Below, in pieces: positions 1 to 64,000 of a stretch of 64,000 bases of DNA. Origin of the DNA: a virus; the IMG/VR virus record IMGVR_UViG_3300028920_000004, positions 31,765-95,764 of that record, one strand, 5' to 3'. The position numbers and the translations under genes were made by a program. The notes beneath the pieces are model-generated. The model worked only from the letters and a program-made list of their open reading frames with translations. It was not told where the DNA came from and did not search any database. How positions within the stretch are numbered: position 1 is the first letter of the stretch; each line of letters opens with the position of its first letter.

Positions 1-1
1 T

Positions 2-901
2 CCTATATATCCTTATTACAGTTGTTGTAGTATAAAAGGATATAGGATTCCTTATATATGGGCTAAAACATGGATAAAACAACCTAACAGATTTTCAGGA
101 TTACAAATAAGATTTGAAGAAAGAACATATATCAAAACTTCATCTTCTCCAGATATTCCTACCTTTGTAACCGATGGCAGAAAAAACTTAGAAACTTGGT
201 ATAAACCTGTCCAAAGATACTATCTCTATTATAATACAGGTCAAAGGTATGGACAATATTATGTAGATTCTCAATTATGTAGAAAATCATGTCCTATTAA
301 TGACCGATATTATTCTCCAGGTTTAGGGGAATATGCTGGAGACCGACCAGATATTTGTAAAATATGGACAAATATAGGAACTGGCACTTGTTCTGATTAT
401 GGACTTCCTAATGATGGATATGAATGTAGAGAAGGATTATATTATGTTTATCAATGTGCAGAATATGGCTATGATTGTAGACCTTATTATGATTGGATAG
501 GTGGAGGAGGAGTTACTTATTATGATGATAGAACTCATCCTGATTTAAGAGGAGCCAATAACCAAATTATAACTCCATATCCTCATGGAGGTTCTTGGTA
601 TCTACAAAATCCTTTAGATGCTGTAGATTTATGTGCTGTATGTTCTTCAGGAAGTCAAAGCGATAAATCAGGAGTAGATAATGAAGACATAGAAGAAATT
701 TGGGTTAGAGCTTATATTGTAGATAGTAAGGGAAATGAAATTACATTTGATAAAACTTTAGGAGCCAGCGAAGGAATTCAAAATGCAGAATTTGCGTATG
801 ACCAAGTAATTAATATTTTAAGAACTATCCATGAAAAAATAGAATCAGATGGAGATTTTACTTATAATCTATATTATTATGGTGGTCGAGGAACTGCTTA
901 A
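2..901 (+). CDS. 3' part of a Cys/Tyr/Gly-rich protein, probably virion structural; 5'-truncated by the window edge
   Basis: Frame starting at base 2 is open for 299 codons (PIYPYYSCCSIKGYRIPYIW...YNLYYYGGRGTA*), stop TAA at 899-901. Missing from the ORF track because it has no start in the window. Confidence 0.8.
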   Translation, partial: PIYPYYSCCSIKGYRIPYIWAKTWIKQPNRFSGLQIRFEERTYIKTSSSPDIPTFVTDGRKNLETWYKPVQRYYLYYNTGQRYGQYYVDSQLCRKSCPINDRYYSPGLGEYAGDRPDICKIWTNIGTGTCSDYGLPNDGYECREGLYYVYQCAEYGYDCRPYYDWIGGGGVTYYDDRTHPDLRGANNQIITPYPHGGSWYLQNPLDAVDLCAVCSSGSQSDKSGVDNEDIEEIWVRAYIVDSKGNEITFDKTLGASEGIQNAEFAYDQVINILRTIHEKIESDGDFTYNLYYYGGRGTA

Positions 902-1640
902 AATAATCACCTTTTTTTAAAGCTTTACATTTAATAGTTTTTTTTATTATTTCTTTTCTTAATCTTTTTTGATTATATTTAGAATTGGACAATCGTTTAA
1001 AAAATTCTTCATAACTTATATTAGGAAACAAAGTTAAATTACTATCTCCTACCACTATAATCTTACATTTTTCTTCATTCTGAAAATATCCAAAATCTAT
1101 CATTTGTTTATTAGGACTATTATAATAGGCATCTTTGCCTATTCCTCTATGATTAATTTCTCCTTGATAATAATGAGTTAAATTCCTATTAAATTTCTTT
1201 TTATTTTTATTCTTTTTTAATTTGCCATAATCATACCCTAATAAATAAATATTGCCTTTATCTATCAAATAAATAGCTAAAGAAAGTGTAAAAACTCCTG
1301 CCAAATTTTTTCTATATACTCCATCTCTTAAATCTCTATTATAATGACCACTAGCATACAATCTTAAAGTATTTGGATAAGGAACTTCATCTTTACTTCT
1401 ATATGTTCCAATTAATAAAGGCAAAGAATCAATTTTATCATATTCGTGTTCATAAAATCCTTGATTGCTTTGTTTTGTTGGGTTATAATCTACATAAGAA
1501 GTAAAAGTAGAATCAAAATGTTTATAAGCATAATTTATAGTAATAACAAATTTATCTTTAATCTTATCTTTTAATCCTTGGCTTAATCCATCTTTAATAG
1601 AATAACCCCCTCCAATTATAATTACTTCATTGGGTATCAT
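858..1640 (-). CDS. Maf/DUF115-like (sialyltransferase-like Rossmann) putative glycosyltransferase
   Basis: N-terminal VIIIGGGYS...ITINYAY and later IYLLGYD...HYY motifs; adjacent to kdsA. Confidence 0.55.
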   Translation of the reverse strand: MIPNEVIIIGGGYSIKDGLSQGLKDKIKDKFVITINYAYKHFDSTFTSYVDYNPTKQSNQGFYEHEYDKIDSLPLLIGTYRSKDEVPYPNTLRLYASGHYNRDLRDGVYRKNLAGVFTLSLAIYLIDKGNIYLLGYDYGKLKKNKNKKKFNRNLTHYYQGEINHRGIGKDAYYNSPNKQMIDFGYFQNEEKCKIIVVGDSNLTLFPNISYEEFFKRLSNSKYNQKRLRKEIIKKTIKCKALKKGDYFKQFLDHHNNIDYK

Positions 1641-2419
1641 ATTTTACTCCAAGCTTCACTTATGATTTTTATAATATTTTCCATATCATCTAAAGGTAAT
1701 TGCGTAGCACTATCAGATATTGCTTTATCTGGTTCGGGATGAACTTCAATAAATATTCCGTCAACATATCCAGTAGCTATTGCTCCTTTTATCATAGGAA
1801 TTACAAATTCTCTATTTCCTCCTGATTTTCCTCCTTTAGATGGAATTTGTTGGCTATGTGTAGCATCGAAAATAATAGGATAATTTCCAAATTTTTTCAT
1901 AATCATAAAAGACCTAAAATCTACTATAAGGTTATTATATCCAAAACAAGTACCCCTTTCCGTTATCATAATATTCTTATTTCCAGTAGCTTCTACCTTC
2001 TCTATGACATATTTTATATCCCAAGGAGAAAGAAATTGACCCTTTTTTATGTTGACTTTTCGAGCATATCTTCCAATAGTGTGAATTAAGTCTGTTTGTC
2101 GGCACAAAAAGGCTGGAATTTGGACAATATCAGCTATTAGAGCTACTTTTTTGGCCTCTTCGACTGTATGGGTATCTGTTAAAATCTTAATGCCTTGTGC
2201 CTTGATTCTGCTTAAAATTCCTAATCCAGTTTCTAATCCTACTCCTCTAAGTGAATTATTAGAGGTTCTATTAGCTTTATCATAGGAAGCTTTAAATATG
2301 AACTCTATATTATCATATTTATCGGTAATTTCTTTAAGCTTTTCTGCGGTTTTTCGTGTGGTGGTTTCATCTTCGATGGCACAATTACCAGCAATTAGAA
2401 TAAGTTTTTTATTTTTCAT
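1637..2419 (-). CDS. kdsA: 3-deoxy-D-manno-octulosonate 8-phosphate (KDO8P) synthase
   Basis: IAGNCAIE, FKASYDKANRTS, QIPAFLCRQTDL, NIKKGQFL, ERG, FDATHS, FIEVHPEPDKAISD motifs. Confidence 0.97.
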   Translation of the reverse strand: MKNKKLILIAGNCAIEDETTTRKTAEKLKEITDKYDNIEFIFKASYDKANRTSNNSLRGVGLETGLGILSRIKAQGIKILTDTHTVEEAKKVALIADIVQIPAFLCRQTDLIHTIGRYARKVNIKKGQFLSPWDIKYVIEKVEATGNKNIMITERGTCFGYNNLIVDFRSFMIMKKFGNYPIIFDATHSQQIPSKGGKSGGNREFVIPMIKGAIATGYVDGIFIEVHPEPDKAISDSATQLPLDDMENIIKIISEAWSKI

Positions 2420-2429
2420 TTGCTATCCT

Positions 2430-2831
2430 TTATAATTCTAACATTCCTTTCTTCTTCATTTCTGGTTCAGTATATTCTTTCCCTTTTATAACTTTCCCTC
2501 CTATAGATTCTCTATTAATATCATTAGGGTCTATTTTACCCTTTTCTACAAAGGCTAGTTCTACCATTATACTATCTTTTACCGCAAAAAATCTATGTTT
2601 GACTGGAGGACGGACTTCAAATATATCTCCTGGTTTTAAAACTTTTGACCCTCTTTCCGTTTCTATTCTTACCGCACCTTTAATAACTGCAAAACGATTT
2701 ATTTTTTTACTATGGGTATGGGTCGAACAAAAATAATTTTTCTTAACATTTAGTAGGTCTATCTCTGAAGTTCTGGTAAGAAGCAATCTTTGTCTAGTTC
2801 CCCAAATTTTGAATACGCTACTATCGTCCAT
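2430..2831 (-). CDS. Cupin-domain protein (sugar isomerase-like)
   Basis: KIWG...CSTHTHSKK...PPVKHRF two-motif cupin signature. Confidence 0.75.
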   Translation of the reverse strand: MDDSSVFKIWGTRQRLLLTRTSEIDLLNVKKNYFCSTHTHSKKINRFAVIKGAVRIETERGSKVLKPGDIFEVRPPVKHRFFAVKDSIMVELAFVEKGKIDPNDINRESIGGKVIKGKEYTEPEMKKKGMLEL

Positions 2832-2979
2832 GAATTATTCCTCCTCTGATAATATCTTAGTTCTGTCCTTAATTACTTTTAGAGAATCTTTACCTCTTTT
2901 TCTAACCACATAATCGTAATCTTCTATCTCATCTTCTAATACCTTTTCTCTTTTATCCAAAACTAACATCTTAACATTT

Positions 2980-3948
2980 TTAAGGATTCTCATGAGTTTC
3001 TAATACCCTTTCTGTTTGGTTAATAAAGTTTTTAATATCTTCTAATTTAATCGCTACTGCAAGAGAAGGATATTTTTCTACATCTTGAAAAATAAATCCT
3101 TCTACATTATATATAATACCTACAACCACTCCTACTATTTGTCCTTGTCTATTTACTACCATTCCTCCAGAATTACCAGGAAAGGTTGGAGCACTTATAA
3201 GCATGTAATAGTTATAACTATCATTATATTTTCTTTTTATATAATTTGATACTATTCCTCGTTGTATGGTATAATGGAAACAATAAGGATGCCCTACAGT
3301 ATATATTTCAGACCCTTTAGCTGGTATTTTTTTAGATATATTAATAGCTGATACCTTTTGAATAGGTTTTTTTAGTCTTATAATAGATAAATCTAAATTA
3401 TCAGCTTTAAAAATATTAGAATTTTCTATTTCAAAAAATTCTTGAATATCGTCATTTAAATTTACCACTACTCTATATTTATCAGAATTTTTAACCACAT
3501 GTTTTGCGGTTAAAATCCATATATAATTTTCATCTATTTGATATATTGTTCCTGTACCTCCTACTTTTCCGCATATAATTTCTACTGTAGCTTTTTGTAA
3601 ATCTATAAAACTTGGAGTTTTTACATACTCATCTATTATGTTGTCATATATTATCTGTTGTATGCTTACTTCATTTAACATCTCTCTATTAGTAGATATT
3701 AAACTATCTACTATCTTTATCTTTTTATTTATTTTTTGAAAATTATTATCAGATTTTTCATCTACATTTTTAATCTTCTTCTTTTCTTTGACTAAATGAT
3801 TTTCCATCATCCTTATCCTATCACCTAAATGCTTATTAATATTTGTTACATTTTCTATAAATATTCCTCCCATAATTAAAACCCCTACCAAAATTCCTAT
3901 AAATCCTACTATTACCAATTTCTTCATTTTACTCTCACTTCCTTTCAT
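2980..3948 (-). CDS. Trypsin-like serine protease with N-terminal membrane anchor and coiled coil
   Basis: Catalytic triad LTAKHVV / DLSII / PGNSGG; hydrophobic N-terminus LVIVGFIGILVGVLIMGGIFI. Confidence 0.9.
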   Translation of the reverse strand: MKGSESKMKKLVIVGFIGILVGVLIMGGIFIENVTNINKHLGDRIRMMENHLVKEKKKIKNVDEKSDNNFQKINKKIKIVDSLISTNREMLNEVSIQQIIYDNIIDEYVKTPSFIDLQKATVEIICGKVGGTGTIYQIDENYIWILTAKHVVKNSDKYRVVVNLNDDIQEFFEIENSNIFKADNLDLSIIRLKKPIQKVSAINISKKIPAKGSEIYTVGHPYCFHYTIQRGIVSNYIKRKYNDSYNYYMLISAPTFPGNSGGMVVNRQGQIVGVVVGIIYNVEGFIFQDVEKYPSLAVAIKLEDIKNFINQTERVLETHENP

Positions 3949-4442
3949 ATTTTAAGCCAATCCCAATTCCTAAAATATTCTTTAAGAAAAGTATTGACAT
4001 TTTTATGGTAATTATTATCTGAAATCAAAAAATCAGTATCAAAAAAATGCCACTGTTGTTTATACCAAAATACACAAATACAATGCCCTCCTTGATTATC
4101 ATTGTGCATTAAATATAAATCGCTTGGAATATTAAGTTCTTGTAATAATGCTTTAGATAAAATAGCAAAATCTTCACAGTCTCCATATTTAAATTCTATA
4201 GTTTCTAAAGGAGTTTGCCAAAAATCATATTTATAGACTAAACTTTCGGATTTATATGTTATATTGGTTATTAACCATATTTTTATATCTTCAGGTGTTT
4301 TGATATTATTTTCAGATATAATATGTTGTATTTTATATCTATTTCCAGATTCAAAATATTTTATTACTTTGTCATAATGAGGATTATTAGATAATAACAT
4401 AATCATCATATATGCCAAAAGTATTTTATTATAAAATTTCAT
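3945..4442 (-). CDS. Transglutaminase-like cysteine protease (BTLCP-like)
   Basis: DFWQTPLET...GDCEDFAI...GHCICV...FFD; signal-like N-terminus. Confidence 0.85.
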   Translation of the reverse strand: MKFYNKILLAYMMIMLLSNNPHYDKVIKYFESGNRYKIQHIISENNIKTPEDIKIWLITNITYKSESLVYKYDFWQTPLETIEFKYGDCEDFAILSKALLQELNIPSDLYLMHNDNQGGHCICVFWYKQQWHFFDTDFLISDNNYHKNVNTFLKEYFRNWDWLKI

Positions 4443-4443
4443 A

Positions 4444-5319
4444 CTAATCCCCCATAACTTTCCTTAATCTTTTATTTGTTTTCTTCATTTTACAGTTCCA
4501 ATAATTAGTAAAAACTTTTTTCATATCTCTAGTAGCCACTACTAATTGTTTCAAATTATATTTATCTTTAGCCAATGTTTTAAATTTTTTTAACCCTCTT
4601 TTTCTATATTTTTCATATTCTTTTGGTTTATATTCTATATATTTACCAGAAATATCAATATTATAAAAAGATTTCCAATTTTTATTTTTAACTCTATATG
4701 CCCAATCTATATGTTCAGCCAATTTTAAATTTTCATCCCATTTAATATCTATAAGCATTTTAGTTTTTGCTATAAAAAAATTTCTATGAATGTCTACTGG
4801 TTGGAACATATTTCCTTCAAATATTAGATAAGGTCTTTTTGGACAATCCAATTTAAAATGTTTATTTGGGATTAATTCAATATCTCCTTCCCAAGGTACT
4901 CTTCCATTTATATCGAATCCGATAGTACCATATTTTTCATTACTATCTAAAAATCTTATAATATTATTAATATCATATTTATCAGTAAACAATAAAGAAT
5001 CTGCACTTATCCAACAATATTCATATCCTTTTTCTTTAGCTTTTTTAACTAAAAAGTTTCTAGCATAACTTAATCCACAATCAAAAGGTAAATTATAATA
5101 AGTTATACCATCTCTAAGTTGTCCGTACCCATAATCTGTAATATTCATACCAAAATTAGAAAATCCTTGTAATTTATCATTATCAGTTTTATAACTTTGA
5201 TTTCCTACAAAGATATGATAATTCGGATTCCAATTATCTAATATAGATTGGACAGATTTAATTAATAAGTCTTCTCTCAAAAATGTAGTTATAATTATCG
5301 CTGTTTTATTTTTTGTCAT
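4444..5319 (-). CDS. Glycosyltransferase family 2
   Basis: IIITTFLR, PFDCGLSYARNFL, WDENLKLAEHID. Confidence 0.8.
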   Translation of the reverse strand: MTKNKTAIIITTFLREDLLIKSVQSILDNWNPNYHIFVGNQSYKTDNDKLQGFSNFGMNITDYGYGQLRDGITYYNLPFDCGLSYARNFLVKKAKEKGYEYCWISADSLLFTDKYDINNIIRFLDSNEKYGTIGFDINGRVPWEGDIELIPNKHFKLDCPKRPYLIFEGNMFQPVDIHRNFFIAKTKMLIDIKWDENLKLAEHIDWAYRVKNKNWKSFYNIDISGKYIEYKPKEYEKYRKRGLKKFKTLAKDKYNLKQLVVATRDMKKVFTNYWNCKMKKTNKRLRKVMGD

Positions 5320-5734
5320 AATAAACCTCTAAAATAGTCCTATATACTAACATATTAGGTAAATAATTATTAAAAATTTCAGCATCTTCTCCGTTAAATA
5401 TTTTACTTAATGCTCCTGCTACTCCTGCACTCCTACTTATACCTGCTTCACATTGACAAATAACTAAATTAATATTATTCTTATATTTGTTTATAAAATT
5501 AAGAATATTTTTAGCATCTTCTTGTGTGAATAATTTTACTTTTATGTCAGAATTAGGCATATGTAAACCATCTAAATCATGAAAATCTAACCAAAGTATA
5601 TCTAAACAATTTGCTTGTGAGGCTATCTTTCCTAATTCTATAGGATATTTTGGACTTCTTATAGAAATTATTATATGAGGTTTATTTTCTTGATAATTTT
5701 TTATTTCTCTTTCACTCATTACTAAAAATTTCAT
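5306..5734 (-). CDS. Protein-tyrosine/dual-specificity phosphatase-like protein
   Basis: CX5R P-loop CEAGISRS, upstream FHD, C-terminal PNMLVY. Confidence 0.85.
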   Translation of the reverse strand: MKFLVMSEREIKNYQENKPHIIISIRSPKYPIELGKIASQANCLDILWLDFHDLDGLHMPNSDIKVKLFTQEDAKNILNFINKYKNNINLVICQCEAGISRSAGVAGALSKIFNGEDAEIFNNYLPNMLVYRTILEVYYDKK

Positions 5735-5743
5735 AATATTTCC

Positions 5744-5941
5744 TTAATATTGTATAGGGCTTCGAGCCAATTCTTTTATATCTTTTTTTCTACAATGTGG
5801 ACATCTTACTTTCCCTGTTTTTCCATTAGGTCTTGACCATCTTCCATTTTCTAATAAAATAGTTCCTGTTTTAAAAAGTCTAGTAAATTCTTTATTACAA
5901 TTATTACACCTATACTTAACTAAAAATTTTTTATTTTTCAT
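5744..5941 (-). CDS. Small zinc-ribbon protein
   Basis: CNNC...CPHC. Confidence 0.65.
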   Translation of the reverse strand: MKNKKFLVKYRCNNCNKEFTRLFKTGTILLENGRWSRPNGKTGKVRCPHCRKKDIKELARSPIQY

Positions 5942-5944
5942 AGT

Positions 5945-6523
5945 TTACTCCTTATATCCATATTTTATTGCCATTCCTCTTATCATATCTGTAAAAACTG
6001 GACTAATTTTATATAAATCTTCCCAAATTAATTTTCTATGGATTCTCATATTAGCCCTACTTACTATTGGTCTTTTTTTATTTTTTATTCCTAATTCTTT
6101 GCACCATTTATTCCATACTTTAGGAAGTTCTTCTATCTTATATCTCCAAGAAGCTTTAGATTCTATAACCAAATTCCAACAATACCATGACCGCATACAA
6201 TTATAAATACTTTGATTTCTATGTTTTAAAGGGTCATCAAAAGGCACATATTTATTTATATATTCAAAACTTTGATTCCAAAGAGTAGTAGAAGAAGCAA
6301 TAACATTTAAAGGATGTCTTACTTGATGAATTATTTTATCAAAATTGCATTTAATAATATTCTCAGGGGAAGGTTTAGGAAACTCTCCATCCACACAATG
6401 CTTCCAAGAAACTGTATATTTATGCCCACTTCTTTCAAACATTGAATCTTCTCCTAAAGCTCTAAGAAGTTTATAAGTATACATAGTGGCTGACCTAGGA
6501 TGTCCTGTAATAAGATATTTCAT
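5945..6523 (-). CDS. Sulfotransferase-fold protein
   Basis: 5'-PSB loop ITGHPRSATMY and 3'-PB motif HQVRHPLNVIAS. Confidence 0.75.
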   Translation of the reverse strand: MKYLITGHPRSATMYTYKLLRALGEDSMFERSGHKYTVSWKHCVDGEFPKPSPENIIKCNFDKIIHQVRHPLNVIASSTTLWNQSFEYINKYVPFDDPLKHRNQSIYNCMRSWYCWNLVIESKASWRYKIEELPKVWNKWCKELGIKNKKRPIVSRANMRIHRKLIWEDLYKISPVFTDMIRGMAIKYGYKE

Positions 6524-6957
6524 TATTTCCCTTCCTTGTTTATTTTCATTATACGTTCCACTTCTTCAATTAATTCTTCTGCACTTCTATAATTATGTTT
6601 ATAATGAAAATTAATAGCTTTATCATCAAATATAATATCAAAATAAGGTTTAAATCTACTATCACATAAATTAGGGTCTCTTGGAGGTTGTCTATTTATA
6701 GCATGATATTTAAAATTATTATCTTTTAACCATTTTTTTAATTTAGGAGTACACATCCTACCAGTAAAAAGACCTATCCAATATCCTTTATCATAATAAT
6801 GCTTCATAACATTTCTTATAGAAGCTACAGGACTTCCTAATTTATCAAACTCCCAAGGTCTAGTATAAGTAGCTATAACAGAATCAAAGTCAAACATTAG
6901 ATAGCCTTTATATTGTAACATTTTATTCCTCCAAATAGGCTTCCCATTTAGTTCCAA
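6523..6957 (-). CDS. HAD-superfamily hydrolase (capless); true start may be M13 at about 6921
   Basis: FDFDSVI motif I, FTGR motif II, KP..DIIFDDKA motifs III/IV. Confidence 0.75.
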   Translation of the reverse strand: MELNGKPIWRNKMLQYKGYLMFDFDSVIATYTRPWEFDKLGSPVASIRNVMKHYYDKGYWIGLFTGRMCTPKLKKWLKDNNFKYHAINRQPPRDPNLCDSRFKPYFDIIFDDKAINFHYKHNYRSAEELIEEVERIMKINKEGK

Positions 6958-7594
6958 TTAATTTTTTCTTGATATAATTATAATTAATTATTAGTTTTTC
7001 TAAAGATTCTTTATTTTGTTTTTTAGTTACTGGTTTTAAATTTCTAACTTTAACTCCTAAAAATTTTTGTATCTTTTTTAATTCTTTGCTTAAATCTTTA
7101 CATAAATCTTCGTAATAAACTGTAATTATAGGATTATCTTTGAAATAATTATCTCCCCATTCTTCATTATTCTTTATTCCATTAATACGTTGAGCTAAAT
7201 CTATATAATCTACTTTTATCATTTTTTTGTTAAGAGAGGTTCTTTTTCTACCTCTTATTAATCTCCACCAACCAGTTTTACACGCAATAAGATGAGATAC
7301 TACTGTTCTTAATTTATTTTGTCTTTTAAGATGTATAACTGAAATATTTTTACTTTTGCACCATTTCCAAAAATCTGCATTTGCATGGTTATAAAATATT
7401 TTAACACCTGTTACTTTATAACGTAAATTTCCCCATATTCTTTTTTTCTCAGAAGCTATAGTTCTATTTCGTCTTTTTAATTTTTTATGGTCAAAGGTTT
7501 CATTATAACACCTTATATCAGAATGTTTATTTAAAGCTGATTGTATTATAGTAGAACCTGTTCTTTCTCTTGCTAATATAATAAATTTCTTCAT
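6923..7594 (-). CDS. Stf0-like sulfotransferase
   Basis: FIILARERTGST, HLKRQNKLRTVVS, VYYEDL, TKKQ..I.NY. Confidence 0.85.
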   Translation of the reverse strand: MKKFIILARERTGSTIIQSALNKHSDIRCYNETFDHKKLKRRNRTIASEKKRIWGNLRYKVTGVKIFYNHANADFWKWCKSKNISVIHLKRQNKLRTVVSHLIACKTGWWRLIRGRKRTSLNKKMIKVDYIDLAQRINGIKNNEEWGDNYFKDNPIITVYYEDLCKDLSKELKKIQKFLGVKVRNLKPVTKKQNKESLEKLIINYNYIKKKLIGTKWEAYLEE

Positions 7595-8769
7595 TATTTA
7601 TCCCTTTTTATTATAGTTAGAACATCTTCATATCCTTGTTTTAATAAATAATCTACTACAGGAAAAGATACTAATACCTCTAAATGGTTCTTATTAAAAA
7701 TTTTAGTATTTTCTGGCATATTTTTATATGAAATATTTTCTCCTATTTTTTCTTTAGAATATTTTGGATTATCAACTGCTACTTCTAAACGAGGGGTTTC
7801 TAAATCTCCATATACCACCCATCTATGACAAGTTTCTCCTAATAAGCAAATATATTTATTATATTTTTGTAACTCTTTAATCAACATTAAATTCTTTTTT
7901 GTGTAAACTGCTTTTTGAATAGTATCATCTTTTGAGGTTTCTATTTCAATTTTAAAATTTTTAGATTTAAGTTCTCTGAATTTATGCTCTGATACTTTAT
8001 GTAAATCTTTTAAAGTTTTTAACCCCATTTTTTCAAGATAAATTTTCCAGCTATCTCTTTTATTATCTGTTCTGGTTTTGGCATATTTACTAGTATCATC
8101 TTTCATTTGATGATTAACTACTACTGAGGGCACATAAGTAACTTTCCATTTAGTTTTCTTTAATCTAAAAAAGAAATCATTATGCTCAACCATTTTTAAC
8201 CTTTCATCCCACATTATATCCTCAAATATTTCTCTTTTGGCTAAAAAGAAATTTAAAGCTAATTGAGAATAATAATATTTAATATATGGATATTCTTTCG
8301 TAGTTTTCCATTCCCGACTTTCTTTATCTATTAAATAAAATTGATGATTAATATTATCTAGGTACATATCATAAGTATGAATATCTCTATTATTAACCCT
8401 ACCTGCTGATATGCCTATATATTTATCTTCATTTAAAACTTGTTTAAGAGTATTCAAATTTGTCTGTTCATAAAAATCAAAATCATTATCTATTATCAAT
8501 ATATAAGGTTCTGTTGATTGTTTGATTAAAAAATTACGAGCAAAAGACAATCCACAATTAAAAGGTAGATTATAAATCTTATGACCTTCTTTTTCTAATT
8601 CTTTAAAAAATCCCATTTCTCTAATATTAAATTTGTCTTGATTACCGACATAAAATCTTATTGTTGTAGGATAATATCTACGAATAGATTTTATTTCTTC
8701 TATGGTTTTATTTATCCTAGTAAAAGAAGGTATTATAACTGCTATATCTGGAATTTTCTTATAATACAT
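7594..8769 (-). CDS. Glycosyltransferase family 2 with C-terminal extension
   Basis: IIPSFTR, PFNCGLSFARNFL, DXD (IIDND), WDERLKMVEHND. Confidence 0.85.
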   Translation of the reverse strand: MYYKKIPDIAVIIPSFTRINKTIEEIKSIRRYYPTTIRFYVGNQDKFNIREMGFFKELEKEGHKIYNLPFNCGLSFARNFLIKQSTEPYILIIDNDFDFYEQTNLNTLKQVLNEDKYIGISAGRVNNRDIHTYDMYLDNINHQFYLIDKESREWKTTKEYPYIKYYYSQLALNFFLAKREIFEDIMWDERLKMVEHNDFFFRLKKTKWKVTYVPSVVVNHQMKDDTSKYAKTRTDNKRDSWKIYLEKMGLKTLKDLHKVSEHKFRELKSKNFKIEIETSKDDTIQKAVYTKKNLMLIKELQKYNKYICLLGETCHRWVVYGDLETPRLEVAVDNPKYSKEKIGENISYKNMPENTKIFNKNHLEVLVSFPVVDYLLKQGYEDVLTIIKRDK

Positions 8770-9806
8770 TAAATTTCCTTTATTATTATTCTATCTTCAT
8801 AAGGATGTTGTAAAACTATTCTCTTAATATCTGTAAATAAATTCCATTTTTTATGTTTTACATTTTTCAAAATACATTCGCTATAGAAATTATATTTTAA
8901 ATAATATAAAAATCTTTTAACTTTGTTCATATCAGGATATTTAGTAAACATATTTATTATAGCTTCTATATCATATATAGATGATACTTTTTGATTTATA
9001 TCTTTGAAATTATAAAAAGCTTCTCCTACTATTACAACTGGTTTTTTCCACATCATAGCTTGTAAACCAATTCCAGAATTAATGGTCAATATTAAATCAG
9101 AATATTCTATCATTGATTTATAATGAAAATTATCTACAATTCTCAAATTTTTAGTTTCTTTGTTAATATGATATTTATCTTCTTTTTCTATTGGATGATT
9201 CTTTACTAAAAATAACCAAGTAGGATATTCTTGTGCCAATTTCTTAATCAATATATTAAAATTAGTAGTATTTTCAATCCAATTACTCCATAAAAGAGTA
9301 ACAGTATCATCATGAACTTGTAAAGGAACAAAAATAATTCTATTATATTTATTTAGATTTATATTTAACATATCACAAAAAAGCCCAAAAGAAGGTCTAT
9401 TATTTTTTTGAGTTTCTAATGAAGTATTGTCTTTTTTAAAATTATCAATATATTGATTTATTTTTTCTTTTTGAACTTCTGTTAAAAGATGATTCCATCT
9501 ACTTTCATCATAAGAAGAACTATCTACCAAAAATCCATTTTTATCCATAAATACAGTATTAGGCAAAGCCCCTCTTTCTATAATATAGACTGGATGATTA
9601 ATTTTTCTAAGATATTCATAAAGTTCAAATTTCCATTTATTTCTGTCAGTAACTAAATATCCATAAGGATTCCATAGAAGAACAGGATTTTCTGGAGAAA
9701 TATTATCACCTGCTCTAAGACTTTTTTTAGAGATATTTAAATGTTTTCTAAGCAATTTTACACAAGGATGATTAAAATCTGGAGTTAAAAATTTAAAAGT
9801 ATTCAT
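8769..9806 (-). CDS. Capsule polysaccharide biosynthesis protein, KpsS/KpsC-like (GT107-type beta-Kdo transferase candidate)
   Basis: IIERG, FVPLQVHDDT, VKNHP, TINSGIGLQA..KPVVIVGEAFY motifs. Confidence 0.8.
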   Translation of the reverse strand: MNTFKFLTPDFNHPCVKLLRKHLNISKKSLRAGDNISPENPVLLWNPYGYLVTDRNKWKFELYEYLRKINHPVYIIERGALPNTVFMDKNGFLVDSSSYDESRWNHLLTEVQKEKINQYIDNFKKDNTSLETQKNNRPSFGLFCDMLNINLNKYNRIIFVPLQVHDDTVTLLWSNWIENTTNFNILIKKLAQEYPTWLFLVKNHPIEKEDKYHINKETKNLRIVDNFHYKSMIEYSDLILTINSGIGLQAMMWKKPVVIVGEAFYNFKDINQKVSSIYDIEAIINMFTKYPDMNKVKRFLYYLKYNFYSECILKNVKHKKWNLFTDIKRIVLQHPYEDRIIIKEI

Positions 9807-10459
9807 TATATTTCCTTTGGATAATTAAAAGTCTTAAAATCTTCTTTATACCAAGCTATGATAGTTGATTTTTTCATTTCGTTATTATACAATTCTTTAT
9901 AATTTTTGTTTTTAGATTCTCTAATTTTAGGTAATTCTTTTATAATTATATTTGCATTTCTAAACGTCAATCTTAATCCATAATTAAAATCTAATTCAAA
10001 CTTAATAATTTTATTTATTTTAAATTCTTCTACAATATGACTTTGAATATAAGAATGAGCATCTTTATTGTAAATTCCTCTCGGCAAATAAGTATGTAAA
10101 AATTTTAAAAAACTAATACCTTCTTCCCAATCTTTCCTATATATTCCATAATTGGCTATTGTAGGAACTTTTTTTCCTCTAAATTTTTCTATTTTTTCAG
10201 GAGTTGACTGAATTTTATCAAGATATAAAGAAGCAATTCTGGTATAGGGATTTCTCACAACTATAAATTTTTTATAATCTGAAGGAATATCTTTAGCATT
10301 TATTAATAAATGCCTGGTAGAATCATGAATGTTATTTTCTTTTATTTCTAATCCCATACTATTTGCTATAATAAATTTAATAGTAGAACTACCAGCTTTT
10401 CCATTTACAATATATGCTAATTTACTATTAGGTATTAATATTGCTTTTATAGGTAACAT
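9806..10459 (-). CDS. Sulfotransferase family 2 protein
   Basis: VNGKAGSSTIK, VRNPYTRIASLY, H..Q, YKEDFKTFNY. Confidence 0.85.
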   Translation of the reverse strand: MLPIKAILIPNSKLAYIVNGKAGSSTIKFIIANSMGLEIKENNIHDSTRHLLINAKDIPSDYKKFIVVRNPYTRIASLYLDKIQSTPEKIEKFRGKKVPTIANYGIYRKDWEEGISFLKFLHTYLPRGIYNKDAHSYIQSHIVEEFKINKIIKFELDFNYGLRLTFRNANIIIKELPKIRESKNKNYKELYNNEMKKSTIIAWYKEDFKTFNYPKEI

Positions 10460-10869
10460 TATATGATTTTTCCTTTAAAATAAATAGATTCTAAATTTTT
10501 ATCTGAAGAAATTATTTTTCGTCTTAAAAGTTCTTCCTTTAATTTTAGCATCCCATAATTTTTTCCTATTTTTTTAATTTTCTTTATTTTAGTTGTTTTT
10601 CCTATTTTTGTATTTACATTATCTACTTTAAAAGATAATTGAGTATTTTTATTTATTCTATTTTTAAGTGTTTTAAGCTTATGTTTTAATAATAAAATTC
10701 GAACTTCATAATTATCAAAAGAAGGAATTTCAAAATAATTAACATATAAATTTTTTATTGGCTTTCTAAATATGTCAATACTTTCTACATAACCTATAAC
10801 CTTTCTTCTATAAATCAATTCGCATATTCTTATATCTTCATCTATATCTGCTCTTTTATATCTTCTCAT
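10459..10869 (-). CDS. Hypothetical basic protein
   Basis: ORF abutting neighbours within the operon. Confidence 0.5.
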   Translation of the reverse strand: MRRYKRADIDEDIRICELIYRRKVIGYVESIDIFRKPIKNLYVNYFEIPSFDNYEVRILLLKHKLKTLKNRINKNTQLSFKVDNVNTKIGKTTKIKKIKKIGKNYGMLKLKEELLRRKIISSDKNLESIYFKGKII

Positions 10870-10870
10870 T

Positions 10871-11650
10871 TTAATTCCTTTCTTTTAATTGTCCATTATG
10901 ATTTACTATATAAAATTTATTTACTTTCCAATTTATCTTAAAATATTTTAAATGTCTATTTCTTTTTCTTAATTTAGCATATTCAGAAGAAGGTAATTTA
11001 TGATTGTGTAATATTTTCATATCTGGACAATGACATATTCTTTGTTCATGAAGTTTACACTTTAAGAAATAATCAGCATGTTCGCCTCCAGAAATTTTTG
11101 TATCTTCATTCCAAGAATAAAGCAAAGCTTTAGTAGCTATCCAAAAATTAGGAACATAATCACAATAATAAAATTTAGTTTCTGGAGTTTCTTCCCATTT
11201 TTTACCTACATATTCTATGGGTATTCTTATAAATAAATTATATTCTGGTTCATATATAAATATACCTTCCCATTCTTGAACTTTTCCATTAGGTCTTGTA
11301 ATTTTACCACCTACTATATCTGCTACCCCTCTTTTTAATAAAGATTTTCCTATTTTTAAACTATCATCTTGAAATATAAAATCATCTTCCACAATAACAA
11401 TATATTTTTGCTTAACTTTATCCAAAAGAAAATTTCTAGCATATGGAAGACCGCAATCAAAAGGAACTTTATAATAATTTACAAAATTTCTTTCATATAA
11501 TTCAGTATCTATCTCTTTATTTTGGTCAGCGACATATATATGAATATCAGGATAAAATTTACTAATACTTTCTATACATTCCTTTATTGCTTTAGGTCTT
11601 AATATTGTAGTTAAAGTTATTGCAGTATCTTTCATTTTAATCCTCCTCAA
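10871..11650 (-). CDS. Glycosyltransferase family 2
   Basis: TTILRP, VADQ, PFDCGLPYARNFL, IVEDD, WNEDTKISGGEHAD. Confidence 0.85.
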   Translation of the reverse strand: MRRIKMKDTAITLTTILRPKAIKECIESISKFYPDIHIYVADQNKEIDTELYERNFVNYYKVPFDCGLPYARNFLLDKVKQKYIVIVEDDFIFQDDSLKIGKSLLKRGVADIVGGKITRPNGKVQEWEGIFIYEPEYNLFIRIPIEYVGKKWEETPETKFYYCDYVPNFWIATKALLYSWNEDTKISGGEHADYFLKCKLHEQRICHCPDMKILHNHKLPSSEYAKLRKRNRHLKYFKINWKVNKFYIVNHNGQLKERN

Positions 11651-12293
11651 ACCAATTCCAAGATTTCATATCTCCTTTAAAATTAGGTTTAAAATAAGGG
11701 TCATCTGGAAAATAATCTTTAAGGGTTTCTATATCATACCATCCAGTTGTTAATTTAGGTAATTTTTTATTTTTTCTTTTCTTTACAAAACCTACGATAT
11801 TATATCTTATTCTTTTAAATCTGCCATTTCTTACATCAAACCCTGTTAATATTAAATTATACATCAAACTTCCAATATTCCAACCTGTAGAAATATGTCC
11901 TCCTACTATATTGTTTTTATATGGAGGTACTATCACAAAAAATATACCATTATCATTTAAAAGATTATATATTTTATTCAAAAATATTCCAGTATCTTGT
12001 ATATGTTCCATAACATGAGAAGCGAGAATGGCATCAAATTTTTTATTAAATTTGTAAGTCATAAAATCGCCTTTAATAAAATGATAGTTAGGGTGGTTAT
12101 AATTAAAATGCTTAGTAATATCTATAGAATAAAGTTCTTTATTATTTTTTGTAAAAAATTTAGTAATATCTGTATGTTTACCAGTGCCTATATCTAAAAT
12201 ACTGTTAAAATTATAAGTAAGAATTTTATTAAAAATTTCTATCATATCTCTTTTTTTTATATTCTTTATATTTGACATCATAATTCCTTCCAT
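11637..12293 (-). CDS. Class I SAM-dependent methyltransferase
   Basis: ILDIGTG, FDAILASHVMEH, LNDNGIFFVIVP. Confidence 0.85.
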   Translation of the reverse strand: MEGIMMSNIKNIKKRDMIEIFNKILTYNFNSILDIGTGKHTDITKFFTKNNKELYSIDITKHFNYNHPNYHFIKGDFMTYKFNKKFDAILASHVMEHIQDTGIFLNKIYNLLNDNGIFFVIVPPYKNNIVGGHISTGWNIGSLMYNLILTGFDVRNGRFKRIRYNIVGFVKKRKNKKLPKLTTGWYDIETLKDYFPDDPYFKPNFKGDMKSWNWFEED

Positions 12294-12391
12294 ATTAATC
12301 CACTTCCATACTTCTGCAAATAATTAAAGAATTCTATTTATATAATTTCCATTTGATAAAGATTTTTTAATACTTACCCAATAATTTTTCA

Positions 12392-12919
12392 TCATATTAT
12401 CTTATTATCCTCTAAATATTTTATTACTTTATTTGTAGATTCTTCTATAGTTTCTGTTTCAGTATCACATATAATTTCAGGATTTTTAGGGGCTTCATAT
12501 GGGTCATCAAATCCAGTAAAGCCTTTAATTTTACCTTTTAATGCTTTTTTCCACATTCCTTTAACATCTCTTTTTATACATTCTTTTACAGAGGCTTTGA
12601 CAAAAACTTCGACAAAATTTGTAACATTATTTCTTATATTCTCTCTTGTTTTTGCATAAGGACTTACAAATGAAGCAATTACTACTACTCCATTTCTTGA
12701 TAAAAGTTTAGATACAAAATTTATTCTATTTATATTTTTATCTCTATCCTCTTTAGAAAATCCCAAATCATTACTTAATTTTCCTTTTCTTACTATATCC
12801 CCATCTAATCGTTCTACTCTTTTTCCTCTGTTATATAGTTCTTTAGCCAATTCATCTGCTATTGAACTTTTTCCTGAACAAGGAATTCCAGTAAACCAAA
12901 CTACACATCCTTTTTTCAT
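12392..12919 (-). CDS. cysC: Adenylyl-sulfate (APS) kinase
   Basis: WFTGIPCSGKS, LDGDIVR, LGFSKEDR, SFVSPY, RDVKG, FTGFDDPYEAP. Confidence 0.97.
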   Translation of the reverse strand: MKKGCVVWFTGIPCSGKSSIADELAKELYNRGKRVERLDGDIVRKGKLSNDLGFSKEDRDKNINRINFVSKLLSRNGVVVIASFVSPYAKTRENIRNNVTNFVEVFVKASVKECIKRDVKGMWKKALKGKIKGFTGFDDPYEAPKNPEIICDTETETIEESTNKVIKYLEDNKII

Positions 12920-12935
12920 AAAAGGTCTCCTTAAA

Positions 12936-13883
12936 TTATATTTTATTTATTATAGTAGCAATTAGATATACAATAGAAAATCCCAAAATTGGAGACATTA
13001 TCCAAGTTAAAAAACATTTTTTAATAGTTTTTATTCCTAATTTCTTTATACCTTTTCCTCTATTAGCTACCCCAAATCCAAAAACTGCAAAAGAATTTAA
13101 TTGTACTAAAGATTGAGGAAGACCTATCAAAGATGCACTAATTAATAAACTACCTGTTACTAAACTTATAATACCTGCCGATATTAAATCTAATTGTGTA
13201 ACTTTTTTTCCTATAGACTGTAAATTTCCTTTGCCTAAAACAAATCCTCCTATTCCAAAAAAAGGAGCAAGTATAAAAGTCGCTAATTTACTTGTCATAA
13301 TTTGTGCTCCTGCAAAAACACCTGAAGCATTAGCTACATTATTAGACCCTATGCTAAAAGCAGTATAACAACTTGTAAGTATATCCCAAAATTTAATAGA
13401 ATTATGTTTAAAGTCTTTTATTTTTGGATAAATAAATTTACCACATAAAAAAGTAATTAAAAAAGCAGAAAAAGGTAACACTATCCATAAAGGAATCATT
13501 CTTTGAAAAATTTCCCATTTAACTGCATTATGATAAGCTCCATACCCTACAATACTAAAAACTGTAATTTGACTTGTAGAGGCTGGTATTTTAAATAAAT
13601 TAGCTAAAAATAAAGCAATAGTAGTTCCAGTAAAAATGATTAATGCACTTTTTATGTTCAATAATTCTGGATTTATTAATCCTTTACTGATTACTTTCAC
13701 TACTCTAAATCCTAATAAATAAGCCCCTAATAATACAAATATTGCAAATAAAATAGAAGCTTTTTTTCTTGATATTATCCCTCCTCCATATTCTGCTGAA
13801 AAAGTAGGAGCAATACCAGACCCTCCCATATTAACTGCAAATAAAATTCCTAAAAATATTAAACCTATTACTAATAAATTCAT
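12936..13883 (-). CDS. PiT-family inorganic anion transporter (phosphate, or sulfate as in CysP)
   Basis: Multi-pass membrane protein; repeats NMGGSGIAP / IGSNNVANA and PASTSQ / PQSLVQ. Confidence 0.85.
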   Translation of the reverse strand: MNLLVIGLIFLGILFAVNMGGSGIAPTFSAEYGGGIISRKKASILFAIFVLLGAYLLGFRVVKVISKGLINPELLNIKSALIIFTGTTIALFLANLFKIPASTSQITVFSIVGYGAYHNAVKWEIFQRMIPLWIVLPFSAFLITFLCGKFIYPKIKDFKHNSIKFWDILTSCYTAFSIGSNNVANASGVFAGAQIMTSKLATFILAPFFGIGGFVLGKGNLQSIGKKVTQLDLISAGIISLVTGSLLISASLIGLPQSLVQLNSFAVFGFGVANRGKGIKKLGIKTIKKCFLTWIMSPILGFSIVYLIATIINKI

Positions 13884-13900
13884 AAATTCTCCATTATAAT

Positions 13901-14539
13901 TTAAAGTTTTTTTATTTTCGGAAAAATTTCTAAAGCCAATTTAAGAATCATATATGGACTATAATGATTCATGTTTAATAAATATTTTTTTATATTTTGC
14001 TTATCCATTAATATAGTAGGATTAAGAAACTCAGTATTTAAATTATTATGACAATATTCATCTAAAGTTTGTATCATTTTTGTTCTTGAAGGTTTATTGT
14101 ATATATTATGATTACTCACAAACAATATAGGTTTATTATCTAACAATTTATGAATTTTTTTTAATTTGGCTACATAATTATCAGAATAAACTTTTTTATA
14201 TTTAGTATGTTTATAAAATTTAGGAAAAGGAGATAAATAATAACCATGTTCGCACAAATAATTAGTAACTCCGCTAATCTCTATTATATATTTATCTATT
14301 TTATTAATAGGAATAGTTATTTTTTTTGTTTTAATACATTCTAAATTTCCACTCCGTTTATTTATAATATCCTTATGATTAGGTCTAATACCTTTTAAAA
14401 TTTCTATAGCTTGAATAATTTGTTCTAACGTATGCAAATGCGGTAAAATCATATATAATTCCATAGAAGTATCTTTACATCGTCTATATACTCTGGTTGG
14501 ATTTTTTACTCTGCAACTTCCAATAGTTAATATTTTCAT
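13901..14539 (-). CDS. Hypothetical protein, possibly SGNH-like (glycan-modifying)
   Basis: N-terminal IGSCR and C-terminal NHY, resembling SGNH blocks I and V. Confidence 0.4.
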   Translation of the reverse strand: MKILTIGSCRVKNPTRVYRRCKDTSMELYMILPHLHTLEQIIQAIEILKGIRPNHKDIINKRSGNLECIKTKKITIPINKIDKYIIEISGVTNYLCEHGYYLSPFPKFYKHTKYKKVYSDNYVAKLKKIHKLLDNKPILFVSNHNIYNKPSRTKMIQTLDEYCHNNLNTEFLNPTILMDKQNIKKYLLNMNHYSPYMILKLALEIFPKIKKL

Positions 14540-15180
14540 TAATTCTTTTCATCCTCTATATTAAAAGGTATTACTAAATTTGCTAAAGATTTGCTCTGGC
14601 ATACACTATTATATTCTCTTTCCACTACATATTTCCTAAATTTATTTTCGGGATTTTCTTTTCCTCTATTAGCTCTAAATTTAAAAGTATCTTCAGGATT
14701 TCCATCTAGATAAACCCCATAATCAAATAAATTACCATATAAAGCATATAACCCTTCTACTATTAAAAGGTCAATATTTTTAGAGTTACAAATAGAAAAT
14801 TCAATACTATCTATATACATATGTATTCTTTGAATATATAATTTCTTTTCATTATTTTTAAAATTCTTTAATACTTTATTAAATTTCTCCCACATTATTT
14901 CTTCTTTACCTATTATATCAGTTTCTTTTCTAACTTTATTTCTTATATGCCAATTAGTCTTATAATAATCATCTAGATGTAATACCTTATTTTTAATATT
15001 ATATTTTTTATATAACTGTTCTTGAATAACATAAGCACATTCTGTTTTTCCAGTTCCGCTTACTCCTGTAATAGCTAATATAAATTTACTGTCTTTTTTA
15101 TATTTTTTAAGAACTTCCGCTAAAATAATTTCTGCTTTTTTTTCATGCAAAGGTAATATATTTACTCTATCTCCAATCAT
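14539..15180 (-). CDS. P-loop kinase, uridine kinase/PRK-like
   Basis: AITGVSGTGKT, HLDDYY, IVEGLYAL. Confidence 0.8.
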   Translation of the reverse strand: MIGDRVNILPLHEKKAEIILAEVLKKYKKDSKFILAITGVSGTGKTECAYVIQEQLYKKYNIKNKVLHLDDYYKTNWHIRNKVRKETDIIGKEEIMWEKFNKVLKNFKNNEKKLYIQRIHMYIDSIEFSICNSKNIDLLIVEGLYALYGNLFDYGVYLDGNPEDTFKFRANRGKENPENKFRKYVVEREYNSVCQSKSLANLVIPFNIEDEKN

Positions 15181-15194
15181 CTTATCCTCACTTT

Positions 15195-15350
15195 TTAGAC
15201 AAATTCATATTTTCCATTACCTACATATTTTCTTTCATATTTTTTTTGACAAAAAGGACAATTAAATTTACCTTCACCTATCATTTTAACCACAAATATA
15301 TGTCCACATTCACAATTTATAGTTATAGTATTATATCTTTTATTTTCCAT
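15195..15350 (-). CDS. Small zinc-ribbon protein (51 aa, below the ORF-track cutoff)
   Basis: MENKRYNTITINCECGH...NCPFCQK... Confidence 0.6.
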   Translation of the reverse strand: MENKRYNTITINCECGHIFVVKMIGEGKFNCPFCQKKYERKYVGNGKYEFV

Positions 15351-15702
15351 TATTTTTTCTCCTTATTTCGGTAGCACTAATTGATTCTGTTTCTTTATCC
15401 AATTTAATTTCATTTATGCCCCAACCAACTTTTCTTCCATGGCAAACTTCTTTAATATCTGGAAGAGTAACATATTTAACCCTTCCGCTTTTAATTTCTT
15501 CCCTAAATTCTTTTCTTATCATTTCAACTCTTTCTCTAACAGTATAAGGATTTTTATCATCTATTTTAGTATCTCTTATTCCTATACAAACTTTTCCATT
15601 TTTATTTAAAACAGTTCTTATTAATTGTATATGTCCAGCGTGAAGCGGTTGCCATCTCCCAATAAATAAACTATATTCTCCTGTAAAATTATTATTAGAC
15701 AT
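15340..15702 (-). CDS. Minimal HxGH-superfamily nucleotidyltransferase (cytidylyltransferase-like)
   Basis: IGRWQPLHAGH, NPYT..ER, ISATEIR. Confidence 0.85.
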   Translation of the reverse strand: MSNNNFTGEYSLFIGRWQPLHAGHIQLIRTVLNKNGKVCIGIRDTKIDDKNPYTVRERVEMIRKEFREEIKSGRVKYVTLPDIKEVCHGRKVGWGINEIKLDKETESISATEIRRKNNGK

Positions 15703-15704
15703 AA

Positions 15705-15920
15705 TTAAAATCCTTTCTTAGTTCCTTTTCTTAAATCTAATATTATAGTTGAAAAATAATAATAGTCTTCTTCAAAATGTTTTTTAGCATGTTCGATTGA
15801 AAAATTTCTTAATTCTTTAAGTGCTAATAATTGTGCTTCTTCTGTAGCCTCATATTTTATGATAAATACTTCTCCACAACCTGTACAAGTTCTAATTACT
15901 AAATTCATATATTTTTCCAT
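15705..15920 (-). CDS. Small hypothetical protein (CxxC)
   Basis: CTGCG; in operon. Confidence 0.5.
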   Translation of the reverse strand: MEKYMNLVIRTCTGCGEVFIIKYEATEEAQLLALKELRNFSIEHAKKHFEEDYYYFSTIILDLRKGTKKGF

Positions 15921-15943
15921 AAGCTCTCACTTTTTTAAAATCA

Positions 15944-17365
15944 CTAATCTAATTCTATAAGTTGTATATCTTCAGGAATATTATCAAATCTATGTAAAAT
16001 GAGTATTAATTGAAATGGAAACTCATTAAAAATTTTAAGAATATAATCCAAATTAGATTTATCTAAACTACCTAAACCTTCATCAGCAATAATTAATCCA
16101 TCTTCTCCTCGTTCCATCAATAACGCTAATTTGAAAGCTATTTGTAATATTAATTTTTCCCCTGTAGACAAATCTTTATAATTAAATTGAACTTCTTCTT
16201 TGGTTAATAATACATTAAATTTTCCTTTTTCATTCACTTCAAAAGATACTTTAAAATTTATTTTATTTAGAATTTTATTTATAATAGGTTCCAATACTTT
16301 AATACTTTCTGTTAAATAATAAGAAGAAAAATTATCGAGTTCTTTAATTGCCCTACTTACTATTTCTACATCTTTAGTTGTATATTTATATTTTTTTTCA
16401 TTAGGATTTCTTTCTAGTTTAGATAATAATCTCTCTAAATTATCTTCTTTGGTTTCCAATTTTTTTACTTTCTTTTCATATTGGACAATAATATCTAACA
16501 TTGTTTCATTGTCTTTTACTTTACTTTCTAATCTTGGTACTATTTCTTTTATTTTCTTTTCAAATTTTTGGATAATATCAGTTTTAAGTTCCTCTGTTAT
16601 TTCTTGTTCGCATACATAACAAACATCTAAAGATTCTAATTTATCTATTCTAGATTCAAAATATTCAATGCTATTTTCTAACTTGCCTATTTTTTTTGTA
16701 TTCTTATTAGATTTATTTTCTAAATTCTCTACTTTATCTTTTAAAGTTTCTATTTTATATTGTATTTTATCATAAGCAGTTTTTAATATACTTTTTCTTT
16801 TTTCTGAATAATAATGTATATTTTTAACCAAATTATCTTTATTAAAGATTTCCCTTTGTCTTTTAATTTCCCTAAGATTATCTCTAATTTTCTTTATTCT
16901 TTTTTCATTAAGAGAAAATATAATATTTTTTAAAGCGGTTTGTCCTTGTTCCAAAAAATTAGATTCTTTACTATAAGCATCTATAACCCTAAATTGTTGA
17001 AATTGTTCTCTATCTCCGAGCAAATCATCTATAAAATATTGAGCTTCTCTATTAGTAATAAATTTTAATAACTCTTCATTCTTATATATTTCTAATTTAG
17101 TAGGGTATTTTCTAATAATTTTATATATATCTTTATCTTTCCTTATAGTATGTTCTGTCATACAAGATTTGGCTATATTTCTTGTAGGAAGGTCTCCTAA
17201 TGAATTTGCCATAGAATATCCCCAAATCCCAAACAAAACTGATGATAGAGCAAGTGTGCTCTTACCAGACCCATTAGAACCTGTTATTAAGACGTTTTTT
17301 TCCCATTTTTGGGCTTTTTTCTCAAATTTCTTGAAATTTTCTAAATAAGTATGTTTTAAATACAT
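15944..17365 (-). CDS. Rad50/SbcC-like SMC ATPase (gp46-like)
   Basis: Walker A GSNGSGKST, coiled coil with Zn-hook CYVC, signature LSTGEK, Walker B/D-loop DEGLGSLD. Confidence 0.92.
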   Translation of the reverse strand: MYLKHTYLENFKKFEKKAQKWEKNVLITGSNGSGKSTLALSSVLFGIWGYSMANSLGDLPTRNIAKSCMTEHTIRKDKDIYKIIRKYPTKLEIYKNEELLKFITNREAQYFIDDLLGDREQFQQFRVIDAYSKESNFLEQGQTALKNIIFSLNEKRIKKIRDNLREIKRQREIFNKDNLVKNIHYYSEKRKSILKTAYDKIQYKIETLKDKVENLENKSNKNTKKIGKLENSIEYFESRIDKLESLDVCYVCEQEITEELKTDIIQKFEKKIKEIVPRLESKVKDNETMLDIIVQYEKKVKKLETKEDNLERLLSKLERNPNEKKYKYTTKDVEIVSRAIKELDNFSSYYLTESIKVLEPIINKILNKINFKVSFEVNEKGKFNVLLTKEEVQFNYKDLSTGEKLILQIAFKLALLMERGEDGLIIADEGLGSLDKSNLDYILKIFNEFPFQLILILHRFDNIPEDIQLIELD

Positions 17366-17676
17366 ATTTTATCCTATAGCTATAATGGACATTACATAAA
17401 AAATTATCACAAATATTATTAAAATAGTTACTAATTTTAAATTAGCAGTAGTATATAATAGCAAAAGAAAAAGAAAACTTCCAATGCCAAAAATAATTTG
17501 TCCTACCAATCCTACTAAATTAAGAGTGGTCATTTTTAAGCCTATTCCAAAATAATATCCATTTGGTTTGTATTCTAAAAATAAAAATCCAAAATTTAAT
17601 ATAATATCTTCCAAATATATTTTGTTTTCTATAAAATTTTTTAAAATGGTCGCTAATAGATTCTATTAATTTAATT

Positions 17677-17997
17677 TTATCTCTCATCTCCATTTCCTTT
17701 TATTTTTCCTCTTACTTTTCTTGAAGCAAGTTTCTTAATATTTTCCTTCATTAATTCTTCATAATCTAATCCTAATGTTTCACATAAAACTGCTAAATAC
17801 CAAGTACAATCCGCTATTTCTCTTCCAATCTGAATGGTAGGAACTGAACCATAATCTCCTCTAAGCCATTTCTTAACTTTTTCTGCAATTTCTCCTGCCT
17901 CTCCACAAACTCCTAAAGTTAATCTAGGAACAAGGTCATAAGTATTATTTGGAAATAAAGTATCTAAAGCTTTCTTCTGATATTCTTTAAATGTCAT
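17677..17997 (-). CDS. MazG-like nucleoside-triphosphate pyrophosphohydrolase
   Basis: GEAGEIAEKVKK...EIADCTWY...NIKKLASR. Confidence 0.9.
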   Translation of the reverse strand: MTFKEYQKKALDTLFPNNTYDLVPRLTLGVCGEAGEIAEKVKKWLRGDYGSVPTIQIGREIADCTWYLAVLCETLGLDYEELMKENIKKLASRKVRGKIKGNGDER

Positions 17998-18286
17998 ATT
18001 AATCTCCTTTACTCCATTCTCCTATTATCCAAATAGGAACTTTAGTTGGAATTTTATTTTGCACTTTAAGAAAATCTATAAATTCATAATAATGGTCTTT
18101 TCCCATATATTGAATTAATATATCTTGAGTTATTAAAAATTGTTTCATTTTGTTATCCTTTTTCTTATAATCTTCCAAAAAGCCAAGCAAATTCTTCTTT
18201 TGTATATTCTCTTAAAAATTTATTATTTATATAAATATTTATATTCATATTATAAGGATTTTTCATTATTTTTAATCTTTCCATAC

Positions 18287-19225
18287 TCATAGCCTCAGAC
18301 CCATTCTTTTTATAGAAGTTCTTAAATATGGATTATTAATATTATCAAAATTCAATTTTTGTAACCATCTATGATTACAATTTTTTTCTAAACAATAACA
18401 TTCGTTAGTAATTTCATCATATTGTATAAATGGACTTCCACAATTAGGACACTTTTCAATAGTCATATTGTACCTCTCCAATTTTTAACCATAAAATAAA
18501 ATTATAAATTTTATCATCACCCACAAATTCTAGCATTGTATCAAAGATTTTATTTCTCATCGTTCTTTACCTTTGCCTTATTTCTTTTCACAGTAGTAAC
18601 ATAATCAGGATTTAATTTGTAATATCCCTTTCCAGTACGCACTATAAATTCCTCTTCATAAAGCAATTTAAATATTCTATTAATTTGTCCATCTAAAGAT
18701 TCTTTTGACCATTTAAGTCCACAATCTTTATGATGTTGAACAATCCATCTATCATACTCTTTGGTTGGATTTTTTAAGAAAACTTTAAATATTACTTGTG
18801 CATTTATATATAGGCTACATGTTTTACACTTTTTCAAAAATATTTGACTTTGTTTATGTTCTAATTCACTTTCTTTTTCTCTTAGTTTATCTATTTCCCT
18901 TTGAAGCTTAAAATATTTCTGTATTTTATTTTTACTCATTTTCTATCTCCTTACATTTATCACAAATATTTAATTCCTGTTCTATTTCCCATCCTTCAGA
19001 AACATTCTTATTTATAACTTTTCCATTAGTTCTTCCTAATTTATTTTCAGTTTCTAACCAATTTATAAATTCTTGTCTTTCTTTTTGAACTTTAAAAGTT
19101 TTATAATATTTACCTTTCTGCCTATAAAGAGCGTAACAAACAATATAATATTTTCTTTCTCTTTTCTTTATTATTTTTTTATTCATACGTTTGGAAGGTT
19201 TATTACAACTATCACATATAAACAT
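18287..19225 (-). other. Cluster of three small hypothetical ORFs (18287-18481, 18550-18939, 18932-19225), several with CxxC zinc motifs
   Basis: ORF track; tightly packed with overlaps. Confidence 0.55.
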
Positions 19226-20115
19226 TATATTTCCTCCATCTGACTTTTTAGAAGTTCTCTTACATCCTTATCCTTAATTTTATTTATTTTTTTAATAAAA
19301 AGCTTTTTAAAATTTATATTTTCTTTATTAGCTTTATTAAATTTAGAGATAATATTAAAATCTAATTTTATTTTAAATTCAGCAAATTTATTTTTAAATT
19401 CTTTTACTTTTTTAATTTCATTTTTATAAATACCAAAATCTTGTATAACTACTTTTACTTTACTTTTTTCTTTATTTTTTATTTTCTGTAATTGTTCTTC
19501 CGCATAATTCGGAATTTCACAAGTATTTATTTGATATATAAGATAAGGAGTTTTTAAAGGAACTTCTTTTAATTTATTTTTATTTAGGAGAAAAACTTTT
19601 TTATGAGTACCTTCCAATTCACTAAAAGATATATAACGAACTGACCCTGGATGATACATTTTATCTTTCAATAATTCTTGGTAAATATGTTGATGTCCTA
19701 AGAAAACCTTATTATATTTCCTTAATTCTTTTACTGTTCTTTCATAGGTTCCATATTCTTTTTTAGATTTATTAGTCATAAAATGAGCATACAAATTATT
19801 GTCTTTATCTATATATTCTTTAATTACTTTGATTCCCACGCATTTTAAATATTCAATAGCAGAAAAACCCATACTTTCATCATGATTGCCTACAATAAAA
19901 ATTACATCTTTAAAAACTTTCTTAAATCGCCTTGCCCATTTCAAACCAAAAGAATATTCTTTAGGAGTAGGATTTTTCTTATTAAAATAATCACCAAGCA
20001 TTATCATAGTTTGAGCTTTATTTTTCTTACCTATTTGAACAATTTCTATAAAAATTTGCTCAAGTTCTTTTAATGCTTTTTCTTCTATATGAGGGTCAGT
20101 CCAAATAAATTTCAT
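19225..20115 (-). CDS. Mre11/SbcD-like nuclease (gp47-like)
   Basis: TDPH, LGD, GNHD, LGHQH, PGS motifs; close to the Rad50-like gene. Confidence 0.9.
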   Translation of the reverse strand: MKFIWTDPHIEEKALKELEQIFIEIVQIGKKNKAQTMIMLGDYFNKKNPTPKEYSFGLKWARRFKKVFKDVIFIVGNHDESMGFSAIEYLKCVGIKVIKEYIDKDNNLYAHFMTNKSKKEYGTYERTVKELRKYNKVFLGHQHIYQELLKDKMYHPGSVRYISFSELEGTHKKVFLLNKNKLKEVPLKTPYLIYQINTCEIPNYAEEQLQKIKNKEKSKVKVVIQDFGIYKNEIKKVKEFKNKFAEFKIKLDFNIISKFNKANKENINFKKLFIKKINKIKDKDVRELLKSQMEEI

Positions 20116-20405
20116 TATTTTTTTTCTTTATTTTTTGTAGTTATTGATATGCCAAGTTTTTTAGCTTCTTCTATTGCTTTATTTACTGCATCTAATTGAA
20201 TCTGTAAAGTTTCTAGTTCTAGGTCAAATTGTTTCTGATTTTCCTCATGTTGTTTTTTAAATCCTGCCATTCTTCTTTCTATGACAGTCCTATTAGTCAA
20301 AAGTAGAGAAATATCTATCTCTTGAGTGCTGGTAGTAATAACTCTTAATTTACCATCTTTGGTTTTACCATAAGTTCTTTTAGTAGTAGGTTTTTTCATG
20401 TTCAC
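20115..20405 (-). CDS. Hypothetical coiled-coil protein
   Basis: ORF with upstream GGAGG. Confidence 0.55.
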   Translation of the reverse strand: MNMKKPTTKRTYGKTKDGKLRVITTSTQEIDISLLLTNRTVIERRMAGFKKQHEENQKQFDLELETLQIQLDAVNKAIEEAKKLGISITTKNKEKK

Positions 20406-20417
20406 TTCTTCCTCCTT

Positions 20418-21449
20418 TTATTTTTCATTTCCATCATACAAAACTCCATTATATACAAATTTGCCTTTGATAATTCTGATATTATCTACATAAAAATATC
20501 CATTTGGCAAATAATAAACTATCACAAAACCATGTTCCCATCTATTAGGCCTATTCTTACCATATGCAGGTGCTCTGTTACAAAGACATCCTCCATTATA
20601 CCCTACTATAGATATTTCTTTTGCACTTGATAATTCTGTTCTTGATGCTATAGTATGAGTATGGAAGAATAATACATTAGTCATAAAACTTTGTATATGC
20701 CTTCTTACCGCATATATGGTTGCATATATACCATGAGTAACTGACAATCTACCTATTCTTTCTATATAATTAGTATCTTCATAAACCTTATAGCCTCTTT
20801 CTTTAAGATTAAGTTCGGTAGTAGGACTTATTAATCCTTCCAATACTGGCATTTCTTCTATAAGTCCTTTATACCAATCTTCATGATTTCCCCAAAAATA
20901 AGCCTTATCACAATTTTTTGGCAGTCTCTTATCAAATTCATCCAATAAAACATTACCTATAGCGTAATGTTCTTTTAATCTTTGAGTTTCTAAAGTCTTT
21001 TTCTTATTTTTATTCCAATGACTAATCGGAGACATATCCATAAAATCCCCAACAACCCTAAATCCATCAAAATTTACATCTTCCATAAGCTTAAAAATAG
21101 CTTTATGTGCAGGTATATCATGCTCTGGTACATGGTTATCTGCTACATATAAATATTTTTTAAAACCTTTGTTAGTAGGTTTTATTATTTTAGATTTAGG
21201 TATTGTCCATTCCTGTTTAGCAGATTTAATAACTTCTCTAATTTGCTCAGAATCTATATCTCTACTTCCTACTTTATTTCTTAAATTTAAATCCATTCTT
21301 GGTTTTATGGTTCCTTTTTTTCTAAGTCTTTGAGCATATCTTTGAGCAGTTCTTTCGCCTATTTTCATAAGCTCTGCGATTTCATAATCGTTTTTTCCTA
21401 AATTATACAACTCTATAAATAACTTTTTATCTATCCTCATATTACCCAT
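20418..21449 (-). CDS. HTH-fused calcineurin-like metallophosphoesterase
   Basis: N-terminal HTH (EIAELMKIGERTAQRY); DNH, GD, GNHE, THG, HTH motifs. Confidence 0.85.
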   Translation of the reverse strand: MGNMRIDKKLFIELYNLGKNDYEIAELMKIGERTAQRYAQRLRKKGTIKPRMDLNLRNKVGSRDIDSEQIREVIKSAKQEWTIPKSKIIKPTNKGFKKYLYVADNHVPEHDIPAHKAIFKLMEDVNFDGFRVVGDFMDMSPISHWNKNKKKTLETQRLKEHYAIGNVLLDEFDKRLPKNCDKAYFWGNHEDWYKGLIEEMPVLEGLISPTTELNLKERGYKVYEDTNYIERIGRLSVTHGIYATIYAVRRHIQSFMTNVLFFHTHTIASRTELSSAKEISIVGYNGGCLCNRAPAYGKNRPNRWEHGFVIVYYLPNGYFYVDNIRIIKGKFVYNGVLYDGNEK

Positions 21450-21554
21450 TTTCTTCCTCCTTTTTAGGCTTCAAATGATTACAACTTTTACAAACATATC
21501 TACCATCTATCTTAATACATTCTTTTTCTTTTTTACAACAAAAACATTTTACAT

Positions 21555-21857
21555 TCATAGTTTAGGCTTCCTTTCTATATGTATATATCCATTAATTATA
21601 AATAATTCCCTTTCGTTCTTTCTTGGTATGCCTATAACTATTCTTGGTAATTTATTTCTATCTAATGCTTCATTCCAAATTTTTTCCAATACTTTTTGAG
21701 TTAATCTATAGGATTTTTTATCTGTATATTTTACTTCTATTAAAAGGTCTTTGCCTCTTAAATCTCCCTTATCTATTTCAAAAGCTCCTGAATTAATACA
21801 TTTTTGTACCAAATCTTCAAAAGCTTGTCCTTTTTCTCTATTACTTTTTTTACTCAT
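21555..21857 (-). CDS. PD-(D/E)XK nuclease, Holliday-junction-resolvase-like
   Basis: KGQAFE...NSGA...KGD...IEVK. Confidence 0.75.
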   Translation of the reverse strand: MSKKSNREKGQAFEDLVQKCINSGAFEIDKGDLRGKDLLIEVKYTDKKSYRLTQKVLEKIWNEALDRNKLPRIVIGIPRKNERELFIINGYIHIERKPKL

Positions 21858-21872
21858 AATTTTTTTGGGTTC

Positions 21873-21899
21873 AGAGAGGGAGAGTTTATCTCCCTCTCT
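21873..21899. other. Intergenic 11-bp perfect hairpin
   Basis: agagagggaga-gttta-tctccctctct; no U-tract on the sense (minus) strand. Confidence 0.6.
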
Positions 21900-21910
21900 A
21901 TTATTATAGT

Positions 21911-23531
21911 TTATTCGGTCTTAGTCTTATCTTCAGGAATATTTAACTTGGTACTAATTCCTTCACTTTTTCCCTGAGACTTAGACCTAAAGTTCTTTCT
22001 TCTTTTCCTTTGACCTGTATTAGTATTGCTTCTAATATCCACCACCATTTTGCAGAGCAAACATAAAAGTTTAACTACATCTGCTATGGTAACATCTGTC
22101 TTATCATCTTTTAACTTTTTTTCTATCTCCCCTAGGTCATCATACATATGATTTCTTGCTAAAGACATATCTATATCCTCCTTTCTTTAAGCATTAAACT
22201 TCTGGTGGGTACATATCATTTCCACCATCAGAATTATCTTTTCCAAAATGTAAATCTTTGGGTTTATTTTCTTGATTTAACGCTTCTATTAATTCTTTAT
22301 AGGTTACGACTTTTTCATCTACTTTTTCAATATTAAATGCTATATCTTCAGATAAATTTAAGATAATATTGCCAACTTCTTTTTTAGTTTCGACATATAT
22401 TACTAAAGGAATATTGAAAAAATCATCACCTAATATTACTCGCTTCCGACTTAAATTTATTTTATACATTTTTTTCTTCCTTTATATTTTAGCTATACTG
22501 TTTTTATTAAAAAATTTAATTAAATCTTGTCCTTCTTTATGCCAGTCTAAATGTTTATTTTTACAAGTGCTATTAAGATGAGCAATTTTATATATATTTT
22601 CAAGTATTATTCTAGTTTCTGGATTTTTGGTTTCTGTTCCATGTATTAAACATATAGCTTCTATCAATTTTAATTGTTGAGTTTTGGTTAATTTTTTAGT
22701 TTTCATCTGTTTAAATTATCCTTTCTATTCTATATCTTTCTATTGCCATACCATATCTTTTTTTCATATAGTATTCTGCATCTCTTTCTGAAAACCATAC
22801 TTGTCTTTCATTTATTTCCCCTAAACCGCCAGGACTAGATTTATAAGTATATACCCATTCCCATTTATAACATTTATATTCATCTTTAAAAGACTTATAA
22901 TCTTTCTTTACGCAAGGTCTTATTTTTAAATAATAATGTTTACCATCAGATATTATTTGATATTGAAGTTTATATTTTTCTATACATGAAAAAATACGTT
23001 GAAATTTATCATTTTCATAATCCATTGTTTATATCCTTTCTGGTTTTATCTTTCTCTTTGTTTCTATCATATTTGGTTTTGTCTTTATGTACTTGCTCAG
23101 AAGGATTTCTATTCCATTTCTTACGGACTTTAAGAGAATCTATTTTATCGCTTCCGCAAAAAGGGCATTTATTTTTCTTAGGGTTATAAAATTGACCATT
23201 ACAATTTTTACATATATATTTAGACATTTATATAGCACCATCCTCTTGTGGGAGGTTTCTTTGGTTGTTTCTTATTTGTTCTTTTAAGAGGTTCAAAACA
23301 AATAACTTTTTTCTCTCCTCTTTCAGTAGGTTCATAGTCATTACCTATATAATCCCCTTCAGCAAAGATTTTATTGCCATCAGAAAAACAAACTTTATTG
23401 ATTATTTTATTAGATTTTAAACTTGGGTGTACTCCTACTGTCCAATAACAATATATAACTTCATTAGTATTTACATTTTCTATCATCTTATGTTCTACTT
23501 GTTCTGGTTTTGCGTAAATTAGTATATCCAT
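21911..23531 (-). other. Run of six small hypothetical ORFs (21911-22168, 22194-22469, 22482-22706, 22711-23025, 23015-23227 Zn-ribbon, 23220-23531)
   Basis: ORF track; the last ORF likely starts at M30 (23531), coupled to the polB stop. Confidence 0.55.
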
Positions 23532-25831
23532 TATTTTATTTCCTTTACTTCCCACCCCATCGCAGTAAAGGGAGTTTCCAACTTCATTAAAATATTTCTT
23601 TCTATCATTAATTTCCAATCTATTATATTCTTATCTATATTATCTTGAGTTTCTTCATCAAAAGCAATAACATTTTTAGGCTTTTCTTTTCGATGCAATA
23701 TGCTTATTTTATATTTATCTTCTTCTAATTCTAATTTATTAGTTATATATTCTATACCCTCACTTCTAGATAAATCTTTGTCTAATATTTCTTTATAATC
23801 TTCTCCTTCAAGATAACCTTTAACTATTATTTGGGTTTTTCTTTTAGGTTTTTCTTGTGGTTTAATATATATCCAATAATAAGATTGTCCTATTCTTCTT
23901 TTAAAATTCTCAGTATTTTCTAAAGCCCTGGCAAAGATTGGAACGCTTTTATAGTCTTTAATAGGCTTACTTATCTTACAAGGAAAAGCAATTTCTTTCA
24001 ATGGTTTATTTTTGAGATTTTTAATTTCATTTTTTATCCAATTAAATATTTTATCTTTAGATTCTTTATTCATAATCTTATCTAAAAGAATATCTTGAAA
24101 CTTAGAAAGATACTCTGTACTATCTTTTCTCTTAATTTCTAATCCTTTAATTTTTTCTTCTAATCCAGCAAAAGTTCTTAAATAACCTTTATACCTACAA
24201 CGAGTGGCAATAAATAATTTCTCAAAATTACCTTCATGTTCAAAAACTATATTTACTTTCTTATTAAATCTTTCTTTCGCCCATTTAATTATTACTTCAT
24301 TTAACCATTCCTCTATATTTTTTCCTTTATCATCTATAATAAATCCATCAGTATCAACATATAAAACTTTATATCCCTTCTTTTTTAATTCATCTTCTAC
24401 ATACCAAATTAAATCTCTAACTACTGCTGTAATCATTCCTGCTACTCTATGGTCAAACATTCTGAAATATTTATTTCCAATCACTCCCCATGCCGAAAGT
24501 ACAATAGTTTTTAAAGCTTCATATTTATTTTTAATATCTTCATATTCATCAGAACTTGGGTCAGTTTTTTTCTTTTTCTCTTTAAGTATATTTTTTTCTT
24601 CAATTAGTTTTTTTGCTATTATAGGTAAAATAGCTTCTTTGTCTTGTTTAACATAGTAAGTTTCTTTTATTACTTTAGTTTCTCTATCGGTAATATTAAC
24701 AGGAATAGTATTTGAACTTTTTTTATTTGAAACATTCGCAGGGTCTAAACATAAATCTATAATAGCATACATATAGGCTCCTGAAAGGTCATAGGAGCCA
24801 ACATTAAAAAATCTACCTGTATAATAACTTTTCCTATGTGCACCTTCAAATTCTCCTGATTCTGCATCTCTTTTCTTCATAGGCAATACTATACCTTTTT
24901 TCTTAGCTTCTTTTAATAAAAGCATATCTATAACTCTACTATTAAATACTCCAAGGTCTTCCCAATTTGCCATAGAAAATCTACGAATTTCATCATAATG
25001 ATTAATAAGTTGATATTTCTTTTCCAATCTCACCAATTTTTTAACGTCTTTTATATTCTTGTCTTTAACTTCATCCGAAATTTTATTAAAATCAGTATCA
25101 GGATTTGGCTTATCTTCAAGATATTTTTGAGCAATATAATTTAAAGAGTATCTTTTTTCTTGGTTTCTTGTGAAATTTTTAAACCAAGTCATATAGTCAA
25201 TAATAGAAATTCCAGATGGAAACCAAATTTCTCCATCTCCATATCTAGTCTTACCTATAGGGCTTATATTTTCCGCAAATTCTTCATTCATTCTATAGTA
25301 TAAATATTTATAATCAAACATTACATTCCATCCCAAAATTAAATCTGGAGATTCTTTCTTAATATATTTACAAAAATTTTCCAACATCTCAAATTCACTT
25401 TCATATTCTCTAATATCAAAAGTAATAGTTTTATCTTTAAAAGAATCATAAACAGTAATAAATGAAACTGGATATTTCGCTTGTTCTGGAACAGGAAATT
25501 CATCCGATTTTACTTCTATATCTATAAAGAAATATTTAATAGAGGTTTTTTCTATACTATCTATCCTATCAATCAAATATCTATTCGTAAATAATACATC
25601 AGATTCAAATGAATCTTCAGTTCTCATTTGTCTTACATTTTTAGGTTCCGAGACCATAATTTTCTTTAGTGGAGTTCCATTATATGCTCTATATTTACCT
25701 TCTATTTCATCAGAAATTTCATAAAAATAAGGAAAGAAATTAGTAACTGTTCTAATTTCTTGTTTACCCTTATCATCTCTAAGAAATAGATAAATAGTCC
25801 TTCTATGATTTGCTATATTTAATAATTTCAT
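23531..25831 (-). CDS. polB: Family B DNA polymerase with 3'-5' exonuclease
   Basis: ExoI DIEV, ExoII GWNVMFD; motif A YDLSGAYMY, motif B K.IVLSAWG, motif C YVDTDG; KGLEIKRKD. Confidence 0.95.
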   Translation of the reverse strand: MKLLNIANHRRTIYLFLRDDKGKQEIRTVTNFFPYFYEISDEIEGKYRAYNGTPLKKIMVSEPKNVRQMRTEDSFESDVLFTNRYLIDRIDSIEKTSIKYFFIDIEVKSDEFPVPEQAKYPVSFITVYDSFKDKTITFDIREYESEFEMLENFCKYIKKESPDLILGWNVMFDYKYLYYRMNEEFAENISPIGKTRYGDGEIWFPSGISIIDYMTWFKNFTRNQEKRYSLNYIAQKYLEDKPNPDTDFNKISDEVKDKNIKDVKKLVRLEKKYQLINHYDEIRRFSMANWEDLGVFNSRVIDMLLLKEAKKKGIVLPMKKRDAESGEFEGAHRKSYYTGRFFNVGSYDLSGAYMYAIIDLCLDPANVSNKKSSNTIPVNITDRETKVIKETYYVKQDKEAILPIIAKKLIEEKNILKEKKKKTDPSSDEYEDIKNKYEALKTIVLSAWGVIGNKYFRMFDHRVAGMITAVVRDLIWYVEDELKKKGYKVLYVDTDGFIIDDKGKNIEEWLNEVIIKWAKERFNKKVNIVFEHEGNFEKLFIATRCRYKGYLRTFAGLEEKIKGLEIKRKDSTEYLSKFQDILLDKIMNKESKDKIFNWIKNEIKNLKNKPLKEIAFPCKISKPIKDYKSVPIFARALENTENFKRRIGQSYYWIYIKPQEKPKRKTQIIVKGYLEGEDYKEILDKDLSRSEGIEYITNKLELEEDKYKISILHRKEKPKNVIAFDEETQDNIDKNIIDWKLMIERNILMKLETPFTAMGWEVKEIK

Positions 25832-25872
25832 TATAAAAATTTCTCCAAATAATCTATTATGTCATTACCATA

Positions 25873-26382
25873 TTATCTTTCAATAATATCTATACCTTCA
25901 TCATGTACAGGTTTTTCATACATATTATTAAATTTTGTCCAAACTTGTTCCCATAATTTTCTATCGGGTTGTCCATGAGGGTCATTCATTCTTCTATTTA
26001 CTGCTTCATTCATAGTTAGTTTTGGCATTTCTATAACAATAATGGTATATCCAAAACTTTTAGCATATTTGATATATCTAGCTCTCAGTTCTCTGTTAAT
26101 ACCTACTTCGTCTATTATAATATTAACTCCCAATTTAACAAAATTTCTAAACATAAATAATTCAGTATTCCATATTGTAGGTTCATATTCTAAATCAAAA
26201 ATATATTTCCCTGCACCAATTCCATATCTTAAACTATCTCTGGATATAACTACATATCCTTTTTTAGAATATTCTTTAGTTAAAGTAGATTTCCCTGTTC
26301 CTATATTGCCTACCATCAAAATTAAATTTTTATTTTTCATTATCACATTCCTTATTTTAAAATATAAAATTTCTAATAGCAA
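25873..26382 (-). CDS. AAA_33 / polynucleotide-kinase-like P-loop kinase
   Basis: MVGNIGTGKST, ISRDSLR, IIDE. Confidence 0.85.
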   Translation of the reverse strand: MLLEILYFKIRNVIMKNKNLILMVGNIGTGKSTLTKEYSKKGYVVISRDSLRYGIGAGKYIFDLEYEPTIWNTELFMFRNFVKLGVNIIIDEVGINRELRARYIKYAKSFGYTIIVIEMPKLTMNEAVNRRMNDPHGQPDRKLWEQVWTKFNNMYEKPVHDEGIDIIER

Positions 26383-26572
26383 TAAAACTTGCTACTATAT
26401 TCATGATAGCTTGTCCATATAATCTTTTTTTCCAATTTATTATAATATAGATTCCACACGCTAAAGCATAAAAAAGCCAACAAATATTAAAAGTATTTAT
26501 AAAATATAAAGAAATTAAAACTATAGAAGCAGATATAAAATCTAAGATATTTATTGGCATTAATTTTTTCAT
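26357..26572 (-). CDS. Small membrane protein (PnuC/SemiSWEET-like half transporter?)
   Basis: Three hydrophobic segments; CWL...KRLYGQ. Confidence 0.45.
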   Translation of the reverse strand: MKKLMPINILDFISASIVLISLYFINTFNICWLFYALACGIYIIINWKKRLYGQAIMNIVASFIAIRNFIF

Positions 26573-27183
26573 ATCTTCCTTGCAACTGTTATCAAAGTAG
26601 GTGCTATTTTATTAATAACTATTTGTTTATATACTTTAAATCCTTGATTTTGTAATTCTTCTTTTAAAACTTCCGCAGGAACATGATGTACATTCTTCTC
26701 TATAAATGTTATTATTTTCCCAAATAGAATATTGCCCCAAAAATTATCAACACATCCATCAGCTATTATTAATATGCCATTCTTAGTCAATACTCTATGA
26801 AATTCTTTAATAGCATCGTATTGATTATCAAAATGATGAAAAGCATGAGAACACGCTATTATATGAAATTTATTATCATAGTAAGGAAGTTGTTCTGCTG
26901 GAGCTATAGAATATTTTATATTTCCTTTATTTTCTTTTTTTGCTTGTATTATCATTTTTTTAGAATAATCTACTCCATATAAATATAGATATTCCGACCT
27001 ATTTTCTAATTTTCTTAAAAACTTACCAGTTCCACAAGCAATATCTAAAACATTATAACTATCTTCTAATTTCATAAGTTGTATCATTTTATCGTGAGTT
27101 CTATTAAATAATAGATACTGTAATATTGACTTATCATATTTTTTTGCCCATTTATTAAATCTTTCTTTATGGTCTGTCATCAT
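26569..27183 (-). CDS. Class I SAM-dependent methyltransferase (UbiE-like)
   Basis: VLDIACGTG, GVDYS, AEQLPY, EFHRVLTKNG. Confidence 0.9.
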   Translation of the reverse strand: MMTDHKERFNKWAKKYDKSILQYLLFNRTHDKMIQLMKLEDSYNVLDIACGTGKFLRKLENRSEYLYLYGVDYSKKMIIQAKKENKGNIKYSIAPAEQLPYYDNKFHIIACSHAFHHFDNQYDAIKEFHRVLTKNGILIIADGCVDNFWGNILFGKIITFIEKNVHHVPAEVLKEELQNQGFKVYKQIVINKIAPTLITVARKI

Positions 27184-27526
27184 AATAACTCCTTGGTTGT
27201 GGTGTTGGTCTTGGTCGAGGTTGAGGATTTTTAGGAGGAGGATTATATCCTTTATTTCTTCTTCTTAATCTCCGTCTTAAAAACCTTCTACATCTACAAA
27301 AAATATTTGACCTTCTCTTGCAAGGTCTACATCTACAATATCTTTCTTCTGTATTAACAGTTAAATTATAAAAGAGGTCTTTATATTTTTCCAATATTCC
27401 CATCTTTTTTTTAATATCTTCTTCATTATCATGCTCTTTCAAAATAAAAATTGACATCTTATCACCCATTTTTTTAGAATATCTTAATATGCCCAAATAG
27501 AAAAAATACTCTTTAAACTTTATCAT
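27167..27526 (-). CDS. Hypothetical protein with Arg/Cys-rich and Pro-rich tail
   Basis: CRCRPCKRR...RRRLRRR...PPPKNPQPRPRPTPQPR. Confidence 0.5.
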   Translation of the reverse strand: MIKFKEYFFYLGILRYSKKMGDKMSIFILKEHDNEEDIKKKMGILEKYKDLFYNLTVNTEERYCRCRPCKRRSNIFCRCRRFLRRRLRRRNKGYNPPPKNPQPRPRPTPQPRSYYDDRP

Positions 27527-27661
27527 TGTCTTTATCTCCTATTTTTATACCTGCACTTTTAAGTATAGTTTTAATCCTTTCTATTTCTCCAGGCATACCT
27601 AACATTTTTGCTATTTTATCTAAAGATTTTCCTTTTCTATATTGTTTTATTGCTCTTTGTT

Positions 27662-28339
27662 CTAACATTTCCAGTATCTTTTTCTAATTTCTAATAAAAA
27701 TTCATTTACTTTGTTTATATTAGGTATATGTCTACAATTTTTTAATTTTATAGTTGCCATTTTTTGTAATTCTTCAGCATAATTTATAATTTCTCCCATA
27801 CCATAATAACCTTCTTTTTTATATCTCATAAGAATTTTAGCTAAATCTTTTTTTACTTTTATATCAAAATCTTTGTGTTCTAACAAATCCAATAAATAAT
27901 TTAAGGTTCTAATATATGCAACTGCAAATTTTCCTGGTTTTTTATCTTTTTTATTTAAGAATTTTTTTCTTTGATTTAACCCATAACCAATAAACGCATT
28001 AAAAGCATCTTGAGGATTCCATATATAAGGAAATAAATTTTGCAATTTTAAACCCTCTCCTGTAGCTTCTATTGCAGGAGCCTTAAATACTTCTAATATC
28101 GAAGGATTACATTTTACCGCTAAATATAAAAAATGTCCTATTTCATAAGAAGTATTATCTTTATTTGTATCTTCTATCCAATGGCTTCCTTTATATTTAT
28201 AATTTAAAGATAACAATTTTTGGGTTGGAATTACATAAACACTTCTATAATCATAATCACTATTTTTAGTGGCTAATCCATGTGCTCTACTACCTACTAA
28301 AACTTTCAATATCGTTATTTTATCTGTTATTTTCTTCAT
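27662..28339 (-). CDS. Pol-beta-superfamily nucleotidyltransferase (RlaP / YcgL-like)
   Basis: VGSRAHGLATKNSDYDYR, NPSILE. Confidence 0.85.
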   Translation of the reverse strand: MKKITDKITILKVLVGSRAHGLATKNSDYDYRSVYVIPTQKLLSLNYKYKGSHWIEDTNKDNTSYEIGHFLYLAVKCNPSILEVFKAPAIEATGEGLKLQNLFPYIWNPQDAFNAFIGYGLNQRKKFLNKKDKKPGKFAVAYIRTLNYLLDLLEHKDFDIKVKKDLAKILMRYKKEGYYGMGEIINYAEELQKMATIKLKNCRHIPNINKVNEFLLEIRKRYWKC

Positions 28340-28844
28340 AATTAAATAAATCTCCTTTTCTACTTGCTAAATAATCAGCCAATATAATTAAATGTTCGTA
28401 TAATCCTTTAGGTTTAGGCACAAAAGGATTTTTATACCAATGCCCCATATGCACACTTATTAACCTTTGTATTTCTGTTCTTCTTCCAATTCTAAATTCT
28501 TCTAATAATATATATCCTATTTGTGGATGTAATTTCATCATCCAATCCATTCTAGACCAACCTGTAGGATGATTTCTCCATAATTTTTTATTTACTTCTC
28601 CTTTTACTGCTAAAATTAATTTACCAATATCATGTAACCATGCACTTGCTACTAGCATATCTCTATCTGAATCCTTAATATCAAAGGCATCACATAGATG
28701 TTCCATAATATTTGCACATCTTGTAAGATGTTCTCTCATAGTTTCGCTTCTATGATATTTGCCACTTAAAGAAGCAGGTTGTTCTAATAAATCTTCAAAA
28801 TTTTCTTCTAATATTTTTAAAGCTTTATCTGTTATTATTCCCAT
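28320..28844 (-). CDS. HD-domain phosphohydrolase
   Basis: PASLSGKYH...EH, WLHDIGK, HP, HMG, LADYLASR. Confidence 0.85.
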   Translation of the reverse strand: MGIITDKALKILEENFEDLLEQPASLSGKYHRSETMREHLTRCANIMEHLCDAFDIKDSDRDMLVASAWLHDIGKLILAVKGEVNKKLWRNHPTGWSRMDWMMKLHPQIGYILLEEFRIGRRTEIQRLISVHMGHWYKNPFVPKPKGLYEHLIILADYLASRKGDLFNYEENNR

Positions 28845-29018
28845 TTTTTTGTTTTGCCTATCCTTTTTAATTTATCTAAAAGTTTCTTATATTTTTTAAT
28901 ATCTTTCTCGGCATCTTTTATATAAAATATAAAAGGACAATTTTGACATATTTTAGCGTGTCTTTTTCTCTGTCTTTTACAGTTACTATACCACCAAGTA
29001 TTTTCTTGTATATGGTCT

Positions 29019-29492
29019 TTAAGATTCACAATTATATTCCTTTATTTTTTTCCAAGCTCTTCTATATCTAGTTTTATTTTTATACCATTGTAGATTTTTT
29101 AAATTTTTTTGTTGTCGGCTGATATGTAAGTTATAAAAATGTTTTGACAAATATTTTTTCATCCATTTTAAACATTGGATTTCTGCAATATATTCAGCAT
29201 TTATGCTTCCCATTTCAGAACTAAAAGCTTTATTTTTTAAGTGTCCTAATTCATGAAATATTAAACGCATCAAATCATTTTTAGTTAAATTTTTATCTTT
29301 TGACATATTTTTAGCATTATATTGTAAATAAAATCTACTATTATCCCATGCATATCTTCCAACACTTCCCCAAGCCCACATAGTATTATCTTGACTTACA
29401 TCAATAGGTTTAATATGAAATCTTTTTCGCCAATATTCTACTTCTTTTTCCATAAATTTTCTTATAAAAGTTCTCTTCATTATCCTCTCCAA
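29019..29492 (-). CDS. Zincin-like metallopeptidase (ImmA/IrrE-like)
   Basis: FHELGH...EYIAE. Confidence 0.6.
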   Translation of the reverse strand: MERIMKRTFIRKFMEKEVEYWRKRFHIKPIDVSQDNTMWAWGSVGRYAWDNSRFYLQYNAKNMSKDKNLTKNDLMRLIFHELGHLKNKAFSSEMGSINAEYIAEIQCLKWMKKYLSKHFYNLHISRQQKNLKNLQWYKNKTRYRRAWKKIKEYNCES

Positions 29493-29615
29493 AATATTAA
29501 AGCATTAACCATTACCAAAAGAATACCTATAGTTTTGATTTTTAATCCAGGAACTAAAAGAGATACCCCCAAATAACCTATTAACATCATTATATAAAAT
29601 ATCCAATATAACATT

Positions 29616-30065
29616 TTATTCTCCTGAAGTTTGAAATTCTTGTTCTGTCTTTTTCTTCAAACTTTGTAAAGTAGAAATATCTTGGCTTGCAGATTCTACA
29701 TAGGCTTGCAGATAATTTCGTATTCTCCTATAATTTTGAACCAATGCTCTAGCTTCTTCTTTAGTAGCTGTAGAATTAAACTTACCATCTTTCTTAGTGT
29801 CATGTGTATTTTTTACTTTAAAATAATAATCCAACTGAGTATTAGTTTTAGCAGTGTCTACTACTCCCCAAGCAGTTTTAAGGTCAGAATGAGCACCTGT
29901 AACTTTACTTAAAAGGGTTCTAATAGTTTGAGGATTATCTGATATATCTCTTTTTAATTTCTTTGCTGTTTCATCTACTATTTTTATACTATCTCTAACT
30001 TCTGATAATATCATTTCTACTGTTTCTTCTGATTTGGCTAATTTTTCTATTTTTTTAACTCTCAT
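29616..30065 (-). CDS. Helical protein, possibly a UvsY-like recombination mediator
   Basis: All-helical, 149 aa, just downstream of recA; positional inference only. Confidence 0.35.
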   Translation of the reverse strand: MRVKKIEKLAKSEETVEMILSEVRDSIKIVDETAKKLKRDISDNPQTIRTLLSKVTGAHSDLKTAWGVVDTAKTNTQLDYYFKVKNTHDTKKDGKFNSTATKEEARALVQNYRRIRNYLQAYVESASQDISTLQSLKKKTEQEFQTSGE

Positions 30066-30273
30066 TAGTGCTCTCCTTCTTTATCTCCGCTTGGAGTTCG
30101 GTTATAAGGTCGTTAACAGCTAACGTTCCTTTGCCCCATATATCTCGCCTTGCCTCAAGCCACTCGTGAATGGCGAAGAGGAGTTGGTCAACTCGTTCTT
30201 CCTTAAATGGAGACATATGTTTTCCTTGAACATATGCTCTGCGTAAGTATAACCTAACCTGTTCCCGTATCAT

Positions 30274-31254
30274 CTATGACCTCCCTTTAGGATTTAATTT
30301 ATTCCAAATCCCTTCTTCTATTTCTTTCCAATCTTTAGGAGTTAATTTTTCAAGAAATTTATTTTTAGTTCCTTTCTTATTTTTAAATATATAGGTATTT
30401 TTCCTTATATCTACAACTCCAAATTGAATACCCTTAAACAATATAGATTCTTTTTGATTTATCTTTCCAGTATCATAAAACTTAATACAAGTTTTCCTAT
30501 GAGGCTTCCCTCTTTTATTTTTTATACAATTCAATATAATTTCATTCCCTATTCTTTCTTTTTCCCTTCCAGTTCCTTTATCTATACCTTTACTTCTTTT
30601 AAATTTTATACGAGTGTTATATAAATGTCTAAGGGCATGTCCACCACTGGTAGTCTCAGGATTTCCAAACATAACCCCTACTTTTTCTCTAACCTGATTT
30701 ACAAAAATAATAGTAGTTTTTTTATCCTCTATAGCTTCATAAACTTTTCCACATATAATAGAATTAACTCTTGCCTGTAAAGCCATAGTAGGTTCATCTG
30801 TTCCTCTATCTATTTGTTCTTTGGCTAATTGAGCAACTATACTATCAATAATTATCAAATCTACTTCAGGTATCAGTTTAGGTAAAATATCTCCTATTTC
30901 CTCTAAATTTCGTGGAGTAAGTATTAACAATTTTTCATTATCTACTCCTAAATGTTTAGCCCAAGATTTATCATAGGAATGTTCGGTATCTATATAAACC
31001 ACGCTTTTTCCAAGTTTTTGATATTTCTTTATAATAAACAAACAAAACGTAGATTTTCCAGATGATTCATCTCCGAAAAATTCGATTTTATGTCCACCTT
31101 CACAAAGTCTTATACCACCATCCAAAACATAATCCAACCCAAAAACTTCAGTTCTAACTATCTCACTTTCAGATATTTCAGAAGCTTTTTTTAATACATA
31201 ATCCTTACCTAAAACTTTATATAATCTTTCTAATTTTTTATTATTTTCTAACAT
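30274..31254 (-). CDS. recA: RecA recombinase
   Basis: GDESSGKST, YIDTEHS, IIDSI, NQVREKVGVMFGNPETTSGG. Confidence 0.95.
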   Translation of the reverse strand: MLENNKKLERLYKVLGKDYVLKKASEISESEIVRTEVFGLDYVLDGGIRLCEGGHKIEFFGDESSGKSTFCLFIIKKYQKLGKSVVYIDTEHSYDKSWAKHLGVDNEKLLILTPRNLEEIGDILPKLIPEVDLIIIDSIVAQLAKEQIDRGTDEPTMALQARVNSIICGKVYEAIEDKKTTIIFVNQVREKVGVMFGNPETTSGGHALRHLYNTRIKFKRSKGIDKGTGREKERIGNEIILNCIKNKRGKPHRKTCIKFYDTGKINQKESILFKGIQFGVVDIRKNTYIFKNKKGTKNKFLEKLTPKDWKEIEEGIWNKLNPKGRS

Positions 31255-31273
31255 TAAAATCTCCTATATTATT

Positions 31274-31303
31274 ATTATACCATAAGATATATAAGGTTGT
31301 CAA
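31274..31303 (-). promoter_or_regulatory. sigma70-type promoter of recA
   Basis: TTGACA-18 nt-TATAAT with extended TG; GGAG downstream. Confidence 0.85.
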
Positions 31304-31328
31304 GCATTAATATCTACCTATTTTATTA

Positions 31329-31922
31329 CTAACTTTGTACTAATCCTGATAATGAAAGCACTATAGCATCTGCGGTATCATTTTCAGAAATCTTTAATTC
31401 AAGACTTAATGCTTTATTTACATATTCCACAATTTCTTTTTTCAGTTGATGAGATTTCAGTTTCTTTTTAGATTTTTTAAACTTTACTTTTGCCCTCGCA
31501 GATGTAGGATTTATTAATGTAGCATTATTGGCTATCCTTTTTAATCTATCATAAGTTAATATGCCATTGTAAGATAATAATTTAGTAGTAAATACAGAAA
31601 AACCATAAAAACAATCCTCTATTTTAACAAAATCAAATTTATATTCTTGAGATAATTCGTCTTTAAATCTATCTAATTGCTCGGTAAAAAGGTCAACATT
31701 ATCTAAAGCTTTTTTAGTTTTGCTTTTTGATTTACGAGGAATATTAGGAACTGTTATTTTATGGGTTTTTTCTAATATTACATAAGAAGAAGTAGTTTTT
31801 ATTATAGCAAAAGCAGTATGATAAGTAGCGGTATCTGCCCCTATACTTGTTTTATTAGAATGTAACTTTACCCCAAGAAATTTCTCAACCGATTTTTTAC
31901 TTACTTTTTTTATATATTTCAT
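31329..31922 (-). CDS. RuvC-like Holliday junction resolvase
   Basis: IGADTA..TAFAII, KIED, P...R, NDTADAI. Confidence 0.8.
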   Translation of the reverse strand: MKYIKKVSKKSVEKFLGVKLHSNKTSIGADTATYHTAFAIIKTTSSYVILEKTHKITVPNIPRKSKSKTKKALDNVDLFTEQLDRFKDELSQEYKFDFVKIEDCFYGFSVFTTKLLSYNGILTYDRLKRIANNATLINPTSARAKVKFKKSKKKLKSHQLKKEIVEYVNKALSLELKISENDTADAIVLSLSGLVQS

Positions 31923-33931
31923 TTCTTTTTATTTCCTTTTTTAGGTTTTTCATCTTCATCCAATTCATCAACTCGTACAAACTCTTTGGTTTCCCATATA
32001 TATTTACAAGGAATTTCAAAATTTTTAATTCTTCTTTTAGCATCTCTAATTTTATCTATCACAAATTTCCCATATTCTCCTTTACTATCTTCTTCATAAA
32101 TATATCTTACAGCAAAAGAAGGAAATTGAGTTATCAAATCTTTAGCTAACCATTGACCATTATCTCTTAATTGTACAAAGACTATTAATATGGATTGTTT
32201 ATCTCTTGCTTTATCATTCAAATGTTTAAGAATTTTATCAAATTCCGCATAACTATGAGGACATACCCAATCTAGAATAGTAATAGAATTTTTTTCTATT
32301 TCTACGTCATAAGGGTCAGAAGTTTCGTGATAGAAAAAATCTCCTTCCTTCAATCCTAACTGTAAGCTTGTCTTAGCCCATCTAGACCCTCCCTCAAGTG
32401 AAAGATAATAAGGTTTTATTTTTTGATTAACTAATCTTTTTATAATATTAATACTAATAGAAGTCTTACCTACTCCTGGTGAGGCTCCTATTAATATTAA
32501 ATCTCCTTTGTGAAAATTCATCAAATCATTAAAATATGGCATTTTAAAATCTATAGGAATACCTACATCAATAAGTTTTTCTTTCCATTCTATTTTATTT
32601 CTTAATTTATAAGTTCTTCCTTTTTTTAATACTTTCTGTTCCTTTATAAGATATTTTAAAGTCTTAACTACTCTTTTATTATCTTCTCCTCTATCAGTTC
32701 CTACCACAGAATTAGAAATTTCTCTCCTTCCTGCTTCATCTACATCTCTTAAATAACTCAAAACCTCGTCAGCTAAAGCTTCTTCATCGAATTCTATATA
32801 CTTATCTATCTCTCTAATCATAGCATTAATATCTTTACTTGGCATAGGGTCTTCAAGAAGATGTTTATTTAATACATGCAAAGCATAAGAAGTTTGGTTA
32901 AGATTTAATTGTTTCCTTAAAATCCCTCCTAATTTAATAAAAGAATTATTACAAATACCTTCAAGATTATTATTTTTCAATTTTAGAGGTTCAGAAAAAT
33001 TCTCAGTTTTAATTTCTTCTTTTAAAGTCTCATCTACAGATTTTTTATTTTTTCTTCCAGTTTTTTTAATTATAAAATCTTTTAATTTGGTAGGCATATT
33101 TACTGGAGGAATTAAAGAAGTAAACTTTCTTTCACTATTTGGTAATTTAGAAGGTGGAATTAAACAATAACCGCCATCATTTTCTATATCTATATGAATA
33201 TTTTCTATATCAAAATATGTTTTTGGAATATCTTTTTCATATTTAAAAAATAACTGATACCCTCCCAAATTCTCCATTTTTAAAGTTTTTTTATTTCCTA
33301 TAAAAGGTTTTAAAATGTCATCTACTTTTTTCTCAAGTGCTTCTTTTCTTTTTAAAATTTCTTCCTTTCTTTTTTCATCCGCAAGCCCTTCCCTTATTTC
33401 TTTTTTCTCCTGTTTGGTAAGTATATCTACATCTATTACAGTAATATTACTTATTTTTCCAGATTTAACTCCAATATTCAAATCATTATTTATCCATTCT
33501 TTCCATTCTGATAGTTTTTTATGTGAAGCTTTAGTCCAATTTTTTTCTACTGGAACCTTAGATTCTTTAGCAATAGGAACCAAATCAAATTTATTCATAT
33601 TATAAAAATCTAATAATTTATCTAAAACTTTATCATCTTGTTTGGTATTAATTTTTATTTTAAGTTTTTCCTTAATATCTTGGTAAACTTCCTCGTCAGA
33701 AACTTTTTTATAATTCTCTAATTTCCTAGCTACTTGTAAAAGATTATATTTCTTTTTACAATTCCAACATTGAAAGAAATGTCTATTTGGAAGAAGTATA
33801 GATGCAGAAGGTTTTTCTTCCTTACAAAATGGACATACAAACATATAAGTTTTGCCCATTTTCTTAACTTTTATATCTTGATATTTTAAATATTCTAACA
33901 AATGTTTAGAAATTACTGTTCTATAATTCAC
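31919..33931 (-). CDS. Zn-finger / PrimPol primase / P-loop helicase fusion
   Basis: CPFC...CWNC; NIGVKSG..VIDVD..GGYQLFF..GGYCLIPPS; Walker A GASPGVGKTS. Start reassigned to GTG at 33931 (GGAG at 33937-33940) because the track start lies inside the tRNA. Confidence 0.88.
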   Translation of the reverse strand: MNYRTVISKHLLEYLKYQDIKVKKMGKTYMFVCPFCKEEKPSASILLPNRHFFQCWNCKKKYNLLQVARKLENYKKVSDEEVYQDIKEKLKIKINTKQDDKVLDKLLDFYNMNKFDLVPIAKESKVPVEKNWTKASHKKLSEWKEWINNDLNIGVKSGKISNITVIDVDILTKQEKKEIREGLADEKRKEEILKRKEALEKKVDDILKPFIGNKKTLKMENLGGYQLFFKYEKDIPKTYFDIENIHIDIENDGGYCLIPPSKLPNSERKFTSLIPPVNMPTKLKDFIIKKTGRKNKKSVDETLKEEIKTENFSEPLKLKNNNLEGICNNSFIKLGGILRKQLNLNQTSYALHVLNKHLLEDPMPSKDINAMIREIDKYIEFDEEALADEVLSYLRDVDEAGRREISNSVVGTDRGEDNKRVVKTLKYLIKEQKVLKKGRTYKLRNKIEWKEKLIDVGIPIDFKMPYFNDLMNFHKGDLILIGASPGVGKTSISINIIKRLVNQKIKPYYLSLEGGSRWAKTSLQLGLKEGDFFYHETSDPYDVEIEKNSITILDWVCPHSYAEFDKILKHLNDKARDKQSILIVFVQLRDNGQWLAKDLITQFPSFAVRYIYEEDSKGEYGKFVIDKIRDAKRRIKNFEIPCKYIWETKEFVRVDELDEDEKPKKGNKKK

Positions 33932-33951
33932 TAATGCTCCTTTGCTATATA

Positions 33952-34025
33952 TGGATGCCAAGGTAGGAATCAAACCTACAATGCCAGGCTCAAAACCTGA
34001 AGTGTTATCATTACACTACTTGGCA
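33952..34025 (-). tRNA. tRNA-Gln (UUG) with encoded CCA
   Basis: TGCCAAG-TA-GTGT-AATGATA-ACAC-T-TCAGG-TT(TTG)AG-CCTGG-CATT-GTAGG-TTTGATT-CCTAC-CTTGGCA-T-CCA; full cloverleaf, U1-A72. Confidence 0.92.
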
Positions 34026-34029
34026 ATAA

Positions 34030-34137
34030 TTATACTTTTCTCTTCTTATGTCTATGTTTTCTTCTTCTCTTCCTAAATTTATGCCTTTTTACTTTTCGTC
34101 TATGGGCATTTCTATTTCCTACACTGCCTTTAGCCAT
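34030..34137 (-). CDS. 35-aa basic protein resembling ribosomal protein bS22 (AURKAIP1/COX24 domain)
   Basis: MAKGSVGNRNAHRRKVKRHKFRKRRRKHRHKKRKV*; AAGGA upstream; ends 4 nt before the tRNA. Confidence 0.7.
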   Translation of the reverse strand: MAKGSVGNRNAHRRKVKRHKFRKRRRKHRHKKRKV

Positions 34138-34224
34138 AATTAATCCTTATTTTATGTTTCTTGCTTCCTTAGTAACAGAACCATTCCATCCTATTCTAAC
34201 TTTGTAAACTTTTCTATCTTCATC

Positions 34225-34416
34225 TTATTTCCCTGCTAAGGTTTTACCATATTCACTACCTACCTCAAATCCTTTTTGGAATTCTTTAGTTCCCTTTTCA
34301 ATCATTTCTATTCGGTGTTGAAATTTAACATTGTCTACAAATTGGATGCAAATTCCAGATGCTAATATCATTCCAACAAATACTCCAGATAACATACCTA
34401 TCATAAATTTGTGCAC
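34225..34416 (-). CDS. Small single-TM protein
   Basis: Hydrophobic N-terminus; AGGAG upstream. Confidence 0.55.
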   Translation of the reverse strand: MHKFMIGMLSGVFVGMILASGICIQFVDNVKFQHRIEMIEKGTKEFQKGFEVGSEYGKTLAGK

Positions 34417-34428
34417 TTCTTTTCTCCT

Positions 34429-34647
34429 TTATTTTATGGTGTCCACAAAAAATCCATATTTCTGACCATCTTCATTTGTAATCACCATTTCATATCCATT
34501 AAGAAATTTACCAGTTCCTTCACATGCTTTACAAGTGTAAGTACCTTCTGAAGAAGATAACCATCCTTCTCCATAACAATTTCTACATTTAATATAGTTA
34601 GGGATAATATTTACTGTTTTAATTTTCTTTTTTTCCATGATTTTCAT
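34429..34647 (-). CDS. DnaJ-type zinc-finger small protein
   Basis: CRNCYGEG...CKACEGTG. Confidence 0.7.
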   Translation of the reverse strand: MKIMEKKKIKTVNIIPNYIKCRNCYGEGWLSSSEGTYTCKACEGTGKFLNGYEMVITNEDGQKYGFFVDTIK

Positions 34648-35080
34648 CCCACCAATTATTTACATATTTAATTTTTAAAATTAAATATAAAACTAAAGTT
34701 GCTATTATAGCTACCCAATAACTTCCTATACCTACTAACAATCCTGTAGAAACCATAACCCAAAGTAAACTGGCTGTAGTTATACCTTCTACTTTATTTT
34801 TTTTACTTATAATCACTCCCGAACCAAGAAAACCTATAGAGGCTATAACATAGGCAAATATTCTACCAATATCAAATCTAATTATATTTTTATCAACTCC
34901 CAATTCTGAAATTATTCTAAGAATTTCAAAAACTAAAACCGAAAATAAAGTTGCTCCTACTGTAACCAAAATTATATCCCTAAGTCCAGCAGGTTTGTCT
35001 TGATGCTCTCTTTCAAATCCTACTATTGCTCCTAAAACCACAGATAACAAAATTCTTAAAATATATATCATTAACATCAT
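34619..35080 (-). CDS. mgtC: MgtC/SapB family membrane protein
   Basis: GAIVGFERE..KPAGLR, D..R, IGFLGSG, GITTA..LW. Confidence 0.9.
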   Translation of the reverse strand: MMLMIYILRILLSVVLGAIVGFEREHQDKPAGLRDIILVTVGATLFSVLVFEILRIISELGVDKNIIRFDIGRIFAYVIASIGFLGSGVIISKKNKVEGITTASLLWVMVSTGLLVGIGSYWVAIIATLVLYLILKIKYVNNWWDENHGKKEN

Positions 35081-35089
35081 ATCACTTCC

Positions 35090-36157
35090 TTAGAGTTTAG
35101 ATTTGAGCCTTTTATCTATAAGTAATTGAGTAATCAAATCTACCGCAGATTCTACATCCTTTTCATTTATTATCTCTACTGGAGAGTGCATATTTCTTAA
35201 AGGTATTCCTATATCTAAAACTCTTACCCCATCATTAGTATGAGAAACCATACCTGCATTTGTGCCATAACTATTAGTAGCTATTATTTGATAAGGAATT
35301 TTCTTCTTATCGGCTATAGAAAGTAATAAATTATTTACTGGTCTATATATATTTATACCTTTCATTATAGCACTTCCTTCTCCTAATATACATCTTCCAG
35401 AATCTCTTTCGTCCACATTAGGATAATCTGTAGCATGAATAACATCTACTCCTATAAATAAATCGGGGGTTTCTCTTCTAACCACTTCTCTTGAACCGAA
35501 ACATCCAATTTCTTCTTGTGCTGAAAATATAAATTTTATAGTAGGTAGATTTCTATGTCTGGACGCTATTAATTTTTGTATAACTTTTATCAATGTAAAA
35601 CAACCAATCTTATCATCAAATCCAGAACCTACAAAATTTCCTTCATAAAGTTCTTCAAAACTAGGTTTTAGAATTATAGGGTCTCCTATAGATAACATTT
35701 CTAAAACTTGTTTTCTATTTCTAATTCCTATATCTAAGACTAAATCTGAAGTCTTGCTTGGAAAATCTTCATCTCCTTCCATAAGGTGAATAGGTTTAGC
35801 GTCTACTACACCATTAATTATCCCATTTTCAGTCAATACTAAAGCATTTCTAGCCCTTATTAATTGAATATCATGCCCTCCAATTTGATTAACCGATATA
35901 AATCCGTATTTATTTACATTGGTTACTAAAAATCCTAATTGGTCAGCATGAGCATCTACTATTACAGTTTTTGAAGGTTTTTTTAAGGCTGGAATAGAAA
36001 TTACCAAATTGTTATGGTAATCTATTTCCAAAGTAACAGTAGAAGGTAATATTTTTACTAATTTGTCTCTAATATGATATACCAAAGTTTGCTCAAATCC
36101 ACTCGGAGAAGGTATCTCTATCAAAGATTTTAATAGCTTGGTATCTACTTTATTCAT
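35090..36157 (-). CDS. M42-family (TET-like) aminopeptidase
   Basis: PSPSGFE, DAHADQLG, FDDKIG, QEEIG, DV, PLRNMHSPVE. Confidence 0.9.
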   Translation of the reverse strand: MNKVDTKLLKSLIEIPSPSGFEQTLVYHIRDKLVKILPSTVTLEIDYHNNLVISIPALKKPSKTVIVDAHADQLGFLVTNVNKYGFISVNQIGGHDIQLIRARNALVLTENGIINGVVDAKPIHLMEGDEDFPSKTSDLVLDIGIRNRKQVLEMLSIGDPIILKPSFEELYEGNFVGSGFDDKIGCFTLIKVIQKLIASRHRNLPTIKFIFSAQEEIGCFGSREVVRRETPDLFIGVDVIHATDYPNVDERDSGRCILGEGSAIMKGINIYRPVNNLLLSIADKKKIPYQIIATNSYGTNAGMVSHTNDGVRVLDIGIPLRNMHSPVEIINEKDVESAVDLITQLLIDKRLKSKL

Positions 36158-36178
36158 AGCAATATCTCCTTATAAATT

Positions 36179-36703
36179 TTATTTTTTTATTGTATCATAT
36201 AAGGCTTCATAAATCTCTACAACGCTGGTTATTAAAGTGTCCACACCTTCTAGTTGTCCTTGTAAAACTTTTACAGCTTCAACAGCACTATTCATACAAG
36301 TTTGTTTCATACTTAAATTTTTATCAAATCCTTTACTGTATGAACCACTATTAGTAGAACCAGTCTTATTATATTTTTTAGAACTTTTGTAATTTTTATT
36401 TGAATATCGCTTTGAAGATTTACCAGAATATTTCTTTTTAGCAGAACCTCCCCTAAAAGATTTCTTACTCTTTCCACCTGTTTTACTTATTCTGGTTACT
36501 ATCTCTTCGTCCTCATCTTCTTCCATAGTAACATCTACTCTATCATCTTCCTCTATCCTATTACCAGCAAAATTATATACTGCTTCTGTACAGTCATACC
36601 ATTCACCATCATCTTCTTTTTCCTCAGCTATTTTAGCTTTATATATTACTTCTCCAGTATCTTCATCATCCGTTTTCCATACTGTTTTAAAATATCCCTT
36701 CAT
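36179..36703 (-). CDS. Hypothetical protein, possible ssDNA-binding protein
   Basis: Acidic OB-like N-terminus, Gly/Ser/Lys-rich linker, C-terminal QTCMNSA helix; lies in the replication block. Confidence 0.4.
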   Translation of the reverse strand: MKGYFKTVWKTDDEDTGEVIYKAKIAEEKEDDGEWYDCTEAVYNFAGNRIEEDDRVDVTMEEDEDEEIVTRISKTGGKSKKSFRGGSAKKKYSGKSSKRYSNKNYKSSKKYNKTGSTNSGSYSKGFDKNLSMKQTCMNSAVEAVKVLQGQLEGVDTLITSVVEIYEALYDTIKK

Positions 36704-36736
36704 AATTTCCTCCTTGATATAGGTTTAAATACCTGT

Positions 36737-37105
36737 TTATTGCTTATTAGGGTTTATATTTTCGTCCTTTTTAATTTTTTTGGGTATAGGTACTCCAATA
36801 AAATGCCCTGCACCATCATAGTGCCATCTATGCCCTTTATCCTTATCTAATTTAAACTTTTTAAATGTTTTTTGTAGTAATGTATTAATTTTATCAAAAA
36901 GATTTTTATCTCTCTTTTGATAATCCATAACTTTAGCTTTAGCTTCATCTAACTTATTTAAAAGATTAGTAACTTGTAAAGAAAACCTAGCAACATTCTG
37001 AGCATATTCATTTCTTTGTTTTATCATTTCCTGAATCTTTTTATTATATTTCTCAGGAATCTCTTTAACTCTTTGCTGTTCTTCTTTTCTTTTTTCTTCT
37101 GCCAT
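36737..37105 (-). CDS. Hypothetical coiled-coil protein
   Basis: ORF with GGAGG upstream. Confidence 0.55.
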   Translation of the reverse strand: MAEEKRKEEQQRVKEIPEKYNKKIQEMIKQRNEYAQNVARFSLQVTNLLNKLDEAKAKVMDYQKRDKNLFDKINTLLQKTFKKFKLDKDKGHRWHYDGAGHFIGVPIPKKIKKDENINPNKQ

Positions 37106-37952
37106 TTTCTTTCCTCCTTTTATTTTTTTTATATTCTACATATTTATTATAATCTATAGTTTTATCTCTATCAGTATATATCTTTCTAAGTTTTTCTTTT
37201 AGTCCTTTATAAGGTATAAATATTAAATCTCCTTTCTTAGTTTTATTTTTAAGCTTGTCAAAAGTTTTTGTTAAAGTTCCTTCTACCCATTCTGGTAACT
37301 CTATCAAAGATACTATCATTTTTCTCTTTTCAAAATCTCCTGATGAAAGTATTGGACTTTCTAATCCATCCGACGCTTCTTTTTCTACTTTTTTTGCCAA
37401 TATCTTATAAGGATTATCTATTATTTTATAACCGCCCTTACCGCCTTTATATTTTATAAGCGGAGAATATAATTTAACATTTGGGTATATAGCTAATTGT
37501 TCCATATCAGCATCAGAGGTAACTAATATTACTTCACTATCTTTAAAAACTCTACTACCAACCGCCATCCAATCATCCGCTTCTATATGATTTTTCCTTA
37601 ATGTTTGCCATCCAGTTCCATCTGATACTGCTATCAGCAAACTATTAAATTTTTTCCACATTTCTTGCCAAGGAATATCTTCAAAACTTTCTCTAAATTG
37701 TTTTCTTCCTTTTTTATATTCTTCTGGAGCAATATCTTTTCGCCAACTATGTCTACCATCACAAGCAAGGAAAATCTTATCTTCTTTATTAATACCTATT
37801 CTTCTTAGAGAAGCTATTATCATATTTAAACAAGTATACTCTGGAGGAATAGCTTTATTATTCCTCCAAGAAAAAATTGCTCGATGAACAAATACCGACC
37901 AATCTATAAAAATAACTTTAAAATTATTATTCTGTATAGTTTCCATAATCAA
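37065..37952 (-). CDS. 5'-3' exonuclease / T4 RNase H-like flap nuclease
   Basis: FIDWS, CDGRHSWRK, YKKGR, EADD, TSDADMEQL. Confidence 0.9.
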   Translation of the reverse strand: MIMETIQNNNFKVIFIDWSVFVHRAIFSWRNNKAIPPEYTCLNMIIASLRRIGINKEDKIFLACDGRHSWRKDIAPEEYKKGRKQFRESFEDIPWQEMWKKFNSLLIAVSDGTGWQTLRKNHIEADDWMAVGSRVFKDSEVILVTSDADMEQLAIYPNVKLYSPLIKYKGGKGGYKIIDNPYKILAKKVEKEASDGLESPILSSGDFEKRKMIVSLIELPEWVEGTLTKTFDKLKNKTKKGDLIFIPYKGLKEKLRKIYTDRDKTIDYNKYVEYKKNKRRKENGRRKKKRRTAKS

Positions 37953-38124
37953 AATAATCCGTATCTTCTTTTATAAGTTTATAACAATTTTTATGGTAAA
38001 AATCCCCATTCAATACCTTATATTTATCATAAATTGTAATTGGCTCTTTACAATACAAACAAAATCCTAAAATTTCATCTGAACTGTATTCCTTTGTGTC
38101 CATGTTTTGCTCCTTTGCTACTTG

Positions 38125-38712
38125 TTATTTTTTATCAAATACTTCTTCTACAATAAATGGATAATCATCCAACTTTTTAGGCAATAAACCTTTCTCTATA
38201 TCTATCTTGGTTTGAACTATTCCTATTAAATTCCATAGAATTGCAGAAGCGTGGTCTTCATCTTCTTTTCCATCCATTTCTGCCCATAAATGCCTCATAG
38301 TAGAATCAAAATATCTACTTACAGGTTGTCCTTTTCTCCAATTATTTTTATCATATTTTTTTGCTCCATTTTCATAATGAATAGCCAATCTTTTCATTAC
38401 CGCAGAATAAGAACCATTTTCTATTTCTTGTATATATTCCATAATACTATTTATACAATCATAAACAATAGATAATTCAATATCTATATTTCTTTTTTGT
38501 TGTATTGTTGTAAAATTTAGTAATAGTTGTTCTAAATGATATAAAAAAACATTCTTATAAATTCCTTTCTTATTATAAAAAAAAGCCCTCTTCAGAACTT
38601 CTCCTGCAATAAGATGGGGCATACCTTTACCCTCGGAAGTATCTCTTACACTTCCAGTATCAAAAGATTGTCTTTTTCCAGAATCTTGTACTTTGTTAAA
38701 TTTCTTTTTCAT
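38125..38712 (-). CDS. dATP/dGTP diphosphohydrolase-domain protein (DUF5664-like)
   Basis: DSGKRQSFDTGSVRD...GAKKYDKNNWRKG...STMRHL...DEDHASAILWN. Confidence 0.85.
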   Translation of the reverse strand: MKKKFNKVQDSGKRQSFDTGSVRDTSEGKGMPHLIAGEVLKRAFFYNKKGIYKNVFLYHLEQLLLNFTTIQQKRNIDIELSIVYDCINSIMEYIQEIENGSYSAVMKRLAIHYENGAKKYDKNNWRKGQPVSRYFDSTMRHLWAEMDGKEDEDHASAILWNLIGIVQTKIDIEKGLLPKKLDDYPFIVEEVFDKK

Positions 38713-38715
38713 ATC

Positions 38716-39324
38716 TTAATCCCTTTCTACTAATTTTTTGTTACATATTCCACAAATCAAATTTACTGGTTTATAATGAGAAATTTTTAAACCACAAGTT
38801 TCACACATATATTTATATATTTTTTTCTTAGGATTTTTACTAAGATTTGTGATACTTTTTCTATAATATTCAAAAGCTTTGTCATTAATTTTAAATTTTT
38901 TTATTAAATTTTTTGTTTCTGGTTTTAAAGTAGTTACTGACCATCCTATAGTTTTTTCTTTTTTTATAATTAACCCTCTTTCTTCACCTTCTTGTTTGAA
39001 TTTTTTGTTATGATATACCCCATTATTAGAAGTATCTTTAATATTATTTAACGAGCAATATAAATGTACCATTTCATGTAATATAGTAGTTACAATTTCG
39101 TCTATGGTTCTGTTAAGATATTCTCCACTTAAAGTTATCTCATATCGTTTATCTTTATCTTTTGTTTTATTATTCCAAATAGGATGATTAGAACAAGTAC
39201 CTAAAATATATTTTTTAGTTTTGGATTGAATTAAAATTATAGGAGTTACTAATTTATTATTATAAAAATTTCTATTAAATTCATCAAAAATTTTATAACT
39301 TTCTTTAATAGCTTTTTGTATCAT
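38716..39324 (-). CDS. SprT-like metalloprotease
   Basis: LHEMVH...YHNKKF; C-terminal CETC...CGIC. Confidence 0.85.
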   Translation of the reverse strand: MIQKAIKESYKIFDEFNRNFYNNKLVTPIILIQSKTKKYILGTCSNHPIWNNKTKDKDKRYEITLSGEYLNRTIDEIVTTILHEMVHLYCSLNNIKDTSNNGVYHNKKFKQEGEERGLIIKKEKTIGWSVTTLKPETKNLIKKFKINDKAFEYYRKSITNLSKNPKKKIYKYMCETCGLKISHYKPVNLICGICNKKLVERD

Positions 39325-39917
39325 TACTTTCTCCCCTGTTCTATTGATACTCCATATTTATTTTCTATAAAATTAAGATAATCCCCTATACTTCTAAAAA
39401 TATATCCACCGCTTCCATGAATACACTGTAAAAGACTTTTTTTCATATTTTTAACAATTTCTTCTTCAGTATAATCTGTTATCATATATACTGGAGTTTC
39501 TCTATCAAAAGATTTAAAAGCCTCACCAAAAGAACCGCAACATTTATCGTTTTTATTATAAGCAAAAGTAACCCAATCTGACATTTTAACATAATCAAAA
39601 TCTCCAGGAATATGTATTAATCCATATTTTTTATCTATAAGGTATTTACCTTTCCAAATCAATCTACTAAAATCTTTAAATTCAGAAACTTTATTTTCTT
39701 TTATCAATTGATTCATTTGCTGTTTAGCTTTATCTGTAGAAATATTTATTTTATATTTTTCCAATTGAACAGGATTAATAGGATATACTAATCTAGATTT
39801 AAGCTCTTTTTCTAAAGTTTCTCTTTTACTGCTCCCATCATCTCCTTCGGCAGGAGCTTCCATAGCCCCTATAAGATAAGTAATATATTTATAATCTTCT
39901 AATTTTATTTTTCCCAT
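39324..39917 (-). CDS. Nucleoside 2-deoxyribosyltransferase-like Rossmannoid protein
   Basis: YLIGAME, INP, D..VKMSD, GSFGE. Confidence 0.55.
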   Translation of the reverse strand: MGKIKLEDYKYITYLIGAMEAPAEGDDGSSKRETLEKELKSRLVYPINPVQLEKYKINISTDKAKQQMNQLIKENKVSEFKDFSRLIWKGKYLIDKKYGLIHIPGDFDYVKMSDWVTFAYNKNDKCCGSFGEAFKSFDRETPVYMITDYTEEEIVKNMKKSLLQCIHGSGGYIFRSIGDYLNFIENKYGVSIEQGRK

Positions 39918-39927
39918 TTTATTTCAC

Positions 39928-42087
39928 CTATCCTTTTATTACTCCAAGAGGTTCAAGCTCTACTAAAATTTTTACTAAATCTTTTTGATTTTCCATTACT
40001 ATGTCTATATCTTTATACGCAGAAGACGCTTCATCGAGGTCTTTCTTATTTCTTATAGAATGTATAATTCCTTTATTATCTAATCTTTTCTTTTCCTCTT
40101 CAAGATTTAAATTTTCTCTTGCTTTTGTTCTACTCATAGTTCTCCCTGCTCCATGAGAACAAGACATAAAACTTTCAGGATTTCCCAATCCTTCAATTAT
40201 ATAACTTTTAGTTCCTTGAGAACCTGGAATTATTCCTATCTGTCCTTTTCTGGCAGAAGTAGCACCTTTTCTATGTACCATTACATTATGTCCGAAGTGA
40301 TTTTCCATAGTTGCATAATTATGTGCTATGTTTATCATTTCATCAAAACTATCTATAAATTCATTATAACAAAGTCCATTTACATTATTTTTTGTAATTA
40401 TCTCCAAAAAAGAGCCTTTTATTCTCTCCATCATCAACTTCCTATTAGCTAAAGCAAAATCTACACAATAATTCATTTCTCTCAAATAGTCTTGTCCTTC
40501 TTTACTATCTAAAGGAAGAAAAGCCAAATCCCATTTAGGGTCTATTTTTGTATGCCATTTCTTATTAAGTTCTTTCGCTATTTCGTTGTAATGTCTTGCT
40601 ACTTTATATCCTAAATTTCTACTTCCGCTATGAAGCATTATCCAAATATGTCCATCAGAACCTTTCTGTATCTCTATGAAATGATTTCCTCCTCCAAGAG
40701 TGCCTAATTGTTTACGAGCAGAATCAAATTCTTTGCCTACAATAGAATTTCTAAAATTTAAATTAACAGTTGGCATAAGTATACCATCTTGTTTTCTCTT
40801 GTGATGACTAAATCCTACTGGAACTACGCTTCTAATTCCACCTTTATATTCTTTCGAACCTCCGAAAATTTTCTTTATTTGTTCTGGTGTAATATCTGTT
40901 AAGGACGTTTTTACAGCACACATACCACAATTTCCTGTAACAAATATTTTTCCATTTCTTCTTGCAATAAAATATCCAGTTTCAACAACAAAACAATATT
41001 TTTTAGCATTAGGGATTTTTATTTCTTTTGGTTTAGTAAATCCAACATATTTATTGTTAGTTTGATATACATTATACCAATCCTTCCAATTTTCGTTTTT
41101 GCTTGAATATTGATGTATATTTGCACGAATACCATTTATTGCACAAATATATTGAATAACATCTGCATTTGTTTTATTTGTTGTAGAATATACTTTATGA
41201 TTTCTTTTTTCATCAATACAACCATCCCAATGTAAATATTCATCAAAAACTATTTTTGCTTGATGTTGATTACATTTATATAAATTAATTAAACTTTTTT
41301 CACACTTCCAATCTAATGTAAAAATTATAGATACTATTCCATCCGAATTTTTATATTCAACAAAATCAACATTAGCATTTTTTAATAAAAATTTACTTCG
41401 ATTTATTTTTCTTTGTTTTTTCAAATGTAATTCAACAGAAGAACTATCTTTATTAGATTGTCTTATACAACCATCTGCTGAAACCATAATCATAATAGCT
41501 AATTGATTATCAGTCAAATCAATTCCCTTTTCATTAGTTGGAAAAGTAGTTCTAACAGAATAATAATCTCGTTTTTTTATTTTTAATAATTTTTCTTTAA
41601 AATCTCTACAAAAATAAGTATTATTTTTTTTGTTTTTACCATATCCTTCATATACTAACATCCTGTGTTCATCGCTTAAAACTTGGTCTAATCCATATTT
41701 ACTTTTATATTCTGTAAATTGTTCACAAGGTTTTACAATATACAACAAAGGGTTACTAAAAAAAGAAGTTTGATTATAATTATCCCACACCAACACCTTT
41801 TGGTTATTATATTTATCTATTGTAATCCATCCAACTTCAGTTAATATTTCTGTATCTTTATCAACAGCTCCAATATCTACCCCTACTGCATTTGGTATTA
41901 CAACTCCTTTAGTAGCTAAAACTCCACCAATAGGCATACCATAACCTTGATGGCTATCGGGCATTATTGCTATATGCTTAAAAGTAAAAGGAAGATTAGC
42001 TAAATTTTTAGCCTGTTCTAATGCTCCTTCTTCAATATTATTGAGCCATAATTTTATAGGTTTATTTTCACTATTTATTACTTTCAT
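39928..42087 (-). CDS. rtcB: RtcB RNA ligase interrupted by an intein
   Basis: MPDSHQGYGMPIGG, VGVDIG/CGM, GTLGGGNHFIE, HSGSR, HN, HRKGA, PGSQG, SHGAGR, DEASSAYK. Confidence 0.95.
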   Translation of the reverse strand: MKVINSENKPIKLWLNNIEEGALEQAKNLANLPFTFKHIAIMPDSHQGYGMPIGGVLATKGVVIPNAVGVDIGAVDKDTEILTEVGWITIDKYNNQKVLVWDNYNQTSFFSNPLLYIVKPCEQFTEYKSKYGLDQVLSDEHRMLVYEGYGKNKKNNTYFCRDFKEKLLKIKKRDYYSVRTTFPTNEKGIDLTDNQLAIMIMVSADGCIRQSNKDSSSVELHLKKQRKINRSKFLLKNANVDFVEYKNSDGIVSIIFTLDWKCEKSLINLYKCNQHQAKIVFDEYLHWDGCIDEKRNHKVYSTTNKTNADVIQYICAINGIRANIHQYSSKNENWKDWYNVYQTNNKYVGFTKPKEIKIPNAKKYCFVVETGYFIARRNGKIFVTGNCGMCAVKTSLTDITPEQIKKIFGGSKEYKGGIRSVVPVGFSHHKRKQDGILMPTVNLNFRNSIVGKEFDSARKQLGTLGGGNHFIEIQKGSDGHIWIMLHSGSRNLGYKVARHYNEIAKELNKKWHTKIDPKWDLAFLPLDSKEGQDYLREMNYCVDFALANRKLMMERIKGSFLEIITKNNVNGLCYNEFIDSFDEMINIAHNYATMENHFGHNVMVHRKGATSARKGQIGIIPGSQGTKSYIIEGLGNPESFMSCSHGAGRTMSRTKARENLNLEEEKKRLDNKGIIHSIRNKKDLDEASSAYKDIDIVMENQKDLVKILVELEPLGVIKG
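40930..41868 (-). mobile_element. 313-aa intein with LAGLIDADG homing endonuclease; Ala1 start (class-3-like)
   Basis: Inserted in VGVDIG|CGM; begins AVDKDTEILT, ends KYCFVVETGYFIARRNGKIFVTGN; LAGLIDADG blocks IMVSADGCI and YLHWDGCI. Confidence 0.92.
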
Positions 42088-42434
42088 TTGTGGCTCTCCC
42101 CATAATATAATACCTTATGCGATAATGCTTTTTCAGCCATATCCTTAATATCAATTAAAAGATTTCTCATATTACTTGCCTTCTTAGTATTCATACCATC
42201 GTAATCAATTAACACCATACGGATATTATCTATTTGGTCTTTATAATATTTAGCAGTTCCAATTTTATGTATTTTAACTCTTTTCATCCCATCATCCCTC
42301 TTTTTCGGGTGTAGCTTCCCTCATACTCTTTTTCCCAATTATGCTGGCAGGCGGGGGAACACCAAAGTTTTTGTATGTATATTTTCTTTCCACAATAAGC
42401 ACATAGGCCTGGCAACAATTTAATCTTCTTCCTC

Positions 42435-42977
42435 TTACTCATGGGGAGTTCTCCTTAATAAATTGAAATTGTCTGGTTGCATTAACATTTTTCTCATTAT
42501 TTTATCTATGGATATGGGGGTGAAATTGTTACAATCAACGCCTACATCCATTTGTTTTCCTTGCGGTTTCAATAATCCATGTGAATGTCCATAAAGTTGA
42601 TACGAGTTAAAATGACTTTTACTCCATACTCGCATAGCGTAATGACAAAGTATTATCGGTTTTTCCTCATATTTAATTTCTTTTATGTCTGATATAGAGG
42701 AAAATAATCCTGAAATATTCTTGATTCTATTTTTGTAATCATGGTTTCCAAGTATAAGATGTATTTGTCCATTTAATCTTGCACGTATTTTCCGTACTAT
42801 ATCATGTCCGCCAAAGGCAAAATCCCCAAGATGATATACTGTATCTTTTCGAGTAATAACTTTGTTCCAATTAGTGATAATGGTTTCATCCATTTCCTCG
42901 CAAGTTTCAAAAGGTCGTTGGCAGTATCTTCGTATGGCATCATGATTAAAGTGCGTATCTGCGGTAAACCAAATCAC
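42435..42977 (-). CDS. Calcineurin-like metallophosphoesterase
   Basis: TADTHFNH, HLGD, GNHD, CHY, YGHSH, DVGVD. Confidence 0.9.
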   Translation of the reverse strand: MIWFTADTHFNHDAIRRYCQRPFETCEEMDETIITNWNKVITRKDTVYHLGDFAFGGHDIVRKIRARLNGQIHLILGNHDYKNRIKNISGLFSSISDIKEIKYEEKPIILCHYAMRVWSKSHFNSYQLYGHSHGLLKPQGKQMDVGVDCNNFTPISIDKIMRKMLMQPDNFNLLRRTPHE

Positions 42978-43246
42978 CTAATCATCTCCTTCACTATTTC
43001 CTCTACTCTTGTGAGGGCAGAGTTGTAATCAGAAGCTCCGCAAGTACATTCTCCGCATTTGTATGTTACATGGGAACAGGTACAAACTTTTTTCTCTCCC
43101 TTTATCCTCTCAAGTGATAGGGTACGGAATTCGGAAAGAGATTGGTCAACAGGATGCGTTCCCCCCAATAAATCACCCCTCTTGTATGCTTCATGATGAG
43201 ATATAAGATTCTCTAATATCTCCCTAACAGTCTTTGCCTTAGTCAT
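42974..43246 (-). CDS. Hypothetical Cys-rich protein (start reassigned to M48)
   Basis: GGAGGAGAGG upstream of ATG at 43246. Confidence 0.55.
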   Translation of the reverse strand: MTKAKTVREILENLISHHEAYKRGDLLGGTHPVDQSLSEFRTLSLERIKGEKKVCTCSHVTYKCGECTCGASDYNSALTRVEEIVKEMIR

Positions 43247-43730
43247 CTTCCCTCTCCTCCTCCAATAAATGTGGATATTCGTAGATATTGCCGATGACTT
43301 TAATATAACCAGCACACATTGTATTAGTAAGTACCTCACTATACTCGCCCGATTTTTGGCTCCCAGAGCAAGCCACAAATGAGCCATATTTTAATTTCAC
43401 TTCTCCTATGCGAGGTTTAGAAAATTTATAATCTGTTGAGATTATATCCCCTTCGTATATTTCCACCCCATTCTTGGCCTTGAGGCCGGTGTATTGTTTC
43501 CAATCAGCATTTATGTAAAAACTATTTTTGTCCTTTTTAAGGAAACTATCTTTAGTATAAACACCATCATTGAAGGCTATTTTGGGAGTCGGTTTATAAA
43601 AAGTCGGGTCGTCTTTGTTCCAAAGATGCCCCTCTGCACAATGCCATCCGTTTACCCAAAAATCTTGTAATGTGGCATAGACAAAATTTTTATTTATTTT
43701 ATTCCACGCCCGAAACTTAATCTCCCTCAT
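43239..43730 (-). CDS. YopX-family protein
   Basis: MREIKFRAW...QYTGLK..NG.EIYEGDI...VIGNIYE. Confidence 0.9.
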   Translation of the reverse strand: MREIKFRAWNKINKNFVYATLQDFWVNGWHCAEGHLWNKDDPTFYKPTPKIAFNDGVYTKDSFLKKDKNSFYINADWKQYTGLKAKNGVEIYEGDIISTDYKFSKPRIGEVKLKYGSFVACSGSQKSGEYSEVLTNTMCAGYIKVIGNIYEYPHLLEEEREDD

Positions 43731-44062
43731 ATCGCCCTCCCCGTCTCTTCCAAATACAACTCAAGCGAGTAGAGGAAGGAGGCCATGTCGAGGGGGGTAG
43801 CGGTGCGATGATAGCCATCGGGGTATCTTGCGAGAATAATACACCCTATAAAATAATCATCCAGGCGCCCGATTGGACAATCCTGACAACCTACCCCATC
43901 ATAAAACTTCCTACAAAGCGGACACTTCCACATATTCCAATCATGTCCCACCCCCTTCAAATCCTCCTCCATACACTTCTCCCTCGTCTCTCTCACCGCC
44001 TTAAGCTGTCTTTGGTATAGTGTCATTATATTACCTTTCCTTTCATTTTCTTCTTTCCGCAC
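43727..44062 (-). CDS. Hypothetical Cys-rich protein
   Basis: CPLC...CQDCP. Confidence 0.55.
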   Translation of the reverse strand: MRKEENERKGNIMTLYQRQLKAVRETREKCMEEDLKGVGHDWNMWKCPLCRKFYDGVGCQDCPIGRLDDYFIGCIILARYPDGYHRTATPLDMASFLYSLELYLEETGRAI

Positions 44063-44093
44063 CTGACTAGCCTACCCCCTGTATAATTAATTT

Positions 44094-44513
44094 TTAATAA
44101 ACATCTCTATTTTCTTCAATTTTTTTATCTTCATAAGGAGCAATTATTCTACGATAAATTTCTCTTTTACAACAATCTAATTCACCATAAAAATTTTCTT
44201 TCTTAACATTATTATTAGCATAAACACAATAAAATCTATTTAGAAGAAGTGGCAAATCTCCTTCATTCAATAAATTTAATTTTGTAAGATATTTTTTGTA
44301 GTTATTGTAAGAAGGTTTAACATATCTTTTACAAACCGCATACAAAATATAGTTCAAATCTCCATTTACATCAACTCCAGAATTATCCATTAGTTTAACA
44401 ATGGATTCTATCTCTTCATAATGATTACTAGCATCTCCCAAAATATCTAATCGCCCTATATATTCAACTATAATATTCATAGGTTCCCTATATGACATTT
44501 TTATATATGGCAT
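44094..44513 (-). CDS. Phage protein of the MPYI...GDLNY...YEDKKIEEN.DV type (DUF6899-like)
   Basis: Characteristic N- and C-terminal motifs, recalled from memory. Confidence 0.55.
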   Translation of the reverse strand: MPYIKMSYREPMNIIVEYIGRLDILGDASNHYEEIESIVKLMDNSGVDVNGDLNYILYAVCKRYVKPSYNNYKKYLTKLNLLNEGDLPLLLNRFYCVYANNNVKKENFYGELDCCKREIYRRIIAPYEDKKIEENRDVY

Positions 44514-44515
44514 TA

Positions 44516-44797
44516 TTATTTCTCCTCTTCTTCTTTATCTTTAACATCTTTTTCATCTGTTAATTTTTGTATAACCTCTATTAAATTTTTAACAGTTTTT
44601 CCGTTATCTATCAAATCGTCCATAGTTTCATCTTCAACTACAATATTAAAGGCTTCTTCAATATCTAAAATTACAGAAATCCATCCTCCTGCTTCAATAT
44701 TTAAATTTTGAAGTTTATCTTCTAACCCTACATCAAGAGCAGAGCCTAAATCTGTTACTTCATTTAAAACTTGTAATATTTTTTCTTTAACTGTCAT
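44516..44797 (-). CDS. Acyl-carrier-protein-like protein lacking the phosphopantetheine serine
   Basis: Acidic 93 aa; V.EKI..VL...L..LNIEAGGWISVILDIEEAFNIVVEDE...TVKNLIE. Confidence 0.7.
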   Translation of the reverse strand: MTVKEKILQVLNEVTDLGSALDVGLEDKLQNLNIEAGGWISVILDIEEAFNIVVEDETMDDLIDNGKTVKNLIEVIQKLTDEKDVKDKEEEEK

Positions 44798-44811
44798 AAA
44801 AAATTCCTCCT

Positions 44812-46256
44812 CTAATATCTCTCACTAAAATTAACATCTAATCTTTTCTTTTCTCCTGTTATTAGATAATTTTTTATAAGGTCTTCGGCAAAAAACCATT
44901 CTACTAAAGTATAATTAGTTTTATATTGTGTATTAAAAACATTTCTATTTATATTAATTTTAATTATACCTATTCCAGTTATAACCATTATTGCCGTTAA
45001 TACCATTAAAAGAAATATTAACACTTCAGAAAGGTCATTATTCATTTTATCCTCCTTGTTATTGCACTTCAAATCTTTGGATAATTGTTCCCTTTGGCAC
45101 TATTAATTCACAGGTTTTCTGAATTGGATTAATTTTATAATCACCCACTAATATTTTTTTCCATTTCCTATTTGATACTATATATACTCGTCTTATTTTA
45201 GGTTTGACATTATCATTCTCTATTAATATAGTAGATAGTGTTTTTATTTGTCCTCTTTTGTATTTGTTTTTTCCTATTTTTTCAAAGTAAAAATAGTATT
45301 CTTCTCCTTTAACACTTCCACTTCCCAAAACAAAATTACCAGATACTATCTTGCTATCTCTTACCGAAATTATAGGAATTTCATTAATTATTGTTTCATT
45401 AGGTAAAGCTATTATAATCAATGTAATAATATATACACTAATAGCAAATAAAATAGATACTGATATAACCGCCCTATCAATGCCATCCTCAACATCTATA
45501 ATCAACAATGAAATAAAAACTATCAAGGCTCCAAAAATCCATAATAACATTTTATCCTCCTATTTAAATAATGTTATGGTCTTCATCTTCTAGTATCTCT
45601 ATATTACATTTAGGGCATTTCCATACTAAGTTAACTTGGTGTTTCATCCCGTATTCGTCTATTTCCCAATCATCGTGTATAACTTCCATTTGTGTATTAC
45701 AATCAGGACATATCATTTTAAGCTCCTATTTAGAAATGATTATTCCACCTAATTGTTTTCTAGGAACTCCTCTTTTACTAGTTCCTGCATCTCCTCTTTT
45801 TCCACTTCTTAATTCTCCTCCAAATCTCGACTTCTTAGTTAAAACCCTTATTCCACCATTAGGGTCTAAAAATTCCCTATTACCTATTTGCTTATAACCT
45901 TCAATTTCCACAAGATATTTAGCATAACATTTAAAAGCTTCTTTATGATTAGCATGGACTTTATTTCCCATCAAAGCTTTTGTAGCCTGAATAGTATTTC
46001 CATTACAATATTTAGCAGGTGTTCCGCATACTATTCCAACTATAGCCATTATTTTCTTCTCCTATAATTTTTATAATATCTCATCATCATTATCTTTATA
46101 ATTATATGTAATTTGTATATTGTACAATCTATCTTTCAGACATTCTGATAATATATTTTCTAAGAAAAAATCATCCTCTAAATTAGCAGAAATATAACTT
46201 AACAAATATTCTTTCGCTTTTAATTTAGTTATTCTTAATGTGGTATATTCACTCAT
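44812..46256 (-). other. Small hypothetical ORFs incl. two membrane proteins (44812-45072, 45059-45550), 45726-46049 and 46071-46256
   Basis: ORF track plus GGAGG/AGGAG sites. Confidence 0.55.
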
Positions 46257-46267
46257 ATAATCCTCCA

Positions 46268-46334
46268 AACAAAAAATCCCTACAAGGACTGCCAAAAAAA
46301 GTATGTATAAAAATAGACAATCCTGTAGGGATTT
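46268..46334 (-). terminator. Long hairpin followed by a U-tract (terminator or processing site)
   Basis: AAAUCCCUACA-GGAUUGUC pairs with GGCAGUCC-U-UGUAGGGAUUU, with G-U pairs on the minus strand; then UUUGUUU. Confidence 0.55.
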
Positions 46335-46589
46335 CCTCTGCTTTATATCTGATTCCGAAAAGTTTTAAATGTCTTACCATTTTTATACCTTTAGGTAATT
46401 ATCTTTCTTCAAAATGGGATATTGATTTCGGTTCTTATTTCTTTCTATAAATTCTACACAATCTAAAATTTTATCCGTTTCTGGATAAACTGTAACTTTC
46501 TTATTCAAGAAATTTCTCTTATACCATCGGTAATAATACTCAATTTCATATCTCATATCTAAAATCTCCTGTATTTCATCGTCAATTAT

Positions 46590-46619
46590 ATTATAACACA
46601 CATACCCTAGGGTTGTCAA
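46590..46619 (-). promoter_or_regulatory. sigma70-type promoter
   Basis: TTGACA-18 nt-TATAAT with TG; AGGAG then ATG at 46556. Confidence 0.85.
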
Positions 46620-46744
46620 GAGGTAAAAAGTTACTATTTTATTCTTAACATTCGGGCTTATTAGCTCTCATCTTTTCCGATGTTATAGAGCTAAAGCAAT
46701 TTGGTTCTAAGTTACGTTAGTAACTTAATAGTTACGTTAGTATC

Positions 46745-46987
46745 TTATTTAATATTTAATATATATTGTTCGTGTTGATTTAAATTTTTTAGAGTTTTAG
46801 CACAAGTAATATGCCATCTTTTGTAAATTTTATGTTTATATTTTTCTCCATATTGATTTATTTTTTCTTCTCCGTATTCTTTAACCCTGCAAAAATATTT
46901 ATGACCTATTGGAATTGTTTTATTACAAGATTGACATTTCCAATTTTTTCTACTACTAATTATGTAACTACCAGTTTTATAATTCAT
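46745..46987 (-). CDS. Small zinc-finger protein (PARP-type-like)
   Basis: CQSC...WHITC. Confidence 0.55.
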   Translation of the reverse strand: MNYKTGSYIISSRKNWKCQSCNKTIPIGHKYFCRVKEYGEEKINQYGEKYKHKIYKRWHITCAKTLKNLNQHEQYILNIK

Positions 46988-47248
46988 TATTTAACCTTTC
47001 ATTTAATGTTTTTATATAAATTTAAAACAGTTTTTAAAGTATTTTTTATTTGTGATTTATGTCCACATACTAAAATAGGAATTTTAAATAAATTTTTATA
47101 TTTTTTTAATTGATTCGTCTTGAATTTCAAATTCTGATACTCTTTTATTTGGATTAGGATATTTAATAAAATTTTTCATTTTCTTTCTTCTTTTAAAATT
47201 CTGACAATTAATTCATAACGAAAGTTAAATTTTCTTATATAAATCTCC

Positions 47249-48052
47249 TTATATTTTTTTATGATAAATTTCCGCAATATCATCTACAGTTGCTTTTAAA
47301 TATTTTACAGTAGTTTCAATATTAGAATGTCCTAATAATCGTCTTATCATTTCAATATTAAATCCTTTTTTCAACAAATGAATAGCAAAACTATGTCTAA
47401 AAGTATGAGGGCTAAATTTTTTGTTATACATTTTGCTTAATCTTTCTATAGAACATTTTAGTGCAGGGTAAGAAATATTGAAAGCATTATGTTTTTCTGG
47501 TTCTATTGAAAAATATTTTTCTAAAAGATTTTTAGTTTCTTTGTTAAATAATACTTTTCTTTCTTTATCTCCCTTGCCTTTAATAAGAGCTTCTTTTTTT
47601 TCTAAATTTATATCTTCTCTTTTTAGGTTTATCAATTCTTGTATTCTTACTCCTGTATAAAATAAAAAATACATAATAGTTTTATACTTTAAAACATTCC
47701 TAGTTTTAGTAATTTCTAAATCAGGTATTAGTTCTTCTAATAGAAATTTTTCAGAAAAATAATTTGGTAATTTATTCTCTGTTTTTAATATTTTTGGAGT
47801 TTCTATATCTTTTTCTAAGAAATTTACAAAAGAATTTAAAGCATTTATATAAGTATTTATTGTAGAATTTTTATGATATTTTTTTAATTCTAAAATGAAA
47901 TTATTTATGGAATTTTTGTTGATTTTTTTAGGATTTTTTTGTAAAAATCTTTTAATATTTCCTGTATATTTTATGATGGTTTTCTCAGATTTTCCTTTAA
48001 TTATTAACCAATTTTTGAAATTTTTTATCAAAGTTTTTCTTATTTTTTTCAT
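47249..48052 (-). CDS. Tyrosine recombinase (compact XerA/XerD-like)
   Basis: TGVRIQEL, GKGDKER, PHTFRHSFA, LLGHSNIETTVKY (R-K-H-R-H-Y all present). Confidence 0.95.
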   Translation of the reverse strand: MKKIRKTLIKNFKNWLIIKGKSEKTIIKYTGNIKRFLQKNPKKINKNSINNFILELKKYHKNSTINTYINALNSFVNFLEKDIETPKILKTENKLPNYFSEKFLLEELIPDLEITKTRNVLKYKTIMYFLFYTGVRIQELINLKREDINLEKKEALIKGKGDKERKVLFNKETKNLLEKYFSIEPEKHNAFNISYPALKCSIERLSKMYNKKFSPHTFRHSFAIHLLKKGFNIEMIRRLLGHSNIETTVKYLKATVDDIAEIYHKKI

Positions 48053-48662
48053 TATTTTTTCCTATATTTTTGTAAAAAATCTCGTAATATATGTATTTTA
48101 TTATTATTATCAGTTTCCTCTAATATTAGCCACATGGTATAGATATATATCTCGGCAGGTATAAGCCCTTCCTTCATAAATTGGTTTAACTCTTTATCAT
48201 TAAACAAGTTAGATATATTTAATTTGGTATTAATTTCTTTAATGGTTTTATATGGTTTTTTTAATTTCTCTATTGCTATCTTGCCTAATAAGGAATTTAT
48301 CCATAATTCTGCTTCTTTTTTGTTAGATTTTTCTCGATTTTTTATTAATTTTTCTAAGAATTTTTTGTCTTTTTTTGATAAATTTTTGACATTTTTTTGA
48401 TAGTTTTTTAAGAAATTTAAGCTTTCATTTTCTAATTTTATTTTAAATTTTTTATTCATTTTTTGCTCCTTAAATTTACCCATTGTGTTGTAATATTAAT
48501 AGCTTCTTTCCAATTAGATGCTTGTCTTATTGCATTTGTAAAACCCCTTCTTGCAGGTTTTGAAGGAAATAATTTTCTTTTCATTTGACCATGTACTTTT
48601 CCTTCTATATCAATAGTATCTTCGCATTTTGATATATCAACAAAAAGATTGGGATATTTCAT
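48052..48662 (-). other. Two hypothetical ORFs (48052-48483, 48456-48662)
   Basis: ORF track; coupled stops and starts. Confidence 0.5.
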
Positions 48663-48674
48663 TTTAACTCCTAT

Positions 48675-48767
48675 TTATTTTAATAATTCTTTACCTTTAT
48701 TTTTAATGTTATACATAAGGTCTGCAAAAATTATTGATAATACTATGGTAGCTAATATATAATTCAT
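48675..48767 (-). CDS. 30-aa single-TM peptide
   Basis: MNYILATIVLSIIFADLMYNIKNKGKELLK*; AGGAGG upstream. Confidence 0.55.
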   Translation of the reverse strand: MNYILATIVLSIIFADLMYNIKNKGKELLK

Positions 48768-48789
48768 TTTTATCCTCCTATTTTTTACT

Positions 48790-48924
48790 TTAATTTAATA
48801 TAGTACCTGTAAATAAAATCATAATTACAATAGACAGAAAACATAGCCAATATTTTTTTAGAATTATCCCCAAACTAAAAAGTTGTCCTAATATCATCCC
48901 TATTCCTAGCCACATCAGTATCAT
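48790..48924 (-). CDS. 44-aa two-TM peptide
   Basis: MILMWLGIGMILGQLFSLGIILKKYWLCFLSIVIMILFTGTILN*; AGGAGG upstream. Confidence 0.6.
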   Translation of the reverse strand: MILMWLGIGMILGQLFSLGIILKKYWLCFLSIVIMILFTGTILN

Positions 48925-48925
48925 T

Positions 48926-50044
48926 TTATCCTCCTATTTCTTTAAGTAATTTTTTTCCTTTATTTGTAATAATACGAGAAGGCACTCTTTCTAAATAATT
49001 AAATTCTGCCAAAAATGGTTCATATTCTCTTAAATAATGAGACTGTCCTATACCAACTTTTTGAGAAAGGGCGTTAGCACCTATAGGTCTTTTTTGTTCA
49101 TTTAAAACTTTCAAGATTTTAATATCCAGATTAGTTAATCCATTCTTTATTATATGTCTATTTTGTAATACTCTTTTTAAATTTTGTTCTACTATATAAT
49201 CTTCTAATAAAGATATAGCGGTTCTTGGATTAAATTTAGCATTTTTGGATAGTTTTAATAAGGTTTCTTCTGATATATTTTCATTAGGATAGAGTTGTTG
49301 TTTATATTGTCGGATTATTTTAGCAATTTCTTCAGAAGAATATCTAACAAATTGGATATGATGTGGAATTCTATCAAGAGTATCTGGATTGTTTTTAATA
49401 AGAAGGTGTTTATTAATAGTAGCAGAAGCAAATATAAAAGGTTTTATTTTCTTACCATTAATTTTATACTGTTCAATTATAGGATTTAATATCTTAATAA
49501 CTTTCCAGTCCATAGTATCAAATTCATCTATAAACAATATTACAAATTTTTCTTTGGAGGTATTTATTTCATTAATAATATCTACCAAACTATCTTCATC
49601 TATCTGTTTACCTATCCTTGATATTAATTTTGCTCCGAGAGTTTTAGCAAATAATTCTACCCAAGTAGTTTTGCCATGGCCTTTAATAGCCGATAAAAGA
49701 AAATGACTTCTTATACCTCTTTTGGCTTTTTTCATAATAGTTTGGGCTTGTTCTTTGGCGAATTCTTGGCCTATAAATTGTTCCCAAGTTTGAGGTCTAA
49801 ATTCAAATTTCTTTATTTCTTTTCCTTTATATTCAATAATTCTATTAACATCTACACTATTATTTTTTATTTTAACATTTATAGGTTTATCTTCTTGTGG
49901 TATTGTTTTTATCTCTTTCCTATTCCAAGTAATTTCTTCACCATCAAAATTATCACCAGATGCTTCAAAAGTATAATCTATCAAACCTCCCCCTGCTCTA
50001 TATAGTATAAAAAATATTAAAAACAATGCTAAAATAATTCCCAT
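48926..50044 (-). CDS. RuvB-like AAA+ ATPase with N-terminal transmembrane segment
   Basis: FRPQTWEQFIGQE, GHGKTT, FIDE, NPRTA, winged-helix G.NAL...EPFL; N-terminus MGIILALFLIFFILY. Confidence 0.85.
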   Translation of the reverse strand: MGIILALFLIFFILYRAGGGLIDYTFEASGDNFDGEEITWNRKEIKTIPQEDKPINVKIKNNSVDVNRIIEYKGKEIKKFEFRPQTWEQFIGQEFAKEQAQTIMKKAKRGIRSHFLLSAIKGHGKTTWVELFAKTLGAKLISRIGKQIDEDSLVDIINEINTSKEKFVILFIDEFDTMDWKVIKILNPIIEQYKINGKKIKPFIFASATINKHLLIKNNPDTLDRIPHHIQFVRYSSEEIAKIIRQYKQQLYPNENISEETLLKLSKNAKFNPRTAISLLEDYIVEQNLKRVLQNRHIIKNGLTNLDIKILKVLNEQKRPIGANALSQKVGIGQSHYLREYEPFLAEFNYLERVPSRIITNKGKKLLKEIGG

Positions 50045-50059
50045 AGATAATCACTTCCT

Positions 50060-50293
50060 TTATATTATATCTAATATTATTAATTTTTCCTTATTATAAG
50101 GCTTCCCACAATGCGTACAAAACTTATAATCATTAGTTTTTGGTAAATATCCTTTACAATAAGGACAACCATAAATTATATGTTTTTTATTAGGATTAGC
50201 AGGGCAAATATTATCTTCTCCATATTTACAAGAGGTTTTATATTCGCCTTGATAACAATGTCTTAAATGCCGAGATATTTCTTTTTTAGTCAT
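50060..50293 (-). CDS. Small Cys-rich zinc-ribbon protein
   Basis: HCYQGE...CKYG..CP; CPYC...CTHCG. Confidence 0.6.
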   Translation of the reverse strand: MTKKEISRHLRHCYQGEYKTSCKYGEDNICPANPNKKHIIYGCPYCKGYLPKTNDYKFCTHCGKPYNKEKLIILDII

Positions 50294-50423
50294 ATGGTTC
50301 TTTCTGGAGACAAATCTCCAATTAATTTTATATTTCTTTTAAATAATTTTCTTAATTGATTTTTTATTTTCCATATTTGTTTAGGAGTTCTATTGTACCC
50401 TATATGAATATCAGATATACAAA

Positions 50424-51026
50424 TTATTTTTTTTCTTTTTCTCTTTTTTCTTTTTCCCATTTTTCTATATCTCCTTCTACTACTGTAAATAAAGGGTGAG
50501 GTTTTATATTTTCATATTTATTTCTAATGCTGACCATATTTTTCCACCACATTTCTTTGTCTCTTTTGTGTAATTTTTCAGTTAAATGATTAAACTCATA
50601 TTCTAATTGTCCTTTTGTTACTGTTAAAAATTTTGGACAAGAATATGTTTTATTTATTTTATTAAAATCAAATTTATATCCTCTCTTATCGGCTTCATGC
50701 CAGATAATATTAAGATAATAACCAATTGCTCTGATAGGGTCTTTGCTTTCTTTGAAGCGAGTTAATTGAGGGTGATTATAATAAGGAGTTTTTATTTTGC
50801 CTTTTCCTTTACATTTAGGACAAATTTTATTGATTTTAATATAATTTCCATAATTAAGAGTATAAAATATTTTACCATTCTTACATTTCCTACCTGTTTC
50901 ATCTATTCTATCGCAATTTGTATATTCTCCTTTTAACAATACAGATTGAGCTAATAAACCTTCAGACCAACAAGCTACTAAACCTTTTCTATCCAAATAG
51001 GAAGGAGATAATGACCATAAACGCAT
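50424..51026 (-). CDS. Pyrimidine-dimer DNA glycosylase / endonuclease V family, with zinc-finger insert
   Basis: MRLWSL.P.YLDRKGLVA.W.EGLLAQ, NHPQL.RF, EADKRGYKFD, VTKGQLEYE, PHPLF. Confidence 0.88.
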   Translation of the reverse strand: MRLWSLSPSYLDRKGLVACWSEGLLAQSVLLKGEYTNCDRIDETGRKCKNGKIFYTLNYGNYIKINKICPKCKGKGKIKTPYYNHPQLTRFKESKDPIRAIGYYLNIIWHEADKRGYKFDFNKINKTYSCPKFLTVTKGQLEYEFNHLTEKLHKRDKEMWWKNMVSIRNKYENIKPHPLFTVVEGDIEKWEKEKREKEKK

Positions 51027-51037
51027 AAATGCTCCTT

Positions 51038-51206
51038 ATGTTACATGTTTCCAAGTTTTTTTAGTTTTTATTCTATAAATAGTGCTGTGAGCAACATTAA
51101 ATATTTTAGATAATTGTAATCCATTTAGGGTGAAAAGTCGTGTTTTATTCTTTTTTAATATTCGTAAACAGTTTTTACAATCTACTAAATATTCCGATAC
51201 ATAATC
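51038..51206 (-). pseudogene. Relic of an HNH-endonuclease-associated C-terminal HTH
   Basis: Start-less frame ...LSKIFNVAHSTIYRIKTKKTWKHVT*. Confidence 0.45.
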
Positions 51207-51482
51207 TCATATTAACTTTCCTTTCGTGATATTAAATTTCCATAAATCTATTTTTAAATCTGCTTTATCTCCTTTATTAAGTTTAGGTATATTTTTAAAA
51301 TTTTTTTGTCTTTCGGATATTTCTAATATGCTTTTATCTTTTACTTCTTGAAATTCACGACTGCCACAATCACATACTAGATGTACAGTTCCTGATACAT
51401 GGGCTTGATAATATAATAATCCTAATGTATAAATTTCGCCACATTTGCTACATTTTATTTTTACCATAGGTTCATCATACAT
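51207..51482 (-). CDS. Zinc-ribbon hypothetical protein
   Basis: CSKC...CDCGS. Confidence 0.55.
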   Translation of the reverse strand: MYDEPMVKIKCSKCGEIYTLGLLYYQAHVSGTVHLVCDCGSREFQEVKDKSILEISERQKNFKNIPKLNKGDKADLKIDLWKFNITKGKLI

Positions 51483-51486
51483 AATA

Positions 51487-51693
51487 TTATTTCTCCCTAT
51501 GAGTAAGTTTATAATGTTTTTCTGCTTGTTTTAATTCATATTTTTGTTGTGTAGTTCCTTTCTCTTTAAATTTGTTATATTGATTAGGATTTTTTATAAC
51601 CCATAACCAAAAATAATAATTATGAGGAATACCTACAAACTTTTTTTTACTGCCTTTAGGTCTACCACGTCCACGTTTTTTCTTTTTGGGCAT
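51487..51693 (-). CDS. AT-hook-containing small basic protein
   Basis: KKRGRGRPKGSKKK. Confidence 0.65.
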   Translation of the reverse strand: MPKKKKRGRGRPKGSKKKFVGIPHNYYFWLWVIKNPNQYNKFKEKGTTQQKYELKQAEKHYKLTHREK

Positions 51694-51848
51694 TGTTACT
51701 CCTTTATTTTATTTATACTTTCTAAATAGGAAAGTTTCTGTTCATACCTTTGTTTTTTGGAAGGTGATATATTTTTCTTGAGGATATTTTTTACTTGTCT
51801 AATTTTTTTATCAATAGGAGTTTTCATAAGTTATCCTTTCCTATATTA

Positions 51849-51877
51849 AGTATACCATATTTTCTAAACTTTGTCAA
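51849..51877 (-). promoter_or_regulatory. sigma70-type promoter
   Basis: TTGACA-17 nt-TATACT with TG. Confidence 0.85.
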
Positions 51878-52277
51878 CTTTTTATCCTAACAAATTTCTT
51901 ACTTTTGTATTTTTAACCTATTTAAAATGTATTCACTTCTGATACTTTTTTTGGATTATCAATGTTTTCCCACATATCTATAAATACATTTTCTTTCTTA
52001 TATTTTCCACTATCTATTAAATAATCTCTATATGCTTTAGCTTCTTGAACAGTATCAAAAGTTTCAAGTGTTCGTGTTCCTGTATCTTCAAAACTTTCAA
52101 ATACTTCATACCATTTAGCCATTTTCTTTATCCTCTCTTTCTTTTTATTCTCCTTGTTCAACTTCTTTAATCGCTTCCAATACTGTATTTTGTTCTTCTT
52201 CTGTTCCACATCTATATAATGCTTGCAAATAATCTTGTAATACTGATATAACGAAATTTTTGTTCATAATTTCCTCC

Positions 52278-53051
52278 TTATCCTTTCTTAATTATTTCTT
52301 TTAATATATTATGAGTAGTTTTATCATATATATTTTCTTTTTGGGCATATCTTACCGCTATATCTAAAGACTTAAAATCTTTACATCCTATATTTAATAC
52401 ATATTTATCTTCATTTTTATATACTATAATAGGATATTGATATATCCCATATAAACATATTACTTTCCTAAATACAAATTTTCCATATTTACATCCTTTA
52501 CCAAAACTACACCTTTCACCAAAACTACACTCTACACCAAAACTACACCTTTCACCAAAACTACACCTTTCACCAAAACTACACTCTACACCAAAACTAC
52601 ACTCTACACCAAAACTACACCTTTCACCAAAACTACAATATTTACCAAAACTACACCTTTCACCAAAACTACAATATTTACCAAAACTACACCTTTCACC
52701 AAAACTACACTCTACACCAAAACTACACTCTACACCAAAACTACACCTTTCACCAAAACTACACTCTACACCAAAACTACACTCTACACCAAAACTACAA
52801 TATTTACCAAAACTACACCTTTTACCAAAACTACTCCACTCACCAAAACTACACTCTACACCAAAACTACAATATTTACCAAAACTACACCTTTCACCAA
52901 AACTACAATATTTACCAAAACTACACCTTTCACCAAAACTACACCTTTCAGGAAATACTTTTATATCAGTATAATCTCCAGTAGGACAATTTTTTATACC
53001 ATATTCGTCTCTTGGTATATTATCAAATTCTTTTTGAGTATATTTTTTCAT
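52278..53051 (-). CDS. Hexapeptide-repeat (beta-helix) protein; start likely M12 (53051)
   Basis: 25 xxCSFG repeats; AAGGAAG upstream of ATG 53051. Confidence 0.8.
   Translation of the reverse strand: MKKYTQKEFDNIPRDEYGIKNCPTGDYTDIKVFPERCSFGERCSFGKYCSFGERCSFGKYCSFGVECSFGEWSSFGKRCSFGKYCSFGVECSFGVECSFGERCSFGVECSFGVECSFGERCSFGKYCSFGERCSFGKYCSFGERCSFGVECSFGVECSFGERCSFGERCSFGVECSFGERCSFGKGCKYGKFVFRKVICLYGIYQYPIIVYKNEDKYVLNIGCKDFKSLDIAVRYAQKENIYDKTTHNILKEIIKKG
52500..52949. repeat. Tandem repeat, 25 x 18 bp (accaaaactaca + cctttc / ctctac / atattt)
   Basis: Read directly; encodes ERCSFG / VECSFG / KYCSFG. Confidence 0.95.
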
Positions 53052-55589
53052 AATTTCTTCCTTATCTAATTTAATTGAGGACAAAATTCTTTTGTTTTCA
53101 TTTTTTTTTTATTCCTTTTTTTAAAGTTATCTTCATCTCACCATTTGCTTTTGAGGTTAGCCAAAAAACCATATCATTAAAAGAATAAATACTATCCAAT
53201 TTAGAGTGCCATGTATTTTCCACAACCATTCATTTGTAGTCTTGTGAGGTCTAATTCCTCTTATTTGATGTTTCCATATTGCCATAATTAAATTTCCTTT
53301 CCCCATTTTTCTTCCATTTTAGATTTTTTATTTGTAGAATATATTGCCCAAGTAATAGAAAATATTGCCACGTTTACTATAAAAATTTCAAGCCCATATA
53401 TAATTATTAATTGTAGATTATTCATCTTTAGCCTTTCTATATTATTCCGTTTTCCTTAAATTCATCTGTTAAATTAAATTTTTTTGCAAGTCTTATAAAA
53501 TACTTTTGCCATTGTGATAATTCCATATAACTTATTGATTGTTTACTTTGTTTATGTTGCCAATCAATAGCAATTTGTCTTGCTTCTTCTTTTGTTTTAA
53601 CTGTATTAGGATTAAGCATTATATTTTCCTTTCTTTAACAAAAAGGTTCTCCAGATTTTAAATATCTATCTAATGCTTCTCTAAATTCTTCTCTTTCATC
53701 TTCTTTAGAAGTAAAATATATAATAAAATTATCTATTATATCTCTTATTTTATCATAATATTCTACTTCTTCAAGTTCCCATTGTCCATAATCTAAAATC
53801 CATTGTAATTTTGCTTCTTCATCTTCTTTATAGGTATTAAGAAATTCCCATATATTCTCATAATATTCTCCATTATCTTTTTGTCCTTCATAATCAATAC
53901 TGTGATATTCTGCTAACTGCACTACTACATCTGCTTTTGTTTTAAATACTGCTCCGTCAGAAAAATATCTTACATCAAATTGTAAATCTCTTATTCTATA
54001 TGCCATTATTTTCTTCTCCTATAATATTTCCATTTTCATCTTCTATTACTATTTTTACTATTTCAAAACTATCTTCTACATATTCTTTTGGTAATTCTAC
54101 ATTTTGTAAATATTCTTCGCTATCTTCATTATTAGGTATTTCATATTCCAAATTAACATTAACTATTCCTAACCTTCTTATTTTCATTTTTATTTCTCCT
54201 TAAATTGTTAAAGGTTCTCTTTTATCTAAATTAACTTTATGTTTAATTTGTGCTTTTACTTTCTTATTATGTTTCTTTATAGCTTCCTTTATATAATAGT
54301 CTATACTTCTTTGTGCTTTTTTTATCATATCGTCTGTATCTCCAAAAAATCCCCAACAACTATCTATATGTTCTCCTTCTTTATTTTCTGCTACAAATCC
54401 GTAAACTTGTCCACTTAAATAATCATCATAAGTATTTACTTCTCCTTCTAAAACTTTCATAGCCCTTTCTTTTATTCTCTTCGTGATATTCTTTACTCCA
54501 AAATTTCTTTGTATGTCTTCTTTAGTTAGATAAATAAACCCTACTTGTCCACTATCAAACCTTGCATGACCCTGCGGAAGACCACAACCATAAAAACTTC
54601 CTATTTTAAGTCTCAATCCGCTATGGTCGTAAAGATAAAGAGGAGCAATTATAATTGCACCTTCCTTATTTATAAGGTGTTCTCTCAATTCTTCCCAACC
54701 TTCAAACATATCAGACGTTAAATCTGTTTTATCTCCTAAATCATATCTACCATGAAAACATACCATATGCCCGAAATTATCCCATTCTCTAGGATTTTCA
54801 GGATTTTCGTCTAAATGGATTTTTATAACCTGTCCTTTGTATTCTTCTTCTTGTATAGTATACATATTATTTTATCCTTTCTAATTCCCTTTCATTATAT
54901 TCTAGTTGTAATTCGTTATCATTATAGTTTTTATATCCTTTAAACCCATTTTCCAATATTTGTCCTAAATACCACACATCATTAATATTTATGTTGTCTT
55001 TGATATTTACAATATCATCTTCTACTAAACTTAATATTATGCTTTGTCTTTTCAATTCATTCATTTCTTCCTCCTATTATAGTTATATATTGTTGATAAT
55101 CGGGATTATTTTCTTCTTCGACTTCCTTAATAAGAAGGTTTTGTATTTCGTTTTCTTCTTGTTCTCTTTCAAGCCAATTCATAATTTATCCTTATTTTAA
55201 ATTTGTTAATTTTTTTATTTTATATATGTTAAACAAATCCAAATCCATAACATAATTATACAAATGTAATTTACTTTTACCCATGAAGGAAAATTAAGTT
55301 CTATTTTAAAATCGTTTTCTATAAAATTAACCAAAGGAGGTATTGTTTTAATAAATAATATTCCACCAAAAATATAAAATATCCAATTCATTTTATTTTA
55401 TCCTTTCCATACATTTACATTTAATTCCCAATAAATTTTATATTCTCCATTATACAAATGTCCAGAAGTATATCCTTCTGCTATTTGTTTTGTTATTTCT
55501 TCTCTATCTAATTCTGTTAATTTATGATAATTATTTTCAAATTCAATTTTCTTTTTAGGCATTTTTTATTCCTTTCTATTTTCAAAATA

Positions 55590-55618
55590 AGTATATCATA
55601 TTATATTGTATTTGTCAA
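55590..55618 (-). promoter_or_regulatory. sigma70-type promoter
   Basis: TTGACA-17 nt-TATACT with TG. Confidence 0.85.
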
Positions 55619-57222
55619 GAGGAAATTTCTTACTATTTTATTCTTAATCATTTTTCTAATATATTTCCAAGTATTGTTTCTTTTTTTAATAGTTTATGTA
55701 TCATCTTTTATTCCTTTCTTATATATTATTTTATATTAATTTTTTCAATAAATTTAACACAAGAAAAATCTTTTTCTTCCACTTTCCATGCTTTTGATAA
55801 TAGAGTATTACAATTATCACATTTTTCTCCATATTTATTGAGTACATCTGTATATTCTTTTCCGCAATTTTCACAATACATTATTCTATATTTCATTTTT
55901 TATTTTCCTTTCTCTGTTATATATACTTTCATTTAGAGTATAATGCCTATCTTCTTTTAAATTCAAATATATAGTTATTATTGACTTGACATTATTTATT
56001 ACAAGAATAATATCAAAAATTTCATTATAAGCTAACCTAAAACAAGCCTTAATTATTATATTATTTTCTTCATAATACTCAAAAATATTTCCAACTCTTA
56101 ATTGCCTTTCCTTAATATATAGTAATAGACCTGTTTTATCTATATTCCTATATTTCAAATTGTCAAGAGTATGTTTAGTAAACTGCCATTGTTTATTATT
56201 AAGATTATCACAAAAAGCGGATAATCTTTCTTGGTTATTTATAGGAAAGTATATTTTTTTATGGTATCGTTTCATAATATTTTAACCCTCATAATCTGGA
56301 TAATCATATTCATATATCTGTTCAATTATCCCTTTCTCTTAATTTTGTCTATAAATATAATAAGTCTCTCCGTTTACTTCTTCCTCATCTTCGCTACTGT
56401 CATATCTATTGAGACAATTACCCCTTCCATTAATTCTTGCGTCTTCTTTCCATGCTTCCCTATCGAAATATTTTTCGACGTGTTCGGGTATCTCTAAACA
56501 TTCGTCAATATAACTTTCAAGCTGTTCATCTTCTTTTTCGTCGGCTTCATCATCAGTACAGACAAGATATTCCTGTCCTGCGTATTCGTAAAGGCAATCT
56601 CCATAATCACTTTCTTTTATATCTTCCTGTGCTTCATAAGGAGATATTTGTAAATGTTTTCCCAATGCGATAATTTTTTCATCTTCAATATCTTCCCAAG
56701 ATATATCGTTATCTTGGTTTATTTCTCTTTCTGCGTTTTCTATATTTTCAATAGCATTACATATATTGTTTATTTCTTCCTCTATATTGTCGGGCAAAGG
56801 TCTATATAGCCAAGATGTTCCGTATTTATACCCACAAATCGGACAAGCCTTGCCTAAAAATCCTTTTTCATGGTCTTTTGGATATACCCAAGAAGCCAAT
56901 ATACCTTTTTCGTCTCTATTTGCATGAGAATTTGGCAATTCTTCGGGATTTATTCTTATATCTTGCCATTTATCTTGATGAATACAACCTGCGTTCATAT
57001 CGTTTAAATGATATTTTTTCCAAAGGTCTATCAATGCGTTTTGAGGTTCATTTTTAGGTTCGATACTATCTAAACATTGCCCCATACTTCCTTTATATTC
57101 ACCGCTTGCAGAAAATACTAGTCCTTTTTCCTGCTGTTCAAGATTAACTTCTACAACTGCTAAATTACCTTTTTTGTCTTTAAATTTTACTATTCTTTTC
57201 ATTTTTAAAATCTCCTTTACTT

Positions 57223-57241
57223 CTTCCTATATATAGGAAGG
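57223..57241. promoter_or_regulatory. 18-bp perfect palindrome cttcctatatataggaag containing the repeated TATATATAGGAAGG motif
   Basis: Identical 14-mer also at 58101-58114 and 58722-58735. Confidence 0.6.
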
Positions 57242-58028
57242 TCTATTATAAAGAATTGTTATATAAATCATTTCCTCTTGCTATTGCTTCTTGTTCTCCT
57301 GTTAGTTCTATAATCCTGGTGCTTATATGTTCTTTACTTGCAAGATTATACTTTTTAATAACTTCAAGAGCATTTTTACCTTTAACTATTGTTTGAGTTC
57401 CGTCTTTAAATTTTAATCTAAAATATTTCATTAATTCCAACCTTTCTTTATACTTCCTTCTTTTCCATATTCTAAATGCCAACCTTTAGTTTTACTTCTA
57501 TATTTTCTTATAGTAACTTTTTTATCATCTTTTGCGTAAACTGTACCTTTAGAGGCAGATGTACCTCCTATAAAATTCGGAGCATTTATTATAACTTTTT
57601 CTCCTACATTTATATTTTCAACTTCTTTGCTTCCTAGTATATGCCTTTTTAAGTCAAGTCTTACTTTATCATTAAATTTTTCTTTGATTTTTATTGCGTG
57701 TTCCTCTATTATATAAGGAAGGCAAAAATTACCATGATAAGTTGCTTTACTTATATTATGGTCTTTATATTGTTTTAGGTTATTTTCTTTTATAAATTCC
57801 TGTAATTCTTTTTCTGTTTCTTTATCATAATAATTTACTCTAACAAGGTTTATACCTTCTTTCTTAATTTTTTGTGTTAAAATTTCATTTTCGTATATTC
57901 TGTTTATCTCTTCTTCTGATTTTTCTTTTAGAATGTTTTGCATATATTCACCTTGATATTTTTTTAAACTTAAAAGATATTGTCTTTTATTCATAATTTA
58001 TTTTCCTTTCTTTTGTATATTCAAGTAT

Positions 58029-58057
58029 ATTATACCATACTTTTTTAATTTTGTCAA
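58029..58057 (-). promoter_or_regulatory. sigma70-type promoter
   Basis: TTGACA-17 nt-TATAAT with TG. Confidence 0.88.
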
Positions 58058-58261
58058 GAGCATATTGAAAAAATTTTTAAAATTTTTTTCTTCTCTATAT
58101 TATATATAGGAAGGTACGACCATTTTTATATTCGTATATTGCAGTTTAAAAAGTGCTGACGTTTTTCATATTGCCATATTGCCGAAAATATACTCTTAAC
58201 ATACTTTTTAAACCACTTTTCAAAGAGCTTTTTAAAGGTTTTTTAAAACTTTTTCCGTCCA

Positions 58262-58290
58262 AGTATAACACAAAAATATAAATTTGTCAA
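58262..58290 (-). promoter_or_regulatory. sigma70-type promoter (leftward, outermost)
   Basis: TTGACA-17 nt-TATACT with TG. Confidence 0.8.
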
Positions 58291-58358
58291 GAGATAAAAT
58301 CTTGCTTTTTTATAGCTAACTTTTTAAAATTAAGAATTAAAAAGTTAGATGTTAAGAC

Positions 58359-58386
58359 TTGATTTTTTTTATATATATGGTATACT
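58359..58386 (+). promoter_or_regulatory. Rightward sigma70-type promoter
   Basis: TTGATT-16 nt-TATACT with TG; AGGAG then ATG at 58408. Confidence 0.65.
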
Positions 58387-58407
58387 TGTAGTGAATAGGA
58401 GAGTAAA

Positions 58408-58563
58408 ATGAGATATAAAAGACGCTGTAATTGGTGTGGCAAAAAGACAGAAGATTATATTTCTACCCCTTTAGGAGTATGTTGTGACAAATGTCATAGT
58501 AAAATAATTAATAAAGCAATAAAGAATAGAAAGGACACTAATGAAAAAGCGAAAACGTGGTAG
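58408..58563 (+). CDS. 51-aa zinc-finger protein
   Basis: MRYKRRCNWCGK...VCCDKCH...; AGGAG upstream. Confidence 0.65.
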   Translation: MRYKRRCNWCGKKTEDYISTPLGVCCDKCHSKIINKAIKNRKDTNEKAKTW

Positions 58564-58591
58564 ACCTAAAGGAAGTAAAAAGAAGGAGTAA
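58541..58591 (+). CDS. 16-aa AT-hook micropeptide
   Basis: MKKRKRGRPKGSKKKE*; AAAGGA upstream. Confidence 0.45.
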   Translation: MKKRKRGRPKGSKKKE

Positions 58592-58869
58592 AAAATCATG
58601 AATAACTTATTATTAAATATAATGATGATAATATATAGAATAATAGAATATACAGACGGAGAGAAAGGATTACATATAATAAGCTATCGAACCGCCGAAA
58701 AAGTGAAGCTATCTATACTCTTATATATAGGAAGGCAAGAGGACGTCCAAAGTCTAAAAGATAGAATTTTAAATGATATAAATGAAATAACCTCTTGTAA
58801 TAAAATAAGCAAAAGTCAAGCAAATTATAAAAAAGATACATTACTATAATATAGGAAGGAGCAAAAAAA

Positions 58870-60241
58870 ATGTTACTTGATTGGGCGAAAACAGAAAACG
58901 GACAAAAAGAAGCGAGTAATTTAATTTGTAATTTGCAAAAATATAGTATAAAAAAATATGCAGGTGAAAAAATAACTTCTGATAATTTTTTAAAATATGA
59001 GTTATCTTTTTGTAAATATAAATTGAATGGTAAAATATACAAAGGCTTTTTTACTAAAAAAGATATAAATGATATTTTTAAAATCCTTGATTATTACCCT
59101 GGACATATAATATCTTTAACTGGATAATAAAAAATGAATACTAATAATTCAAACCATGCTAGAGGCTATAAAATAAGACGTAAAAATCATTATATAGATA
59201 CACCTTGGATTATTACATCTTGCAAAAGTATATATAAAAAAAGTATAAATAGAGGACATAAAACCGTATTAATTAAAAAGAAGGGATAAAAGACTATGAA
59301 AAAAAATAAAAGTCAGATTTTGGAAGGTATAACGGAGGATATAAAATCTTCAAAATTTATTGCCAATAATACATTAATGATACATTACAAAAATGGTATA
59401 ACCGCTTATAGATTACACAATACGGATATAATCCGTATAAATACCAGTAATGGCAATATAACTTTAAATAATGGAGGATATAAAACATCTACCACAAAAA
59501 ACCGTATAAATCAGTTTACACCTTCAAATTTTTATTTATACCAAAAAAATCATATATGGTATATAAACACTCTAAAAGAAAAGTTTAGTTTTTATAATGG
59601 TATTACTTTTGATTTACAAGGCAATTTATTATCAGAAAATAAAACGGTAAACATTAAAGAAGTAAACAAAATCAAAAAAAGTATAAAAAAATATGTAAAT
59701 TTAATTGATAAATGCGAAAAAATCCCTGTACCTTCTAATGGTGATTGCTGGTATTGTTCAATGAAAGTTCAAAATACAGGTAAAAATTTAGGGGATAAAA
59801 TCCAAAATATCGACCATTTAAAATCCCATATAAAAGAAAATTATTTACATGGCAGTATTTTATATAATGCCATGATAGAATACGGTTATAACACTTATCA
59901 AATAGGAATACATTATAATATAAATTCAAGAGATACCTTTAAACGTGCATTAAAAAAATACTTATATAAAAGATTATTAAAGGATAATTTCAATGTATAG
60001 AATATATACAGAAAATACAAAAATAAAAACTATAAAAAGACTATGTAATAATAACTTAAATGGATATACTTTAATAAAAAGTCAAGGTATATGGCAAGGA
60101 AAAGAAGAAAAAAGCATAATAATTGAAGTTGAAGGAGCAAGGAAAAAACAAATGATACATTTATCAAAGTTATTAAAAAAAGCACTAAAACAGGAAGTAA
60201 TCTTACTGCAAGAATTAAAAACAAAAAATCAACTAATATAA
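58870..60241 (+). other. Rightward early ORFs (58870-59127, 59296-60000, 59993-60241)
   Basis: ORF track; SD sites. Confidence 0.6.
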
Positions 60242-60494
60242 CCATATAAAAGAAGGGATAAAGGTGATATAATATGTTAAGTCTAGGGGCTATTATCGCA
60301 AGAAATAATGTTACAAAGGCCAAGAGAAGGGAAACCGCAAAGCATATACAGAGGCAACAAAAAGAAAACAAAAAAAAATAAAAAAATTAATAAAGTAGGT
60401 AATAAAGGAGAATAATAATGAGTAGAAGAGAGAGAGAAGGGAGATTAAAGAAAAAGAAGTAAAAAACATTCATATATAATATCATAAGAAACAT

Positions 60495-60537
60495 AAAAAG
60501 AAGTCAAGACCTAAAAATCTTGACTTCTTTTTTTTTA
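60495..60537 (+). terminator. Intrinsic terminator, possibly bidirectional
   Basis: aaaaagaagtcaaga-cctaaaaa-tcttgacttcttttt followed by a further T-run. Confidence 0.7.
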
Positions 60538-61261
60538 TACTTGAATAAATAACCATAAAATTTATAAATATATCTAGAAAAAAATATCCCTAAATATATG
60601 CTTAAACTATATCATAGAAGCAATAAAGGAAGAATGTATTACTAATAATAAGTATATAATTATGGAGTAATTAAAGATAAGGGAAAAAGAAAAAAACGAT
60701 TTTCACTTAATAGATATTGAAAAATCCTACTTTGTATATGGCTTTTTGATATAATAGGGTATTATAGTAGCATAGACTTTCAATCATAGCAACCACTTAC
60801 GATAGAATAGGCCAGGGGTTTATTTTAGCGTAAAGTATATATAAGTATAAATATACTACTACTATCTCCTATTAACACCCCTATAAAAAGCCTTGAACCC
60901 TATGCGAAATGCCTTGTAGCGGAACTTTTTTACTCTTTTTAGGGTATTTTAAGCATATTTAAGCCTTTTTTAAGATTAATGGGGGATTTATAGATATTAC
61001 CATAAAAATGTCCTATAGGGGTTACTATTAGCAAATATAGGGTATATAAGAAAGGGTTTAAGGCTTATTTTTTAAGGGTAAGAGATAAGAGGTAAATTAT
61101 AGTTTATTACTATTATAGTAGTAATTAATAATTGGGAGATTTATCAGAATTAGTGATAATATTATCACTGTAAGTGATATGAGGTTCGACCCGATATTTT
61201 CGGTGTCGTAAGGCGGTAAATTGGTGGTAAAGTTAAGAATAAAATAGGGTGATTTTTACTA

Positions 61262-61291
61262 TTGACAACTTCTATAGGTATGTGGTATAAT
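61262..61291 (+). promoter_or_regulatory. sigma70-type promoter
   Basis: TTGACA-18 nt-TATAAT with TG. Confidence 0.85.
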
Positions 61292-61474
61292 ATACTTGAG
61301 GTTTAAAAAGAATAAAAGTATAAATGAAAGGATAGTAGAATGAGAAGATGGATGTGGATGATAATAATAAGTTGTTTTTATGTTATTTTCCTATATATAT
61401 TATATACCTTTTAATTTCATATGTTGTGAAAAAAAATATAAGTAGAGATTATAAAAATTATTTAGGAGGGATAA

Positions 61475-63919
61475 ATGAATATTTTATTGTTTGTGGTTCT
61501 TTGGTTAATATCTGGAATATTAGGAACATATATAGTATATAATGTAGGCGAAGATGTAAAAGAAGTAACTTTAGGAGAGTTAGTTATTGGAATATTATTA
61601 GGATTTGGTATTTTATTTGTGGGGTTAGGTATGTGTTTTTTTAAATTGGGAAAATTAGTAATGTTTAAAAAGGATAATTCAAATCAAAAAATAACAATAT
61701 TGGAACATACTATTAAAACTTTAAAAGAAGTGTTTAATTCTAAACCAGAAGAAGTAATTCCTAAAGATTGGAAAAGTCATTTATATATTGCTATCAAAAT
61801 ACTAGAAACCATCCAAAAAAATAAAATATTAAAATTTATGTTATATTTTATGATTAAATAATAAGAGGAGGATAAAATATATGAGTTGGAATAAAAATAC
61901 ATTAAATAATTCTAAATTAGACCATATTAAGATAATATTGGATGAGTTATCTATACCTTATAAATTAACTACTTTAGGAAAAGTGATGGGTATAGGATTG
62001 AATGATGATATTAGAGAAGATTGTGATTATCCTATTAGAAAGTTGGAAGTAGGTAATAAAGTAGTTTTAGAACGAATGGAAAGAAATACTGATTGTGATT
62101 TTGATGATTATATAACAAGCTATATATTCGATAAAGAAAAAGTTCCTAAAAATTGGGAATTAGAGAGAACTTTTAATAATGATACAGGAGAATGGGAGAA
62201 TTAATATAATATATGGAAGCTATTAGAATGGCATGGGAATTATGTTGTTTGATTCAATGTAGAGATAAATACTTGAAACCTCTTCCAAATACAAAAAAAG
62301 TGGGGAGTATATTTATAATAATATTAGATTTTATTTTAACTATAATTCAAAATATTTTACAGCGTATAATATATGATTTAGAACATAGGTCATATAAATA
62401 AAGGAGTAATAATGCCTAAATATCGCAATATAAGTAGAGAGAAAAATAAGTTTTATAAATTACTTAATTTAGATAAGAAAATGAGAAAGTTAATTTCTTT
62501 TTTTAATGTTTGGAAAAAAGAAGCAAGTAAAGAACAAGATTAAGGGGGAGTGAGATGAAAACACCAGAATATCAAAAAGGATATTATGATGGGTTCATGG
62601 AAGGGCAAAGTCGAGCATTTCAAATTATGGAAAAGCAACTTACTCTGGCATATCTTTCTCGTCCAATAGTAATACAAGTGTCAAAAGAAGGTCTAACCTC
62701 AAAAGGAGATGAGATATGGAAACAAATAAAAAAGAAGTAAATAAAATGATAAACCGCCTTAAGAAGGGCGAGAAACTTTCTTACGAAAACACATTAGGAA
62801 CAGCCTGTTCGTATATTTATGATAAGAAAACTGCTAAAAGATATTGGGATGCTCTTATTAAATGGCATACGAAAAGAACGGGGCATACCCGAAAGAAGGC
62901 TATTAAAATAGAAGCAAGCAATTTAGGATATTACAAGGGTTATTATGATATCGAAACCATTGATAGGGTTACTAAATTATTTAGGTGCATCCATCCTATT
63001 TTTGGTTGGTAAACCTCAAAAGGAGATGAGAGATGAAGATACTAGATATATGTCTTTATTTATTTCTAATTTTTATTTTTCTTCCGTTTGTCTTTGCTAT
63101 AACTCCCGAAATGTTTATTGTTATAAATGTAACTAGAAAAAGAATCGCCCATTGGATTAAAAGACATATATATGATGGATTAAAAATACCAAAGTAACCT
63201 CGGAGGCACTATGAGTATAAATCCAGTTGATGGTGAAATGTATTCTAAGAAAGAAAGGACTACTATGAACCCCAAAACTAAAGAGTGTGTGGAGGTGTTG
63301 GGGGAATTGTTGGCACTTGAGAAATTGACTAAGGATTTACCTAAAAATATCCAATATCCAAGATATGGGTCAGCCCCCACCTATGCCCTCACTACCCTAC
63401 CGAAGTACGAGGAGGCGTTGAGGAAGATAGCGGTGTATAAAAAATGGGCATTAAAAGAAGGTATCAGTTATTATTTACAATTAGAAAAAGTAATAGACAT
63501 CGCAAAGAACGCATTGGAGGAGACCTAACATGGATAAGATAAGGGAGAAAGAGTTGAAAGAGGCGATGAACATGTTGAAGGAAATACGTAATGCGTTTGC
63601 CCAGAAAGCAAATAAATCACATGATTTAGATTATCTTTATGAAAAAGAACAGGACGCCCTATCCTACGCCATCTCCACCCTCACCGAAGTTATAGAAGGG
63701 CGGTTAGTGAGGCCGATGGGAAGTAGTGAAATAGATAAAATCGCTGATAGCTGTATGTATGATTTTCCAAAGAGTTATACTAATGCTCAAATTATTGCCT
63801 TCCAGAAAGGCATAGATAAGATGTGGGCACAAATTAAGAAAAAACTTCTCAACAAAGTAGGTAAGCCCCACAACCACAGAAAGGCGGGAGAGGATGTTCA
63901 GAACCGACTACATAGATAA
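61475..63919 (+). other. Rightward cluster of small hypothetical ORFs (61475-61861 membrane, 61881-62204, 62213-62401, 62555-62740, 62716-63012, 63211-63528, 63530-63919)
   Basis: ORF track; GGAGG sites. Confidence 0.6.
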
Positions 63920-64000
63920 GCTACATTTACATTATCCAGAAGCAACATTTATTACTGTGAGAGCAAATAAAGACGGGCTTCAGTTTTGCGTTTTTACTGA

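What the first reader, a model, noticed from the sequence alone, without database searches (positions are those of the whole stretch)
5945..15702. Apparently self-contained phage sulfation pathway: anion permease, mini HxGH adenylyltransferase, CysC and three sulfotransferases
Seen: one co-oriented operon holds a PiT-family permease (12936-13883) directly upstream of cysC (12392-12919), a 120-aa HxGH nucleotidyltransferase (15340-15702), and three sulfotransferases of different types (5945, Stf0-like 6923, family-2 9806) interleaved with glycosyltransferases. Known: CysC converts APS to PAPS, the sulfotransferase donor; the Bacillus sulfate permease CysP is a PiT-family protein; Sat-type ATP sulfurylases use an HxGH nucleotidyltransferase fold. 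Inference: no Sat or CysDN is in the window, so the small HAGH protein may be a minimal ATP sulfurylase. That would give a phage an end-to-end route from external sulfate to sulfated glycans, for virion decoration or host-surface remodelling (receptor masking).
Basis: partly seen in the sequence, partly recalled or inferred. Interest (0 to 1): 0.9.

Follow-up and report, generated by a model that had tools for sequence, protein, structure and literature searches.

The report
Phage sulfation operon with mini ATP-sulfurylase candidate
A complete 96-kb tailed phage carries one operon with a sulfate-type permease, an APS kinase, three sulfotransferases, glycan-building enzymes and a 120-residue enzyme that comparative genomics (no assay yet) points to as a third, very small kind of ATP sulfurylase.

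Summary
All the genes exist at the stated coordinates on the minus strand of a complete 95,764-bp phage with terminal repeats. The whole genome has no Sat, CysD, CysQ or family-I pyrophosphatase.

- **The 120-aa HxGH protein** is nearest to archaeal NMNAT and PPAT but scores far below NMNAT cut-offs. It belongs to a distinct family of about 105-125 aa.
- **Link to APS kinase:** about 90 of 94 longer homologues are fused to APS kinase, in both domain orders. In 161 fetched loci the family is fused to, or within 3 kb of, an APS kinase gene in 124.
- **Neighbours:** sulfotransferase is the commonest neighbouring family in viral, CPR/archaeal and other bacterial loci.
- **No alternative enzyme:** about 30 Patescibacteria genomes with the family lack Sat and CysD. 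One marine alphaproteobacterial MAG has the operon cysI-cysH-DUF2061-APSK-HxGH and also lacks both.
- **The permease** belongs to a PiT clade whose neighbours are cysH, cysteine synthase and sulfite reductase, so it is CysP-type.
- **The third sulfotransferase** is confirmed by fold and motifs.

This scan has reached the same reading of this family on other DNA at least eight times. New here are the unfused arrangement, the sulfate permease and a HAD phosphatase. I found no paper describing the family.

The parts
15340..15702 (-). 120-aa mini HxGH adenylyltransferase (P0001); candidate non-canonical ATP sulfurylase (sulfate adenylyltransferase)
   Evidence: PF01467 E 8.6e-10. NMNAT models score far below cut-off. 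Family fused or adjacent to APS kinase. AF2 pLDDT 86. Structural matches: NMNAT Z 10.2, Sat 1v47 Z 7.8.
12392..12919 (-). CysC, full-length canonical APS kinase
   Evidence: PF01583 E 1.4e-58; TIGR00455 212.7 bits against cut-off 138.7.
12936..13883 (-). CysP-type PiT-family permease, probable sulfate importer
   Evidence: PF01384 E 1.1e-36; NF053884 E 1.2e-63. Neighbours of homologues are cysH, cysteine synthase, sulfite reductase and siroheme genes. L182, 70% identical, has CysC immediately downstream.
9806..10459 (-). Sulfotransferase, family 2
   Evidence: PF03567 E 3.5e-11, 44.1 bits against cut-off 22.
6923..7594 (-). Sulfotransferase, Stf0 / Sulfotransfer_3-like
   Evidence: PF13469 E 5e-12, PF00685 E 1e-9, PF09037 E 3e-9, all above cut-off.
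5945..6523 (-). Compact divergent sulfotransferase (P0215)
   Evidence: Weak PF13469 hit, E 0.0027. Family of 1113 representatives with PSB/PB-like motifs. 16 of 60 members hit Sulfotransfer_3. AF2 pLDDT 96.7; every listed Foldseek PDB match (to rank 50) is a PAPS sulfotransferase.
6523..6957 (-). Capless HAD phosphatase (P0336, DxDxV motif FDFDSV); candidate PAP 3'-phosphatase or pyrophosphatase helper
   Evidence: phrog_1238 E 1e-17; phrog_415 (polynucleotide kinase) E 5e-5. Homologue fused N-terminally to HxGH in P0121/P0122 and L004, and adjacent to HxGH in L006 and L166.
13901..14539 (-). TviD_N-like (SGNH-like, O-acetyltransferase-type) protein; glycan modification, not part of PAPS synthesis
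   Evidence: No Pfam, NCBIfam or PDB sequence hit. ESM Atlas score 0.95, TM 0.82 to TviD_N clusters (a lead only).
14539..15180 (-). PRK/uridine-kinase-family P-loop kinase, probably a sugar or nucleoside kinase
   Evidence: PF00485 E 6e-7. Atlas structural look-alikes include the AgaSK sucrose-kinase domain. Not found next to HxGH in any other locus.
11637..12293 (-). SAM-dependent methyltransferase
   Evidence: Methyltransf_23 E 9e-12.
10871..11650 (-). GT2 glycosyltransferase
   Evidence: PF00535 E 5e-11.
8769..9806 (-). KpsS/KpsC-like capsule polysaccharide biosynthesis protein
   Evidence: PF05159 E 1e-15.
7594..8769 (-). GT2 glycosyltransferase
   Evidence: PF00535 E 3.6e-6.
1637..2419 (-). 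KdsA-type (DAHP_synth_1 family) enzyme at the distal end of the same gene string
   Evidence: PF00793 E 2.5e-67.

Best explanation
The operon is a phage-borne module for making a sulfated, probably Kdo-containing, glycan. It supplies its own activated sulfate.

Proposed route:
1. The CysP-type PiT permease brings sulfate into the infected cell.
2. The 120-aa HxGH enzyme uses the conserved adenylyl-transfer chemistry of its superfamily (invariant R16, H21, H24, R114) to join AMP from ATP to sulfate, giving APS and PPi. Family-specific invariant residues (R43, G89-R90, G93) replace the NMN-binding parts of NMNAT. They could bind the small anion, but I could not test this.
3. CysC phosphorylates APS to PAPS, which pulls the unfavourable first step forward.
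4. Three sulfotransferases put sulfate on a glycan built by the GT2 enzymes, the KpsS/C-like protein, the methyltransferase and the TviD_N-like protein.
5. The HAD phosphatase may clear PAP or PPi.

Shown here: family memberships, fusions, gene neighbourhoods and the absence of Sat/CysD. Inferred: every substrate, including sulfate for the HxGH enzyme and for the permease, and the final target (host surface or virion).
For: - **Fusion:** about 90 of 94 longer homologues of P0001 carry an APS kinase domain, in both orders.
- **Adjacency:** of 161 loci holding the family, 53 are fused, 59 have the kinase within 300 bp on the same strand and 12 within 3 kb. Conversely, 13 of 19 viral loci seeded with cysC carry the family.
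- **Neighbours:** unbiased Pfam tallies put Sulfotransfer_3/1 first in viral loci, in CPR/archaeal loci and in other bacteria, where NIR_SIR, PAPS_reduct and TauE also appear. 23 of 50 dereplicated viral records carry a Sulfotransfer_3 match.
- **No known alternative:** Sat occurs in 3 of 50 and full CysD in 5 of 50 carrier genomes. About 30 Patescibacteria have neither.
- **Complementary distribution:** in 301 sampled Patescibacteria, 10 have Sat (9 with it beside or fused to an APS kinase). Two have this family beside an APS kinase. None has both.
- **Assimilatory operon:** L137 encodes sulfite reductase, CysH, DUF2061, APSK and HxGH in a 1.2-Mb genome with no Sat or CysD.
- **Catalytic residues:** invariant in the family. 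They align with Mth NMNAT R11, H19 and R136, which are the residues mutated in PDB entries 1m8f, 1m8k and 1m8j.
- **Fold:** the Sat catalytic domain is a clear structural relative (1v47 Z 7.8 over 111 residues).
- **Permease clade:** sits in sulfate-assimilation operons.
- **Phage genome:** lacks Sat, CysD, CysQ and PPase.
Against: - No enzyme of this family has been assayed.
- The nearest sequence and structure relatives are NMNAT and PPAT, not Sat.
- In this window the HxGH gene is 2.4 kb from cysC, not adjacent.
- Some complete phages carry cysC with no HxGH, Sat or CysD, so host APS can suffice.
- Larger carrier genomes (Bradyrhizobium-like, Hodarchaeota) also have CysD or Sat.
- Many carrier genomes are MAGs, where absence is weak evidence.
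- The permease scores below the CysP equivalog cut-off (215 against 400 bits).
Confidence: 0.68

Rival explanations
1. The HxGH protein only assists APS kinase, for example by binding or channelling nucleotides or by regulation. APS comes from the host's own Sat or CysDN. The phage adds just the kinase, the permease and the transferases.
For: Phages with cysC alone exist. The host of this phage is unknown and may make APS. Fusion and adjacency show a functional link, not a specific reaction.
Against: The catalytic R/HxGH/SxTxxR residues are invariant. Patescibacteria and streamlined alphaproteobacteria that carry the pair have no Sat or CysD. Sat and this family replace each other beside APS kinase.
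Confidence: 0.12
2. The pair makes a PAPS-like donor from another small anion. The model is the Campylobacter O-methyl-phosphoramidate route, in which a nucleotidyltransferase and a CysC-like kinase activate phosphoramidate and methyltransferases follow (recalled from memory).
For: A methyltransferase lies directly downstream of cysC. Many fused kinases are a short, lid-less APSK type.
Against: No glutamine-kinase or amidohydrolase-type protein turned up among the operon ORFs scanned with Pfam. Sulfotransferases are the commonest neighbours. CysH and sulfite reductase operons hold the pair. The permease clade is sulfate-linked. This CysC passes the APS kinase equivalog cut-off.
Confidence: 0.07
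3. It is a trimmed NMN adenylyltransferase for NAD salvage, possibly paired NadR-style with the neighbouring P-loop kinase, and has nothing to do with sulfation.
For: The best sequence and fold matches are archaeal NMNAT and NadM. Phage NadM-type genes are common.
Against: Scores are 46-56 bits against cut-offs of 127-181. Only residues 11-88 align; the segment after strand 3 and the C-terminal domain are missing. The PRK-like kinase accompanies the family in none of 161 other loci. True NMNATs in Patescibacteria match only positions 3-80 of the family profile.
Confidence: 0.06
4. It is a sugar-phosphate or glycerol-phosphate nucleotidyltransferase (HldC/TagD-like) that feeds the glycan. The HAD phosphatase would act as a GmhB-like partner and the PRK-like kinase as the sugar kinase.
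For: The size is similar to TagD. There is a weak hit to a PHROG annotated as heptose kinase/adenylyltransferase (E 5e-4), and the HAD matches a PHROG labelled phosphoheptose isomerase. HAD-HxGH fusions exist in relatives. The operon is full of glycan genes.
Against: HldC (Z 5.6) and TagD (Z 6.5) are more distant than NMNAT and Sat. This reading does not explain the pervasive APS kinase fusions, the cysI-cysH operon or the complementarity with Sat.
Confidence: 0.05

Closest known systems
Sat-type ATP sulfurylase and Sat-CysC / PAPS synthase fusions (PF01747; T. thermophilus 1v47, Aquifex 2gks, human PAPSS1 1x6v)
   Same: Same proposed reaction and the same partnership with APS kinase, including fusion in both orders. 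Same superfamily fold with an HxxH motif. VIA Z 7.8, 6.1 and 5.8 respectively.
   Different: No PF01747 or PUA_2 match. The protein is about 110 aa against a catalytic domain of about 200 aa plus extra domains. It is closer to NMNAT and PPAT than to Sat, so it is not a member of the Sat family.
Archaeal/NadM-type NMN adenylyltransferase (TIGR01527, NF002243; PDB 1ej2, 1f9a, 2qjo)
   Same: Best sequence and structure match: E 2e-8, Z 10.2. It shares the GRxQPxHxGH and SxTExR catalytic motifs.
   Different: Far below family cut-offs. It lacks the segment after strand 3 and the C-terminal domain. It has its own invariant residues R43, G89-R90 and G93. Its genomic partners are APS kinase and sulfotransferases, not NAD salvage genes.
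Bacillus subtilis cysH-cysP-sat-cysC operon (CysP, a PiT-family sulfate permease; established knowledge)
   Same: A PiT-family permease sits directly upstream of cysC. The homologue clade lies next to cysH, cysK/M and sulfite reductase genes.
   Different: The score is below the CysP equivalog cut-off (215 against 400 bits). In the phage, sat is replaced by the mini HxGH gene, and the products feed sulfotransferases rather than cysteine synthesis.
APSK-HxGH fusion proteins of cultured phages (Xylella phages Sano, Salvo, Bacata; Stenotrophomonas and Xanthomonas Casjensviridae; phrog_10255 'kinase')
   Same: Same HxGH family at 38-40% identity, joined to APS kinase.
   Different: Those are single fused proteins with a short kinase. 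They are annotated only as 'kinase' or 'adenylylsulfate kinase', with no permease. Here the genes are separate, CysC is full length, and a permease and three sulfotransferases are present.

Membership tests
Sat-type ATP sulfurylase (PF01747) | Sequence match to the ATP-sulfurylase domain model | tested here: not met
   The Pfam scan of P0001 returns only PF01467. The whole genome has no PF01747 match.
Sat-type ATP sulfurylase (PF01747) | HxxH motif on a nucleotidyltransferase alpha/beta fold | tested here: met
   HAGH at residues 21-24. VIA Z 7.8, rmsd 3.2, 111 residues aligned to the catalytic domain of 1v47.
Sat-type ATP sulfurylase (PF01747) | Forms APS from ATP and sulfate | not testable with these tools
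   Needs an enzyme assay or complementation.
Archaeal/NadM NMN adenylyltransferase (TIGR01527, NF002243) | Score at or above the curated cut-off | tested here: not met
   45.9 bits against 181.2, and 56 bits against 127.
Archaeal/NadM NMN adenylyltransferase (TIGR01527, NF002243) | Full-length architecture of about 170 aa, including the region after strand 3 and the C-terminal helical domain | tested here: not met
   Only residues 11-88 align to residues 6-84 of 1ej2, and the protein is 120 aa.
Archaeal/NadM NMN adenylyltransferase (TIGR01527, NF002243) | Catalytic Arg, HxGH and SxTxxR residues | tested here: met
   R16, H21, H24, S109 and R114 are invariant in the 34-sequence family alignment.
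Unnamed mini HxGH family partnered with APS kinase (C-terminal half of phrog_10255) | Family motifs SLFIGRWQPLHxGH, IGIRDT, YGRKVGW and ESISATKIR in a protein of about 105-125 aa | tested here: met
   P0001 is 50-81% identical to 188 homologues of similar length and carries all the invariant residues.
Unnamed mini HxGH family partnered with APS kinase (C-terminal half of phrog_10255) | Fused to, or next to, an APS kinase gene | tested here: met
   In the window cysC lies 2.4 kb downstream on the same strand in the same gene string. In the family, 124 of 161 loci are fused or within 3 kb.
APS kinase CysC (TIGR00455 / PF01583) | Score above the curated cut-off over the full length | tested here: met
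   212.7 bits against 138.7; PF01583 positions 1-152 of 152.
CysP-type PiT sulfate permease (NF053884) | Score above the equivalog cut-off | tested here: not met
   215.1 bits against 400, although nearly full length.
CysP-type PiT sulfate permease (NF053884) | Homologues embedded in sulfate-assimilation gene clusters | tested here: met
   Of 104 neighbour ORFs: PAPS_reduct 25, PALP 15, NAD_binding_7 11, NIR_SIR 7. No PhoU-type partner is among the 25 commonest families.
PAPS-dependent sulfotransferases | Family model match, or sulfotransferase fold with 5'-PSB and 3'-PB loops, for each of the three ORFs | tested here: met
   Two ORFs are above Pfam cut-offs. The third is shown by motifs and fold.
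Campylobacter-type phosphoramidate activation pathway | Accompanying glutamine kinase and gamma-glutamyl-phosphoramidate hydrolase | tested here: inconclusive
   No such domains appear among the operon ORFs scanned with Pfam. Two ORFs, 10459-10869 and 858-1640, have no assignment at all.

The most novel reading that the evidence does not exclude
The 105-125-aa HxGH family is a true third class of ATP sulfurylase. It would be widespread in phages, Patescibacteria, DPANN and other archaea, and streamlined marine bacteria. On this reading the phage encodes a complete route from external sulfate (CysP-type permease) through APS and PAPS to a sulfated glycan, with a HAD phosphatase clearing PAP or PPi.
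Probability: 0.6. Interest if true: 0.85.

Novelty: new variant of a known kind. Interest (0 to 1): 0.75.

Why it matters
Only two enzyme types, Sat and CysDN, are known to activate sulfate, the entry step for all sulfate assimilation and sulfation. A third type only about 110 residues long would have several consequences:
- Pathway predictions would change for genomes now scored as unable to activate sulfate, such as CPR bacteria and streamlined marine alphaproteobacteria.
- Viral cysC "auxiliary metabolic genes" would be reinterpreted as parts of complete PAPS synthases.
- It would provide a very compact enzyme for enzymatic PAPS regeneration.

This phage is a good test case. The parts are separate genes, CysC is canonical, and a sulfate-type permease and three sulfotransferases sit in the same operon. 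I found that combination in no other locus I examined.

Tried and rejected
- I obtained gene contexts through the search for related loci and the genome search instead.
- **Permease relatives:** close-pattern and INPHARED searches found no viral relatives.
- **Sulfotransferase detection:** phmmer with the window's sulfotransferases was too insensitive across loci, so I replaced it with Pfam tallies of neighbour ORFs.
- **Patescibacteria sample:** a random sample of 301 genomes held only 2 true family members, so it gave no broad co-occurrence statistic. It did show complementarity with Sat.
- **NadR-like pairing:** rejected, because the PRK-like kinase is unique to this window.
- **Heptose (HldC/GmhB) and phosphoramidate readings:** considered and judged weak; see the rival explanations.
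- **Third sulfotransferase:** BLASTP against the Stf0-like ORF and phmmer against PDB were uninformative. Fold search settled the question.
- **Promoters:** the promoter scan gave no signal above chance in this AT-rich DNA.
- **Literature:** eight searches found no description of this family. Subscription journals are not covered.
- **Not possible:** active-site geometry of the AF2 model could not be examined, because coordinates are not exposed. The host was not identified.

Full report
**Setting**

The window is bases 31765-95764 of a complete 95,764-bp virus record with direct terminal repeats. GC content is 23-30% and nearly all genes lie on the minus strand. The record is a tailed phage:
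- An 1189-aa ORF carries a split tape-measure match.
- The window holds a family-B DNA polymerase, a primase-helicase, an RtcB interrupted by a LAGLIDADG element, and a RuvB-like ATPase.
- Its polymerase has only distant relatives (under 25% identity) among cultured phages.

The host is unknown.

**Observation**

Every ORF in the finding exists as stated.

| Coordinates (minus strand) | Assignment | Evidence |
|---|---|---|
| 12392-12919 | Canonical APS kinase | PF01583 E 1.4e-58; TIGR00455 212.7 bits against cut-off 138.7 |
| 12936-13883 | PHO4/PiT permease | Sole NCBIfam hit is CysP model NF053884, E 1.2e-63, 215 bits, below the 400-bit cut-off |
| 15340-15702 | 120-aa CTP_transf_like protein with HAGH and ISATEIR | |
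| 6923-7594 | Sulfotransferase | Above Pfam cut-offs |
| 9806-10459 | Sulfotransferase | Above Pfam cut-off |
| 5945-6523 | Third sulfotransferase | Sub-threshold by Pfam; see below |

For 5945-6523, its family has 1113 representatives. The family consensus is LITGCxRSGT and HQVRHPLxVIxS. 16 of 60 members hit Sulfotransfer_3. An AF2 model with pLDDT 96.7 matches only PAPS-dependent sulfotransferases in PDB.

GT2 enzymes, a KpsS/C-like protein, a methyltransferase and a KdsA-family enzyme complete the gene string. The scan found no terminator-like site. The apparent gaps around the HxGH gene hold two small zinc-ribbon ORFs. The whole genome lacks Sat, CysD/PAPS_reduct, CysQ-type phosphatase and family-I pyrophosphatase.

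**What the HxGH protein is**

- **By sequence:** it is nearest to archaeal NMNAT and NadM. Scores are only 46-56 bits against cut-offs of 127-181, and only residues 11-88 align.
- **By fold:** an AF2 model (pLDDT 86) is closest to NMNAT (Z 10.2), PPAT (10.2) and NadM (9.8). The ATP sulfurylase catalytic domain follows, with 1v47 at Z 7.8, 2gks at 6.1 and 1j70 at 5.9.
- **Catalytic residues:** the Arg, HxGH and SxTxxR residues are invariant in the family.
- **Family-specific features:** the NMN-side elements are replaced by family-specific invariants R43, G89-R90 and G93.

It is therefore an adenylyltransferase-type enzyme. It is a member of neither the NMNAT family nor the Sat family.

**Comparative evidence**

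- **Family size and fusion:** the protein has 188 homologues of similar length. About 90 of 94 longer homologues are fusions with APS kinase, in both orders.
- **Spread:** the family occurs in 467 IMG/VR contigs and 158 GTDB species genomes. Carriers include Patescibacteria, Saccharibacteria, DPANN and other archaea, alphaproteobacteria including Pelagibacteraceae, and Acidobacteriota.
- **Adjacency:** in the 161 loci fetched, 53 are fused. A further 59 have an APS kinase gene within 300 bp on the same strand, and 12 within 3 kb. Some of the rest have a short kinase that my first search missed.
- **Reciprocal check:** 13 of 19 viral loci seeded with cysC carry the family.
- **Neighbour tallies:** unbiased Pfam tallies of neighbouring ORFs put sulfotransferases first in viral loci, in CPR/archaeal loci and in other bacterial loci. 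In the last group sulfite reductase, PAPS reductase and TauE permeases also appear.
- **Viral records:** 23 of 50 dereplicated viral records hold a Sulfotransfer_3 match.
- **Carrier genomes:** among 50 carriers, Sat is present in 3 and full CysD in 5. About 30 Patescibacteria have neither.
- **Patescibacteria sample:** in an even sample of 301 genomes, 10 have Sat (9 with it beside or fused to an APS kinase). Two have this family beside an APS kinase. None has both.
- **Assimilatory operon:** a 1.2-Mb marine alphaproteobacterial MAG has the operon sulfite reductase, CysH, DUF2061, APS kinase, HxGH, and no Sat or CysD.

Together these results put the family at the step that makes APS.

**The permease**

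Its homologues at 40-46% identity in 33 metagenomic loci have the following neighbours:

| Neighbour family | Count (of 104 ORFs) |
|---|---|
| PAPS reductase | 25 |
| JAB/Mec-type | 17 |
| Cysteine synthase | 15 |
| Rrf2 regulators | 11 |
| Siroheme synthase | 11 |
| Sulfite reductase | 7 |

No PhoU-type phosphate partner appears in the tally. A 70%-identical relative has cysC directly downstream. This supports a CysP-type sulfate permease. None of the other 161 HxGH loci has this permease. A few have TauE-family permeases instead.

**Other operon genes**

- **13901-14539** resembles the TviD N-terminal domain, which is SGNH-like. This is a lead only.
- **14539-15180** is a PRK/uridine-kinase-family kinase with sugar-kinase look-alikes. 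Neither this gene nor the previous one accompanies the family elsewhere. They probably serve glycan synthesis.
- **6523-6957** is a capless HAD phosphatase. Its homologue is fused to the HxGH domain in P0121/P0122 and lies beside it in the closest relatives. Known ATP sulfurylases are sometimes fused to pyrophosphatase to pull the reaction (PMC2275785). The HAD also resembles PHROGs annotated as polynucleotide kinase. A role in removing PPi or PAP is plausible but unproven.

**Limits**

- Nothing has been assayed.
- Some complete phages carry cysC alone.
- Larger carrier genomes also have CysD or Sat.
- MAG absences are soft evidence.
- The purpose of the sulfated glycan cannot be decided from sequence.

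**Prior knowledge**

Cultured Casjensviridae phages of Xylella, Stenotrophomonas and Xanthomonas carry the fused form, annotated only as 'kinase' or 'adenylylsulfate kinase'. PHROGs labels it 'kinase'. Eight literature searches found no description of the family. Earlier AI notes of this scan reached the same reading on at least eight other genomes. I repeated the central tests independently here.

**Verdict**

My confidence in the mechanism is 0.68. I class it as a new variant of a known kind: a known pathway whose first enzyme is replaced by an unrecognised small family.

Noticed in passing
window 15705-15920 (-) and 15195-15350 (-): Two small ORFs of 71 and 51 aa with CxxC-type zinc-ribbon motifs flank the HxGH gene and fill the apparent intergenic gaps. 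The second overlaps the HxGH stop by 11 nt.
   Followed up: no
L004:6427-7182 (also L005, L163, L164; proteins P0121, P0122): In the closest relatives the HAD phosphatase is fused N-terminally to the HxGH domain, directly after cysC. In L006 and L166 the HAD gene lies immediately upstream of HxGH.
   Followed up: partly
alignment A1 (for example P0123, P0125, P0131 against P0159, P0173): Fused APS kinase domains come in two forms. One is full length. The other is short and lacks the usual lid segment (RDxKGxYxxAxxGxIxxFTG), which is replaced by about 8 residues.
   Followed up: no
alignment A7 (permease clade); window 12936-13883: In this PiT clade the second signature is the usual GSNNVANA. 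The first is NMGGSGIAP, with no Asp, and might relate to sulfate rather than phosphate selectivity.
   Followed up: no
L137:5387-5671: A DUF2061 membrane protein sits between cysH and the short APS kinase in the marine alphaproteobacterial operon. Earlier scan notes report the same trio in phages.
   Followed up: no
L162 (Xylella phage Bacata, LR743524.1 29138-29878): Cultured Casjensviridae phages carry the APSK-HxGH fusion next to a COG3236-domain protein, with no annotated sulfotransferase nearby. What the product is used for there is unclear.
   Followed up: partly
window 39928-42087 (-): RtcB RNA ligase is split into two matched stretches by a LAGLIDADG-type insert, probably an intein. 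The tape-measure ORF upstream of the window is also split (G000:C1:22486-24144).
   Followed up: no
G052 and G053 (loci L172, L177): Complete phage records of 190 kb and 49 kb carry cysC. They have no mini HxGH gene within 8 kb of cysC and no Sat or PAPS_reduct match in the record, so a cysC-only strategy also exists.
   Followed up: partly
window 35090-36157 (-): A phage-encoded M42 glutamyl aminopeptidase (E 8e-70), an unusual phage gene.
   Followed up: no

Follow-up and report, generated by a model that had tools for sequence, protein, structure and literature searches.

Can a bacteriophage encode bS22, a small protein of the bacterial small ribosomal subunit? The question is raised by an open reading frame (ORF) of 35 codons in the window analyzed here, a stretch of 64,000 nucleotides that corresponds to bases 31765-95764 of a phage record in IMG/VR. 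The initial annotation of this DNA had read the frame as a hidden phage gene for a peptide of the bS22/mS38 type. In the bacterial ribosome, bS22 has been seen by cryo-EM between h44 and h45, where it touches the 50S subunit (PMC7797042; bioRxiv 10.1101/2023.04.16.537070). The pocket that it occupies is made of h2, h27, h44 and h45 of 16S rRNA together with H68 and H70 of 23S rRNA, beside the decoding centre (PMC7797042, bioRxiv 10.1101/2023.04.16.537070), and is structurally conserved among bacteria (bioRxiv 10.1101/2023.04.16.537070). In M. smegmatis the protein is dispensable yet shapes the h44 aminoglycoside site (bioRxiv 10.1101/2023.03.31.535098). Virus-encoded ribosomal proteins are typically small and exchangeable, and are thought to replace the host copy (PMC6375957). 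The survey of Mizuno et al. 2019 (PMC6375957), which reports bS21, bL9, bL12, bL31, bL33, bS6, uS9, uS15 and HPF among others, makes no mention of bS22, and a literature search found no paper pairing bS22 with a phage gene.

The micro-gene and its genomic setting

The record that hosts the micro-gene is a complete IMG/VR phage; it is 95,764 bp long, carries direct terminal repeats of 115 bp and has a GC content of 27.9%. Its hallmark genes, identified with Pfam and PHROGs, are PolB, a UvsX-like RecA and a primase-helicase. The micro-gene lies inside this bona fide viral genome and not in host flank, with phage replication genes on both sides. The stretch is present in one DNA sequencing run, from a marine sediment metagenome that is its probable source; no RNA run is listed.

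The micro-gene occupies window positions 34030-34137 on the minus strand, from an ATG start to a TAA stop contained in these coordinates. A Shine-Dalgarno (SD)-like AAGGA (34144-34148, minus) stands 6 nt before the ATG (34137-34135). The frame and its exact peptide appear in the ORF listing, and the SD in the sequence, as the initial annotation had described them. Such SD-like motifs precede 94 of the 123 long ORFs of the phage (76%), against a background of 11%. The translated peptide contains K, R or H at 22 of its 35 residues and no D or E; in the AlphaFold2 prediction, residues 9-29 form a helix, with a mean pLDDT of 81. It agrees with the general features of bS22 (about 28-40 residues, pI above 12, a bent alpha-helix), a set that discriminates weakly. 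Gene callers missed the micro-gene, and the window peptide used as a single query gave no match with phmmer in 1.84 billion representative proteins or in the PDB, in a PHROGs search, or with tblastn in 50,697 GenBank phages.

All genes around the micro-gene are co-directional, in the order M42 peptidase, MgtC, a 72-aa zinc-ribbon protein, a 63-aa protein, the micro-ORF, a tRNA and the primase-helicase; the same block also encodes RecA/UvsX, PolB and an intein-containing RtcB. Upstream, the 63-aa gene (34225-34416, minus), to which no function is assigned, is separated from the micro-gene by a spacer of 87 nt (34138-34224, minus). Promoter-like sites in this spacer are no commoner than in shuffled sequences, with no convincing sigma-70 promoter, and a search of it for terminator-like sites found none. 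Downstream, a tRNA-Gln(UUG) (33952-34025, minus; ARAGORN; Rfam tRNA, 57.3 bits) begins 4 nt past the TAA stop, which bears out the claimed position directly upstream of a tRNA, and the two are probably co-transcribed. The primase-helicase follows (31919-33850, minus), with Prim-Pol, CHC2 zinc finger and DnaB-like domains according to Pfam and PHROGs. The tRNA alone was found above threshold in the Rfam scan; a sub-threshold match to IRE_I on the opposite strand (34154-34184, E 0.09) was taken as chance.

Several further features of the block were observed. The genes for the MgtC-family membrane protein and the M42 aminopeptidase lie just upstream of the micro-gene (34619-36157, minus), and MgtC homologues recur among related phages. 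The RtcB gene (39928-42087, minus) carries a LAGLIDADG intein. Inteins or homing endonuclease domains are also found inside the primase-helicase of the primase homologues P0004, P0043, P0069, P0077 and P0110, and none is found in the primase of the window phage.

Relatives in related phages

The family of the window phage was collected by means of the adjacent primase. Single primase or RecA queries found no relatives in IMG/VR; 170 primase homologues were gathered, and an alignment of primases (A1) did find relatives and led to 47 IMG/VR loci. These loci were screened for small basic ORFs, and a profile search of 44 related records followed. One homologue of the micro-gene, L076:473-577, was found by the screen and again by the profile search, and a second, L092:1498-1614, by the profile search. 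The primases of the two phages that bear them are about 50% identical to that of the window phage. Both homologues are preceded by SD-like sites, AAAGGAG in L092 and AAAGGGA in L076. The exact sequences of all three phage peptides are absent from a collection of 15 billion proteins. Strict phage-type motif scans of viral contigs found no member beyond L076 and L092; a first strict motif scan of metagenomes gave no matches, and the matches of a second were judged to be chance.

The window peptide is 59% identical to that of L092 and 48% identical to that of L076, and the matches include non-basic positions (K-G-x-V-G-x-R-N-x-H and F/Y21). Smith-Waterman scores against 5000 composition-preserving shuffles gave z 9.7 for window-L092 and z 5.7 for window-L076, and 0 of 5000 shuffles reached either score. 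For the three pairs of peptides, dN/dS is 0.16, 0.42 and 0.62, values that come from very small samples with dS near saturation; the lowest belongs to window and L092, which use different codons at 7 of 20 identical residues. Because homologues exist, shuffles fail to reach the real scores and many of the codon changes are synonymous, these sequence comparisons identify the frame as a real gene selected at the protein level and exclude a chance ORF.

The gene is carried by 3 of about 45 related phage records; of the 6 others whose assigned completeness is 90% or more, 1 has it. From this sporadic occurrence it follows that the gene is accessory and dispensable for the phage family. Its surroundings also vary. 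The L092 homologue is next to a 278-aa ORF and a homologue of a 174-aa gene of the window, and the neighbours in the L076 genome are ClpP-like and trypsin-like proteases. No tRNA was found near either homologue, and adjacency to a tRNA is specific to the window genome and not conserved. The initial proposal that bS22 and the tRNA form a translation-tuning unit therefore receives no support from synteny.

Relationship of the phage peptides to bS22

The profile check for DUF1713/COX24_C, taken on its own, goes against the annotation. Pfam PF08213 (COX24_C), whose cut-off is 23 bits, scores the window peptide at 10.9 bits (E 0.45) over positions 9-31 of the 33 in the profile, and the NCBIfam model NF047430 (bS22) gives no match to it. 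These two models also fail on genomes of Bacteroidota, whose bS22 is proven by cryo-EM (PMC7797042). The profile test is therefore too narrow, and passing it is sufficient but not necessary.

Comparison with solved structures and with a broader set of bacterial peptides gave a different result. When 177,635 distinct PDB sequences were searched with a profile built from the three phage peptides, only two matches resulted, and both are bS22: Borrelia 8FMW chain V (E 0.3) and F. johnsoniae 7JIL chain 5 (E 0.43). These matches are weak in themselves; their alignments are gapless over 24-26 residues. As a comparison set, bS22 peptides of the PF08213 type from Verrucomicrobiota were used, with 21 unique sequences aligned as A5. 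This alignment is anchored to solved bS22/mS38 chains (7JIL, E 2.5e-5, and 9I5V, 6XYW, 9EVS, 8CRX, the 5O5J group and 8FMW). Aligned to A5 with hhalign, the phage alignment A3 gave a probability of 90.5% and E 1.3e-6 over 28 columns. The real score of 27.1 compares with 12.0 +/- 2.6 (maximum 20.8) after column shuffling, and was reached by 0 of 400 shuffles.

The A5 HMM was also applied to the single peptides. The window peptide scored 12.0 bits against -8.5 +/- 3.5 for its shuffles, none of 3000 reaching the real value, and the L076 peptide scored 18.6 bits, likewise with 0/3000. The L092 peptide was weak at -1.6 bits, a score reached by 127/3000 shuffles. When all 2309 six-frame frames of the phage were searched with A5, the micro-ORF ranked top (E 0.031); the second-best match, a 22-residue frame at 60652-60717 that has no start codon, was taken as chance. 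The L076 peptide was the sole match in its own genome (E 0.0014). In absolute terms, every E-value of the window peptide itself is marginal (0.03-0.45). The similarity is order-specific, since shuffled columns and shuffled peptides fail to reach the real scores.

The residues that agree can be placed individually. In a joint alignment (A6), H19, K23, R29 and H30 are invariant across the phage, Verrucomicrobiota and Bacteroidota sequences, and the residue spacing that the initial annotation gave for the family proves essentially right. A6 is almost gapless from residue 9 to residue 33, and two histidines 11 residues apart are kept within [KR]-H-K-x-[KR]-K-[KR]-x-[KR]-x-x-R-H-K-K. Over 29 residues the L076 peptide shows a gapless match of about 55% identity to one Verrucomicrobiota bS22, in which the non-basic N-L and N positions also agree, and the heptad R-R-R-L-M-R-H is common to L092 and Verrucomicrobiota L146. 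The window peptide forms the link between those of L092 and L076. The N-terminal third is diverged, with G-N-R-N-A-H where bS22 has K-K-K-R-R. Among the 30 nearest clusters in the ESM Atlas, 21 are in the COX24_C family set, the top matches being 31-32 aa long; these neighbours and the AlphaFold2 helix are weak but consistent indications of kinship with bS22.

From these comparisons of sequence, the three phage peptides probably form a divergent branch within the bS22 family. Since the peptides are short and biased in composition, convergence on a helix made of Lys, Arg and His keeps a residual likelihood. The PDB profile matches, hhalign and the HMM shuffles, all of them order-specific, thus support the initial reading that the phage frame is an overlooked gene whose product resembles bS22/mS38.

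Named members of the family show how far the likeness extends. Verrucomicrobiota bS22 (PF08213-type, 28-33 aa) resembles the phage peptides in size, charge and helix, and G-S-[VI]...K-H-K-x-[RK]-K-R-x-[RK]-x-x-R-H-K-K is a sequence frame found in both. As a difference, the peptides of the window and L092 are 4-5 residues longer at the N-terminus or have two residues inserted behind G-S-V. The bS22 proteins of Borrelia burgdorferi (8FMW_V) and Flavobacterium johnsoniae (7JIL_5) share H-K-x-K-K-[KR]-x-R-x-N-R-H-K-K with the phage peptides, and the closest known proteins also include that of Porphyromonas gingivalis (9I5V). Bacteroidota bS22 starts with M-P-[SC]-G and has T before the first His, whereas the phage forms have R-H-[KRW]-[FY]. 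Mycobacterial and Cutibacterium bS22 (NF047430; the 5O5J group and 8CRX) and mitochondrial mS38 (AURKAIP1/COX24) belong to the same superfamily, linked through A5. The mS38 protein is much longer than the phage peptide, and homology is limited to its C-terminus.

Distribution of bS22 in bacteria and the host

Genes for PF08213-type bS22 of 28-33 aa were found in 37 of 61 sampled Verrucomicrobiota genomes (including L138-L166 and L043), and some of them appear to start at non-ATG codons. The peptides of alignment A5 were drawn from these genes. The bS22 chains in the PDB come from Borrelia, Actinomycetota and Bacteroidota. With bS22 so widespread, the hint to the host that the initial annotation drew from its presence is weak. 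The heavy use of SD sites by the phage suggests that the host is probably not a member of the Bacteroidota. The bS22 loci of Verrucomicrobiota have a GC content of 45-71%, which indicates that the Verrucomicrobiota sampled are not the host. Inference of the host through the M42 peptidase was uninformative, as none of its bacterial relatives exceeds 34% identity and they come from many different phyla. The A5 profile detected no bS22 in the single genomes of Altimarinota, Omnitrophota, Thermotogae, Anaerolineaceae and an unclassified lineage.

Bacteroidota-type bS22 (M-P-[SC]-G-...-T-H-K-R-K-K-R-L-R-K-N-R-H-K-K), as observed in genomes G001, G002 and G050-G109 and at loci L115, L118 and L125, was undetected by both PF08213 and NF047430. 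Pipelines relying on these two models will therefore miss it. At L125, the gene lies between HU-like and RNase E/G-like genes and looks like host flank in a contig classed as viral.

bS22-like genes on other viral contigs

A general motif scan found bS22-like genes on two further viral contigs, which belong to unrelated phages. The first, IMGVR_UViG_3300022538_000539 (G175), is a phage of 115 kb, 99% complete by CheckV estimate and with a local GC content of 22%. Its gene (G175:C1:72214-72300, minus, in locus L177, G175:C1:66000-79000) encodes a canonical PF08213-type peptide of 31 aa that scores 26.2 bits to A5 (E 1.8e-6), and is accompanied by genes for a DnaB-like helicase, an HNH endonuclease and DNA methyltransferases. 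The second is a frame on the 131-kb contig IMGVR_UViG_3300028837_002886 (L172:5647-5687, minus), which adjoins dUTPase and transglycosylase. It reads ...K-T-H-K-L-K-K-R-R-R-R-D-R-H-K-K..., with an AAAGGAG SD and no ATG, GTG or TTG start, and probably starts at ATT or ATA. Both contigs resemble the window in placing a tiny bS22-like ORF in a context of phage replication or nucleotide metabolism, and the window clade is the most diverged of these bS22-like peptides. A further open frame of 65 residues (I-Y-S-L-L-C-H-R-F-R-K-R-R-R-L-L-R-H...; L129, L133-L137) is identical in six large viral or metagenome contigs of 130-340 kb; it is probably an off-frame reading of a conserved giant-virus element and unrelated to bS22.

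The protein bS22 is not among the ribosomal proteins reported for viruses, and the window holds an unusually diverged member of a kind that is unpublished but recurs. Like the virus-encoded ribosomal proteins already known, phage bS22 is small, probably exchangeable and under purifying selection. Unlike theirs, its gene is too small for routine gene calling.

Proposed function and alternative explanations

The explanation favoured here, which is considered probable though far from assured, is that the ORF is a functional gene for a peptide descended from bS22 that acts at the bS22 pocket of the host ribosome. The 35-residue, helix-forming and extremely basic peptide would descend from the bacterial small-subunit protein (bS22/mS38 COX24_C family). 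Its micro-gene, placed in the block for replication and host takeover, would probably be expressed early and on one transcript with tRNA-Gln. The solved structures of bS22 suggest that the peptide would insert into the rRNA pocket of host ribosomes formed by h2/h27/h44/h45 and H68/H70, where it may take the place of the host bS22 or occupy a pocket that is otherwise empty, depending on the host. By analogy with the bacterial protein, we infer that it would bind ribosomes and affect translation. The effect may be that ribosomes are adjusted or stabilised during infection.

The strongest competitor, itself unlikely, is a general nucleic-acid-binding basic peptide, such as a protamine-like DNA condenser, a packaged charge neutraliser or an RNA chaperone. 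Such a peptide could have converged on a bS22-like sequence, or could derive from bS22 and work off the ribosome. Its basic composition, free of acidic residues, would suit this role, as would the failure to pass the curated bS22 models and the diverged N-terminal part. The similarity to bS22, however, depends on the order of residues, beyond composition, and bS22 alone was matched in a PDB that is rich in basic peptides (protamines, eL41, bL34 and histone tails). The position of the gene in the replication/early block, and not among structural genes, also argues against it.

Two other explanations keep the peptide on the ribosome or its RNA. In the first, which is improbable, phage bS22 would be one element of a programme to protect or rebuild the 16S rRNA 3' minor domain during infection, or would be a subunit added to the ribosomes of a host that has no bS22. 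As an h44-h45 clamp it might shield or re-stabilise the site attacked by nucleases of the decoding centre and the 3' end (colicin E3-type, MazF-type), working together with the RtcB ligase, the kinase/phosphoesterase genes and the tRNA of the phage; the link to these RNA-repair genes is speculative. In the second, whose probability is slightly lower again, the peptide would be a weapon, a mimic that occupies the bS22 pocket or subunit interface and so inhibits or reprogrammes host translation (host shut-off). The same homology evidence would serve this explanation as serves the favoured one, and the greater length and different N-terminus of the phage forms, as well as the contacts of bS22 with both subunits (PMC7797042; 10.1101/2023.04.16.537070), would fit it. 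Nothing speaks specifically in its favour, the phage depends on the same ribosomes, and the ribosomal proteins that viruses are known to encode have been read as replacements (PMC6375957).

It is very unlikely that the frame is a regulatory leader, in which the act of translation controls the processing or expression of tRNA-Gln and primase and the product is irrelevant. The closeness of the stop codon to the tRNA, 4 nt ahead of it, and the lack of a terminator or clear promoter between the two would allow such control; the amino-acid sequence, however, is under purifying selection in two phages that have other neighbours and no following tRNA. The weakest alternative, a non-gene frame that is open by chance in intergenic DNA rich in purines and in A+T, has a negligible likelihood: K/R-rich frames arise easily on the purine-rich coding strand of a genome with 28% GC, gene callers passed over the ORF and its exact sequence is absent from the protein collection, yet the SD, two homologues, 0/5000 shuffles, synonymous substitutions and 35 codons free of acidic residues stand against this reading, which the codon comparison (dN/dS) and the pairwise shuffle scores effectively refute.

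Significance

The gene described here escapes both gene callers and the curated models of bS22, and a simple motif scan was enough to find genes resembling bS22 in at least three phage lineages that are unrelated to one another. It can be expected from this that viral as well as bacterial bS22 is probably much commoner than annotated. Its presence in Verrucomicrobiota extends the known range of the protein, which had comprised Actinomycetota, Bacteroidota and Borrelia. The diverged forms in phages reveal the positions that this minimal ribosomal protein cannot do without. Because bS22 sits at the subunit interface by the decoding centre, a copy carried by a phage suggests that the virus directly tunes the small subunit at its most sensitive part.

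Follow-up and report, generated by a model that had tools for sequence, protein, structure and literature searches.

A RuvB-like ATPase of this phage is genetically tied to a Xer-type tyrosine recombinase, and it may well be a phage-specific RuvB descendant, i.e. a ring-forming, ATP-driven pump for double-stranded DNA that works independently of RuvA and is dedicated to the recombinase encoded downstream. All coordinates refer to the window, a stretch of 64,000 nucleotides (positions 31,765 to 95,764 of the virus record IMGVR_UViG_3300028920_000004) from the complete 95.8-kb genome of a 96-kb sediment phage. The module is situated on the early side of a leftward block and comprises the following features:

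48926-50044, minus strand: RuvB-like AAA+ ATPase of 372 aa (the motor), with anchor helix, linker, N-extension, AAA+ domain, lid and winged helix
49964-50044, minus strand: N-terminal helix of the motor (residues 1-27), a predicted N-out/C-in signal anchor
49889-49963, minus strand: acidic disordered linker of the motor (residues 28-52), varying in length and sequence across the family
49796-49888, minus strand: family-specific conserved N-extension of the motor (residues 53-83), delineated by alignment and missing from cellular RuvB
48790-48924, minus strand: ORF of 44 aa with two hydrophobic segments, coupled translationally to the RuvB-like gene; lineage-specific
48675-48767, minus strand: ORF of 30 aa with one hydrophobic segment and a basic tail; lineage-specific
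48456-48662, minus strand: ORF of 68 aa, a lineage-specific insert in the module with no family match
48052-48483, minus strand: accessory protein, 143 aa as listed, predicted to be all-alpha, directly upstream of the recombinase
47249-48052, minus strand: Xer-type tyrosine recombinase of 267 aa with a SAM-like N-terminal domain and a catalytic domain, the conserved partner of the motor

The motor gene has early genes on one side and the replication block on the other, with a gene for a pyrimidine-dimer glycosylase nearby, and the phage also encodes a UvsX-like recombinase and SbcC. The product of 47249-48052 is the sole tyrosine recombinase in the genome. A scan for promoters and terminators yielded signals not above the shuffled expectation.

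A viral locus search with one sequence returned no relatives; an alignment was needed to retrieve loci. Among the close loci whose flank extends at least 2 kb, the recombinase gene is found downstream of the motor gene on the same strand in 39 of 39, at a distance of 0-2.2 kb (about 0.9 kb in this phage); as the loci stem from related phages, albeit with an otherwise fluid neighbourhood, these counts are not independent events. After dereplication the recombinase is the only neighbour present in all 17 of 17 loci, any other family reaching at most 9 of 17. The same arrangement recurs in three of three distant lineages. Conversely, a motor gene is located upstream of 20 of the 21 recombinases of the subfamily, and the pairing holds in members that have diverged to 140-230 bits. 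Other phage ATPases of the RuvB-like kind (~300 aa, often labelled 'Holliday junction helicase' or 'clamp loader') are likewise viral and share the Pfam domains, but they score below 110 bits against the motor family profile, lack the N-terminal extension and the anchor, and have a tyrosine recombinase within 5 kb in 0 of the 63 loci examined. Of 90 loci, only 0-2 have an upstream neighbour of the motor in common, and 0-5 unrelated ORFs occupy the spacer; even so, motor and recombinase always stay together. In several loci (L023, L024, L212/L301) the two genes abut or overlap, and in one case (P0133) a single 627-aa protein joins a RuvB-like part (residues 8-296) to a complete recombinase (residues 336-610). 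P0133 is a singleton on a 9-kb contig and may be artefactual, two abutting genes having been joined by a sequencing or gene-calling error; a search for longer relatives yielded only intein-bearing forms, and P0133 itself is absent from the viral collection. Together, the gene linkage and the fused protein suggest a functional tie between motor and recombinase. In the papers searched, neither a RuvB-type motor nor any other AAA+ motor is described as being paired with a tyrosine recombinase.

The recombinase matches the Pfam family Phage_integrase (2e-27), and its SAM-like and Phage_integrase domains fill the 267 aa, leaving it without an arm-binding domain. Its best NCBIfam match is XerA, covering 263 of 263 positions with 186 bits against a cut-off of 220; it also stays below the cut-offs for XerC (140 bits versus 335) and XerD (126 bits versus 330). 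On these profile scores it is a separate Xer-like subfamily. Each of the catalytic residues R136, K160, R219, H242 and Y251 is found in 37-38 of 38 sequences, and H216 is invariant in an alignment of eight sequences. The accessory protein most likely starts at M9, which gives 135 aa, and its model (pLDDT 89.8) consists of eight helices. With no Pfam family, no atlas lead and no Foldseek match, and with generic helices as the best VIA hit (Z 6.0), it is, as far as the model shows, a novel all-alpha family. Members of this family occur in at least 25 of 43 modules, usually between the motor and recombinase genes; they accompany anchored motors in 24 of 33 cases and anchor-less ones in 3 of 24, counts that ignore phylogeny. 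Within 5 kb on either side of the module, the searches for a recombination site were negative: no candidate emerged from the inverted repeats, the 12-mers shared across 75 dereplicated loci were exclusively coding, and among Xer-style palindromes in 38 loci the best arm recurs in only three other loci. No KOPS-like or dif-like sites were identified.

The fold of the motor is that of RuvB. In the 372-aa ORF, two Pfam domains exceed the cut-off, RuvB_N at residues 83-196 (E 4.6e-12) and the C-terminal winged helix of RuvB at residues 300-368 (E 3.3e-10), and Thermotoga maritima RuvB aligns with the family profile from end to end (residues 84-370 on 19-325, E 2.7e-28). RuvB structures are also the best Foldseek matches of the AlphaFold model (pLDDT 84.9), with E 1e-20 and target TM-scores of 0.76-0.81, ahead of RFC and ORC by about 10 orders. 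An earlier assignment of a RuvB-type AAA+ domain with a C-terminal winged helix therefore stands. The three-domain architecture (AAA+ alpha/beta, lid, C-terminal winged helix) is present, and the following residues are invariant over 35 aligned members: K125 in Walker A, D173/E174 in Walker B, T209 in sensor 1, R225, P273/R274 in sensor 2, and R353/R357 in the winged-helix hairpin. K125, D173/E174, T209, R225 and P273/R274 align with T. maritima K64, the DE pair, T158, R170 and P216/R217, respectively, whose roles, including that of R170 as arginine finger, we take to be those of the known mutant structures. At least nine homologues carry independent inteins at or near the P-loop; P-loop-type positions are sites that inteins occupy in indispensable enzymes. 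The winged-helix beta-hairpin of Pseudomonas aeruginosa RuvB contacts DNA through the arginines R314, R317 and R319 (PMC10071043). In the alignment of the phage motor to T. maritima RuvB two of these three positions are kept (R353 and R357), while the middle one is deleted.

The motor is nevertheless clearly set apart from cellular RuvB. Identity is 21-28%, and the protein scores far below the cut-offs of the RuvB equivalog NF000868 (108.4 bits versus 282) and of TIGR00635 (99.1 bits versus 299). Ahead of the match to RuvB structures, which starts at residue 84, residues 53-83 follow the consensus P.KV.IK....D.SKI.EY.GE..KKFEF. In fold and profile searches RuvB surpasses RFC and DnaX by about 10 orders of magnitude, and the protein ends in a RuvB winged helix; the reading as a clamp loader, suggested by the best PHROG label, was rejected for these reasons. 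An ORC/Cdc6-like initiator was rejected on the same grounds.

Searches of the complete 95.8-kb genome, with positive controls included, gave no match at E <= 1 for RuvA_N, RuvA_C or RuvC. The lack of ruvA that the initial annotation had noted for the window thus extends to the entire phage. In RuvB, the 'feature beta-hairpin' of the N-domain is the binding element for RuvA domain III (PMC10272136). Within this hairpin region, 8 + 4 residues of the T. maritima protein have no counterpart in the family profile, which is about 12 residues shorter; the spacing from Walker B to sensor 1 is 37-39 residues in the family compared with 44-49 in canonical-type RuvBs, and the AlphaFold model shows no extended hairpin at the RuvA-docking position. 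Since RuvA is missing from the genome, the docking hairpin is truncated and the equivalog score amounts to 108 bits against a cut-off of 282, the earlier description of a repurposed motor holds, in the sense of a RuvB derivative that does not use RuvA. The motor may still work with the RuvA of the host, though its docking hairpin is truncated.

The membrane anchor was judged from Kyte-Doolittle hydropathy windows, flanking charge and the AlphaFold model. Residues 1-15 of the motor are uncharged and hydrophobic and are followed by R16 and a juxtamembrane segment; in the model, residues 2-27 form a helix (pLDDT ~90), whereas residues 28-61 are disordered (pLDDT below 50). Translation from a start downstream of the helix had been raised as an objection. 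The start ATG has an AAGGAAG Shine-Dalgarno sequence 8 nt upstream, and the previous stop lies 15 nt before it. The alternatives are either poorly placed, as in the case of a TTG at codon 21 with a GGAGG only 1 nt away, or core-removing: the next ATG is codon 104, and starting there would cost conserved core. This check argues for the upstream ATG, and thus against a start-site artefact. A hydrophobic N-terminus, though diverged in sequence, is kept in 92 of 120 close homologues. On sequence grounds, the N-terminal anchor is a selected feature.

Across the family, the uncharged run has a median length of 18 aa from residue 1; the net charge is about 0 before it and +1.6 after it (positive in 88%). 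These flanking charges predict that the motor resides on the cytoplasmic side with the N-terminus out. A cleavable signal peptide was rejected on three counts: the hydrophobic run lacks a positive n-region in front of it, the net charge after it is positive, and a domain that depends on ATP and DNA must be cytoplasmic. After the helix, 47 of the 110 anchored members have the motif [FWY]h..Ph (4.9 expected); the linkers measure 6-56 aa, are net acidic and lie in a region that aligns poorly. The anchor is present in 42 of 65 dereplicated loci and in 110 of 181 members of the wider family (~60%), including the deep lineages L285, L288 and L292, and it was lost or gained at least eight times. We considered whether anchor-less members have a split anchor encoded by a separate small membrane ORF and dismissed this idea, as small hydrophobic ORFs occur in only 6 of 45 modules. 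The membrane-tethered RuvB of the initial annotation is thus borne out with respect to the hydrophobic helix, which is real and conserved among the close homologues, but not as a general property: since ~40% of the wider family lack the anchor, the core function cannot depend on membrane tethering. Homologues without the helix had also been envisaged to pair with RuvA; they do exist, but none is paired with RuvA in the loci examined.

The two tiny ORFs behind the motor gene had been described with their positions and AGGAGG sites, and both descriptions are accurate, the motif being located 5 nt before the ATG of the 44-aa ORF and 6 nt before that of the 30-aa ORF. On the coding strand AGGAGG occurs 28 times compared with 9 expected, and 15 of these occurrences precede starts. 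The 44-aa ORF has no Pfam, PHROG or PADLOC match. Since neither ORF has a homologue in 90 related loci, both are lineage-specific, and they are probably real genes of this one phage outside the conserved machine. The 68-aa insert likewise has 0 homologues in these loci. The peptides had been taken as the partners of the motor; the conserved partner, which that reading missed, is the Xer-type recombinase.

Compared with cellular RuvB (PDB 1in4/1in8, 7pbl, 8efv), the motor shares the three-domain fold (TM-score up to 0.81), the ATPase motifs and the winged-helix R..P.R hairpin. In the phage protein about 83 further residues, comprising the membrane helix, the acidic linker and the conserved extension, precede this fold, and the motor gene is accompanied by that of a tyrosine recombinase rather than by ruvA. 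An analogous, not homologous, layout is known from FtsK, in which an N-terminal membrane domain and a low-complexity linker precede a hexameric double-stranded DNA motor and a C-terminal winged helix (PMC5391129). FtsK activates XerD by protein contact (PMC9226527). The phage motor shows the same order of parts as FtsK and SpoIIIE, with an acidic disordered linker of variable length, and through its gene linkage likewise has a probable functional tie to a Xer-type recombinase. However, FtsK and SpoIIIE have the RecA-type FtsK/HerA fold, whereas Pfam and fold searches assign only the AAA+ RuvB fold to the phage protein. FtsK has several membrane spans instead of one helix; its gamma domain is a free, separate sensor domain, whereas the phage winged helix corresponds to RuvB domain III, an integral DNA-contacting part of the ring. 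Moreover, unlike in the FtsK-XerCD system, the recombinase is phage-encoded and adjacent to the motor. The likeness of the two pairs would therefore be convergent. A precedent for a mobile element with its own FtsK-independent activator of a Xer recombinase is phage TLC-phi, which encodes XafT. This factor is reported to activate the host XerD and to help form synaptic complexes (PMC9226527), whereas in the present case a full AAA+ motor is the candidate activator and the phage encodes the recombinase as well.

TnsC, MuB and IstB resemble the motor in that an AAA+ ATPase is encoded beside a DNA-rearranging enzyme and works with it. These ATPases come from separate branches of the AAA+ superfamily and, instead of pumping target DNA, form polymers on it. 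They act with DDE transposases as the catalytic enzymes, whereas here a RuvB fold is combined with a catalytically intact Xer-type enzyme. In Tn6022-like elements, TnsC works with TnsF, a target selector resembling a tyrosine recombinase (PMC10293859).

From these elements we envisage the following mechanism for the motor and its recombinase. In this phage and in ~60% of its relatives, the anchor helix and the flexible acidic linker would hold the motor at the cytoplasmic face of the membrane. The tethered ring would load on phage DNA and reel it in until it reaches the site-bound recombinase, and would then activate or remodel the recombination synapse. FtsK, anchored in the membrane, controls XerCD at dif by the same logic. 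Early in infection the process would produce phage genomes that are circular and of unit length, or unlinked. The membrane tether would here take over from RuvA, which provides the fixed point for cellular RuvB, and the accessory all-alpha protein would belong to the module in most lineages. In its most far-reaching form, which we regard as possible but rather unlikely, tailed phages have reinvented the FtsK-XerCD principle on a RuvB scaffold, such that a tethered AAA+ pump switches on a recombinase with the help of a helical adaptor.

The genetic context also allows other interpretations. The RuvB architecture with its two retained winged-helix arginines, together with the UvsX-like recombinase and SbcC, would fit a new Holliday-junction resolvasome, in which the ring performs branch migration without RuvA, the Xer-type recombinase replaces RuvC, and branched DNA from UvsX-type recombination-dependent replication is cleared before packaging. 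In this scenario the tight linkage to a type of strand-exchange enzyme that naturally handles Holliday junctions would make sense, as would the lack of RuvC, endonuclease VII, RusA and Hjc, the resolvase families looked for in the phage. However, tyrosine recombinases act at specific core sites, we know of none that serves as a general junction resolvase, and the membrane anchor is given no obvious role; we consider the resolvasome unlikely. A distinctly lower probability is assigned to an ordinary lysogeny integrase, for which the AAA+ and accessory proteins would be integration or excision helpers providing target capture or directionality, like MuB, TnsC or IstB. Short tyrosine recombinases often are integrases, and the small helical accessory protein, encoded immediately before the recombinase, is placed like an excisionase. 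AAA+ regulators of DNA-insertion enzymes do exist, e.g. TnsC with TnsF (PMC10293859). Yet no prophage copy is known from two pattern-limited scans of ~186,000 prokaryotic species genomes, since the first yielded no family member and, among the matches listed for the second, all of the 120 sampled stretches proved false. Furthermore, neither a repressor nor any other gene for lysogeny was recognised close to the module, the recombinase is closest to Xer families and has no arm-binding domain, and the fold of the motor is that of RuvB, not of the MuB, IstB or TnsC types.

It is very unlikely, in our estimate, that the motor is a general RuvA-independent helicase for branch migration or fork remodelling, adjacent to the recombinase through inherited gene order without any coupling. 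The position of the gene next to the replication block and the glycosylase gene is compatible with this idea, and synteny alone could mislead because all loci are from related phages. But inherited order would hardly account for a pair that stays together in a fluid neighbourhood, in both directions and at 140-230 bits, for the absence of the recombinase from the 63 other RuvB-like loci, or for the fused protein. The scenario of the initial annotation, a membrane complex of the motor and the two tiny peptides for genome uptake, replication anchoring or superinfection exclusion, appears far-fetched. While the anchor is real and conserved, the peptides are hydrophobic and, with their strong ribosome-binding sites, coupled translationally to the motor, and the module is on the early side of its block, the peptides have no homologue in the 90 loci and any small hydrophobic ORF is found at that position in only 6 of 45 modules, so that motor and peptides do not form a conserved unit. 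A PADLOC search gave only marginal P-loop matches for the ATPase (E ~1e-3) and none for the other five module proteins, i.e. no defence match; a motor that draws in its own genome would need to be synthesised first, and the invariant recombinase partner is left unexplained. No evidence points to any of the three proposed functions.

Hundreds of phage genes carry the label 'Holliday junction helicase RuvB' or 'clamp loader', and one large, coherent subset is neither: its members have no RuvA and no RuvA-docking element, are usually anchored, and are genetically inseparable from a Xer-type recombinase. If the dedicated motor-recombinase pair proposed here is correct, it would be the first known case of an AAA+ motor controlling a tyrosine recombinase. 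Should the coupling be physical, the phages would provide a second, convergent case of motor-controlled site-specific recombination beside FtsK-XerCD, in a compact system of two or three genes that could be rebuilt in vitro to study how a DNA pump gates strand exchange. The family would then also represent a natural experiment, in which the same motor operates with and without a membrane tether.

The conserved partner of the RuvB-like motor, a 372-aa AAA+ ATPase, is a Xer-type tyrosine recombinase, and the partnership of the two genes is obligate and mutual. The stretch from motor to recombinase, here termed the module, is laid out as follows.

Genes and ORFs of the module region
48926-50044, minus strand: RuvB-like motor, 372 aa (ORF call)
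48790-48924, minus strand: hydrophobic ORF, 44 aa, AGGAGG 5-6 nt before ATG
48675-48767, minus strand: hydrophobic ORF, 30 aa, AGGAGG 5-6 nt before ATG
Next after the 30-aa ORF, minus strand: 68-aa ORF, tightly packed, with Shine-Dalgarno site
48052-48483, minus strand: accessory protein, 143-aa ORF directly upstream of the recombinase, tightly packed, with Shine-Dalgarno site
47249-48052, minus strand: tyrosine recombinase, 267 aa, tightly packed, with Shine-Dalgarno site

A homologous recombinase follows the motor on the same strand, at a distance of 0-2.2 kb, in all 39 close loci whose sequence reaches 2 kb or more beyond the motor; these loci, like those counted below, come from related phages, and the counts are not independent events. 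Among the neighbours of 17 dereplicated loci, each flanked by 3.5 kb or more on either side, the recombinase alone was found in all 17, each other family occurring in at most nine and on varying sides. The recombinase is also present in three of three distant family members, which belong to other lineages, score 210-272 bits and lie on contigs of 25-70 kb. In contrast, none of 63 other phage RuvB-like genes has a tyrosine recombinase within 5 kb. In the reverse test, a family motor, in some cases scoring only 140-230 bits, was located upstream of 20 of 21 recombinases (at least 180 bits, more than 2 kb upstream); for the single exception, only 2.2 kb of flanking sequence is available. Motor and recombinase genes abut or overlap in several loci, and in one singleton, the 627-aa protein P0133, read as a protein sequence, both appear fused head-to-tail.

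The recombinase is of the short Xer type, with intact catalytic residues, and the genome encodes no other tyrosine recombinase. Its best match, end to end, is archaeal XerA (186 bits vs a cut-off of 220). Searches around the module and related loci revealed no recombination site. In two lineages (L008/L300, 4329-6131, and L214) the recombinase ORF comprises about 600 aa vs the usual 265 aa or so, via extension or insert. Just upstream of the motor, three related loci (L006, 4171-4653; L007, 3415-3933; L009, 4522-5004) have ORFs that by eye resemble GGDEF-type diguanylate cyclases ('...IDIDxFKxxNDxxGHxxGD...').

The motor itself is genuinely related to RuvB, though diverged. Pfam detected RuvB_N and the RuvB winged helix, each over the cut-off, and a profile of 35 family members matched T. 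maritima RuvB over residues 84-370 (E 2.7e-28). With the AlphaFold model (pLDDT 84.9), Foldseek retrieved RuvB structures (E 1e-20, target TM-score 0.76-0.81), followed by clamp loaders and ORC/Cdc6 at about 1e-10. K125 (Walker A), D173/E174 (Walker B), T209 (sensor 1) and P273/R274 (sensor 2) are invariant in the family, as is R225, which aligns with T. maritima R170. Whereas P. aeruginosa RuvB touches DNA with three arginines of its winged helix (PMC10071043), only two of them, R353 and R357, are kept here. At least nine homologues carry an intein in the P-loop or close to it, which argues that the ATPase site matters. Intein-bearing members, with LAGLIDADG or HNH homing endonucleases, include P0121, P0122, P0169, P0183, P0193 and P0270-P0274; in the two sequences read, the P-loop is interrupted as G-[intein]-CGKT. 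P0271 (684 aa) lies on a 7.8-kb contig assigned to the MAG of a 'Candidatus Helarchaeota archaeon'; together with the archaeal XerA match of the recombinase, this is a weak hint to the host or a binning artefact.

Nevertheless, the motor is not a RuvB orthologue, because it scores only 108 bits against the RuvB equivalog model (cut-off 282), because neither RuvA nor RuvC was found in the complete 95.8-kb genome, which extends the initial annotation's remark on a missing ruvA from the window to the whole genome, and because, in the alignment to T. maritima RuvB, the family lacks 8+4 residues at the site of the feature beta-hairpin, the element that binds RuvA domain III (PMC10272136). Tailed phages often encode RuvB-like ATPases, which carry generic names; a comparative review mentions them only as not coupled to jumbo-phage RuvC (PMC7824862). 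In full-text literature searches, neither a RuvB-like protein with a membrane anchor nor the pairing of a RuvB-type motor with a tyrosine recombinase turned up. Other phage RuvB-like ATPases, about 300 aa long ('MS..IRPSKF..IIGQ...'; viral contigs L215-L273), form a large group apart that has neither anchor nor neighbouring recombinase.

Translation of the motor almost certainly begins at the annotated ATG, since an AAGGAAG Shine-Dalgarno sequence lies 8 nt upstream (the previous stop is 15 nt before), the alternative TTG at codon 21 has its GGAGG only 1 nt away, and the next ATG, codon 104, falls within the conserved core. A downstream start that excludes the hydrophobic helix is thus disfavoured. 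The anchor was predicted from hydrophobicity, flanking charge and the AlphaFold model, in which a confident helix (2-27) precedes an acidic disordered stretch up to residue 61. A hydrophobic N-terminus occurs in 92 of 120 close homologues, 42 of 65 dereplicated loci with complete genes and 110 of 181 members of the wider family. The proposal of a membrane-anchored motor holds, as a prediction, for this phage and about 60% of its relatives, but not for the remaining members. The uncharged run of anchored members has a median of 18 aa and begins at residue 1-2; in this phage it is short (15 residues). Although anchor sequences have diverged, hydrophobicity is kept, which points to selection for this property. 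No positive charge precedes the uncharged run, and the net charge after it is +1.6 (positive in 88% of members), so that by the positive-inside rule the predicted orientation is N-out/C-in with a cytoplasmic motor domain. In 47 of the 110 anchored members (4.9 expected), the helix is followed by a [FWY]-h-x-x-P-h motif, which also stands at the extreme N-terminus of nine of 71 anchor-less ones (1.4 expected). Anchor-less members (e.g. P0166, P0181, P0182, L297-L299) frequently have short amphipathic starts, 'MGFxxWLxxPL', which is similar to the juxtamembrane motif just described for anchored ones, or 'MDFLDILGI...'; such peptides may attach peripherally to the membrane or bind a partner. The core tree requires at least eight changes of anchor state vs 21 in shuffles and contains one anchor-less clade of 12, and anchored members are present in very deep lineages too. 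Tethering is therefore common and old, yet dispensable.

The ORFs between motor and recombinase differ in their conservation. The 372-aa, 44-aa and 30-aa ORFs have exactly the coordinates initially annotated, and the two small ones are probably real genes: both have a perfect AGGAGG, a hexamer that serves as a gene-start mark in this genome (28 occurrences vs nine expected, 15 of them before starts). However, the grouping of the motor with these two peptides as a unit is not supported, as no homologues of the 44-aa, 30-aa or 68-aa ORFs were found among 90 related loci and a small hydrophobic ORF of any kind occupies that position in only six of 45 modules; the peptides are bystanders outside the conserved module. 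The accessory protein belongs to a diverged family, with a member in 25 or more of the 43 modules compared. Its model is all-alpha (pLDDT 89.8), and Pfam, Foldseek and a wide aligner returned no relatives. In alignment A2 it accompanies 24 of 33 anchored motors vs three of 24 anchor-less ones (Fisher p 9e-6, uncorrected for phylogeny and profile sensitivity).

The module is part of a long leftward block. From a divergent region near window position 59,000, where the block starts, small early genes come first, followed by the module and then by replication genes (RtcB-PhoH, primase-helicase, UvsX-like recombinase, PolB, SbcC). The window covers the right-hand two-thirds of the complete viral record (G000, 95,764 bp), whose ends, 1-115 and 95650-95764, are exactly identical over 115 bp only; recorded as a direct terminal repeat, this looks like a circular-assembly overlap and not a true long terminal repeat. 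Other minus-strand genes in the window encode a 719-aa fusion of an N-terminal PhoH-like ATPase and a C-terminal RtcB RNA ligase (39928-42087); a DenV-type pyrimidine-dimer DNA glycosylase (50424-51026), in which an 81-position profile is stretched across 124 residues, which implies a Cys-rich insert of about 45 residues, zinc-ribbon-like in appearance; a 268-aa protein that consists of 'CSFGxxCSFG' units, about 25 in tandem, and matches zf-CCCH_2 (52278-53084, E 6e-14); and, in the early region, a 287-aa protein whose match to ArdA anti-restriction proteins is weak and below the cut-off (56339-57202, E 9e-4).

Several roles can be considered for the module. The main rival to the reading that we favour retains the partnership but regards it as a branch-migration and resolution machine; UvsX is present, and RuvC, endonuclease VII, RusA and Hjc are all absent from the genome, which speaks for this option, even though we consider it unlikely. 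Still less likely is a motor that helps the recombinase in lysogeny, as no family copy was among the matches listed from pattern-based scans of about 186,000 prokaryotic genomes. That the adjacency is mere inherited synteny fits the data poorly and is improbable, and the membrane complex for DNA uptake or exclusion proposed initially fits poorly as well and is the most improbable of all.

We favour, at about an even chance, a motor that is the dedicated partner of the recombinase and follows an FtsK-like logic. It is a RuvB-type ATPase whose motifs are intact, with no RuvA in the genome, a truncated RuvA-docking element and, frequently, a predicted N-out/C-in anchor on a flexible linker. This layout matches that of FtsK, in which a membrane domain and a featureless linker precede a hexameric motor that ends in a winged helix (PMC5391129). 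FtsK activates XerD by contact, and XafT, a phage-encoded Xer activator, is a precedent for an activator carried by a phage (PMC9226527). The motor would form a ring on phage dsDNA and pump DNA, with the membrane tether as the fixed point of the ring, the counterpart of RuvA's role for cellular RuvB. On meeting the recombinase bound at its site, the ring would activate or remodel the synapse, and the outcome would be unit-length circular or unlinked phage genomes.
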